Shown here: positions 1-64,000 of the stretch, in pieces
Numbering within the stretch: position 1 is the stretch's first letter
Layout: each line of letters opens with the position of its first letter
Assembly (NCBI RefSeq): GCF_022846255.1
Contig: NZ_AP025682.1
Length of the DNA stretch: 64,000 nt
Reading direction: 5' to 3' (one strand)
Source of the DNA: Escherichia coli
Lineage (GTDB): Bacteria; Pseudomonadota; Gammaproteobacteria; Enterobacterales; Enterobacteriaceae
The notes under the pieces: generated by a model
Databases searched by the model: none
What the model was told of the DNA's origin: nothing
Seen by the model: only the letters and a program-made list of their open reading frames with translations
Made by a program: the position numbers and the translations under genes

Positions 1-184
1 ACCTCGCACGTTTTGACTCATATTCTGACAACACAGCGACACCTGGGCTAATTCGAAAAACAACGTCCTGCCACCGGATGGTGATGTTAAGGCATCTGAT
101 TCGGCCTGCGCCCTCGCGTAGGCCGAATACAGGATCTGCGCAATCAACGGGTAACAAACAGTTGAGTCAATTCAGTGCGCACTT

Positions 185-1738
185 TTATTTGATATCCTTC
201 ACGCGCATACCGTTGAGCTGTTCATCCGTAATGGTGTTGCCCGCTTTGAAGTAATCAACCACCGCGTGATAAACGTAATAACCGCCCGTTGTGTTACGCG
301 CTTTCCCTTCGGTAAAGGCGGTAAAACCATCTCCACCATCAGCAAGGAAACTCTGAGTAGCAATGTGATAAACCGTCGCATCTTCAATGGGTTTGCCATT
401 CAGAGTCAGTGTGATTACCCGCTGACCAACCGGCTTGCTGCTGTCGTACTTCATTTCCAGGCCTTTCGATACCTGTAAAACGCCATTGCTTAAACTTGCG
501 CCGTGTTCCATCAGACTGCGTAATTGTTTACCCGTGAGTTCCATCGTCACCAGTTCGTTGGGGAACGGGAACGTACTGATAACGCCGCCCATCGTGATCG
601 CCCCTGCGGGGATCTCATTGCGGATACCACCAGAGTTTGTTAACGCCAGTTGGGTATTTTTACCCGCTGCTGCCAGTAAAGCGTCAGCCGCCAGGTTCCC
701 GAGGGAAGCCGATTCACCATAGGCACGTTTTAATTCAACCGGCGATTGCGCCACCGTTTGTTGCACCACTTCATCAAGCTTTTTATTCCAGCCGTCGATC
801 ACCTGTTTCGTTTGCGGATCGGGCTTCCACTCGTCAGCGTAAATGGTTTTAAGCTCGAAGTTTTTCACCGTAAAATTATGCGGCTTCTCTTTGTAGTCGA
901 GAACCAGTTTGCCCACATCAATCCCGCCGCTGTCAGTGGAGAGGATGAGCGTATTGCCGACTTTAATCGGTTCCGGCGTACCCACATGTGCATGTCCGGT
1001 GATCAAAATATCCAGCCCTTTCACCTGACTTGCCGTCTGAATATCTTTATCCAACGCGCGACGCACATCTGTGCCTCCCATACTGGACTGGCGGGCCGGA
1101 ACACCTTCATGGATCAGGGCGACGGTCAAATCAACCTTGCCTTTAAGTTCATCGATATAACGTTGTAGCCATTTAATTTCATCACGCGCCTCAATACCCA
1201 CTCGCGTGGCAGCAGATACTGTGTCATTAAAGGCAAATACACCGTGCAAACCTATAACGCCTATTTTCACACCGTCTTTTTCGATGATGGTATAGGGCTT
1301 ATCCCAGAATGATTTACTGCTGTTCTGATAAAAAACATTGCCCTGCACAATCGGGAATTTTGCCTGACTCAACTGTAATAATGTGTTGTCCCAGCCGTGG
1401 TCAAATTCATGGTTGCCTATCGTGACGGCATCAAACGGCATAGTATTCATAATATCGATAATAGCCTTACCTTTGGTCAGGCTGCTGATATATGGCCCGG
1501 TAAAATAGTCGCCCGCATCAAAAAACCATGTCGCTTTATTTTTTGCTTTTTCTTGCTTAACCAGCGTAGTGATATTTGCCCAGCCGCCAATATCCCGTTT
1601 ACCGTTCGCAATCCACGGCACTTTATAAGGCTCTACATGTGCATGGAGGTCGTTAGTATAAATAATGGTGACATCTTTGGCGCAAGCCCAGAACGGCAAT
1701 GTTAATGCGATACCCGCAGCAAGTATTTTAATTTTCAT
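185..1738 (-). CDS. secreted UshA-family metallophosphoesterase / 5'-nucleotidase, paralog 1 (ORF extends to TTG at 1744; first ATG at 1738)
   Basis: N-terminal signal peptide; calcineurin-like phosphoesterase motifs [35 protein letters not shown]; long C-terminal domain as in 5'-nucleotidases; SD-like AAGGGA upstream of ATG. Confidence 0.8.
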
Positions 1739-1797
1739 AAACAATCCCTTTCAGTGAGATAAAGGATTGCTACATTACGTTCTGAAAGACTTATTTA

Positions 1798-1813
1798 TGT
1801 GAGAGTAATCACA
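1798..1813. promoter_or_regulatory. candidate CRP binding site TGTGAgagtaaTCACA in divergent promoter region
   Basis: both half-sites match consensus TGTGA-N6-TCACA exactly; centred about 65 bp from each flanking start codon. Confidence 0.6.
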
Positions 1814-1870
1814 TCCGCAGGGGATAGTTGCCGGACAAAATCAACGACCTTGTGAAATCGTTGGTGATAT

Positions 1871-2995
1871 ATGTCGACTCTGTTTACGATTAATGCCTGT
1901 AAAACGTTCGGTTGCCGAAATTTGGGATTGGCCTCATCGGAAGATTACAGTTGGCCAGACTATAAACTGGGTTATCCGGCACTGCACTGTCGGGCATGTG
2001 GAAGTTACCCGCCGTTGTTTGACGAACAGCAATTTCGTGACTGGTTGTCAGTTCACTTATCTACTTTTGCAACTGAGAAAGGTCATTTCTGCCCGGTATG
2101 TTATGGCACAGACATGATTTGTTATGGTCACAATCCACAGGGTTCGCAACGCATTCAATGCCGTAACTGCAAAAAAGTCTGGACGCCTAAAAAATATCAG
2201 AAAGAAATTACGCATCCCCAGGCCATTGAAACCGTTCAACTGTTCATACCCTTTCAAGGGGCCAGTGCAGTACAAAAACTGTATGTTTTAGTCAGTCTTG
2301 ACGCCACTCGTGGCAACATTCTTCATCTCTCCACGAATTATACGCAACATCAGACAGGAGACAGTCTGCGGTACAGTTACAAGGGCAACACAGAACCAAC
2401 TATGCACCATCGCGATATCGTGCAGAAGGTAGATATGCGTGAAGCGCAATTCTTGCGCCGGAGCCAGTTCGATGAAATTCAGTATGGCAGTGCTGTACTC
2501 AAGCGCAACGGTAAGGGAGCCATACTACGCCCGGTTATCACGGCACACGGGCATTTCAGAATACTGAAAATCCGCTATCCAGATGTCAAAACGCATATTA
2601 TTTCACACGAATGTTTTCTAAGAGGCGCAATTATTACAGCCTGGGCAGATCAGTTCCGCCAACAACAAGGTGAACTTTGGTTCGTAGAAGAAGAAATCAG
2701 TGACAGTAACGCTGATACGCCCTGGCATTTTAAGGGAACGACATACCATGGTTGGTGGCAAAATCAGTGGCAGCGCTGGGAGCAGGGGAATAACTGCAAG
2801 ATGGTCTGCCTACTCACGGGAGCCTGCTTAGAAAGGGGCGCAAATGTTTCTCTGGCAACCAGTCGTTGTTTTATCACATGGCTGACAGACCAACACGACT
2901 TTACCCAAAGCGCGTTATTATCCGCAGGTCGCGTAACACAAATGCTGACCTCACTGGCGTTAAAATACAATGAATCGCTCACTCCATCTTGTTAG
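1871..2995 (+). CDS. zinc-ribbon protein of unknown function; second Cys cluster resembles IS1 InsA / transposase-type zinc ribbon; possibly transposase-derived
   Basis: 374-aa ORF; C-x4-C...C-x2-C and CPVC-x19-CRNC-x3-W motifs in first 100 aa; no terminal inverted repeats seen around it. Confidence 0.5.
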   Translation: MSTLFTINACKTFGCRNLGLASSEDYSWPDYKLGYPALHCRACGSYPPLFDEQQFRDWLSVHLSTFATEKGHFCPVCYGTDMICYGHNPQGSQRIQCRNCKKVWTPKKYQKEITHPQAIETVQLFIPFQGASAVQKLYVLVSLDATRGNILHLSTNYTQHQTGDSLRYSYKGNTEPTMHHRDIVQKVDMREAQFLRRSQFDEIQYGSAVLKRNGKGAILRPVITAHGHFRILKIRYPDVKTHIISHECFLRGAIITAWADQFRQQQGELWFVEEEISDSNADTPWHFKGTTYHGWWQNQWQRWEQGNNCKMVCLLTGACLERGANVSLATSRCFITWLTDQHDFTQSALLSAGRVTQMLTSLALKYNESLTPSC

Positions 2996-3114
2996 TCAAT
3001 ACACTCGACAAACGACCATAAATTAAGAGAGAGCACTACCTTTCATTTAATTAAATATATAAATGTATGACCGTGAAATATAATCATGGTCAATGTTTAA
3101 TTAATAACATTATT

Positions 3115-3130
3115 TGTTACTAAGATCACA
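3115..3130. promoter_or_regulatory. weak CRP-like site TGTTActaagaTCACA upstream of nucleotidase paralog 2
   Basis: one perfect half-site, one with a G-to-T change; about 100 bp upstream of start codon. Confidence 0.3.
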
Positions 3131-3162
3131 CAATACTTTTCTGAACTATGCTTACATAAAAT

Positions 3163-3179
3163 AAGACACGATGTGTCTT
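3163..3179 (+). terminator. hairpin aagacac-gat-gtgtctt followed by T-rich tract
   Basis: 7-bp stem, 3-nt loop, then tttatttaaa; lies between zinc-ribbon gene and paralog 2. Confidence 0.35.
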
Positions 3180-3224
3180 TTATTTAAATAATTCAACAAA
3201 TGTAACACACCCTATCCAGGAGGG

Positions 3225-4778
3225 ATGATGAAAACTGTATTTACAACATTATCAGTCATATTCGGCGTGATATTTTCTCACAGTGTTCTAGCTCAGGACG
3301 TTACTATTTATTATACGAATGACATTCACGCACATGTCAATCCGGCAAAAATCATCGCTGTTGATAAGAACAGACTTATAGGTGGTATGGCTAATATTGC
3401 AGGCATCGTTAATGAAGCGAAGAAAAAAAGCAAAGATGTGTTTTTCTTTGATGCAGGCGACTATTTTACCGGGCCGTATATCAGCACCCTGACCAAAGGT
3501 GAAGCTATTATTGATATCATGAACACTATGCCCTTTGATGCGGTGTCTGTTGGTAATCACGAGTTCGATCACGGTGTGCCCAATATGGTGTCTCAGTTAT
3601 CAAAAGCAAAATTTCCCATTCTGCTGGGAAATATCTACTACACCGATACGAATAAACCAGTTTGGGATCATCCGTGGACCATTATCGAAAAAGATGGTTT
3701 AAAGATTGGTGTGATTGGATTGCATGGCGCATTCGCTTTCTATGATACAGTCGCGGCAAAAGCACGTGAAGGCGTAGAAGCCAGAGACGAAATTAAATAT
3801 TTAAATAAAGCACTTGCAGAATTAAAAGGTAAAGTCGACATTACCGTTTTGCTAATTCACGAAGGTGTCCCGGCGCGTCAATCAAGCTTTGGTAGTAAAG
3901 ATGTGGAGCGGCTACTACAGGCAGATATTGAGACAGCTAAAAAAGTGAATGGTGTTGATGTCTTAATTACCGGTCACGCACATGTCGGAACACCGCAACC
4001 AATAAAAGTTAATAACACATTAATTGTATCTACCGATGCATACGGCACCAACATCGGAAAACTTGTGCTTGATTACAATCCGAAAACGAAGAAAATTGAT
4101 AGTTATAATGGTGAGTTAATCACCATCTTTGCAGATCAATTTAAACCTGACACCATCGTTCAAAATACTATTGATAAATGGAGTGCAAAGCTTAACAAAA
4201 TAACACAGGAAGTTGTCGGCCATTCTCCCGTAGTTTTAACACGTGAGTATGGTAGTTCCTCTTCTACCGGCAACCTTATTCTTGATGCAATGATGGAAAA
4301 AACACCTGATGCCGTTGCCGGATTTCAAAATAGCGGTGGGATGCGAGCTGATTTTCCTAAAGGCGATATCACACTGGGAGATGTTATTAGCACATTCCCC
4401 TTTAATAATGACCTCATCGAGATGGATTTGACGGGCCGCGATCTCAAATCATTGATGACGCATGCAACCAATCTAACTAACGGTGTGTTACAAGTTTCTA
4501 AAAGTGTTGCGGTTGTCTATGACAGCAAAAAACCACTCAACCAACGGTTAATCTCTTTCACCATTAACGGCAAACCCGTGGAAGATAATCAAACATATCG
4601 TATTGCCACGCACTCCTTTTGTGCCAGTGGTGGTGACGGTTTTGAAGCATTTTTGAATGGAAAAAATGTGAAAACGATACCGGGAACAACCTCGGCGGAA
4701 TCTATCATCGATTATTTCAAAAATCACAAGCCTATCACCCCAGACTTAACTAAACGAGTCATGGACGTCGCCAAATAA
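3225..4778 (+). CDS. secreted UshA-family metallophosphoesterase / 5'-nucleotidase, paralog 2 (start may be second ATG at 3228)
   Basis: signal peptide ending VLA-QDV; motifs [35 protein letters not shown]; AT-rich coding sequence. Confidence 0.8.
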   Translation: MMKTVFTTLSVIFGVIFSHSVLAQDVTIYYTNDIHAHVNPAKIIAVDKNRLIGGMANIAGIVNEAKKKSKDVFFFDAGDYFTGPYISTLTKGEAIIDIMNTMPFDAVSVGNHEFDHGVPNMVSQLSKAKFPILLGNIYYTDTNKPVWDHPWTIIEKDGLKIGVIGLHGAFAFYDTVAAKAREGVEARDEIKYLNKALAELKGKVDITVLLIHEGVPARQSSFGSKDVERLLQADIETAKKVNGVDVLITGHAHVGTPQPIKVNNTLIVSTDAYGTNIGKLVLDYNPKTKKIDSYNGELITIFADQFKPDTIVQNTIDKWSAKLNKITQEVVGHSPVVLTREYGSSSSTGNLILDAMMEKTPDAVAGFQNSGGMRADFPKGDITLGDVISTFPFNNDLIEMDLTGRDLKSLMTHATNLTNGVLQVSKSVAVVYDSKKPLNQRLISFTINGKPVEDNQTYRIATHSFCASGGDGFEAFLNGKNVKTIPGTTSAESIIDYFKNHKPITPDLTKRVMDVAK

Positions 4779-4818
4779 AATCTCATTTATCAGTCAATTT
4801 ATTTAACAAGGAATGTGA

Positions 4819-6438
4819 ATGAAAACAGCGCAGTGTACTTTACTTGCCGCAACATTGCTGACTATTTTTTCGACCTCAGTCATGGCGCAGGATGTCACGA
4901 TTATTTATACCAATGATCTTCACGCTCATGTGGATTCCTATAAAGTACCGTATGTCGCAGACGGAAAACGCGACATTGGTGGCTTTGCCAATATATCCAC
5001 GTTAGTAAAACAAGAGAAAGCCAAAAATAAAGCCACCTTTTATTTTGATGCTGGAGACTATTTCACCGGGCCATATATCAGTAGCCTGACAAAGGGCGAA
5101 GCAATAATTGATATTATGAATACCATGCCTTTTGACGCAGTATCAATCGGTAATCATGAGTTTGACCATGGCTGGGATAATGCCCTCCGACAATTAAGCA
5201 AAGCGAATTTCCCTGTTTTATTAGGCAATGTTTATCATAAAGAGAGTGAGAAACCCTTCTGGAACAAGCCCTACACCATCCTGGAAAAAGATGGCATCAA
5301 GATTGGTATTGTTGGGCTACACGGCGTATTTGCATTTAATGACACGGTCTCGGAGCTCTCTCTCCAGGGACTCGATAATGACAATAATAACCGATTTGAT
5401 AAATCTTCCGCGACCCTCAAGAATCAGGGGATTGAAGCACGTGATGAAGTGAAGTATTTGCAGCATTATATCGATGAGTTACGTGATAAGGTTGACCTCA
5501 CCGTGGCGCTGGTTCATGAAGGCGTACCGGCGCGTCAGTCCAGCATTGGCAATACAGATGTTAGACGTGCGCTGGATAAAGATATTCAAACCGCAAGCAA
5601 GGTGAAAGGATTGGATATTCTGATTACCGGGCATGCCCACGTCGGAACGCCAGAACCAATCAAAGTCGGCAACACCTTAATCCTTTCGACTGACAGTGGC
5701 GGTATCGATATTGGTAAATTAATCCTTGATGTCAACCCTACAGCTCGTACTCATAAAGTGAAGAGCTTTGAGCTGAAAACGGTTTATGCCGATGAATGGA
5801 TACCCGATCCAACCACACAAAAAGTTATCAATGGCTGGAATAAAAAACTGGCGGATCTTGTACGCCAACCAGTCGGTGAATCATCGATTGCATTAACTCG
5901 TGCCTACGGTGAGTCATCGCAACTTGGCAACCTGTTTACCGATGCAATGCTTGTCGCTGCACCGACTGCACAAATTGCGTTGATAAACTCCGGCAGTTTA
6001 CGTGCTGATATAAATGCAGGCACGATTACCTTTGGTGACATTACCAGTACATTCCCCTTCAAGAATGAACTTACTGAAATGGATCTCAGCGGTAAGGATC
6101 TGCGTAACCTACTGGAACACGGGGCATCGCTTACCAATGGCATCCTGCAAATGTCAAAAGGCGCAGAAATGCGCTATACCCTGCAGAAACCAGTAGGTCA
6201 GCGCATTGTATCTTTTAAAATTAATGGTGAAGAGATCGTTGATACGAATATTTACCATGTTGCGACTACGACTTTCCTTGCACTTGGGGGCGATGGTTTT
6301 CTGGCATTCAAAGAAGGGAAAAATGTCCAGGTCCGCGCCGGAAATAACATGTCCAATGTCGTAATCGATTATTTTAAGAAAGGCCACAAGATTACTCCTG
6401 CACAGGTAAATGAAATGCGGGTAGAAGTAAGCAAATAA
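4819..6438 (+). CDS. secreted UshA-family metallophosphoesterase / 5'-nucleotidase, paralog 3 (carries an 18-aa insertion relative to paralogs 1 and 2)
   Basis: signal peptide ending VMA-QDV; same five phosphoesterase motifs; SD AAGGAA upstream; starts 40 bp after paralog 2. Confidence 0.8.
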   Translation: MKTAQCTLLAATLLTIFSTSVMAQDVTIIYTNDLHAHVDSYKVPYVADGKRDIGGFANISTLVKQEKAKNKATFYFDAGDYFTGPYISSLTKGEAIIDIMNTMPFDAVSIGNHEFDHGWDNALRQLSKANFPVLLGNVYHKESEKPFWNKPYTILEKDGIKIGIVGLHGVFAFNDTVSELSLQGLDNDNNNRFDKSSATLKNQGIEARDEVKYLQHYIDELRDKVDLTVALVHEGVPARQSSIGNTDVRRALDKDIQTASKVKGLDILITGHAHVGTPEPIKVGNTLILSTDSGGIDIGKLILDVNPTARTHKVKSFELKTVYADEWIPDPTTQKVINGWNKKLADLVRQPVGESSIALTRAYGESSQLGNLFTDAMLVAAPTAQIALINSGSLRADINAGTITFGDITSTFPFKNELTEMDLSGKDLRNLLEHGASLTNGILQMSKGAEMRYTLQKPVGQRIVSFKINGEEIVDTNIYHVATTTFLALGGDGFLAFKEGKNVQVRAGNNMSNVVIDYFKKGHKITPAQVNEMRVEVSK

Positions 6439-6514
6439 CAAAAACTTATAATACCATTCATTCACTGGATGACATTATTTCTCTCTAAATCAACAATATA
6501 TAAGAGATATATTT

Positions 6515-7375
6515 ATGTATATAAAAAAGCACTGGATAGCTTTATCCATTCTATTAATACCTTGCATTGGAAACGCTCAGGAAATTAAAATTGATGAAAG
6601 CTCGTTACATCAAAGCTTGAATGTCATTGGTCGCACAGACTCTCGCTTTGGCCCAAGACTGACTAACGACCTCTACCCTGAATATACTGTAGCAGGAAGA
6701 AAAGACTGGTTTGATTTTTATGGTTATGTTGATCTACCGAAATTCTTTGGCGTCGGCAGTCACTATGATGTTGGGATCTGGGATGAAGGCTCACCACTAT
6801 TTACGGAAATAGAACCTCGGTTTTCCATTGACAAATTGACCGGATTAAATCTTGCGTTCGGCCCATTTAAAGAATGGTTCATTGCAAACAACTATGTCTA
6901 TGATATGGGTGACAACCAGTCATCCCGGCAAAGTACATGGTATATGGGGCTTGGTACAGATATCGACACGGGTCTACCAATTAAGCTTTCTGCCAATATA
7001 TACGCCAAGTATCAGTGGCAAAACTATGGTGCCGCTAATGAAAATGAATGGGACGGATATCGATTCAAAATAAAATATAGCATCCCTCTTACAAATTTAT
7101 TCGGAGGGCGATTGGTATACAATAGTTTTACTAACTTTGATTTTGGCTCCGATCTTGCGGACAAGTCACACAATAATAAACGAACCAGTAATGCTATTGC
7201 TTCAAGCCATATCCTTTCCCTTCTATATGAACACTGGAAATTTGCATTTACACTACGTTATTTTCACAACGGTGGACAATGGAATGCGGGAGAGAAGGTT
7301 AACTTCGGAGATGGTCCATTTGAATTAAAAAATACAGGATGGGGAACCTATACTACTATTGGTTATCAATTTTAA
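6515..7375 (+). CDS. Tsx-like nucleoside-specific outer-membrane channel (Tsx/OmpK family paralog)
   Basis: 286 aa, signal peptide, C-terminal Phe; blocks such as [37 protein letters not shown] and [26 protein letters not shown] recalled from Tsx. Confidence 0.7.
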
Positions 7376-7472
7376 ATTAGGTGACATTTTAGATATTGTT
7401 ACTTAATGTCATTTTGTAATTGTCATTAATAACTTCACCATTCACTCTGTTACTTCATCGCTCAACACAAAA

Positions 7473-7492
7473 GCCCCCTTATTACCGGGGGC
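7473..7492 (-). terminator. hairpin gccccc-N8-gggggc with T-rich tract on the minus strand
   Basis: inverted repeat followed on minus strand by ttttgtgtt. Confidence 0.35.
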
Positions 7493-7556
7493 ACTGACCA
7501 AAGGCAAAATGACAATCAATCACCACTTCCCCAGGAAGAGGTTTCGGGGTGACAAC

Positions 7557-7583
7557 AAAAGCTGGCAACTGCCAGCTTTTGTT
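7557..7583. terminator. bidirectional intrinsic terminator between Tsx-like gene and metL
   Basis: 8-bp stem agctggca/tgccagct flanked by an A-run and a T-run. Confidence 0.6.
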
Positions 7584-7592
7584 CAATAATCA

Positions 7593-20912: not shown

Positions 20913-22338
20913 TAATGCCAGTCAGTTAAGCAACTGACTGGCTCTTTTTCGGGGCTGTGGGGTATTTCCAGGGCCTCTCCTTTACCACTCTCGGGAAGGC
21001 CCTTTCCCTTCTTGTCGGTAATTTCACAAGTTGTCCCATACTTGCAAGATCGCGCATCAGCTCCGGTATACGTCCCGGTGAAGCGCCCTGCAATGTCATC
21101 AGCATTCTCATCACCATTCCACATGATTCTGAGAAACTCAGTTGATTCGGCCAGTAACCTTTCAGATGTTCCGCCATTTTAATCATCTGATATCTCACCA
21201 GATTATAAGCCAGTAAGACACCCCACAGCTCTTGCTCCACAAGCTCCGGTTTTTTACTTCTCAGCGTCAGCCTGCTCAGTTGCATCGTCTGTTTTATCTC
21301 CCTGTATCCCAGTTCGATTTCCCAGCGATGACTGTACAGATCCGCCATTTCTCCTCCGGGGAAGCGCATGGCGTCCGTCATCGACGTCAGCAGATGGCAG
21401 ACTTTTCCTTTGCGCGTCACGGTCAGCAGGCGGGCTGTCACTTCATTTCCCAGTCCCGGCCACTTTTTTCGTGCCTGCGGGCTGGTTTTCAGCTTCACCA
21501 GATGATCGCCTTTACCCAGTTTTCTGATCTCTTCATATTGCGCTCCCTTTCTGAGAGGTATCATCCAGTGGCGGTGTTCTCCCGCCAGGCTCCAGGCATT
21601 TAACAGTCCCAGTGAGTAATAACCTTTATCCATTAACGTCAGAGTGTTATCGCCGGTTTGTTCTATAAGTTGCTCAGCAAGCTCATTTTCGCTGTTCTTC
21701 ATCGTGCCGAAGGCTGCAGCCGTCAGCAGATGGCTGGTCAGTTCCATCTGGCAGACCATTTTGACCTGCGGGTAGAGCGCCGGGTTCCCGGCATGTGTCT
21801 GGCGGGGGAAGGCTGCATCGTTCTCTGGTGTATCCGGTGTGCGCCAGAACACACCATCGATGGCCAGCAGGGTCAGGCCGCACCAGTGCGGATGCGGCGT
21901 GGCGTTATGCCAGAGCTGCGCTGTTTTCGTGAACACGCGGCGGACAGCCTCACTTCCCAGGCGCTGGCGGGCCTGAATAACGGCACTGGGGGCAACGAAG
22001 GGGCGATTGCCCGGCAGCATGATGTCCAGGCGATTCACAATCTGGTGAAGAGGTTCTTTACGCTCAAGCGCCATGCCAACAATACACCAGACCATCATTT
22101 CGAGGGGAAGACGGCGCTTGCGTAGCGTTACAGTACCTGATTCGGCAAGGCAACGAGAGATGAGTTCGGGGTCGAGGTAATCCCCCAGAGAAGTCAGTGG
22201 GTTACGCAGAGAATCGTAACGGGATACCAGATCAAGAGCCTGTCCAATGTGCATAAAAAAATCCGGAAACAAGTGAGCGTTTCCGGATTCTTACACAGCC
22301 ACTGGATCGGTCAACTGATCCTTAACTGATCGGCATTA
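20913..22338 (-). mobile_element. insertion sequence IS4, 1426 bp, with about 18-bp imperfect terminal inverted repeats
   Basis: ends TAATGCCAGTCAGTTAAG and CTTAACTGATCGGCATTA; single 442-aa transposase ORF; flanked by 12-bp direct repeats. Confidence 0.9.
20926..22254 (-). CDS. insG: IS4 transposase
   Basis: 442 aa from [16 protein letters not shown]; ORF track extends 6 codons upstream. Confidence 0.9.
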
Positions 22339-22350
22339 CACCGCAAGGTG
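22339..22350. repeat. IS4 target-site duplication, right copy (caccgcaaggtg)
   Basis: direct repeat of 20901-20912. Confidence 0.85.
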
Positions 22351-22413
22351 CCTTTTTTCTGCGTTACCTGTTGGCCTACACAGTAAAGAAATTACGCGAA
22401 AGATGAAGTGTAA

Positions 22414-22707
<294 letters not shown>

Positions 22708-23083
22708 TTACCGGTGACGCCTTAATAAATACGAGCGCACTTTAGTTAGCTCCGATTGTATGAAGCCGCGCCATCGCTGTCCAGCGGCACGCCTTGCAGA
22801 TTACGGTTTGCCACACTTTTCATCCTTCTCCTGGTGACATAATCCACACCAATCGAAAATGTTAATAAATTTGTTGCGCGAATGATCTAACAAACATGCA
22901 TCATGTACAATCAGATGGAATAAATGGCGCGATAACGCTCATTTTATGACGAAGCACACACATTTTAAGTTCGATATTTCTCGTTTTTGCTCGTTAACGA
23001 TAAGTTTACAGCATGCCTACAAGCATCGTGGAGGTCCGTGACTTTCACGCATACAACAAACATTAACTCTTCAGGATCCGATT

Positions 23084-25460
<2,377 letters not shown>

Positions 25461-25467
25461 TGTAAAT

Positions 25468-25499
25468 GCCGGATGAAGCGTTTATGCCGCATCCGGTAG
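25468..25499. repeat. REP-like palindromic element between glpK and glpX
   Basis: gccggatg...catccggta palindrome. Confidence 0.5.
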
Positions 25500-25594
25500 T
25501 CCTGAATCGTGCGGGGGCAACCCCGCACACATCAATAATCCCGCCCTTCCCCTGTGCTACACTTCGCGCCATTCCTTACTGCTTAGAGTTTGCT

Positions 25595-26605
25595 ATGAGA
25601 CGAGAACTTGCCATCGAATTTTCCCGCGTCACCGAATCAGCGGCGCTGGCTGGCTACAAATGGTTAGGACGCGGCGATAAAAACACCGCGGACGGCGCGG
25701 CGGTAAACGCCATGCGTATTATGCTCAACCAGGTCAACATTGACGGCACCATCGTCATTGGTGAAGGTGAAATCGACGAAGCACCGATGCTCTACATTGG
25801 TGAAAAAGTCGGTACTGGTCGCGGCGACGCGGTAGATATTGCTGTTGATCCGATTGAAGGCACGCGCATGACGGCGATGGGCCAGGCTAACGCGCTGGCG
25901 GTGCTGGCAGTAGGCGATAAAGGCTGTTTCCTCAACGCGCCAGATATGTATATGGAGAAGCTGATCGTCGGACCGGGAGCCAAAGGCACCATTGATCTGA
26001 ACCTGCCGCTGGCGGATAACCTGCGCAATGTTGCGGCGGCGCTCGGCAAACCGTTGAGCGAACTGACGGTAACGATTCTGGCAAAACCGCGCCACGATGC
26101 CGTTATCGCAGAAATGCAGCAACTCGGCGTGCGCGTATTTACTATTCCGGACGGCGACGTTGCAGCCTCAATTCTCACCTGTATGCCAGACAGCGAAGTT
26201 GACGTGCTGTACGGTATTGGTGGCGCGCCGGAAGGCGTGGTTTCTGCGGCGGTGATCCGCGCATTAGATGGTGACATGAACGGTCGTCTGCTGGCGCGTC
26301 ATGACGTCAAAGGCGACAACGAAGAGAATCGTCGCATTGGCGAGCAGGAGCTGGCACGCTGCAAAGCGATGGGCATCGAAGCCGGTAAAGTATTGCGTTT
26401 GGGCGATATGGCGCGCAGCGACAACGTCATCTTTTCTGCCACCGGCATCACCAAAGGTGATCTGCTGGAAGGTATTAGCCGCAAAGGCAATATCGCCACC
26501 ACCGAAACGCTGCTGATCCGTGGTAAATCACGCACCATTCGTCGCATTCAGTCCATCCACTATCTGGATCGTAAAGACCCGGAAATGCAGGTGCACATCC
26601 TCTGA
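25595..26605 (+). CDS. glpX: fructose-1,6-bisphosphatase class II
   Basis: 336 aa from MRRELAIEFSRVTESAALAGYKWLGRGDKN. Confidence 0.95.
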   Translation: MRRELAIEFSRVTESAALAGYKWLGRGDKNTADGAAVNAMRIMLNQVNIDGTIVIGEGEIDEAPMLYIGEKVGTGRGDAVDIAVDPIEGTRMTAMGQANALAVLAVGDKGCFLNAPDMYMEKLIVGPGAKGTIDLNLPLADNLRNVAAALGKPLSELTVTILAKPRHDAVIAEMQQLGVRVFTIPDGDVAASILTCMPDSEVDVLYGIGGAPEGVVSAAVIRALDGDMNGRLLARHDVKGDNEENRRIGEQELARCKAMGIEAGKVLRLGDMARSDNVIFSATGITKGDLLEGISRKGNIATTETLLIRGKSRTIRRIQSIHYLDRKDPEMQVHIL

Positions 26606-26701
26606 TTGATTTGATCGATTGAGCCTTCCAGTCCTTCGGGACTGGAATTTTTTTGTTCGGAGAACGAAGATAAGGCAAGTCAATCAAAACAGGAGAAAAA
26701 C

Positions 26702-27448
26702 ATGGCTGATTGGGTAACAGGCAAAGTCACTAAAGTGCAGAACTGGACCGACGCCCTGTTTAGTCTCACCGTTCACGCTCCCGTGCTTCCGTTTACCGCC
26801 GGGCAATTCACCAAACTTGGCCTTGAAATTGAAGGCGAACGCGTTCAGCGCGCCTACTCCTATGTTAACTCGCCCGATAATCCGGATCTGGAGTTTTACC
26901 TGGTCACCGTCCCCGATGGCAAATTAAGTCCACGACTGGCGGCACTGAAACCGGGCGATGAAGTGCAGGTGGTTAGCGAAGCCGCTGGCTTCTTTGTGCT
27001 GGATGAAGTACCAGATTGCGAAACGCTATGGATGCTGGCAACCGGTACAGCGATTGGCCCTTATTTATCGATTCTGCAATTGGGCAAAGATTTAGAACGC
27101 TTCAAAAACATGGTGCTGGTTCACGCCGCACGATATGCCGCCGACTTAAGCTATCTACCTCTGATGCAGGAACTGGAAAAACGCTACGAGGGGAAACTGC
27201 GCATTCAGACGGTGGTCAGTCGGGAAACGGCTGTGGGTTCGCTCACTGGGCGATTACCGGCGTTAATTGAAAGTGGTGAACTGGAAAGCGCGGTTGGCCT
27301 GCCGATGAATAAAGAAACCAGCCATGTGATGCTGTGCGGCAATCCACAGATGGTGCGCGATACACAACAGTTGCTGAAGGAGACCCGGCAGATGACGAAA
27401 CATTTACGTCGCCGACCGGGCCATATGACAGCGGAGCATTACTGGTAA
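26702..27448 (+). CDS. fpr: ferredoxin/flavodoxin-NADP+ reductase
   Basis: 248 aa, MADWVTGKVTKVQNWTDALFSL. Confidence 0.95.
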   Translation: MADWVTGKVTKVQNWTDALFSLTVHAPVLPFTAGQFTKLGLEIEGERVQRAYSYVNSPDNPDLEFYLVTVPDGKLSPRLAALKPGDEVQVVSEAAGFFVLDEVPDCETLWMLATGTAIGPYLSILQLGKDLERFKNMVLVHAARYAADLSYLPLMQELEKRYEGKLRIQTVVSRETAVGSLTGRLPALIESGELESAVGLPMNKETSHVMLCGNPQMVRDTQQLLKETRQMTKHLRRRPGHMTAEHYW

Positions 27449-27452
27449 GCGG

Positions 27453-27881
27453 TTACTTGTCGATAAACGGCACGATCAAGAGATCCGCACTCAACTTATT
27501 GATCATCCCGCGATATGCCGGCATCAAACGGTTGATAAATGAGTGGTGATGACCACAGACAAGGAGGTCGCACTGCTCTTTTTGCATAATTTCCAGCAGT
27601 GTTTCCGGCATTTCTCCGCGTTCAATACGCAGTTTTGTCTTCGGCCATTGAATATTTTTCGTCAGTTTATACAGCTTGTTATCCGACTTATTCTTCAACA
27701 ATTGAAGAATATCTTCTGTTGCAGGGAAGTAGATACCCGGATACAACTCGCTTAAGCCATCATCAATATGAATTAACGTCAGGTGAGCGTCATTATGTCT
27801 GGCGAGCTCCAGGGCTTTATTCACCAGTAAGGCATCTTCTTCATTCCCGGAAATTGCCACGCCAATGTGTTTATAAGCCAT
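27453..27881 (-). CDS. uspD: universal stress protein D
   Basis: 142 aa, [27 protein letters not shown]. Confidence 0.9.
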
Positions 27882-27907
27882 GTTTAACTCCTTCTAAAGC
27901 AACTCCA

Positions 27908-28207
27908 TCAAGCTAACGAACGCAGTGATAACTCAAAAATAATCATCTCGGCCTGGCATGAGAAGGTGAAGGCCGCATCAAGCTCAACTTGCCCTTCCAG
28001 ATCCTTAATCTTATAGGCCACGCTGGCCCCTTCATCTGCAGAGGATGCAGCGGCGGCAAGCTCTTTCAGTTTGGTCATAAAGGACTCTGCTTCTTCGCGG
28101 GTGGCAAAAAAGCGCGAAAACTTACTGGTACAGTTGTCGTTATCAATCACCGTACCGATATCAATCGCACATCCTTTAGTACTGCATTTATCTACGACAT
28201 CTTTCAT
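27908..28207 (-). CDS. yiiS: DUF406 family protein YiiS
   Basis: 99 aa; position and length. Confidence 0.8.
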
Positions 28208-28418
28208 AGGGCACCTCTGTATATTCGCCTCTCTGTCGATTACGACTTAAGAATAATGCGCCGTTAAAGGAAGAACAAACAAGTAATGATCTTATGGATT
28301 ACCATTTTTTTTGATATTGCTTAAGGTGAAGAGTTCAGAAGGATTTTCCGGGCATTGTCACTTGCATCGTGGAAATAACAATCCCGGAAAAAAATAGCGA
28401 TAAGAGATATATTAAAGG

Positions 28419-28859
28419 TTAATTACTTGATTTATTGTCGGCTTTATACTTCACATCCTGGGTATCTTTACCATATTTATTTTCGCCTTGTGTGCCAACA
28501 AACGCACCAAGATCGATAAGCATCATCACCAGAATCAATGTCGGGACAAAACGCCCCACCGCCCATTGCCAGACACCCGGTAAAATTGCCCAGTTACCCG
28601 CCAGCAGCATCCACGCCACAATCATCAGAAATGCCCATGCGCCGGAACGCCCGCGATCATGCAAGCGCTTAACGGTTACTGCCGCTGTTGGCCAAAGCAA
28701 GCACACAAGGCAAAACGCCGCGGTCTGAATATCGAGTAAATTTTTACCCGCCAGTGAGAAAAGCACCAGCATGCCTGCGAACCACAGGCCTATCCAAATC
28801 CAGAAATCACGGCGTCCAATACGCCCTTTAAATGAGAATAACCATTGCTGTATGGTCAT
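28419..28859 (-). CDS. yiiR: DUF805 inner membrane protein YiiR
   Basis: 146 aa, multiple TM helices. Confidence 0.8.
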   Translation of the reverse strand: MTIQQWLFSFKGRIGRRDFWIWIGLWFAGMLVLFSLAGKNLLDIQTAAFCLVCLLWPTAAVTVKRLHDRGRSGAWAFLMIVAWMLLAGNWAILPGVWQWAVGRFVPTLILVMMLIDLGAFVGTQGENKYGKDTQDVKYKADNKSSN

Positions 28860-28959
28860 GTAAGTTCCTTGATGGTTGTCTTTTCCAGGATTCTACCCTT
28901 TTGACAAGGGCGACAGATATCGTTTTAATCGGAGCCAGTCATAACAAAAGGTACTGTCA

Positions 28960-29559
28960 ATGAAGCCAGGGTGTACGCTGTTTTTTCTCTTATGTTCTGC
29001 ATTAACCGTTACAACAACGGCGCATGCACAAACACCAGATACGGCAACGACCGCGCCTTATCTGCTGGCTGGAGCCCCTACTTTCGATCTCTCCATCAGC
29101 CAGTTTCGAGAAGACTTTAACAGCCAGAATCCCAGCCTGCCACTGAACGAATTTCGTGCCATCGACAGCAGTCCCGACAAAGCCAATCTCACTCGTGCAG
29201 CAAGTAAAATTAACGAGAACTTGTATGCTTCTACTGCACTGGAGCGCGGTACCTTAAAAATCAAAAGCATTCAAATAACCTGGCTACCCATCCAGGGGCC
29301 AGAGCAAAAAGCCGCGAAAGCGAAAGCTCAGGCATACATGGCAGCGGTGATCCGCACACTCACCCCATTAATGACCAAAACTCAAAGCCAGAAAAAACTG
29401 CAGTCGCTACTAACGGCGGGGAAAAACAAACGTTATTACACCGAGACAGAAGGTGCACTGCGTTATGTTGTCGCGGACAACGGCGAAAAGGGGCTGACCT
29501 TCGCTGTTGAACCGATTAAGCTGGCGCTATCTGAATCGCTTGAAGGTTTGAATAAATGA
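28960..29559 (+). CDS. yiiQ: DUF1454 periplasmic protein YiiQ
   Basis: 199 aa with signal peptide. Confidence 0.8.
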   Translation: MKPGCTLFFLLCSALTVTTTAHAQTPDTATTAPYLLAGAPTFDLSISQFREDFNSQNPSLPLNEFRAIDSSPDKANLTRAASKINENLYASTALERGTLKIKSIQITWLPIQGPEQKAAKAKAQAYMAAVIRTLTPLMTKTQSQKKLQSLLTAGKNKRYYTETEGALRYVVADNGEKGLTFAVEPIKLALSESLEGLNK

Positions 29560-29666
29560 CAAAAAGCAAAGCCTTTGTGCCGATGAATCTCTATACTGTT
29601 TCACAGACCTGCTGCCCTGCGGGGCGGCCATCTTCCTTTATTCGCTTATAAGCGTGGAGAATTAAA

Positions 29667-30434
29667 ATGCGACATCCTTTAGTGATGGGTAACTGGAAAC
29701 TGAACGGCAGCCGCCACATGGTTCACGAGCTGGTTTCTAACCTGCGTAAAGAGCTGGCAGGTGTTGCTGGCTGTGCGGTTGCAATCGCACCACCGGAAAT
29801 GTACATCGATATGGCGAAGCGTGAAGCTGAAGGCAGCCACATCATGCTGGGTGCGCAAAACGTGGACCTGAACCTGTCCGGCGCATTCACCGGTGAAACC
29901 TCTGCTGCTATGCTGAAAGACATCGGCGCACAGTACATCATCATCGGCCACTCTGAACGTCGTACTTACCACAAAGAATCTGACGAACTGATCGCGAAAA
30001 AATTCGCGGTGCTGAAAGAGCAGGGTCTGACTCCGGTTCTGTGCATCGGTGAAACCGAAGCGGAAAACGAAGCGGGCAAAACTGAAGAAGTTTGTGCACG
30101 TCAGATCGACGCGGTACTGAAAACTCAGGGTGCTGCGGCATTCGAAGGTGCGGTTATCGCTTACGAACCTGTATGGGCAATCGGTACTGGCAAATCTGCA
30201 ACTCCGGCTCAGGCACAGGCTGTTCACAAATTCATCCGTGACCACATTGCTAAAGTTGACGCTAACATCGCTGAACAAGTGATCATTCAGTACGGCGGCT
30301 CTGTAAACGCGTCTAACGCTGCAGAACTGTTTGCTCAGCCAGACATCGACGGCGCGCTGGTTGGCGGTGCTTCTCTGAAAGCTGACGCTTTCGCCGTGAT
30401 CGTTAAAGCTGCAGAAGCGGCTAAACAGGCTTAA
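29667..30434 (+). CDS. tpiA: triosephosphate isomerase
   Basis: 255 aa, [34 protein letters not shown]. Confidence 0.95.
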
Positions 30435-30488
30435 GTCTGACAGGTGCCGGATTTCATATCCGGCACTTACTTTCCTAAACTCCTCGCC

Positions 30489-31244
30489 TTAACGCAAAAT
30501 CTCACACTGATGATCCTGGATTTCCTCGGCTGAAGCACGGTTCAGCGTCAGTAGATTTCGTTGTGTCGCCAGCAATACAAATGAGTTATCACTCTGCCGT
30601 ACCATCGCCAGCCCGTAGCTTCCCATATGTTCCCGCGCCTCAGGCACTTCTTCCGCCAGCATCATAAATGGGCTGCGTTGTACCAGTTCGCTTTCCGTTA
30701 CCCGACGCACCAGGTACTCATGCCCACGCAAACCACCTGGCAGTGGCAACCAGCGGCTACTGATGTTCGCCAGATTGTTATCCAGCTGTTCGCGCACATC
30801 AGGACGAATACAAGAAATATGAATATGAAAATGGTTTTGCGTACGCCCGGTGCGGGAGTTGATCGCCAGAGATACCGCGCGATCGGGAACAGGCTGGCCG
30901 TATTTTTGGCTCATAAAATCACGCGCCTGCCAGGCTAACCAGAAAAAATTAGGCGTTGACGGATCGGTCAACAATGGGCTTTCAGTACCGTTAATACGGT
31001 ACGTTGGCATCAACAGATATTGCAGTGGGCCATGACGATCTTTTAAAACCACGTATCCGGCGTTGGGTTTGACTTCCGCACATGGCGACGGGTTTTGGTT
31101 TTCCTGCTGGTTGGGCAAACATTGCTCAAGAACAATCTTACGTAACGTGTCTGACTCTTCACCGGTTAATTTCCAGTAACCAATACCGGCAGCCACAACG
31201 GCGATAACTATCATCACCAAAAAAAGAAGACCCGCTTTTTTCAT
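30489..31244 (-). CDS. cdh: CDP-diacylglycerol pyrophosphatase
   Basis: 251 aa from [20 protein letters not shown]; ORF track extends 64 codons upstream. Confidence 0.9.
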
Positions 31245-31350
31245 CTTTTTTTCCCTGTACCTCAAAGAGATGCAAGGGTAACGCAAAATCGTGACAAATA
31301 AAAAACCCAGTCGCGAGAAACCACCGGGCTTGATAATTATCCTGGGGAAA

Positions 31351-32340
31351 TCAGCGTTTGCTGATCTGATCGAACGTACCGCCGTTAGCAAAATGCTCTT
31401 TTTGCGCTTTCGTCCAGCCGCCGAACTCTTCATCAATGGTGAATAACTTCAATTTTGGAAACGCATTTTCGTACTTTTTCGCTACCTCAGCGTCGCGCGG
31501 ACGGTAGTAGTTTTTCGCTGCAATTTCCTGACCTTCTGGCGAGTAGAGATATTTCAGGTAGGCTTCCGCCACCTCTTTGGTGTCTTTTTTCTCGACCACT
31601 TTATCGACCACCGACACGGTTGGCTCTGCGAGGATAGACTCACTCGGCGTGACGATTTCGAATTTATCTTTCCCCAGTTCATTCGCTGCCAGCAGAGCTT
31701 CATTTTCCCAGGCAATCAGTACATCGCCAATTCCGCGCTCGACAAAAGTGTTAGTGGATCCGCGCGCGCCAGAATCCAGAACTTCGACGTTTTTATACAG
31801 TGCCCGAACAAAATCCTGTGCTTTTGCCTGATCGTTGTTGTTGTGATGCAGCGCGTAGCCCCAGGCTGCCAGGTAATTCCAGCGCGCGCCACCAGAGCTT
31901 TTCGGATTAGGCGTGATCACCGAAACACCCGGTTTAATCAGATCGTTCCAGTCATGGATCTGCTTCGGATTACCCTTACGTACCAGGAAAACAATGGTGG
32001 AAGTGTACGGTGCGGAGTTATCCGGCAGACGTTTGATCCACTCTTTATCAATCCGCCCGCGTTCCGCAATCGCGTCCACGTCATAGGCCAGAGCCAGCGT
32101 GACAACATCAGCTTCAATACCGTTGATTACCGACGTCGCTTGTTTGCCTGAACCACCGTGTGACTGACGAATCACCACGTTATCGCCAGTTTGCTGTTTC
32201 CAGTGGGCGCTGAATGCCTTGTTGTACTGTTCGTACAATTCGCGCGTTGGATCATATGAAACGTTAAGAAGCTGAATATCCTTTGCCATAACGCTGGTTG
32301 CCGCCAGCAAAAATGTTAACCCTACGCCCCACTTTTTCAT
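31351..32340 (-). CDS. sbp: sulfate/thiosulfate-binding periplasmic protein
   Basis: 329 aa, [34 protein letters not shown]. Confidence 0.95.
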
Positions 32341-32505
32341 CGCCCGACTCTCTTATGTTGTGTTGTGATGAGCAAAGCGTGCCAGAAGGTTGACCAAACA
32401 TTAAAGAATAAAAAAAGATTGGCTATAACTTGCGAGTATATGTTGGGGGATTAAAAAGGCGGAAGAAATCCGCCTCATATTGCTGACAAAGTGCGCTTTG
32501 TCCAT

Positions 32506-32604
32506 GCCGGATGCGGCACAAACGCCTTATCCGGCCTACAAAAGTTTGCAAATTCAATAGATTACAGAATTCATGTAGGCCTGATAAGCGAAGCGCATCA
32601 GGCC
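32506..32604. repeat. pair of inverted REP elements (BIME) between sbp and pfkA
   Basis: gccggatgcggcacaaacgccttatccggcctac and gtaggcctgataagcgaagcgcatcaggcc. Confidence 0.8.
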
Positions 32605-32659
32605 TTTTTGCTTCTGTCATCGGTTTCAGGCTAAAGGAATCTGCCTTTTTCCGAAATCA

Positions 32660-33622
32660 TTAATACAGTTTTTTCGCGCAGTCCAGCCAGTCGCCTTTGA
32701 ACGGACGCTTCATGTTTTCGATAGCGTCGATGATGTCGTGGTGAACCAGCTGTTCGTTCTGGATACCTACGCAACGACCACCGTAACCTGCCAGCAGCAG
32801 CTCGATAGCGTAAGCGCCCATACGGGAAGCCAGAATACGGTCGTAAGGCACCGGAGAACCACCGCGCTGGATGTGGCCCAGCACAGTTGCGCGGGTTTCA
32901 CGGCCGGTTTCTTTCTCGATGAAATGCGCCAGTTCGTCAACATCACACATATGTTCGGTAATCGCCACGATCGCGTGTTTTTTACCTTTCGCGATACCCG
33001 CTTTGATTTCGTTTACCAGGTCTTCACGGCTGAATTCAACTTCCGGAACCACAACGAATTCACAGCCACCGGCAATGGCCGCAGCCAACGTCAGATCGCC
33101 ACAATAACGGCCCATCACTTCCACCACGGAAATACGCTGGTGAGAAGAAGAGGTGTCACGCAGACGGTCGATCGCTTCTACAACGGTGCTCAGCGCAGTG
33201 AAGAAACCGATCGTGTAGTCAGTGCCTTTGATGTCGTTGTCGATAGTGCCCGGCAGGCCGATGCACGGGAAGCCCATTTCGGTCAGACGCATTGCACCCA
33301 TGTAGGAACCGTCACCGCCGATAACCACCAGCGCGTCGATCCCACGTTTTTTCAGGTTTTCGATAGCCACGGCGCGGATGTTCTCGTCGCGGAATTCCGG
33401 GAAACGCGCAGAACCGAGGAACGTACCACCACGGTTGATCATGTCAGAAACGCTGTAACGGTCTAGCTGTACCATACGGTCTTCATACAGACCCAGATAG
33501 CCGTCATAAATGCCCATTACTTCCAGACCTTCTGTCAGCGCAGAACGAACAACCCCGCGAATTGCGGCGTTCATGCCTGGCGCATCACCGCCGCTTGTCA
33601 ACACACCGATTTTCTTAATCAT
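32660..33622 (-). CDS. pfkA: 6-phosphofructokinase I
   Basis: 320 aa from [23 protein letters not shown]. Confidence 0.95.
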
Positions 33623-33802
33623 GACTACCTCTGAACTTTGGAATGCAAAATGAAATCTGTTGCCGGAAGTCTTCTTGCACATCGAAGTGATCCAACGAAT
33701 GTGCAAATAGTATAACAATCACTTCCTGCTGAATTGATTCAGGTCAGGCCAAATGGCGGTATTTTATACACAAAATGCGGGTCTGGCTCTCTTTTATACT
33801 GA

Positions 33803-34705
33803 TTATGAAAGCATAGACCGTTTACCCTCCCTGGGTACGACGGAACAGGGGTCCTGATGGATAATCACATCCGATCCCGGAAAACGCCGTAAAATAGCCT
33901 GCTCTACCTGATCCGCCACCATATGTGCCTGAACCAAAGGCAGAGAGTCTTCCATTTCCAAATGAATCTGAATAAAGCGGGTCGGCCCTGACTGCCGCGT
34001 GCGAAGATCGTGAGCGCCGCTAACACCCGGCCAGGAAGTCACGATATCAATAATTTCTTGCCGTTCCTCATCAGGCAATGCGCGATCCAGTAATGACTGT
34101 ACCGCCTCATATCCCATGCGTAACGCGCTATATAAAATATAGATGCCGATCCCCAATGCAAACAGAGCATCGGCGCGATGCCAGCCGTACCAGGACAACC
34201 CCAGCGCCAGCAGAATTGCGCCGTTCATCATAACATCAGACTGGTAATGTAGCATATCAGCCCGCACCGCCTGGCTTTGCGTCCGGCGCACCACCCAACG
34301 CTGAAACGAGACAAGGATAATCGTACAAATTAGCGCCACAATTGTCACGATAACCCCGACGCCTGGATCTGTCATCGGTGTTGGAGATACCAGATGTTGA
34401 ATACCCGTCAAAAACAGGAATAGTGCCGAACCGGAGATAAACATACTTTGCGCCAGCGCCGCGAGGGACTCAGCTTTACCGTGACCAAACGAGTGATTAT
34501 CGTCGGCAGGTTGCAGGGAATATCGCACCACCAGTAAATTCGTCAACGACGCGCCGATATCCACCAGCGAATCCACCAGCGCGGCGAGAATACTCACCGA
34601 CCCGGTATACCACCATGCAAAAATTTTAATCAGCAATAGCAGCGAAGCCATCGCCGTCGCAGCAATCGCCGCCCGACTGACCAGCCGTCCATAAGATTGA
34701 TTCAT
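33803..34705 (-). CDS. fieF: cation diffusion facilitator Fe/Zn efflux protein
   Basis: 300 aa from [24 protein letters not shown]. Confidence 0.9.
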
Positions 34706-34786
34706 AAATACTCCCGCTATCAACTGACGGTAGTATAACGGAAGCAAATCATCTGCAATGCATTAAGCAGCAGGCAAATTGAGGAT

Positions 34787-34844
34787 AAAAAAAACCCCCA
34801 CATCATGTGGGGGAAGACAGGGATGGTGTCTATGGCAAGGAAAA
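34787..34844 (-). ncRNA. cpxQ: CpxQ-type sRNA region: cpxP 3' UTR with intrinsic terminator (boundaries approximate)
   Basis: directly downstream of cpxP stop; hairpin cccccacat/atgtggggg followed by eight U; 5' boundary not determined from sequence. Confidence 0.55.
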
Positions 34845-34853
34845 CAGGGTTTA

Positions 34854-35354
34854 CTACTGGGAACGTGAGTTGCTACTACTCAATAGCTTCAACGATGAAC
34901 TTTTTTGCCATTGCGTCACGTCGCGCAACTGCTCCATTCGTTGTTGATGTTTCTCGTTTAAAACCGCTTGCTGCTCCGGCGTTAACAGGCGATACATTTG
35001 GTTGCGGACTTTTGCCATCTCAACCTGACGAGCAATTTGCTCATTCGCCATTTTTTCTGCCTGTGCGCGCACAGCGTTTTCATCAAAATTTTCTGCGGTG
35101 ACAAGGCGATGCATTGTCTCCAGTTCGCTAACATTAACAGGAGGCTGTTCGTGCCGGGCCTGTTGCATAAGATCTCGCATCTGCTGACGCTGATGTTCGG
35201 TTAAACTTATGCCGTCGAACATATGGCTCTGCGTACTGCGCTGCGTAAGTTCTTCACCCGGATGCCAGTTATCGCCTGAACCGACTTCAGCAGCGTGGCT
35301 TAATGAACTGACTGCCAGCGTTGAGGCCATGACGGCAGCGGTAACTATGCGCAT
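34854..35354 (-). CDS. cpxP: periplasmic Cpx pathway regulator CpxP
   Basis: 166 aa from [23 protein letters not shown]; divergent from cpxRA. Confidence 0.9.
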
Positions 35355-35433
35355 CATTTGCTCCCAAAATCTTTCTGTCGCGATTCAACGATAGAGAGTT
35401 TACGATTCAGGCTGCAAACATGCGTCAGGGGGT

Positions 35434-35448
35434 GTAAAACAACGTAAA
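35434..35448. promoter_or_regulatory. CpxR box GTAAA-N5-GTAAA in cpxP-cpxR divergent promoter
   Basis: exact match to CpxR-P tandem pentamer consensus. Confidence 0.7.
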
Positions 35449-35503
35449 GTCATGGATTAGCGACGTCTGATGACGTAATTTCTGCCTCGGAGGTATTTAA
35501 ACA

Positions 35504-36202
35504 ATGAATAAAATCCTGTTAGTTGATGATGACCGAGAGCTGACTTCCCTATTAAAGGAGCTGCTCGAGATGGAAGGCTTCAACGTGATTGTTGCCCACG
35601 ATGGGGAACAGGCGCTTGATCTTCTGGACGACAGCATTGATTTACTTTTGCTTGATGTAATGATGCCGAAGAAAAATGGTATCGACACATTAAAAGCACT
35701 TCGCCAGACACACCAGACGCCTGTCATTATGTTGACGGCGCGCGGCAGTGAACTTGATCGCGTTCTCGGGCTTGAGCTGGGCGCAGATGACTATCTCCCA
35801 AAACCGTTTAATGATCGTGAGCTGGTGGCACGTATTCGCGCGATCCTGCGCCGTTCGCACTGGAGCGAACAACAGCAAAACAACGACAACGGTTCACCGA
35901 CACTGGAAGTTGATGCCTTAAGTCTCAATCCTGGTCGCCAGGAAGCCAGCTTCGACGGGCAAACACTGGAGTTAACCGGTACTGAGTTTACCCTGCTCTA
36001 TTTGCTGGCACAGCATCTGGGTCAGGTGGTTTCCCGTGAGCATTTAAGCCAGGAAGTGCTGGGCAAGCGCCTGACGCCTTTCGACCGCGCTATCGATATG
36101 CACATTTCCAACCTGCGTCGTAAACTGCCGGATCGTAAAGATGGTCACCCGTGGTTTAAAACCCTGCGTGGTCGCGGCTATCTGATGGTTTCTGCTTCAT
36201 GA
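35504..36202 (+). CDS. cpxR: two-component response regulator CpxR
   Basis: 232 aa, MNKILLVDDDRELTSLLKELLEMEGF. Confidence 0.95.
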   Translation: MNKILLVDDDRELTSLLKELLEMEGFNVIVAHDGEQALDLLDDSIDLLLLDVMMPKKNGIDTLKALRQTHQTPVIMLTARGSELDRVLGLELGADDYLPKPFNDRELVARIRAILRRSHWSEQQQNNDNGSPTLEVDALSLNPGRQEASFDGQTLELTGTEFTLLYLLAQHLGQVVSREHLSQEVLGKRLTPFDRAIDMHISNLRRKLPDRKDGHPWFKTLRGRGYLMVSAS

Positions 36203-37572
36203 TAGGCAGCTTAACCGCGCGCATCTTCGCCATCTTCTGGCTGACGCTGGCGCTGGTGTTGATGTTGGTTTTGATGTTACCCAAGCTCGATTCACGCCAG
36301 ATGACCGAGCTTCTGGATAGCGAACAGCGTCAGGGTCTGATGATTGAGCAGCATGTCGAAGCGGAGCTGGCGAACGATCCGCCCAACGATTTAATGTGGT
36401 GGCGGCGTCTGTTCCGGGCGATTGATAAGTGGGCACCGCCAGGACAACGTTTGTTATTGGTGACCACCGAAGGCCGCGTGATCGGCGCTGAACGCAGCGA
36501 AATGCAGATCATTCGTAACTTTATTGGTCAGGCCGATAACGCCGATCATCCGCAGAAGAAAAAGTATGGTCGCGTGGAACTGGTCGGTCCGTTCTCCGTG
36601 CGTGATGGCGAAGATAATTACCAACTTTATCTGATTCGTCCGGCCAGCAGTTCTCAATCCGATTTCATCAACTTACTGTTTGACCGCCCGCTATTACTGC
36701 TGATTGTCACCATGCTGGTCAGTACGCCGCTGCTGTTGTGGTTGGCCTGGAGTCTGGCAAAACCGGCGCGTAAGCTGAAAAACGCTGCCGATGAAGTTGC
36801 CCAGGGAAACTTACGCCAGCACCCGGAACTGGAAGCGGGGCCACAGGAATTCCTTGCCGCCGGTGCCAGTTTTAACCAGATGGTCACCGCGCTGGAGCGC
36901 ATGATGACCTCTCAGCAGCGTCTACTTTCTGATATCTCTCACGAACTGCGCACCCCGCTGACGCGTCTGCAACTGGGTACGGCGTTACTGCGCCGTCGTA
37001 GCGGTGAAAGCAAGGAACTGGAGCGTATTGAAACCGAAGCGCAACGTCTGGACAGCATGATCAACGATCTGTTGGTGATGTCACGTAATCAGCAGAAAAA
37101 TGCGCTGGTTAGCGAGACCATCAAAGCCAACCAGTTGTGGAGTGAAGTGCTGGATAACGCGGCGTTCGAAGCCGAGCAAATGGGCAAGTCGTTGACGGTT
37201 AACTTCCCACCTGGGCCGTGGCCGCTGTACGGCAACCCGAACGCCCTGGAAAGTGCGCTGGAAAACATTGTTCGTAATGCTCTGCGTTATTCCCATACGA
37301 AGATTGAAGTGGGCTTTGCGGTAGATAAAGACGGTATCACCATTACGGTGGACGACGATGGTCCTGGCGTTAGCCCGGAAGATCGCGAACAGATTTTCCG
37401 TCCATTCTATCGGACCGATGAAGCACGCGATCGTGAATCTGGCGGTACAGGTTTGGGGCTGGCGATTGTAGAAACCGCCATTCAGCAGCATCGTGGCTGG
37501 GTGAAGGCAGAAGACAGCCCGCTGGGCGGTTTACGGCTGGTGATTTGGTTGCCGCTGTATAAGCGGAGTTAA
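36199..37572 (+). CDS. cpxA: two-component sensor histidine kinase CpxA
   Basis: 457 aa, H-box SHELRTPLTRL; overlaps cpxR stop. Confidence 0.95.
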   Translation: MIGSLTARIFAIFWLTLALVLMLVLMLPKLDSRQMTELLDSEQRQGLMIEQHVEAELANDPPNDLMWWRRLFRAIDKWAPPGQRLLLVTTEGRVIGAERSEMQIIRNFIGQADNADHPQKKKYGRVELVGPFSVRDGEDNYQLYLIRPASSSQSDFINLLFDRPLLLLIVTMLVSTPLLLWLAWSLAKPARKLKNAADEVAQGNLRQHPELEAGPQEFLAAGASFNQMVTALERMMTSQQRLLSDISHELRTPLTRLQLGTALLRRRSGESKELERIETEAQRLDSMINDLLVMSRNQQKNALVSETIKANQLWSEVLDNAAFEAEQMGKSLTVNFPPGPWPLYGNPNALESALENIVRNALRYSHTKIEVGFAVDKDGITITVDDDGPGVSPEDREQIFRPFYRTDEARDRESGGTGLGLAIVETAIQQHRGWVKAEDSPLGGLRLVIWLPLYKRS

Positions 37573-37583
37573 ACTCCGCATTT

Positions 37584-37667
37584 GTAGGCAGGATAAGGCG
37601 TTTACGCCGCATCCGGCATTTGAGCAGGATGCCTGATGCGACGCTGATAGCGTCTTATCAGGCCTAC
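37584..37667. repeat. pair of inverted REP elements (BIME) between cpxA and yiiM
   Basis: gtaggcaggataaggcgtttacgccgcatccggca and gcctgatgcgacgctgatagcgtcttatcaggcctac. Confidence 0.8.
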
Positions 37668-37677
37668 ACTCCGGGGG

Positions 37678-38352
37678 TTATTTTCCCCACAAACGGCGGG
37701 AAAAATCTTCGATCTTGCCGCTAAGTCGGCGCTTTTGCATCGTTCGCGTCCAGCTTTTCGATAACCCTGCGGCGGAGAGTAAACGGTGATACTGATCGTC
37801 ATCAAACGGCATATGCCATGCGATGGCGGCAGCCTCCTGCACGGTCACATCGCTGACACGGGAAACCAACTCCAGCGGCGCATCAGCAGATACCAACCCT
37901 GGTGCAATTACGCTATACAACCACCCCACTTTACCCGTGTTTTGCATCAACTGCGCTATATCGCTGATATCAAAATGGTAATTGAGTTTATAGCAAGGTG
38001 AGCGTGGCTGGCTGACCTGAATTAATGCCTCTCCCCAGCGGAAAATATCACCAATATAAACATTACTTTCCGTCAGACCGTCGGTTGAGAGATTTTCGCC
38101 AAACGCAGGCGCAACAAACAGCTCCGCCTGTTCCGGAAATTCCCGCGCCCAGTAGAGATAATGCTCACGAGGATAATGACACAGCGCTCTGTCTGGCCCG
38201 CCGTGGATCTTTTTCTCCGCCTGTTCGTCACCTTCCAGCCCCAGGTCCGTCAGCATCAACTCACCATCAACCTGGATTTTGGCAATTGCGCTGGGTTTGC
38301 CTTCGGGATAAGCCTGAATCTTGCCTGTGTATACATCAACCGGATATCGCAT
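37678..38352 (-). CDS. yiiM: MOSC-domain protein YiiM
   Basis: 224 aa from MRYPVDVYTGKIQAYPEGKP. Confidence 0.85.
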   Translation of the reverse strand: MRYPVDVYTGKIQAYPEGKPSAIAKIQVDGELMLTDLGLEGDEQAEKKIHGGPDRALCHYPREHYLYWAREFPEQAELFVAPAFGENLSTDGLTESNVYIGDIFRWGEALIQVSQPRSPCYKLNYHFDISDIAQLMQNTGKVGWLYSVIAPGLVSADAPLELVSRVSDVTVQEAAAIAWHMPFDDDQYHRLLSAAGLSKSWTRTMQKRRLSGKIEDFSRRLWGK

Positions 38353-38500
38353 CTGTTCCCTCTCCACGAGAAATTTCCCCATTAGACCATATTTATTTTA
38401 TGTCAGGCGTGCTGTTTTCGCGGTAAGTATCCAGGCAGAAACGCAATTGAAAACCGGACGAACGTTAGTTCATCCGGCTGTGGGGATTAAGGAAGTTGGT

Positions 38501-39202
38501 TTATTTCACCGTACCTAAAATTTCGATTTTCGCCGCTCTGGCTTTGACTTTACGTGACCAGATAGAGGTAAGAATTGGCACCAGAATCGAAGTCACAATG
38601 ACCGCCGTCGCTACCAGCGAAGTTGCTGCCGGAGCCATAGGTTTAAACGCAGGCACCATTTCTGCAATCAGCACAGGTGTCGCTACCGCGGCCCCTGCGG
38701 AACTGGAAGCGGCAATTCCGGCAGTGCCCAGAATAATCATCGTCATGAGCGGCCCGGACTCCAACGACATCAACACAAATGCCCCAGCTTCTTCTTTTGT
38801 GCCGTACTGCTGCATGATGGAAGCGTAAAGTCCGCCGTTGGTCATATCCATCGCCGCCACCAGCGCCAGCGTTGAAAGTCCGGCAAAGAATCCAACTTCA
38901 ACACCATGTTCCGGAATAATGCGCGAGGCAATTGCCGCAACCACCCACGCGACGGCAATTTTAGTTACCACCAGCGTACCGGATTTACGCAGTACCGTTC
39001 CCGTCGCGCTTAATTTTATTGACGCCCCCATGCAAAAAAACCACACCGCCAGAATGGGCACCGTACCGGTAATCATCCCGTTGGTGAATGATCCAAAATA
39101 TTTCCCCGCCCCCGGCGAGAAGGTGTGGCACAGTGCGCCAAGGAATAGCGGGACGAGCATCATCCCCCCCGGGATTTTCTCAATCGAGCGTTTTATCTGC
39201 AT
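38501..39202 (-). CDS. kdgT: 2-keto-3-deoxygluconate permease KdgT, apparently shortened by an in-frame internal deletion (233 aa versus about 327 aa recalled for K-12)
   Basis: N- and C-terminal segments look KdgT-like but the ORF is about 94 codons short; possibly nonfunctional. Confidence 0.6.
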
Positions 39203-39461
39203 TTCCATCACCTGTCGGCATATTTTTAAGGGCTGATGCGTAATTCCTCAACGGAGCATCAATGTTGATGAAAACGAAGATAGACATTCATTTAATCAAT
39301 AAAAGTGATCAAAACCACATCAATTGAAACACTGTTTTATTTTTATCAGATTATTGTTTTTATTTTGAAATTAATCACAAAAAAACCACCGCCGTTGGCG
39401 ATGGTTCATTCTTTAAGCTGATATGCGGCGTAAACGCCTCATTGCAGCAGGCGGCAAATGA

Positions 39462-40082
39462 TTATTTTTTCGCCGCGAAACGTGCCGCTGCTTCGTCCCA
39501 GTTCACCACGTTCCAGAACTCTTTGATGTAGTCCGGACGGCGGTTCTGGAATTTCAGGTAGTAAGCATGTTCCCACACATCCAGGCCCACAATCGGGAAG
39601 CCGGAAGCGCCAGAAATAGCTTCACCCATCAGCGGGGAGTCCTGGTTAGCAGTAGAAACCACCGCCAGTTTATCGCCTTTCAGCACCAGCCATGCCCAGC
39701 CGGAACCAAAGCGGGAAGCTGCCGCTTTCTCAAATTCTGCTTTGAAGTTATCAACGGAACCGAAGTCACGTTCGATAGCCGCTTTCAGGTCACCCTGCAG
39801 GGTGGTGCCTTTTTTCAGACCTTTCCAGAACAGACTGTGGTTAGCGTGACCACCAGCGTTATTGCGCAGTACGGTTTTCTTGTCTGCTGGCAGCTGGTCC
39901 AGTTTGGTGATCAGCTCTTCAACCGGCAGGTTAGCGAATTCTGGCAGGTTTTCCAGCGCCGCGTTGGCGTTGTTGACGTAAGTCTGATGGTGTTTGGTGT
40001 GGTGGATTTCCATGGTCTGCTTATCGAAGTGCGGTTCCAGGGCATCGTAAGCATACGGCAGGGATGGCAGGGTATAACTCAT
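39462..40082 (-). CDS. sodA: manganese superoxide dismutase
   Basis: 206 aa from [32 protein letters not shown]. Confidence 0.95.
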
Positions 40083-40367
40083 ATTCATCTCCAGTGTTGT
40101 CGGGCGGCCGATTGTTAATGCCGCGTAAGCAGTTGGTTCATTATAGTTAATTAAATGATATTGAAAATGATTATCAATGCCGTACTTTTCATAAGGGTAT
40201 GGTTTTGCAGGAAAATGCCCAAGATGTGAAGCAAATCACCCACTTAATGCCGTGATTGCCAGTAAATCGGCAGCGGCGGCAACAGGCGAAAGGTTAATCG
40301 ACAGCTCAATTTTTACACTCATCTCGTCGGAGATGTGACGCGACGAAAAAATGATGAGGATAAGAAG

Positions 40368-41402
40368 ATGAGTAACGCGATTACGATGGGGATATTTTGG
40401 CATTTGATCGGCGCGGCCAGTGCAGCCTGTTTTTACGCTCCGTTCAAAAAAGTAAAAAAATGGTCATGGGAAACCATGTGGTCAGTCGGTGGGATTGTTT
40501 CGTGGATTATCCTGCCGTGGGCCATCAGCGCCCTGTTACTACCGAATTTCTGGGCGTATTACAGCTCGTTTAGTCTCTCTACGCTGCTGCCTGTTTTTCT
40601 GTTCGGCGCTATGTGGGGGATCGGTAATATCAACTACGGCCTGACCATGCGTTATCTCGGCATGTCGATGGGAATTGGCATCGCCATTGGCATTACGTTG
40701 ATTGTCGGTACGCTGATGACGCCAATTATCAACGGCAATTTCGATGTGCTGATTAATACCGAAGGCGGACGCATGACGTTGCTCGGTGTTCTGGTGGCGC
40801 TGATTGGCGTAGGGATTGTAACTCGCGCCGGGCAGTTGAAAGAGCGCAAGATGGGCATTAAAGCCGAAGAGTTCAATCTGAAAAAAGGGCTGGTGCTGGC
40901 GGTGATGTGCGGCATTTTCTCTGCCGGGATGTCCTTTGCGATGAACGCCGCAAAACCGATGCATGAAGCCGCTGCCGCGCTGGGCGTCGATCCCCTGTAT
41001 GTCGCTCTGCCAAGCTATGTTGTCATCATGGGCGGCGGCGCAATCATCAACCTCGGCTTCTGCTTCATTCGTCTGGCAAAAGTGAAAGATTTGTCGCTAA
41101 AAGCCGACTTCTCGCTGGCAAAACCGCTGATCATTCACAATGTGTTACTCTCAGCACTGGGCGGGTTGATGTGGTATCTGCAATTCTTTTTCTATGCCTG
41201 GGGCCACGCCCGCATTCCGGCGCAGTATGACTACATCAGCTGGATGCTGCATATGAGCTTCTATGTATTGTGCGGCGGTATCGTCGGGCTGGTGCTGAAA
41301 GAGTGGAACAATGCAGGACGCCGTCCGGTAACGGTGTTGAGCCTCGGTTGTGTGGTGATTATTGTCGCCGCTAACATCGTCGGCATCGGCATGGCGAATT
41401 AA
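40368..41402 (+). CDS. rhaT: L-rhamnose-proton symporter
   Basis: 344 aa from [26 protein letters not shown]. Confidence 0.9.
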
Positions 41403-42337
41403 TCTTTCTGCGAATTGAGATGACGCCACTGGCTGGGCGTCATCCCGGTTTCCCGGGTAAACACCACCGAAAAATAGTTACTATCTTCAAAGCCACATTC
41501 GGTCGAAATATCACTGATTAACAGGCGGCTATGCTGGAGGAGATATTGCGCATGACACACTCTGACCTGTCGCAGATACTGATTGATGGTCATTCCAGTC
41601 TGCTGACGAAATTGCTGACGCAAAACGCGCTCACTGCACGATGCCTCATCACAAAATTTATCCAGCGCAAAGGGACTTTTCAGGCTAGCCGCCAGCCGGG
41701 TAATCAGCTTATCCAGCAACGTTTCGCTGGATGTTGGCGGCAACGAATCACTGGTGTAACGATGGCGATTCAGCAACATCACCAACTGCCCGAACAGCAA
41801 CTCAGCCATTTCGTTAGCAAACGACACATGCTGACTACTTTCATGCTCAAGCTGACCGATAACCTGCCGCGCCTGCGCCATCCCCACGCTACCTAAGCGC
41901 CAGTGTGGTTGCCCTGCGCTGGCGCTAAATCCCGGAATCGCTCCCTGCCAGTCAAGATTCAGCTTCAGCCGCTCCGGGCAATAAATAATATTCTGCAAAA
42001 CCAGATCGTTAACGGAAGCGTAGGAGTGTTTATCGTCAGCATGAATATAAAAGAGATCGCCACGGGTAATGCGATAAGGACGATCGTTGAGTACATGCAG
42101 ACCATTACCGCGCCAGACAATCACCAGCTCACAAAAATCATGTGTATGTTCGGCAAAGACATCTTGCGGATAACGGTCAGCCACAGCGACTGCCTGCTGG
42201 TCGCTGGCAAAAAAATCATCTTTGAGAAGTTTTAACTGATGCGCCACCGTGGCTACCTCGGCCAGAGAACGAAGTTGATTATTCGCAATATGGCGTACAA
42301 ATACGTTGAGAAGATTCGCGTTATTGCAGAAAACCAT
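41399..42337 (-). CDS. rhaR: AraC-family activator RhaR (312 aa from ATG at 42337; a shorter 282-aa form would start at GTG 42247)
   Basis: cupin N-domain and C-terminal AraC HTH; follows rhaS. Confidence 0.85.
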
Positions 42338-43157
42338 CCCGTCCCTGACGAATATCACGCGGTGACCAGTTAAACTCTCGGCGAAAAAGCGTCGAAAAGT
42401 GGTTACTGTCGCTGAATCCGCAGCGATAGGCGATGTCAGTAACGCTGGCCTCGCTGTGGCGTAGCAGATGTCGAGCTTTCATCAGTCGCAGACGGTTCAG
42501 GTAACGCTGAGGCGTCAGCCCCGTTTGCTGCTTAAGCTGGCGATGCAGCGTACGCAATGAAAGAGAAAATTGATCCGCCACAGCGTCCCAATTCACCTCA
42601 TCGGCAAAATGGTCCTCCAGCCAGGCCAGAAGCAAGTTGAGACGTGATGCGCTGTTTTCCAGGTTCTCCTGCAAACTGCTTTTACGCAGCAAGAGCAATA
42701 ATTGCATAAATAAGATCTCGCGACTGGCGGTCGAGGGTAAATCATTTTCCCCTTCCTGCTGTTCCATCTGTGCAACCAGCTGTCGCACCTGCTGCAATAC
42801 GCTGTGGTTAACGCGCCAGTGAGACGGATACTGCCCATCCTGCTCTTGTGGCAGCAACTGATTCAGCCCGGCGAGAAACTGAAATCGATCCGGCGAGCGA
42901 TACAGCACATTGGTCAGACACAGATTATCGGTATGTTCATACAGATGCCGATCATGATCGCGTACGAAACAGACCGTCCCACCGGTGATGGTATAGGGCT
43001 GCCCATTAAATACATGAATACCCGTGCCATGTTCGACAATCACAATTTCATGAAAATCATGATGATGTTCAGGAAAATCCGCCTGCGGGAGCCGGGGTTC
43101 TATTGCCACGGACGCGTTACCAGACGGAAAAAAATCCACACTATGTAATACGGTCAT
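42321..43157 (-). CDS. rhaS: AraC-family activator RhaS
   Basis: 278 aa, [44 protein letters not shown]. Confidence 0.95.
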
Positions 43158-43320
43158 ACTGGCCTCCTGATGTCGTCAACACGGCGAAATAGTAATCACG
43201 AGGTCAGGTTCTTACCTTAAATTTTCGACGGAAAACCACGTAAAAAACGTCGATTTTTCAAGATACAGCGTGAATTTTCAGAAAATGCGGTGAGCATCAC
43301 ATCACCACAATGAAGCAAAT

Positions 43321-43336
43321 TGTGAACATCATCACG
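43321..43336. promoter_or_regulatory. CRP site TGTGAacatcaTCACG in rhaS-rhaB divergent control region
   Basis: 9 of 10 half-site positions match; about 116 bp upstream of rhaB ATG. Confidence 0.6.
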
Positions 43337-43411
43337 TTCATCTTTCCCTGGTTGCCAATGGCCCATTTTCCTGTCAGTAACGAGAAGGTCACGAATTCAG
43401 GCGCTTTTTAG

Positions 43412-46170
<2,759 letters not shown>

Positions 46171-46175
46171 ACACT

Positions 46176-46675
46176 GCCGGATGCGGCACAAGTGCCTTAT
46201 CCGGCCTACAGGTCAGCAACAGTTGTAGCCCTGATAAGACGCGACAGCGTCGCATCAGGCATTGATTGCCGGATGCGGCACGAGTGCCTTATCCGGCCTA
46301 CGGGTCGGCAATAGTTGTAGGCCTGATAAGACGCGACAGCGTCGCATCAGGCATTGATTGCCGGATGCGGCACGAGCGCCATATCCGGCCTACGGGTCGG
46401 CAATAGTTGTAGGCCTGATAAGACGCGACAGCGTCGCATCAGGCATTGATTGCCGGATGCGGCACGAGTGCCTTATCCGGCCTACGGGTCAGCAACAGTT
46501 GTAGGCCTGATAAGACGCGACAGCGTCGCATCAGGCATTGATTGCCGGATGCGGCACAAGTGCCTTATCCGGCCTACGGGTCGGCAATAGTTGTAGGCCT
46601 GATAAGACGCGACAGCGTCGCATCAGGCATTGATTGCCGGATGCGGCACGAGTGCCTTATCCGGCCTACGGGTCG
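46176..46675. repeat. tandem array of about 5.4 copies of a 92-bp BIME unit (two inverted REP elements per unit) between rhaA and rhaD
   Basis: unit starts at 46176, 46268, 46360, 46452, 46544 and 46636 with exact 92-bp period and a few point differences. Confidence 0.9.
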
Positions 46676-46712
46676 TGCATCCGACAACACCGAATTAACA
46701 GGAACACAGAAC

Positions 46713-47537
46713 ATGCAAAACATAACCCAGTCCTGGTTTGTCCAGGGAATGATCAAAGCCACCACCGATGCCTGGCTGAAAGGCTGGGACGAGCGCAACG
46801 GCGGCAACCTGACGCTGCGCCTGGATGACGCCGATATCGCACCATATCACGACATTTTTCACCAACAACCGCGCTATATCCCGCTCAGCCAGCCCATGCC
46901 TTTACTGGCAAATACACCGTTTATTGTCACCGGCTCGGGCAAATTCTTCCGTAACGTCCAGCTTGATCCTGCGGCTAACTTAGGCATCGTAAAAGTCGAC
47001 AGCGACGGCGCGGGCTACCACATTCTTTGGGGGTTAACCAACGAAGCCGTCCCCACTTCCGAACTTCCGGCTCACTTTCTCTCCCACTGCGAGCGCATTA
47101 AAGCCACCAACGGTAAAGATCGGGTGATCATGCACTGCCATGCCACCAACCTGATCGCCCTTACCTACGTACTGGAAAACGACACCGCGGTCTTCACTCG
47201 CCAGCTTTGGGAAGGCAGCACCGAGTGTCTGGTAGTGTTCCCGGATGGCGTTGGAATTCTGCCGTGGATGGTGCCCGGCACGGACGAAATCGGCCAGGCG
47301 ACCGCACAGGAAATGCAAAAACATTCGCTGGTGTTGTGGCCCTTCCACGGCGTCTTCGGCAGCGGTCCGACACTGGATGAAACATTCGGTTTAATCGACA
47401 CCGCAGAAAAATCAGCACAAATATTAGTGAAGGTTTATTCGATGGGCGGCATGAAACAGACCATCAGCCGTGAAGAGTTGATAGCACTCGGCCAGCGTTT
47501 CGGCGTTACACCACTCGCCAGTGCGCTGGCGCTGTAA
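46713..47537 (+). CDS. rhaD: rhamnulose-1-phosphate aldolase
   Basis: 274 aa from [25 protein letters not shown]; ORF track upstream extension lies in the REP array. Confidence 0.95.
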
Positions 47538-47546
47538 GGAGCAAAC

Positions 47547-47861
47547 ATGATCCGCAAAGCCTTTGTCATGCAGGTAAACCCCGACGCCCACGAAGAGTAT
47601 CAGCGTCGGCATAATCCCATCTGGCCGGAACTGGAAGCCGTGCTGAAATCTCACGGTGCGCATAACTACGCCATCTATCTCGACAAAGCGCGTAATCTGC
47701 TATTTGCCACGATAGAGATTGAATCTGAAGAGCGGTGGAATGCGGTTGCCAGTACAGATGTTTGCCAACGTTGGTGGAAGTATATGACCGACGTTATGCC
47801 AGCTAACCCGGATAACAGCCCAGTCAGTAGCGAGCTGCAAGAAGTGTTTTACCTACCTTAA
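47547..47861 (+). CDS. rhaM: L-rhamnose mutarotase
   Basis: 104 aa, [30 protein letters not shown]. Confidence 0.9.
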
Positions 47862-47901
47862 TGAGTTGCGGTGCCGGAAAATATCCAGCACCGCGCCTTC
47901 A

Positions 47902-49296
47902 TCAGAAGAAGTATTTAAAGCGAACGCGTGCGCCGTAACGGTCATCAGTATCATCACCGTGTTTTTTATCACCGTCGCTATCCAGAATGGAGTAATAAGT
48001 ACCAAGGTAAATATTAAAGTTCTCCATATCCATCACATTAGCGAACTGGTAAGACGCATGAATGGTGTGAATGGTGTACGTCCCTTCATCATCAATCCAG
48101 CAGTCGTTATCACAAACTACACCGCTGAATTCATCAATCTTATTGTGCGCGTAGATATAACCCAGCTCGAAACGTTTCCACAGCGCGTTAATCCCGGCAG
48201 TGAAATCTTTCTCATTATTAGCATCTAAATAGGCGGTATTAAGATTAACCACGACGCCATTTTCCGGATCCGTTTTCAGGCCATTCCAGGTCATGCTCAT
48301 ACCATAGCCGGTACGATCGGACTGATCGACAAAATTACCCTTGCTATCGGTATAACCATAAGCATTATTTACCATATTCGCTTCCATCGCTGCGGAAACG
48401 GTGAATTCTTCCGTCGGCGACCAGGCAATTACCGGACGCAGATAAGCAACATTTTTCTGCTGTTCCATATCGCGTCCATGATAATTACCGTCGTTATATA
48501 AAGATGTTCCATCTTCCAGTAACGTGTTTAATTCAAAATACCAGTTATCGAGTTGTTTGCTGACGAGGAAATTACCGCCAGCGTTAGAACGTCCGCGGCC
48601 CTCTTTCATCATATAGATATAACCGCTGCCATCGTCATAAAGATCGTTCGCAGTATTACCGGAATGTTCAACAAAGGTATCCTGACTCAGCGGGAACATA
48701 TCGTAGGCTTCAAAACGGCCTACTTTGACCTTCCAGTCGTTTTCTTTGCCAAAGAAGAAAACCGCATCATCGATATTTACTGAACCGTGCATATCCCCCA
48801 GCGGTTGTACGGAGAACCCAGCGAAATAGCCATTATCCAGTTTTCGCATACCATCAAAACCTAACAGAATACGACCATTGAGATTCCACTGTTCATTAGT
48901 GGGATCGCTATTCACATCAGCGTTGGTCATTGCCAGCAGGCCATGATTACTTTCCGCATCCATATTAAATTCTACGTCACCGTAGATTTTTAAATCGCCA
49001 TACCCTGAAAGCAGGAGATTAGGCGGGGTGGCGTTTTTCTTCTCTGACTCCGTCGTTGATTGACCGTTTACCGGCGTGTTGCCCTGTGCGATCTTAATTT
49101 CGCGGATCTCGGCGGCTTGTTGTGTCTGAAGCTGTTTAACCTGCCCCTCTGCTTTTGCTGCCCGCATTTCTGCCGCTTCCAGGCGTTCTTCCAGCAATGC
49201 CATGCGTTGTTCCAGCGTTAAATGCTGTGTTTTTGCCATACCGGTACTACATGCCAATAATAAACCGATGGCTAAAGATAATGTCGATTTTTTCAT
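47902..49296 (-). CDS. outer-membrane porin, probably substrate-specific (carbohydrate-porin-like), with N-terminal coiled-coil extension
   Basis: 464 aa; signal peptide; coiled-coil LEQRMALLEERLEAAEMRAAKAEGQVKQLQ; C-terminal FKYFF; 353-bp AT-rich upstream region. Confidence 0.5.
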   Translation of the reverse strand: MKKSTLSLAIGLLLACSTGMAKTQHLTLEQRMALLEERLEAAEMRAAKAEGQVKQLQTQQAAEIREIKIAQGNTPVNGQSTTESEKKNATPPNLLLSGYGDLKIYGDVEFNMDAESNHGLLAMTNADVNSDPTNEQWNLNGRILLGFDGMRKLDNGYFAGFSVQPLGDMHGSVNIDDAVFFFGKENDWKVKVGRFEAYDMFPLSQDTFVEHSGNTANDLYDDGSGYIYMMKEGRGRSNAGGNFLVSKQLDNWYFELNTLLEDGTSLYNDGNYHGRDMEQQKNVAYLRPVIAWSPTEEFTVSAAMEANMVNNAYGYTDSKGNFVDQSDRTGYGMSMTWNGLKTDPENGVVVNLNTAYLDANNEKDFTAGINALWKRFELGYIYAHNKIDEFSGVVCDNDCWIDDEGTYTIHTIHASYQFANVMDMENFNIYLGTYYSILDSDGDKKHGDDTDDRYGARVRFKYFF

Positions 49297-49649
49297 TATT
49301 TACGTTCCCTGAAATAAAGGAGACCCTACGCTTTCCAAAAGGAATACGTATATAGAGAAATATAAGGTGTGCACTTTCGAATTTTTAATCCAACTTCAGC
49401 AGGCCGATGGATAGTATCCCGCTGCATAATATGAGTAAATCCGCTGATTTCCTGGAACGTGAGGAATATAACAATAGTGCCGTTTTTAACTAAATATCGT
49501 AAAAAATATTAGATATAATTCACGCTGACTCATAAGCCACAAATATAAATAACGCTTAAACAAATTATCTGAGACATTTTAACATTCACAAAATCATTAA
49601 ATAATGATACTTTATTCACAAAATTTATCCTTCACTCTGCTTTATATTG

Positions 49650-50204
49650 TTACGACTTCGTGACATATCCGTGCTCATCACAAACCCGCCCCGCGATTAC
49701 AATTAACTGAAATATTTCATCGACCATTTCGTTGTAATCGCATAACGCTCGTGGAAATGAGTCTTCGGCCATCCAGCTTGAGTTTGCGTCCTGAAGTTGC
49801 TCTTTATCCCAGTCAGAGTACGGGACTTTATCTCTGATGCGGCGAACGTATTTTTTAGCCTCGAGTTGATACTGGCCTGCCGAATTAATAAACGAGAAAC
49901 TCATGCCGCTTTTATCCGCTTCTTTGGCTTGCGCCACCAGCGTTTCCAGTTCAGACACTTTCTTCATTGCCGCTTCTGCATCTAACTTATCTTGCGATAT
50001 CAGGTTATTAATTTGTTTCGCTGAAATCATGACTGCCAGAGAGTAGTAGTGGAATGTTTTCCCTTTCGCAAACGCATCGTCTTTATAATTTTCCTGGGTG
50101 TAATATTTATCCATTTCGTTAATGGTATTACCCAACGCTACGGCAGCATCAATATAACTCACCGCCACGCCATCAATAGGTTGCAGCGCAGGCGTTAACG
50201 CCAC
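49650..50204 (-). CDS. hypothetical protein, possibly a gene remnant (GTG start, no SD, no signal peptide)
   Basis: 184-aa ORF starting 88 bp downstream of fdhD; sits where K-12 has yiiG. Confidence 0.3.
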   Translation of the reverse strand: MALTPALQPIDGVAVSYIDAAVALGNTINEMDKYYTQENYKDDAFAKGKTFHYYSLAVMISAKQINNLISQDKLDAEAAMKKVSELETLVAQAKEADKSGMSFSFINSAGQYQLEAKKYVRRIRDKVPYSDWDKEQLQDANSSWMAEDSFPRALCDYNEMVDEIFQLIVIAGRVCDEHGYVTKS

Positions 50205-50291
50205 TACACGCGTTTTGTTTATGAGAAAATAACAAAATTCACGAAATGAATAAGTCCTGTAATTTAATATATATCGCAGGACTTATTTTAA

Positions 50292-51125
50292 TTAATTGCT
50301 CAAACGCTGCGGATGGGTATAAACCGTTGCCCGACCCGGTTTACAAAAGCCCACCAGCGTCAGATTACAGCGCTCAGCCACTTCTACAGCAAGTGTGGTC
50401 GCGGCAGACACCGCAAACAAAATCTCTACGCCGCACATCGCCGACTTTTGCACCATTTCATAACTGGCACGGCTGGAAACCAGCACCGCACCTTGCTGCC
50501 AGCTTTCCCCTTCTTGTGACCGGCGGCCTAACAGTTTGTCCAGCGCCACATGGCGACCCACGTCTTCATGCCCGCCGACCAGTTCGCCAGATGGCAACAT
50601 CCATGCAGCGGCGTGAGTACAACCAGTCAGTTGCCCCACTGGCTGGAAATCATTGAGATGACGTAATGCATCATCCAGTTTGTTGAGATCAAACATCTGG
50701 GTGAACGGCAGCGGCTGCACCGGTTTACCGATATCGTTAAGCTGTTCTACACCGCATACGCCACAGCCCGTACGTCCCGCCAGCGCCCGGCGGCGCTCCT
50801 TCAACCCCATAAAGCGGCGGCTGGAAAGCTCAATTTGTACTTCCAGGCCATTACAGGAAGGAACGACATCCATGCCGAAGATATCGCGCGGGCTTTCGAT
50901 AATTCCTTCGGAAAGCGAAAAACCGAGCGCAAAGTACTCAAGGTCTTTGGGCGACGCCATCATCACCACATGCGAAATACCGTTGTAGACCAGCGCAACG
51001 GGAACTTCTTCCGCCACCTCATCTAACCGTGGGTGTTGTAAATCATCACGCCGCCATAACTCAATTTGACGAACACCTGTGATATTTGTCACATTTTCGA
51101 TTTCTTTTTGCTGTGTTTTTTTCAC
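50292..51125 (-). CDS. fdhD: sulfurtransferase / formate dehydrogenase accessory protein FdhD
   Basis: 277 aa, [28 protein letters not shown]; divergent from fdoG. Confidence 0.95.
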
Positions 51126-51318
51126 TTTCTCTTAACCAGATAAGAACACACACACCAACATTATGGTATTCTGTTACAAACCCTTCCTGGATGGAGGGAA
51201 ATTGAGCCAATTCTGGACCTTTGCGGCCCCTTCCGCAAAGAAAAATAACTCCCACTCCCTGCACACTCAGCAAGCGAATGTAAATGGGACGTGACAATGT
51301 CGAAACAAGGAGCAATCC

Positions 51319-54300
51319 ATGCAGGTCAGCAGAAGGCAGTTCTTTAAGATCTGCGCTGGCGGTATGGCAGGCACCACGGCGGCGGCACTGGGTTTTGCAC
51401 CCAGCGTAGCACTCGCGGAAACCCGGCAGTATAAACTGCTGCGCACCCGCGAAACCCGTAATACCTGCACCTATTGTTCCGTAGGCTGTGGGCTGTTGAT
51501 GTACAGCCTCGGTGACGGAGCAAAAAACGCCAAAGCATCTATCTTCCATATCGAAGGTGACCCGGATCACCCGGTCAACCGCGGAGCACTTTGTCCGAAA
51601 GGCGCTGGCCTGGTGGATTTCATCCACTCCGAAAGCCGTCTGAAGTTTCCGGAATACCGTGCGCCAGGTTCTGATAAATGGCAGCAAATCAGTTGGGAAG
51701 AGGCGTTTGATCGCATCGCCAAACTGATGAAAGAAGACCGCGATGCAAACTACATTGCGCAAAACGCCGAAGGCGTGACTGTTAACCGCTGGCTCTCCAC
51801 CGGGATGCTGTGTGCTTCCGCGTCGAGTAACGAAACCGGCTATTTAACGCAAAAATTCTCCCGCGCGCTGGGTATGCTCGCGGTCGACAACCAGGCGCGT
51901 GTCTGACACGGACCAACGGTAGCAAGTCTTGCTCCAACATTTGGTCGCGGTGCGATGACCAACCACTGGGTCGACATCAAGAATGCCAACCTCGTCGTGG
52001 TGATGGGCGGTAACGCCGCTGAAGCTCACCCGGTCGGGTTCCGCTGGGCGATGGAAGCCAAAATTCACAACGGCGCGAAGCTGATTGTGATCGATCCTCG
52101 CTTTACGCGTACGGCGGCGGTGGCTGACTACTATGCCCCTATCCGTTCCGGTACTGACATTGCTTTCCTGTCAGGCGTATTGCTGTACCTGCTGAACAAT
52201 GAAAAATTCAACCGCGAATACACCGAAGCCTATACCAACGCCAGCCTGATCGTGCGTGAGGATTACGGCTTTGAAGATGGCCTGTTCACCGGCTACGACG
52301 CGGAAAAACGCAAGTACGATAAGTCCACCTGGACTTACGAACTGGACGAAAACGGCTTCGCCAAACGCGATACTACCCTGCAACATCCACGTTGCGTGTG
52401 GAACTTGCTGAAACAGCACGTTTCCCGCTACACGCCAGATGTGGTTGAAAACATCTGTGGTACGCCAAAAGACGCATTCCTGAAAGTCTGCGAATACATC
52501 GCCGAAACCAGTGCTCACGATAAAACAGCGTCGTTCCTCTACGCCCTCGGCTGGACGCAACACTCCATCGGTGCGCAGAACATCCGTACGATGGCGATGA
52601 TCCAGTTGCTGCTCGGCAATATGGGGATGGCTGGCGGCGGCGTTAACGCCCTGCGCGGTCACTCCAATATTCAGGGGCTGACCGACCTGGGGCTGCTGTC
52701 GCAGAGTCTGCCAGGTTACATGACGTTGCCAAGCGAGAAGCAGACCGATCTGCAAACTTACCTCGCTGCCAACACGCCAAAACCACTGCTGGAAGGCCAG
52801 GTCAACTACTGGGGCAACTACCCGAAATTCTTCGTCTCAATGATGAAGGCATTCTTTGGTGATAAAGCGACGGCGGAAAATAGCTGGGGCTTTGACTGGT
52901 TGCCGAAGTGGGATAAAGGCTACGACGTCCTGCAATACTTCGAGATGATGAAAGAGGGCAAGGTCAATGGCTATATCTGCCAGGGCTTTAACCCTGTTGC
53001 CTCATTCCCGAACAAAAACAAAGTGATCGGCTGTCTGTCGAAGCTGAAATTCCTCGTAACTATCGACCCGCTGAACACTGAAACCTCTAACTTCTGGCAG
53101 AACCACGGTGAGCTGAACGAAGTTGACTCGTCGAAGATCCAGACCGAAGTGTTCCGTCTGCCATCGACCTGCTTCGCGGAAGAGAACGGTTCAATCGTTA
53201 ACTCTGGTCGCTGGTTGCAATGGCACTGGAAAGGTGCGGACGCCCCGGGGATTGCGCTGACTGATGGCGAGATCCTCTCCGGTATCTTCCTGCGCTTGCG
53301 CAAGATGTATGCCGAACAGGGTGGTGCGAACCCGGACCAGGTGCTGAACATGACCTGGAACTACGCCATTCCGCATGAGCCATCTTCAGAAGAAGTGGCA
53401 ATGGAGAGCAACGGCAAAGCGCTGGCCGATATTACCGACCCGGCAACCGGTGCGGTTATCGTCAAGAAAGGCCAACAACTTAGCTCGTTCGCCCAACTGC
53501 GCGATGACGGTACAACCTCCTGTGGCTGCTGGATTTTCGCCGGTAGCTGGACGCCGGAAGGCAACCAGATGGCGCGTCGTGATAACGCCGATCCGTCTGG
53601 CCTCGGTAACACGCTGGGCTGGGCATGGGCATGGCCGCTTAACCGCCGCATTCTGTATAACCGCGCCTCCGCAGATCCGCAGGGTAACCCATGGGATCCG
53701 AAGCGTCAGTTGCTGAAATGGGACGGCACTAAGTGGACCGGCTGGGATATTCCGGATTACAGCGCAGCGCCTCCGGGCAGCGGCGTAGGGCCGTTTATCA
53801 TGCAGCAGGAAGGCATGGGACGTCTGTTTGCCCTCGATAAGATGGCGGAAGGTCCGTTCCCGGAACACTACGAGCCGTTTGAAACGCCGCTGGGAACTAA
53901 CCCGCTGCATCCAAACGTTATCTCGAACCCGGCGGCGCGTATCTTTAAAGACGACGCCGAAGCATTGGGTAAAGCCGATAAGTTCCCGTATGTCGGAACC
54001 ACCTATCGTCTGACCGAGCACTTCCACTACTGGACCAAACACGCGCTGTTGAATGCGATTTTGCAACCAGAGCAGTTTGTGGAAATCGGGGAGTCGCTGG
54101 CGAATAAACTTGGCATTGCCCAGGGCGATACTGTGAAAGTCTCCTCCAACCGTGGCTATATCAAAGCCAAAGCGGTAGTGACCAAACGTATTCGCACGCT
54201 GAAAGCAAACGGCAAAGATATCGATACCATCGGTATTCCGATTCACTGGGGCTATGAAGGTGTTGCGAAAAAAGGCTTTATTGCCAATACGTTGACGCCA

Positions 54301-54369
54301 TTCGTCGGTGATGCGAACACGCAGACGCCGGAGTTTAAGTCCTTCCTTGTGAATGTGGAAAAGGTGTAA
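51319..54369 (+). CDS. fdoG: formate dehydrogenase-O major subunit; selenoprotein with in-frame UGA (Sec) at 51904-51906; Tat signal
   Basis: the two ORF-track pieces are in the same frame and separated only by TGA; RRQFFK Tat motif; 1016 aa if the UGA is read through. Confidence 0.95.
51907..51950 (+). other. candidate bacterial SECIS stem-loop directing Sec insertion at the fdoG UGA
   Basis: hairpin-forming sequence immediately 3' of the UGA (gcaagtcttgct core). Confidence 0.6.
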
Positions 54370-54381
54370 CGGAGACGACAT

Positions 54382-55284
54382 ATGGCTTATCAATCGCAAG
54401 ATATCATTCGTCGTTCCGCGACTAACGGTCTGACCCCCGCGCCTCAGGCGCGGGACTTCCAGGAAGAAGTGGCGAAACTCATCGACGTTACCACCTGTAT
54501 CGGCTGTAAAGCCTGTCAGGTGGCGTGTTCAGAGTGGAACGACATTCGCGATACCGTCGGCAATAACATTGGGGTGTACGACAACCCCAATGATTTAAGT
54601 GCCAAATCGTGGACGGTGATGCGATTCTCGGAAGTGGAGCAGAACGACAAACTGGAATGGCTGATCCGCAAAGACGGCTGTATGCACTGTTCCGATCCAG
54701 GCTGCCTGAAAGCGTGCCCGGCGGAAGGGGCAATTATTCAGTATGCCAACGGTATCGTCGACTTCCAGTCCGAGCAGTGCATCGGCTGCGGTTATTGCAT
54801 TGCGGGCTGTCCGTTCGACATTCCGCGCCTCAACCCGGAAGACAACCGCGTCTACAAATGTACGTTGTGCGTTGACCGCGTGGTGGTTGGGCAAGAACCG
54901 GCCTGCGTGAAGACCTGCCCAACGGGCGCGATTCACTTCGGTACGAAAGAGTCGATGAAAACGCTGGCGAGCGAGCGCGTGGCGGAGCTGAAAACCCGTG
55001 GTTACGACAATGCGGGTTTGTACGACCCGGCAGGCGTCGGTGGTACACATGTTATGTACGTGCTGCACCATGCTGACAAGCCAAATCTGTATCATGGCTT
55101 GCCGGAGAACCCGGAAATCAGCGAAACCGTGAAATTCTGGAAAGGCATCTGGAAACCGCTCGCAGCTGTTGGCTTTGCGGCTACCTTCGCAGCCAGTATC
55201 TTCCACTACGTGGGTGTCGGTCCGAACCGTGCGGATGAGGAAGAGAATAATCTGCACGAAGAGAAAGACGAGGAGCGCAAATGA
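54382..55284 (+). CDS. fdoH: formate dehydrogenase-O iron-sulfur subunit
   Basis: 300 aa, four ferredoxin-type Cys clusters, C-terminal TM. Confidence 0.95.
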
Positions 55285-55916
55285 AACGACGTGACACCAT
55301 CGTGCGCTACACCGCGCCGGAACGTATCAACCACTGGATCACCGCCTTCTGCTTCATCCTGGCGGCGGTGAGCGGGCTGGGCTTTTTGTTCCCGTCCTTC
55401 AACTGGTTGATGCAAATCATGGGCACACCGCAGCTGGCGCGCATTCTGCACCCGTTTGTCGGCGTGGTTATGTTTGCCTCGTTCATCATCATGTTTTTCC
55501 GTTACTGGCATCACAACCTAATCAATCGGGATGATATCTTTTGGGCGAAGAATATTCGTAAGATCGTCGTCAACGAGGAAGTAGGTGACACCGGGCGTTA
55601 TAACTTCGGTCAGAAATGCGTTTTCTGGGCGGCGATTATTTTCCTGGTTCTGCTGCTGGTGAGCGGCGTGATTATCTGGCGTCCTTATTTTGCGCCTGCT
55701 TTCTCAATCCCGGTGATCCGATTCGCGTTAATGCTGCATTCATTTGCCGCAGTGGCGTTAATTGTGGTTATCATGGTGCATATCTACGCCGCCCTTTGGG
55801 TGAAAGGCACGATTACCGCCATGGTGGAAGGATGGGTGACCAGCGCCTGGGCGAAGAAACATCACCCGCGCTGGTACCGTGAGGTCCGCAAGACAACGGA
55901 AAAGAAAGCTGAATGA
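55281..55916 (+). CDS. fdoI: formate dehydrogenase-O cytochrome b556 subunit
   Basis: 211 aa, four TM helices. Confidence 0.95.
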
Positions 55917-56842
55917 GTATTCGCATAATCCCGCAAGATGAGCTGGGTTCGAGCGAGAAACGTACGGCGGATATGATTCCGCCGTTATTGTTCCCTCGGC
56001 TCAAGAATTTATACAACCGCCGCGCCGAGCGTCTGCGCGAGCTGGCAGAAAATAATCCGCTGGGTGATTACCTGCGCTTTGCTGCGCTTATCGCCCACGC
56101 CCAGGAAGTGGTGCTGTACGACCATCCGCTGGAAATGGATTTGACCGCACGCATTAAAGAAGCCAGCGCACAAGGCAAGCCCCCGCTGGATATTCACGTT
56201 CTGCCGCGTGATAAGCACTGGCAAAAGCTGCTGATGGCGCTGATTGCTGAGCTGAAACCTGAAATGAGCGGCCCGGCGCTGGCAGTGATTGAGAATCTGG
56301 AGAAGGCATCGACTCAGGAGCTGGAAGATATGGCCAGCGCACTGTTTGCCTCTGATTTCTCGTCCGTCAGCAGCGATAAAGCGCCGTTTATCTGGGCTGC
56401 GCTGTCGCTCTATTGGGCGCAGATGGCTAATCTGATCCCCGGCAAAGCCCGCGCTGAATACGGCGAACAACGTCAATATTGCCCGGTATGTGGCTCTATG
56501 CCGGTGTCCAGCATGGTGCAAATTGGCACCACTCAGGGTCTGCGTTACCTGCACTGCAACCTGTGTGAAACTGAATGGCACGTAGTGCGCGTAAAATGCA
56601 GCAACTGTGAACAGAGCGGCAAACTGCATTACTGGTCGCTGGATGACGAACAGGCCGCGATTAAAGCCGAAAGCTGCGATGACTGCGGCACTTACCTGAA
56701 GATTCTTTATCAGGAAAAAGAACCGAAAGTTGAAGCCGTGGCAGATGACCTCGCCTCTCTGGTACTGGACGCGCGAATGGAGCAAGAAGGCTATGCCCGT
56801 AGTTCCATTAACCCGTTCCTGTTTCCGGGTGAAGGGGAGTAA
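55913..56842 (+). CDS. fdhE: formate dehydrogenase formation protein FdhE
   Basis: 309 aa, paired CxxC motifs. Confidence 0.95.
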
Positions 56843-56934
56843 TCTCTGACGTTTTCCGGGTGGCGCTGGTCGCCCGGATTACAGCTCATAGGGTGTGACG
56901 ACACCTGCTATTCCCGCAAAATCTCTCGTATTTC

Positions 56935-56974
56935 GCGAGGCGTTTTCCAGATATGATGTAACAGTTGCAGTTAT
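56935..56974. repeat. repeat copy A: GCGAGGCGTTTTCCAGAT plus TGTAACAGTTGCAGTTAT
   Basis: first segment recurs at 59036-59053 (one mismatch); second segment recurs at 57397-57414 (one mismatch). Confidence 0.7.
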
Positions 56975-57057
56975 TATAAGTTCAAGTAAAACAGCCTTGT
57001 ATTAATACCAGAATAAGGGCATCTGGTTTTTTATATTCATGAATAAAAAAACTTTTG

Positions 57058-57276
57058 TCATTCCTTATGCTGCTTACATAGTTCTTCAACACCAACTGCC
57101 TCGTCCCTTTGCCTGCCGCCTTTTGCCTTACGCACCGGAAATTGCTGCCGCTCCAGATATTGCTCTACCGCTTCGCGTAAAATTGCAGAGCGCGAAACCT
57201 TACGCCATCCCCGAAGCTTGTTCAGCCGTTTAATTGCCTCTTCTGATAAATGAAGAAAAACCGTATTCATCGCCAT
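57058..57276 (-). CDS. ribbon-helix-helix (CopG-like) putative transcriptional regulator, YiiE/YiiF-like
   Basis: 72 aa from MAMNTVFLHLSEEAIKRLNKL; SD AAGGTGG upstream. Confidence 0.7.
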   Translation of the reverse strand: MAMNTVFLHLSEEAIKRLNKLRGWRKVSRSAILREAVEQYLERQQFPVRKAKGGRQRDEAVGVEELCKQHKE

Positions 57277-57374
57277 TACCACCACCTTACATATATTACT
57301 CATTAATGTATGTGCGAAAATTACGCCGGAAAGTTAATTAACGAAAGCGGATTTTTTCATATTGTTTTGTTTTT

Positions 57375-57414
57375 GCGAGACGGCATCCAAAGATAATGTA
57401 ACAGTTTCAGTTAT
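57375..57414. repeat. repeat copy B: GCGAGACGGCATCCAAAGAT plus TGTAACAGTTTCAGTTAT, upstream of the RHH gene
   Basis: contains tandem CAGTT pentamers; candidate operator. Confidence 0.6.
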
Positions 57415-57502
57415 TTCAATTGTTACTCAAAAATGGTTTATTACTTTTAATTAAGCGGGGGCACATCTACAGGAAAGAAACAACAAATAATAAGGATGAA
57501 TT

Positions 57503-57619
57503 ATGGATGCTATAAATATTTTATATTCAAGAATATTTTTTGATTGGGTCTTCATTTGCTTCATCAGGATGGTGTACCCGAAAAAGTCAGCAGCTTTACC
57601 GCACCAGGGTTTAAGGTGA
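57503..57619 (+). CDS. candidate small hydrophobic protein (38 aa), unannotated-type sORF
   Basis: SD TAAGGA 7 nt upstream of ATG; MDAINILYSRIFFDWVFICFIRMVYPKKSAALPHQGLR; stem-loop at 57637-57663 downstream. Confidence 0.3.
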   Translation: MDAINILYSRIFFDWVFICFIRMVYPKKSAALPHQGLR

Positions 57620-57671
57620 AATCTACCATTCATAACGACCGGTCAGTGCCGCACCAACCGGTCTTTAATTG

Positions 57672-57950
57672 TTAGTAGTAGTAAATTTGTGGATAACAGT
57701 CCGGGAACCAGACGATTCCTTCCGGATCATCCCCCTGCATTACCCGATGACATTGGCGTCGATCATCTGCGCGACGGCGAAGCGTAGTATAGAGCCGCTT
57801 CCATTCATGATCGCCCGGTGTACTGTAGTTTACCCAACAATCCATTGAAGGGTGACGCCATTTACCTGTAAGTGTTGGGATCCCTGAATGCTTATGCGGC
57901 TTCGCTTTACCATTACGATCCCTATCTTTACGCGTATTAAACGTGGACAT
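57672..57950 (-). CDS. hypothetical basic Cys/Trp-rich small protein (92 aa)
   Basis: strong SD AGGAGA 7 nt upstream of ATG. Confidence 0.45.
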   Translation of the reverse strand: MSTFNTRKDRDRNGKAKPHKHSGIPTLTGKWRHPSMDCWVNYSTPGDHEWKRLYTTLRRRADDRRQCHRVMQGDDPEGIVWFPDCYPQIYYY

Positions 57951-58011
57951 TTTTAGTCTCCTGTTAAGAGTTCTAAAAATGTGCTTCCTTAAAATAGTTC
58001 ATCATTTTCCC

Positions 58012-58224
58012 TTAATTCGCATAGCGTGCTTTTGCACGAATTTCCGATACGCGGGGACCATTATGATAGCGTCGATGCCCACACATCCAACAAGAACAAA
58101 TACAGGGAGTACGAAAGCAAATACCTGATGCTTTTTTGCTTCCATCGCCTGCAGTGCGATAACGACAGCGGATTTTTTTTAATCGCACCATATGATGGCG
58201 ACGTTCAGCACGATTACGGGTCAT
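58012..58224 (-). CDS. hypothetical Arg- and Cys-rich small protein (70 aa), possible zinc-binding
   Basis: strong SD AGGAG 7 nt upstream of ATG; cluster CFRTPCICSCWMCGH. Confidence 0.4.
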   Translation of the reverse strand: MTRNRAERRHHMVRLKKIRCRYRTAGDGSKKASGICFRTPCICSCWMCGHRRYHNGPRVSEIRAKARYAN

Positions 58225-58308
58225 AGCAAAACTCCTGAGCAGGCGGCACTATGCCGCTTTCATAGGAGTTCTGAATGCTGGTGCTTTCTGTATGGCATAA
58301 CCATGCCT

Positions 58309-58599
58309 CTAACGGTTAAGTGCTTGCAGCACATGTTGCGGATCATTGGCAATCGCTCGCAGCAAAGCCTTTGCAGGCCCGGTCGGTGAACGTCGCCCCT
58401 GCTCCCAGTTACGCAACGTGTCTACGCTTACGGAAATAAGATCGGCAAATTTAGATTGTGACAACCCTGAAGCGCGGCGTATTTCTTTGATTTTCATAGC
58501 ATCAACTTCAAAAGTCCGTGAAGGCTGTCGCGTTCCTTCAATAATTTCATTCATCTGGGCCATGCTGTGAGTCAACCGCTCAAAAAGTGCCTTATCCAT
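58309..58599 (-). CDS. XRE-family HTH antitoxin (HigA-like)
   Basis: 96 aa; HTH IRRASGLSQSKFADLISVSVDTLRNWEQGRR; start abuts toxin stop. Confidence 0.7.
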   Translation of the reverse strand: MDKALFERLTHSMAQMNEIIEGTRQPSRTFEVDAMKIKEIRRASGLSQSKFADLISVSVDTLRNWEQGRRSPTGPAKALLRAIANDPQHVLQALNR

Positions 58600-58911
58600 T
58601 TACCACCTCGTATTTAACAACCGGAGCATTGCTTTTTCCTGGGGAGACAGATCATCTTTAATACCCTTACGATAAATAAGCAGTAATCTGATCTCATAAT
58701 GTTTAACCTGATGAAAGTAAATAACCCTGACACCAGCACGTTTCCCCTTTCCTCCTGAGACCCATCGAACCTTTCTTAACCCACCAGTTTCAGGTATTAC
58801 CTCACCATAGTCAGGATTCAAGGCCAGGAAAAACTGAAAACGACTGAATTCATCGTCGTTCAGCAGTTTTTGAACATCTTCAGTAAAAATTTCCGTTTCG
58901 ATGAAGAGCAT
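58600..58911 (-). CDS. RelE/ParE-superfamily toxin (HigB-like, toxin-first operon)
   Basis: 103 aa; small basic protein immediately upstream of the HTH antitoxin. Confidence 0.6.
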   Translation of the reverse strand: MLFIETEIFTEDVQKLLNDDEFSRFQFFLALNPDYGEVIPETGGLRKVRWVSGGKGKRAGVRVIYFHQVKHYEIRLLLIYRKGIKDDLSPQEKAMLRLLNTRW

Positions 58912-58948
58912 AATTATACGCCATTGGCTTAGAGTAACAATCCTTTTT

Positions 58949-58965
58949 GTACGTCATTGACGTAC
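58949..58965. promoter_or_regulatory. perfect palindrome GTACGTCA-t-TGACGTAC upstream of toxin gene; candidate TA operator
   Basis: 8-bp arms; adjacent to TTGTTA-16-TATAAT promoter-like hexamers. Confidence 0.5.
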
Positions 58966-59035
58966 CATTGAAACCACTAGCTTACTGATAGTGCTCCAGC
59001 AAAACCACGTCTCTGCCGGGTTTGTCTTTACATTT

Positions 59036-59053
59036 GCGAGGCGCTTTCCAGAT
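59036..59053. repeat. repeat copy C: GCGAGGCGCTTTCCAGAT, 11 bp upstream of esterase start
   Basis: 17 of 18 identical to 56935-56952. Confidence 0.7.
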
Positions 59054-59064
59054 TTTTCACGCCC

Positions 59065-60048
59065 GTGAATTTCCCTGTATCCATCCAGCAAAAACGGGTG
59101 TATAAAACTGTACATTCATACAGCAAAATGAGTTCTACTATGGCACTGGAAAAAGGAATTGCAGAGTTAGTCGAAGAGTTTATCGCTGCGGGTCGCCCCT
59201 CATCGCGCCAACAAAGTATTACGCAGCGCAGAGAGGGCTATATCGCCAGCGCTGTCCTTGCGGGTGAGACAGAAACGCGGGTAGATATTCAGACTATCGA
59301 ACTTGAAGGGATGACCTTACGAATAGTGTCACCGCTGAATGCCCCGACATTACTCCCGACGATAATTTATTACTACGGTGGCTGTTTTGTTAGCGGCGGG
59401 TTCGCAACTCACGACAACCAGCTGCGCCAGTTAGCCTATTACGGGCAATGTCGGATTATTGCCGTCCAGTATCGGCTGGCACCGGAACATACTTTCCCCG
59501 CCGCCCATGATGATGCACAACGAGGTGCAGAATTAGTCCGGCAACACGCCGAACGACTCGGCGTTGATAAACAACGAATAACTCTTGCCGGTGACAGTGC
59601 GGGAGGGCATCTGGCGCTGGTAACTGCTTTGCGATTGAAGCGTGCTGGCGAGTGGCAACCAGCACAACTCATCTTAATTTATCCTATGCTTGATGCGACT
59701 GCGCATTTCGAAAGCTACATACGCAATGGTCACGATTACATCATCACACGCGACACTTTACTGAGCGGCTTTGAGATGTACCTGCCAGGCATTGAACGCA
59801 GGCATCCTGAAGCCAGCCCTATTTGGCGCAATGATTTCAATGGCTTGCCACCTGTACATATCATTACCGCTGAATACGACCCACTTTGCGATGAAGGTGA
59901 AGCGTTGTATCACCGCATGACAGGGCAAGGAGTGCAATGCACCTGCCAACGCTACCTTGGCGTTATCCACGGATTTTTTCAGTTAGGTGGTATCAGTGAG
60001 GCTGCGCGATCGGCGCTACGGGATGTTGCCTGGAGAGCGGGAAGGTAA
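59065..60048 (+). CDS. alpha/beta-hydrolase esterase/lipase (hormone-sensitive-lipase family); start uncertain (GTG 59065, ATG 59128 or 59140)
   Basis: GDSAGG nucleophile elbow, YYGGCF oxyanion motif, C-terminal HGF. Confidence 0.7.
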   Translation: MNFPVSIQQKRVYKTVHSYSKMSSTMALEKGIAELVEEFIAAGRPSSRQQSITQRREGYIASAVLAGETETRVDIQTIELEGMTLRIVSPLNAPTLLPTIIYYYGGCFVSGGFATHDNQLRQLAYYGQCRIIAVQYRLAPEHTFPAAHDDAQRGAELVRQHAERLGVDKQRITLAGDSAGGHLALVTALRLKRAGEWQPAQLILIYPMLDATAHFESYIRNGHDYIITRDTLLSGFEMYLPGIERRHPEASPIWRNDFNGLPPVHIITAEYDPLCDEGEALYHRMTGQGVQCTCQRYLGVIHGFFQLGGISEAARSALRDVAWRAGR

Positions 60049-60111
60049 CTCCGGACCAGGGCCCAGAAAAGGTTTTCAGATTGAAAACCTTTTCAGTCAA
60101 GTAAAACGCCC

Positions 60112-61101
60112 CTACTCTTCTTCGTTTCCGCCCTCTTCATACGGACCAAATGGCTTCGCGGGCAGAACGATATACGTGCCTTCAAACACTGCACCCGGCG
60201 TCTCGTCGCCAAAGATTTCGACCTGCATTTGTACCCGCGCTTTTCGTCCGCGCGCCAGACGGTCGAGATCGCCACTTAAGGCACCAAGGTCGGCTACCGC
60301 ATGGGGTTTACCACTAATCGGTTTGCTATAGCGGATATGCGCATCCGCCAGAATAATCGTTCCGCCGAGGTGGCGTTCGCGCAGCATCAGCCAGATAAGC
60401 CCCCAACCGGTGAGCGTAGCCAGCGAGAATAAACTCCCGGCAAACAGCGTGTGATGCGGATTCTGATTGCCGGTTTCCGGCATGGTGGTGATAAATTTTT
60501 GCCCGGTATATTGCTGAATGCGCACACCCATTTTTTCGCTTAACGGGATATGTTCATACCACGCTTGCTGGAGCTGGGCGCACCAGTCGCCGCGATGAAG
60601 AATATCATCCAGAGTGGCAACAGGTTTTATCATCAAAAAATGGCGAATCGGCGTGGTGGTTGGCGTGGTGATTTCACCCTGATTAACAAACCCCAGCTTG
60701 GCGAAAAACTCCACCGCGTCTTCACGGGCGCTACAGGTCACGCGCTTAACGCCTTCCTGACGTGCCACCGACTCCAGGGTCATCGCCATCAGCGTGCCTA
60801 ACCCTTTGTCCTGCACGTCGGGATGAACGGCCATAAAGCGAATGGACGCTTCATTGTCGGCATTAATATACAGTCGGCCTACCGCTACCAGATTACCCTG
60901 CTCGTCGACGACCATCTGGTGATGCGCCATCGCATCCCACGCGTCGCGTTCCGAACCTTTTGGTTGATGCAGGGGCTTACGCAACATTTCCCAGCGAAAC
61001 TGATAGTAACGCTCTAATTCTTCTTCTGTTTGTGGAACCCGAAGGTGATACATAGCGATACTCTCTCTTGTTTCCCGTGACAACCCTGGAAGCTGGCTCA
61101 T
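60112..61101 (-). CDS. yiiD: GNAT acetyltransferase / thioesterase fusion protein YiiD
   Basis: 329 aa, [33 protein letters not shown]. Confidence 0.85.
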
Positions 61102-61535
61102 ACCTGCAACCAGAATGTCACGGGGCCATCATTGACCAGCGATACCTGCATATCCGCAGCGAAGCGTCCTGTTTGCGTGTTCATCTCTTGCTGACGGCAG
61201 CGTTCGACGAAATAGTCATATAACGCCTCTGCGCGATCCGGTGATGCGCCTTTGGAGAAACTTGGGCGCATCCCCCGTTCGGTATCTGCGGCAAGGGTAA
61301 ACTGGGAAACCACCAGTACACTGCCGCCCGCCTGTTGCACGTTGAGATTCATCTTGCCTTCGGCATCGCTAAAGATGCGGTAGCCGAGCACACGCTCGCA
61401 CAGACGGTTTGCTTTCTGTTCGTCGTCATCCTTTTCGACACCCAATAACACCAAAAGTCCCGCGCCAATTTCACCCGTCACTTCTCCCTCCACGGTGACG
61501 CTGGCACGGGTTACGCGTTGAATTAATGCAATCAT
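61098..61535 (-). CDS. dtd: D-aminoacyl-tRNA deacylase
   Basis: 145 aa, [24 protein letters not shown]. Confidence 0.95.
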
Positions 61536-62404
61536 GGTTCGTCGTCTTCTTCTTGTTCAGCAGCTTGTTTTAATTTGCGGTATTCCCCGAGAGTGACAGT
61601 AATTTCCGCGCCAAGCAAGACGATACACCATGTCCAGTAGACCCAAACAAAGAGAATGGGGATCACCGCCAGCACACCGTAAATGAGCTGATATGATGGG
61701 AACATGGTGATATAAAGCGCGAAACCTTTCTTTCCTGCTTCGAACAGGAGCGCGGCGACAAACGCGCCGACAATCGCGTCGCGGTTAGGTACACGGATGG
61801 TAGGAACGATGCTGTACAGCAGCCAGAAAGAGATCCACGACAACAGCAGCGGAAAAATACGCAACACATTATCGATGACAGTATTGAGATCGCTCGCCCA
61901 GCGCAGAGAGAGCAGATAGGAGCTGATCGCCAGACTGGCCCCTGCCAACAGCGGCCCCAGCGTTAAAATCATCCAGTACACGGCAAACGAGTAAATTTTG
62001 GGTCGCGCTCGTTTACTGCGCCAGATGGTATTCAACGCGCTATCGATGGAGTACATCAACAATAACGCCGTGACGATCAGCCCGCACGCCCCGACGGCGG
62101 TCATTTTGTTGGAATTGGCGACAAACTGTTCGATATATCGCTGGATAACATCGCCAGTAGCAGGCAGAAAGTTGGCAAAAATAAAGTGACGCAACTGAAT
62201 GCTGACGTCGGAAAACATGGGAAAAGCGGCGAAAAGCGCAAAAACAACGGCAACCAGCGGCACTAATGAGAGCAACGACACATAGGCAAGGTTACCTGCC
62301 AAGGTTGTCATGTTGTCCTCATCAATGCGTTGCCAGAGTAGTTTTAGCCAGGCCCATAGTGGACGGGTACGATGCCTGGCTTTGTCCTGAATGGTTTTTA
62401 GCAT
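61532..62404 (-). CDS. yihY: YihY/BrkB-family inner membrane protein
   Basis: 290 aa polytopic membrane protein. Confidence 0.85.
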
Positions 62405-62997
62405 AACACCTTCGCGAAATAGTCCGGGATGGTGGTTTTATCTTTCACCAGAATACTAGTAATGCCTAGCCGATTAGCTCCTTCTATATTATCGGCGTTA
62501 TCGTCGAAAAAGACCGTATCGTCTGGTGAAAAACCTTCTGCCTGCAAAACATGCTGATAAATTCGTGCTTCAGGTTTGCGCATACCCAAGTCTTGCGACA
62601 GATAGATATGGTCAGCAGCATCACGGATTTCCGGGTATTCCTCCGGCCAGAAGGTAGTATGCAGGCGGTTAGTATTGGAAAGCACCACCACGCGATGCCC
62701 CTGCTCACGCAGTTTATGCATGATGGCGATCACTTCCGGTCGTAGCGCAACAAATACCGCCTGCCAACCGTGGGAGAACTGCTCATAGCTTAGCGGCAGG
62801 GCCATCTCATGACACAGTGCCTCTGCGAACGCTTCGTCGCTAATTTCCCCACGCTCATGCTGATGAAACGCCTCGCCCATGTGGAAACTCTTCTTAAGCG
62901 TAGCCAGTGGAACACGCGTTAAATCGCTCCAGGCCCCCAGCACACGGTTAAAGTCGATATCGACAATCACATTACCTAAATCAAAGATATAGAGCAT
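62398..62997 (-). CDS. yihX: HAD-family alpha-D-glucose-1-phosphate phosphatase
   Basis: 199 aa from [16 protein letters not shown] (HAD motif I). Confidence 0.9.
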
Positions 62998-63095
62998 TTT
63001 TGCCTCCTTTCGCGCCACAAGAAATTAACTGTAGCGGGAAAGGATGGGTTTGGCTATGTGGCCAAGTGTGAAGCCAGGTCAACGGTCACAAAATT

Positions 63096-63881
63096 CTACG
63101 CGTCTTCCTGGGGAAGGATGATTTCAATTTGGCTGTCTTGTAAGCGTGATTTTAGCGCAGCGGGCGGCAGCTCGTCGGTAAAGAGCGCAGTGACCTGTGC
63201 CACGTTACCAATTTCAACCGCCGCCGAAGCATGATACTTAGTGTGATCGGCGACCAGCAGGATATTTCTCGCGTGCGCCATCATCGTTTTCACCACGTTA
63301 GCTTCGTTAACATCAAACTCCATCAACGCGCCATCGCTCTCGATTGCGCCTACGCTTGTTACCAGATAATCTGCGCGAAAATCGGCCACAAAGGACGCCG
63401 CTGAAGGGCCAATGATCCCACTGTTATGGGAACGCAGCGTTCCGCCAGGCACCATCACTTCAAAGCGCGGGTTGTGGTAAAGAATATGCGCCACACGCAG
63501 GCTGTTGGTGATTATCCGCAAATGGTTATGGTTAAGTAACGCCCGGGCAACATGCTCAACGGTCGTACCAATGGTGATAAATATTGTTGAACCATCAGGA
63601 ATATAATCTGCCACCGCTTCGGCAATCGCTTTTTTTTCTTCGGTTTGCGAAACCTCACGCTGCTCGAACGCCGTATTAACGACGCTGGAAGCCCGACCCG
63701 CGCCACCGTGATGGCGCGTAATCAGTCCTTGCTCGCTTAATTTACGAATATCCCGGCGCACCGTCTGCGTGGAGACATCCAGCAGATTTGCCAGCTCATC
63801 AATATTCATATACCCACGCTCGGCGATCAGCATGAGGAGTTGGTCGTGCCGCGGGTTACCGGTTAGTTCGGTAAGGCTCAT
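63096..63881 (-). CDS. yihW: DeoR-family transcriptional regulator YihW (CsqR)
   Basis: 261 aa from MSLTELTGNPRHDQLLMLIAERGYMNIDELANLL. Confidence 0.85.
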   Translation of the reverse strand: MSLTELTGNPRHDQLLMLIAERGYMNIDELANLLDVSTQTVRRDIRKLSEQGLITRHHGGAGRASSVVNTAFEQREVSQTEEKKAIAEAVADYIPDGSTIFITIGTTVEHVARALLNHNHLRIITNSLRVAHILYHNPRFEVMVPGGTLRSHNSGIIGPSAASFVADFRADYLVTSVGAIESDGALMEFDVNEANVVKTMMAHARNILLVADHTKYHASAAVEIGNVAQVTALFTDELPPAALKSRLQDSQIEIILPQEDA

Positions 63882-64000
63882 GAAAATTCCTCGAAAAACC
63901 ATCACCCTGGCATTTTATACAAAAAGTGACAAAAAAGATCGGGTTTGATCACAGTCAGGGATCCCAGCTCGTCCACCGGGACGTGTGCATTTTAACGCCG

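Follow-up and report, generated by a model that had tools for sequence, protein, structure and literature searches.

Does the esterase gene that lies beside fabY (yiiD) in this Escherichia coli belong to a strain-specific islet or to the ancestral chromosome, and what would control its expression? The question was raised by a first-pass annotation of the window (the whole stretch of 64,000 nucleotides that was analysed), which described an HSL-family esterase gene inserted convergently next to yiiD, thought to be absent from K-12 and possibly part of the same islet as the neighbouring toxin-antitoxin (TA) module. The position was correctly described, as the gene is located between the TA pair (58309-58911, minus strand) and fabY, with which it is convergent. 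The neighbourhood comprises the following elements:

57383..59032 (no strand): variable TA block of 1,650 bp with a GC content of 0.44, containing two small hypothetical ORFs and the TA pair
58309..58599 (-): gene for a NadS-family HTH antitoxin of 96 aa (NCBIfam NadS, 60.7 bits for a cut-off of 60; Pfam HTH_3; nadS in PGAP)
58600..58911 (-): gene for a 103-aa RelE/HigB-like toxin, divergent from the esterase gene
59033..59053 (+): repeat copy C of repeat family D3, motif TTTGCGAGGCGCTTTCCAGAT, the right-hand copy bracketing the TA block
59140..60048 (+): esterase CDS, 302 aa plus stop, with the PGAP start (Pfam Abhydrolase_3; RefSeq WP_001331553, "alpha/beta hydrolase")
60066..60094 (no strand): perfect palindrome with a 13-bp stem, GAAAAGGTTTTCA-GAT-TGAAAACCTTTTC, in the interval separating the 3' ends of the esterase gene and fabY
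60112..61053 (-): fabY (yiiD), the conserved right-hand neighbour, convergent with the esterase gene

The ORF list of the window contains an uninterrupted frame of 327 codons (59065..60048, plus strand), and the conserved ATG at 59140 within it yields a protein of 302 aa, in agreement with the hydrolase of about 300 aa first noticed. All the orthologues aligned begin with MALEKGI and none carries an N-terminal extension; the ATG at 59140 is also the start in the PGAP annotation of a 100%-identical strain, and the ATG at 59128 reads ATA in the O26 and environmental E. coli alleles. Judged by this alignment, the true start is ATG 59140 (302 aa) and not GTG 59065, the use of which is very unlikely because it is situated 5' of the candidate promoter. 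The stretch preceding ATG 59140 is most likely an untranslated promoter and leader, and holds these elements:

59065..59139 (+): 5' extension of the longest ORF (with GTG 59065 and ATG 59128), holding the -10-like hexamer and the LexA box
59078..59083 (+): weak -35-like hexamer TATCCA, 17 nt upstream of the -10, putative
59101..59106 (+): -10-like hexamer TATAAA abutting the LexA box, putative promoter element
59106..59125 (+): LexA (SOS) box AACTGTACATTCATACAGCA, of the form CTGT-N8-ACAG, with a heterology index (HI) of 3.72

A good Shine-Dalgarno sequence was absent at all three candidate starts (GTG 59065, ATG 59128 and ATG 59140), as had been noticed before. In other genera AAGGA or AAAGG is found 6-9 nt before the ATG; in E. 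coli it is replaced by AAAATGAGTTCTACT or AAAATAAGTTCTACT.

The product matched the Pfam family Abhydrolase_3 (PF07859) with E=1.7e-68 over 209 of the 210 profile positions, and 108 PDB sequences matched it at E<=1e-10, headed by the family IV esterases 2YH2, Est8, EH1AB1 and EST2; the nearest solved structure by sequence was 2YH2 (PestE; E=4.5e-51). The predicted model, which is of moderate confidence only (pTM 0.79, mean pLDDT 72.8, cap regions below 50), was aligned by Foldseek with solved family IV esterases at TM 0.73-0.85. PestE (2YH2), Est8 (4YPV), EH1AB1 (6I8D), LAE6 (5JD4) and EST2 (1EVQ) have in common with it the alpha/beta hydrolase fold-3, the N-terminal cap and the GDSAG, DPLxDEG and HGF motifs, at 32-38% identity over the structural alignments (TM 0.73-0.84); none of these enzymes is known to be SOS-regulated. 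The residues expected to take part in catalysis are encoded as follows:

59374..59382 (+): oxyanion-hole motif Tyr79-Gly80-Gly81, within YYYGG at 59368-59382
59590..59607 (+): nucleophile elbow G151-D-S153-A-G155-G, aligned to GDSAGG of 2YH2 (PestE)
59878..59880 (+): catalytic Asp247, in EYDPLCDEG, aligned to EYDPLRDEG of 2YH2
59968..59970 (+): catalytic His277, in GVIHGFF, aligned to GVIHGF of 2YH2

The GDSAGG, DPLxDEG and HGF motifs were invariant in 30 orthologues. With a fold-3 domain, a GDSAG elbow, and Asp and His in DPLxD and HGF contexts, the product is predicted to be a carboxylesterase of family IV (HSL-type) that uses Ser153, Asp247 and His277 as its triad, in line with the HSL-family assignment of the first-pass annotation, and its N-terminal sequence, inspected by eye, suggests a cytoplasmic location. 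It is otherwise an ordinary alpha/beta hydrolase, of a kind already known and already annotated. The NCBIfam equivalog models for LipP1 (NF058653, 237 vs 350 bits), chloramphenicol hydrolase (NF033149, 161 vs 500 bits) and the acetyl esterase Aes (NF007547, 141 vs 389 bits) all scored below their cut-offs, and therefore no specific function can be transferred to the esterase. Aes of E. coli (YbaC; PDB 4KRX), a cytoplasmic HSL-type paralogue encoded at a different locus, is distant from it (E=1.5e-29 to 4KRX); Aes is present in K-12 and is not known to have a LexA box. A link to anti-phage defence was discarded, as PADLOC matched neither the esterase nor the toxin nor the two small ORFs, and gave only generic HTH matches for NadS.

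The canonical HGG(G) oxyanion motif is not found in the E. coli protein. Solved family IV esterases carry HGGG(F/W) and the enterobacterial clade HGGCF, with Cys replacing the third Gly, whereas E. coli reads Y79-G-G-C-F. Tyr79 was found in 6 of the best 120 homologues, all of them 91-100% identical to the query and, where the source was named, from E. coli; the other 114 have His. Its codon TAC is one base from the His codon CAC, and both glycines that build the oxyanion hole with their backbone amides are retained. The His>Tyr change in HGG and the loss of the Shine-Dalgarno sequence are, in these comparisons, two features specific to E. coli, and the protein of this species may for these reasons be produced poorly or differ in its catalysis. 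A paper from the literature on mutations at the HGGG motif concerns the residue that follows the motif and says nothing on the His.

The expectation that K-12 has no such gene at this site proved right, and the gene is variable in the species: matches were found in 2,673 of 5,426 complete E. coli genomes, 2,636 of them with at least 80% coverage, or about half of the genomes. B2-type strains (the window's type) and O26/O111 strains carry it, and O157 lacks it. An AT-rich cassette occupies its position in K-12 and O157; the 475-bp filler of K-12 is a deleted derivative of the two-gene AT-rich cassette of O157, and K-12 homology resumes exactly at the fabY stop codon. The idea that K-12 and O157 keep esterase remnants was rejected, as tblastn found nothing better than E=0.05. 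E. coli SC434 has a gutted remnant with a preserved promoter and a degenerate LexA box (HI 17.8); of the gene itself, 29 nt survive at the 5' end and about 80 nt at the 3' end.

The absence from K-12 and O157, and the low-GC TA genes and repeats that adjoin the gene, would be expected of an accessory, strain-specific esterase acquired by horizontal transfer beside yiiD in one islet with the TA module. Several observations speak against such an origin. When synteny was compared, the order fdhE > esterase > < fabY was found in the same slot and orientation in eight other taxa (Salmonella, Citrobacter braakii, C. koseri, Enterobacter hormaechei, Klebsiella oxytoca, Leclercia, Superficieibacter and one more enterobacterium), with orthologues of 74-82% amino acid identity, and Enterobacter has fdhE-esterase-fabY without any TA genes. 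The GC content of the gene, 0.52, is host-like; the window as a whole has 0.51 and the TA block 0.44. Its dS between E. coli lineages (0.06-0.12) resembles that of the flanking core genes (0.04-0.23); for the B2-type allele of the window vs the O26 allele it was 0.063, with 0.062-0.22 for the flanking dtd, yihY and fabY. The TA pair showed a dS of 0.015-0.03 between lineages, and by this measure it is much younger than the esterase gene. Moreover, the SC434 remnant derives from a deleted esterase gene. On the evidence of eight-taxon synteny, GC content and dS, the terms "inserted" and "strain-specific" are not supported: the gene occupies the same site in related genera, has the composition of its host and lies outside the repeats. 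Acquisition in an islet is, in our estimation, extremely improbable. The synteny, the host-like GC and the core-like dS therefore point to repeated loss or replacement in some lineages, including K-12, and not to gain, and we consider it quite likely that the esterase gene is ancestral to the Enterobacteriaceae, with its chromosomal place between fdhE and fabY, that it is orthologous to nlhH of Salmonella, and that it is under SOS control.

The actual variable islet is the TA block at 57383-59032. Found in the window but missing in E. coli SC434, it is bracketed by TTTGCGAG(A/G)CG: positions 3140-3476 of the SC434 locus (L013) correspond to 57046-57382 of the window and positions 3466-3601 to 59033-59168, with an overlap of 11 nt. 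This block has the attributes of a horizontally acquired islet. As the 11-bp direct repeat encloses the TA block only and leaves the esterase gene outside, the suggestion that both are part of the same islet is not supported. Repeat copy C does lie directly upstream of the gene, as first described, at 59033-59053, and its TTTGCGAGGCGCTTTCCAGAT core is invariant upstream of the esterase gene in Salmonella, Citrobacter and Enterobacter, as well as upstream of yiiE. A reading of repeats A, B and C as sigma-54 promoters (TGGAAA-N5-TCGCA on the minus strand, with GG-N10-GC in 3 of 3 window copies) was left unsupported, because the main text of the genome-wide sigma-54 ChIP-seq paper gives no site at yiiE or yiiF. 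The 103-aa toxin encoded in the block is 64% identical to its Superficieibacter counterpart, itself with a weak match to PF06296 (RelE), and shares its length and layout with STM14_4847 ("higB-2") of Salmonella.

At the other end of the gene, a scan for an intrinsic terminator between the esterase gene and fabY was negative, the 13-bp hairpin having no T-run, and Rfam gave no match at E<=1 for a structured RNA in 56800-60200. The RNA of the 60066-60094 palindrome has a predicted fold of -22 kcal/mol (z=-2.2), and this element may act as a transcription barrier. The same GTTTTCA-N3/4-TGAAAAC palindrome occurs twice upstream of higB, 3' of the esterase gene, in Salmonella, Citrobacter, Superficieibacter and E. 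coli SC434. Salmonella has a higBA (sehAB) module downstream, whereas the window has one operator-like palindrome only, which is probably the relic of a lost higBA (sehAB-type) operator.

As to the control of the gene, the 64-kb window contains three matches to CTGT-N8-ACAG, and that at 59106-59125 had the best HI (3.72; next best 12.1), these indices being approximate in absolute terms since the LexA matrix was made from 27 box sequences. On this scale the known boxes score 1.2-9.0, and the sequence of the esterase box is nearly that of the sulA box. The box is found at -30 to -34 from the esterase ATG in nine other taxa, one of them Trabulsiella, in which the gene has another genomic location, and it is intact, as is the catalytic triad, in each full-length E. 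coli copy examined. TATAA(A/C/G) directly precedes the box in all taxa compared. The -35-like TATCCA matches the consensus at 3 of 6 positions, and its counterpart in most other genera is TTTTCA or TTTTCT. A simple promoter scan called no plus-strand promoter for the esterase gene, so that the candidate promoter is derived from cross-species conservation only. The gene has the sequence hallmarks of the LexA regulon, namely a low-HI box in the promoter region and its conservation across species, and from these we infer that it is controlled by LexA in E. coli. Like the canonical LexA genes (sulA, recA, uvrA), it has a 20-bp CTGT-N8-ACAG box with an AT-rich spacer and an abutting -10; unlike them, it encodes a hydrolase that has no obvious connection with DNA repair, and, as K-12 lacks it, regulon lists based on K-12 do not include it.

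For this gene and its orthologues, LexA dependence has been demonstrated in Salmonella only, by others. In S. Typhimurium, nlhH (STM14_4846 = STM4032, "putative acetyl esterase") occupies the fdhE-fabY slot, and its product is 75-76% identical to the E. coli protein. Its LexA box is placed as in E. coli, about 13-14 nt from the ATG, and it too has the divergent gene for a toxin of 103 aa; unlike E. coli, Salmonella has His in HGGCF, a good Shine-Dalgarno sequence (AAAGG) and a C-terminal extension of 7 residues. The primers published for nlhH (PMC8072944) match the 3' end and the downstream DNA of the Salmonella orthologue (P0112/L005), a correspondence in sequence that confirms the E. coli gene as its orthologue. 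According to that study, nalidixic acid raises nlhH expression 15.1-fold, and a single SOS box is situated 13 bp from the ATG of the gene; its induction is LexA/RecA-dependent, and the gfp ON subpopulation is lost in lexA(Ind-) and recA strains (PMC8072944). The neighbouring STM14_4847, of 312 nt, divergent and 217 nt from the esterase gene, was induced 8-fold and reported to share the box (PMC8072944). In addition, a Salmonella dam mutant, which is SOS-constitutive, contained about 3-fold more of a "putative acetyl esterase", STMUK_4015, plausibly the nlhH orthologue of the esterase. Literature searches on the E. coli gene (LexA with esterase, lipase or accessory genome; nlhH with E. coli) returned no report, and no expression or binding data on it were found.

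We propose that a weak sigma-70 promoter, with TATAAA (59101-59106) abutting the LexA box (59106-59125), would probably direct transcription, that LexA would repress the esterase gene, and that DNA damage would induce it through the SOS response. K-12, O157 and roughly half of the sequenced E. coli strains have lost or replaced the gene, so that it is missing from the canonical K-12 SOS regulon.

Two other accounts of these features have to be weighed. E. coli has several TA loci known to be under SOS control, and the LexA box might mainly serve the divergent TA operon (higB-2/sehC-like), with the esterase gene co-regulated incidentally; the 8-fold induction of the Salmonella 103-aa gene, which reportedly shares the box, would fit such an arrangement. 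Yet in the window the box is 14 nt from the esterase ATG vs 194 nt from the toxin start, with the predicted toxin promoter at 58940-58913, and the Salmonella induction was 15-fold for the esterase gene vs 8-fold for the toxin gene. Furthermore, the box persists in Enterobacter and Leclercia, in which fdhE and the esterase gene are direct neighbours, and in Trabulsiella, where the upstream gene encodes a TonB-dependent receptor on the same strand. A box kept mainly for the toxin is, in consequence of these points, very improbable.

Somewhat less improbable, even though still unlikely in our judgement, is that the E. coli esterase is on its way out, a relic with weak expression and, owing to His79>Tyr and the lost Shine-Dalgarno sequence, crippled in catalysis and translation; its deletion in many lineages would thereby be explained. 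The restriction of Tyr79 to the closest sequences, the replacement of the AAGGA/AAAGG of other genera, the loss or replacement in about half of the genomes together with the gutted SC434 copy, and a dN that is 3-10 times above that of the flanking genes all agree with decay. Against it, the dN/dS of 0.09-0.16 within E. coli indicates purifying selection on the esterase after the His>Tyr change; the ORF was intact in 4 of 4 other E. coli copies translated and well covered in the 2,636 genomes mentioned above, the triad and the LexA box are preserved in the full-length copies, and the HGG His is not a triad residue. We thus return to the ancestral, SOS-controlled nlhH orthologue as the preferred reading. 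A further step, which we put forward only as a speculation with little probability of being right, is that the gene represents a conserved enzymatic arm of the SOS response of the Enterobacteriaceae, missing in K-12, in which a damage-induced cytoplasmic NlhH would act on a small-molecule ester associated with genotoxic stress and might, for instance, inactivate or unmask a genotoxin or an antibiotic ester; E. coli would have retuned it (His79>Tyr, weaker start) and half of its lineages would have dispensed with it.

In summary, our analysis corrects the direction of the event at this locus: the esterase gene is core-like ancestral DNA, the state of K-12 at fdhE-fabY is the derived one, and it is the small TA cassettes around the gene that come and go. 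Reliance on K-12 leaves a gap, as about half of E. coli carry a gene that has one of the best LexA boxes seen here and that SOS lists based on K-12 do not contain. Provided that the copy in E. coli is SOS-induced, it would offer a route to the role of a hydrolase in a DNA-damage regulon, and, should the enzymatic arm proposed above be real, carriage of the esterase gene would help to determine how a given E. coli strain withstands agents that damage DNA.

An uninterrupted alpha/beta hydrolase ORF of 327 codons was found between a toxin-antitoxin (TA) module and fabY (yiiD), convergent with the latter, as the first-pass annotation had described, and the GDSAGG and YYGG motifs named there were both located in the sequence. 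What did not stand was its start at 59065: PGAP, in a strain 100% identical across the gene, begins the protein at ATG 59140, and this codon opens the N-terminal sequence MALEKGI in 13/13 orthologues from other genera. Other E. coli alleles have ATA in place of the candidate ATG 59128, and GTG 59065 lies 5' of the conserved promoter-like elements. The earlier remark that none of these three starts is preceded by a good Shine-Dalgarno sequence was borne out. The locus comprises:

58309-58911, minus strand: pair of 103-aa toxin and 96-aa NadS-type antitoxin, divergent from the esterase gene
59065-60048, plus strand: longest esterase ORF, 327 codons
59106-59125, plus strand: predicted LexA box, 20-mer AACTGTACATTCATACAGCA
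59140-60048, plus strand: esterase CDS, start ATG 59140, 302 aa
59368-59382, plus strand: oxyanion-hole motif Y77-Y78-Y79-G80-G81, numbered from ATG 59140
59590-59607, plus strand: nucleophile motif G-D-S153-A-G-G, same numbering
60066-60094: perfect palindrome with a 13-bp stem, between the esterase gene and fabY
60112-61053, minus strand: fabY (yiiD), convergent with the esterase gene

Membership of the product in family IV (bacterial HSL) is clear. It matched Pfam Abhydrolase_3 over the full domain (E = 1.7e-68), and the closest solved structures by sequence were family IV carboxylesterases, namely PestE (2YH2, E = 4.5e-51), followed by Est8, EH1AB1/LAE6 and EST2. Ser153, Asp247 (EYDPLCDEG) and His277 (GVIHGFF) aligned under the 2YH2 catalytic motifs and were invariant in 30/30 orthologues. 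The AlphaFold model (pTM 0.79, mean pLDDT 72.8, cap regions weak) superposed on family IV esterases with TM values of 0.73-0.85. None of the NCBIfam equivalog cut-offs was reached (LipP1 237/350, chloramphenicol hydrolase 161/500 and Aes 141/389 bits), and K-12 Aes is a distant paralogue (E = 1.5e-29). The enzyme is predicted to be cytoplasmic since its N-terminus, judged by eye, is unlike a signal peptide. Enzymes of this family are well known, and the gene is already annotated as one of them.

The SOS function of the Salmonella orthologue has already been published. STM14_4846 ('nlhH'), a 930-nt gene described as a 'putative acetyl esterase', was induced 15.1-fold by nalidixic acid and carries a single SOS box, at a distance of 13 bp from its ATG, common to the divergent STM14_4847 ('higB-2'), which was induced 8-fold (Mérida-Floriano et al. 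2021, PMC8072944). That this gene encodes the orthologue compared here (P0112) was verified: primer nlhH-GFP-F of that study encodes ...WRVVSPSTGKMT*, the C-terminus of P0112, the nlhH reverse primer corresponds, as reverse complement, to the sequence directly downstream of the P0112 gene, and the gene lengths coincide at 930 nt. A retracted paper on Salmonella TA modules, used for gene order only, places a single gene, STM4032, between two such modules. In the transcriptome of a Salmonella dam mutant, in which SOS is on, the 'putative acetyl esterase' STMUK_4015, plausibly this same gene, was about 3-fold higher.

Alignment of the regions upstream of the orthologues revealed a conserved TATAA(A/C)-N-CTGT-N8-ACAG. 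CTGT-N8-ACAG occurs three times in the 64-kb window. With a matrix built on 27 known E. coli LexA boxes, whose absolute values are approximate, the heterology index (HI) of the box at 59106-59125 was 3.72, and no other site in the window scored better than 12.1; the same matrix gave 3.64 and 4.39 for the sulA and recA boxes, respectively. All nine other taxa, Trabulsiella included, have the box, placed at -30 to -34 relative to the ATG. A putative promoter, TATCCA-17-TATAAA, would precede the gene, and a simple promoter scan did not call it. As the box is intact and high-scoring and the gene is orthologous to the Salmonella one, we infer that LexA controls the esterase gene in E. coli as well; a search for literature on SOS or LexA regulation of the E. 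coli gene returned nothing.

Of 5,426 complete E. coli genomes, 2,673 gave a match to the gene, 2,636 of these at a coverage of at least 80%; identities were mostly 95-100%, and the copies are annotated as 'alpha/beta hydrolase'. The suggestion in the first-pass annotation that K-12 has no such gene at this site proved correct by genome comparison: 475 bp stand there where the window has 57708-60111, homology restarts exactly at the fabY stop codon, and no remnant of the esterase was found in the 475-bp segment. This segment derives, by deletion of about 2 kb, from an AT-rich two-gene cassette that is intact in O157:H7. The K-12 filler (L002 3229-3703) sits between yiiE and fabY and includes an annotated 117-nt pseudogene; the O157:H7 cassette (L003 7747-10275) encodes two hypothetical proteins of about 300 aa each. 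Relative to K-12, the window in turn lacks, at 56905-56931, about 600 bp with yiiF, the second RHH/CopG paralogue, and repeat copy A, which matches the sequence upstream of yiiE, is orphaned downstream of fdhE. In several E. coli, including O26:H11 11368 (L011 252-1232), an IS621 element of the IS110 family lies between fdhE and yiiF, further evidence that the fdhE-fabY intergenic region is a rearrangement hotspot.

Strain variability, with absence from K-12, was therefore rightly proposed; insertion of the gene was not, as synteny, GC content, dS and a relic in E. coli SC434 all speak against it. Orthologues with 74-82% amino acid identity occupy the slot fdhE-esterase-fabY, in the same orientation, in Salmonella enterica, Citrobacter braakii, C. 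koseri, Enterobacter hormaechei (where the locus is plainly fdhE-esterase-fabY), Klebsiella oxytoca, Leclercia, Superficieibacter and a further enterobacterium. Among the taxa compared, Trabulsiella alone has the gene at another locus. There, in T. odontotermitis (L017 3400-4409), it follows a TonB-dependent receptor gene and is near minCDE, with TATAAC and the LexA box retained 30 nt upstream of the ATG, so the regulatory unit travelled with the gene. The GC content of the esterase gene is 0.52, against 0.51 for the window and 0.44 for the upstream block, with stretches down to 0.32-0.39. Relative to the window alleles, dS was 0.063 (O26) and 0.122 (environmental isolate) for the esterase gene, 0.04-0.23 for the flanking dtd, fdhE, yihY and fabY, and 0.015-0.03 for the toxin and nadS genes; within E. 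coli, the esterase thus matches its flanks in age, and the TA pair is more recent. SC434 retains the promoter region with a degenerate LexA box (HI 17.8), the first 29 nt and the last ~80 nt of the CDS, the interior being deleted, and then a Salmonella-type higBA pair. Together, these comparisons clearly point to the esterase gene at fdhE-fabY being ancestral.

Nor does the gene share an islet with the TA module, as had been suggested, since the direct repeats enclose the TA block only. SC434 3140-3476 aligned with window 57046-57382, and SC434 3466-3601 with 59033-59168; the two alignments overlap by 11 nt (TTTGCGAGACG), so the 1,650-bp block 57383-59032 is flanked by direct motif copies, which are repeats B and C of the first-pass annotation. 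This low-GC block, either inserted in the lineage of the window or deleted in SC434, contains the nadS and toxin genes together with two small hypothetical ORFs. The two ORFs (57672-57950 and 58012-58224, both minus strand) had no family matches and lie mostly within 57777-58170, a segment that the O26:H11 and environmental loci of E. coli (L011, L012), collinear apart from this, do not have. The repeats are:

57372-57382 and 59033-59043: 11-bp direct repeat TTTGCGAG(A/G)CG, single copy at the corresponding 'empty' site of SC434 (L013 3466-3476)
56931-56975, 57371-57415 and 59033-59053: repeat copies A, B and C, with a common core

Other genera, too, keep this core unchanged in front of the esterase gene. 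Its minus-strand sequence is TGGAAA-N5-TCGCA, in which GG-N10-GC is spaced as in a sigma-54 promoter; only Enterobacter, where there is no leftward gene, has a disrupted -24 GG. No site at yiiE or yiiF is reported in the main text of a ChIP-seq study of sigma-54.

The TA modules at this locus differ across genera (PIN+RHH, HigB+HTH, ParDE, RelE-like+NadS). In other taxa a higB/higA (sehAB-type) module with paired palindromes occupies the spot between esterase and fabY. The palindrome at 60066-60094 is a single copy of GTTTTCA-N3/4-TGAAAAC, which precedes higB as a pair in Salmonella, Citrobacter, Superficieibacter and SC434, and is probably the relic of a lost higBA operator. Such pairs were located at:

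L005 (Salmonella) 6925-7020
L007 (a further comparison locus) 6925-7020
L013 (SC434) 3690-3760
L016 (another comparison locus) 4404-4505

A decayed higBA remnant was also seen in C. koseri (L018 4431-4657).

The esterase evolves several-fold faster than its neighbours (dN relative to Salmonella 0.19, against 0.03-0.05 for the flanking genes), and its dN/dS is low both within E. coli (0.09-0.16) and between genera (about 0.05-0.10), which indicates purifying selection and counts against a dead gene in E. coli. Tyr79 replaces the His of the oxyanion motif HGG in every full-length E. coli copy translated (that of the window, two near-identical ones at ≥99.7% amino acid identity, the O26 allele and the environmental allele), and the AAGGA/AAAGG found 6-9 nt upstream of the ATG in other genera is missing in E. 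coli. These two traits, along with the frequent loss of the gene, suggest reduced expression or changed catalysis in E. coli. Among the best 120 database homologues, Tyr was present in 6, all 91-100% identical to the query, and His in 114; the Tyr of the E. coli enzyme is unusual in this motif. About half of the sequenced E. coli genomes carry a probable member of the SOS regulon that K-12 lacks, a finding of modest interest.
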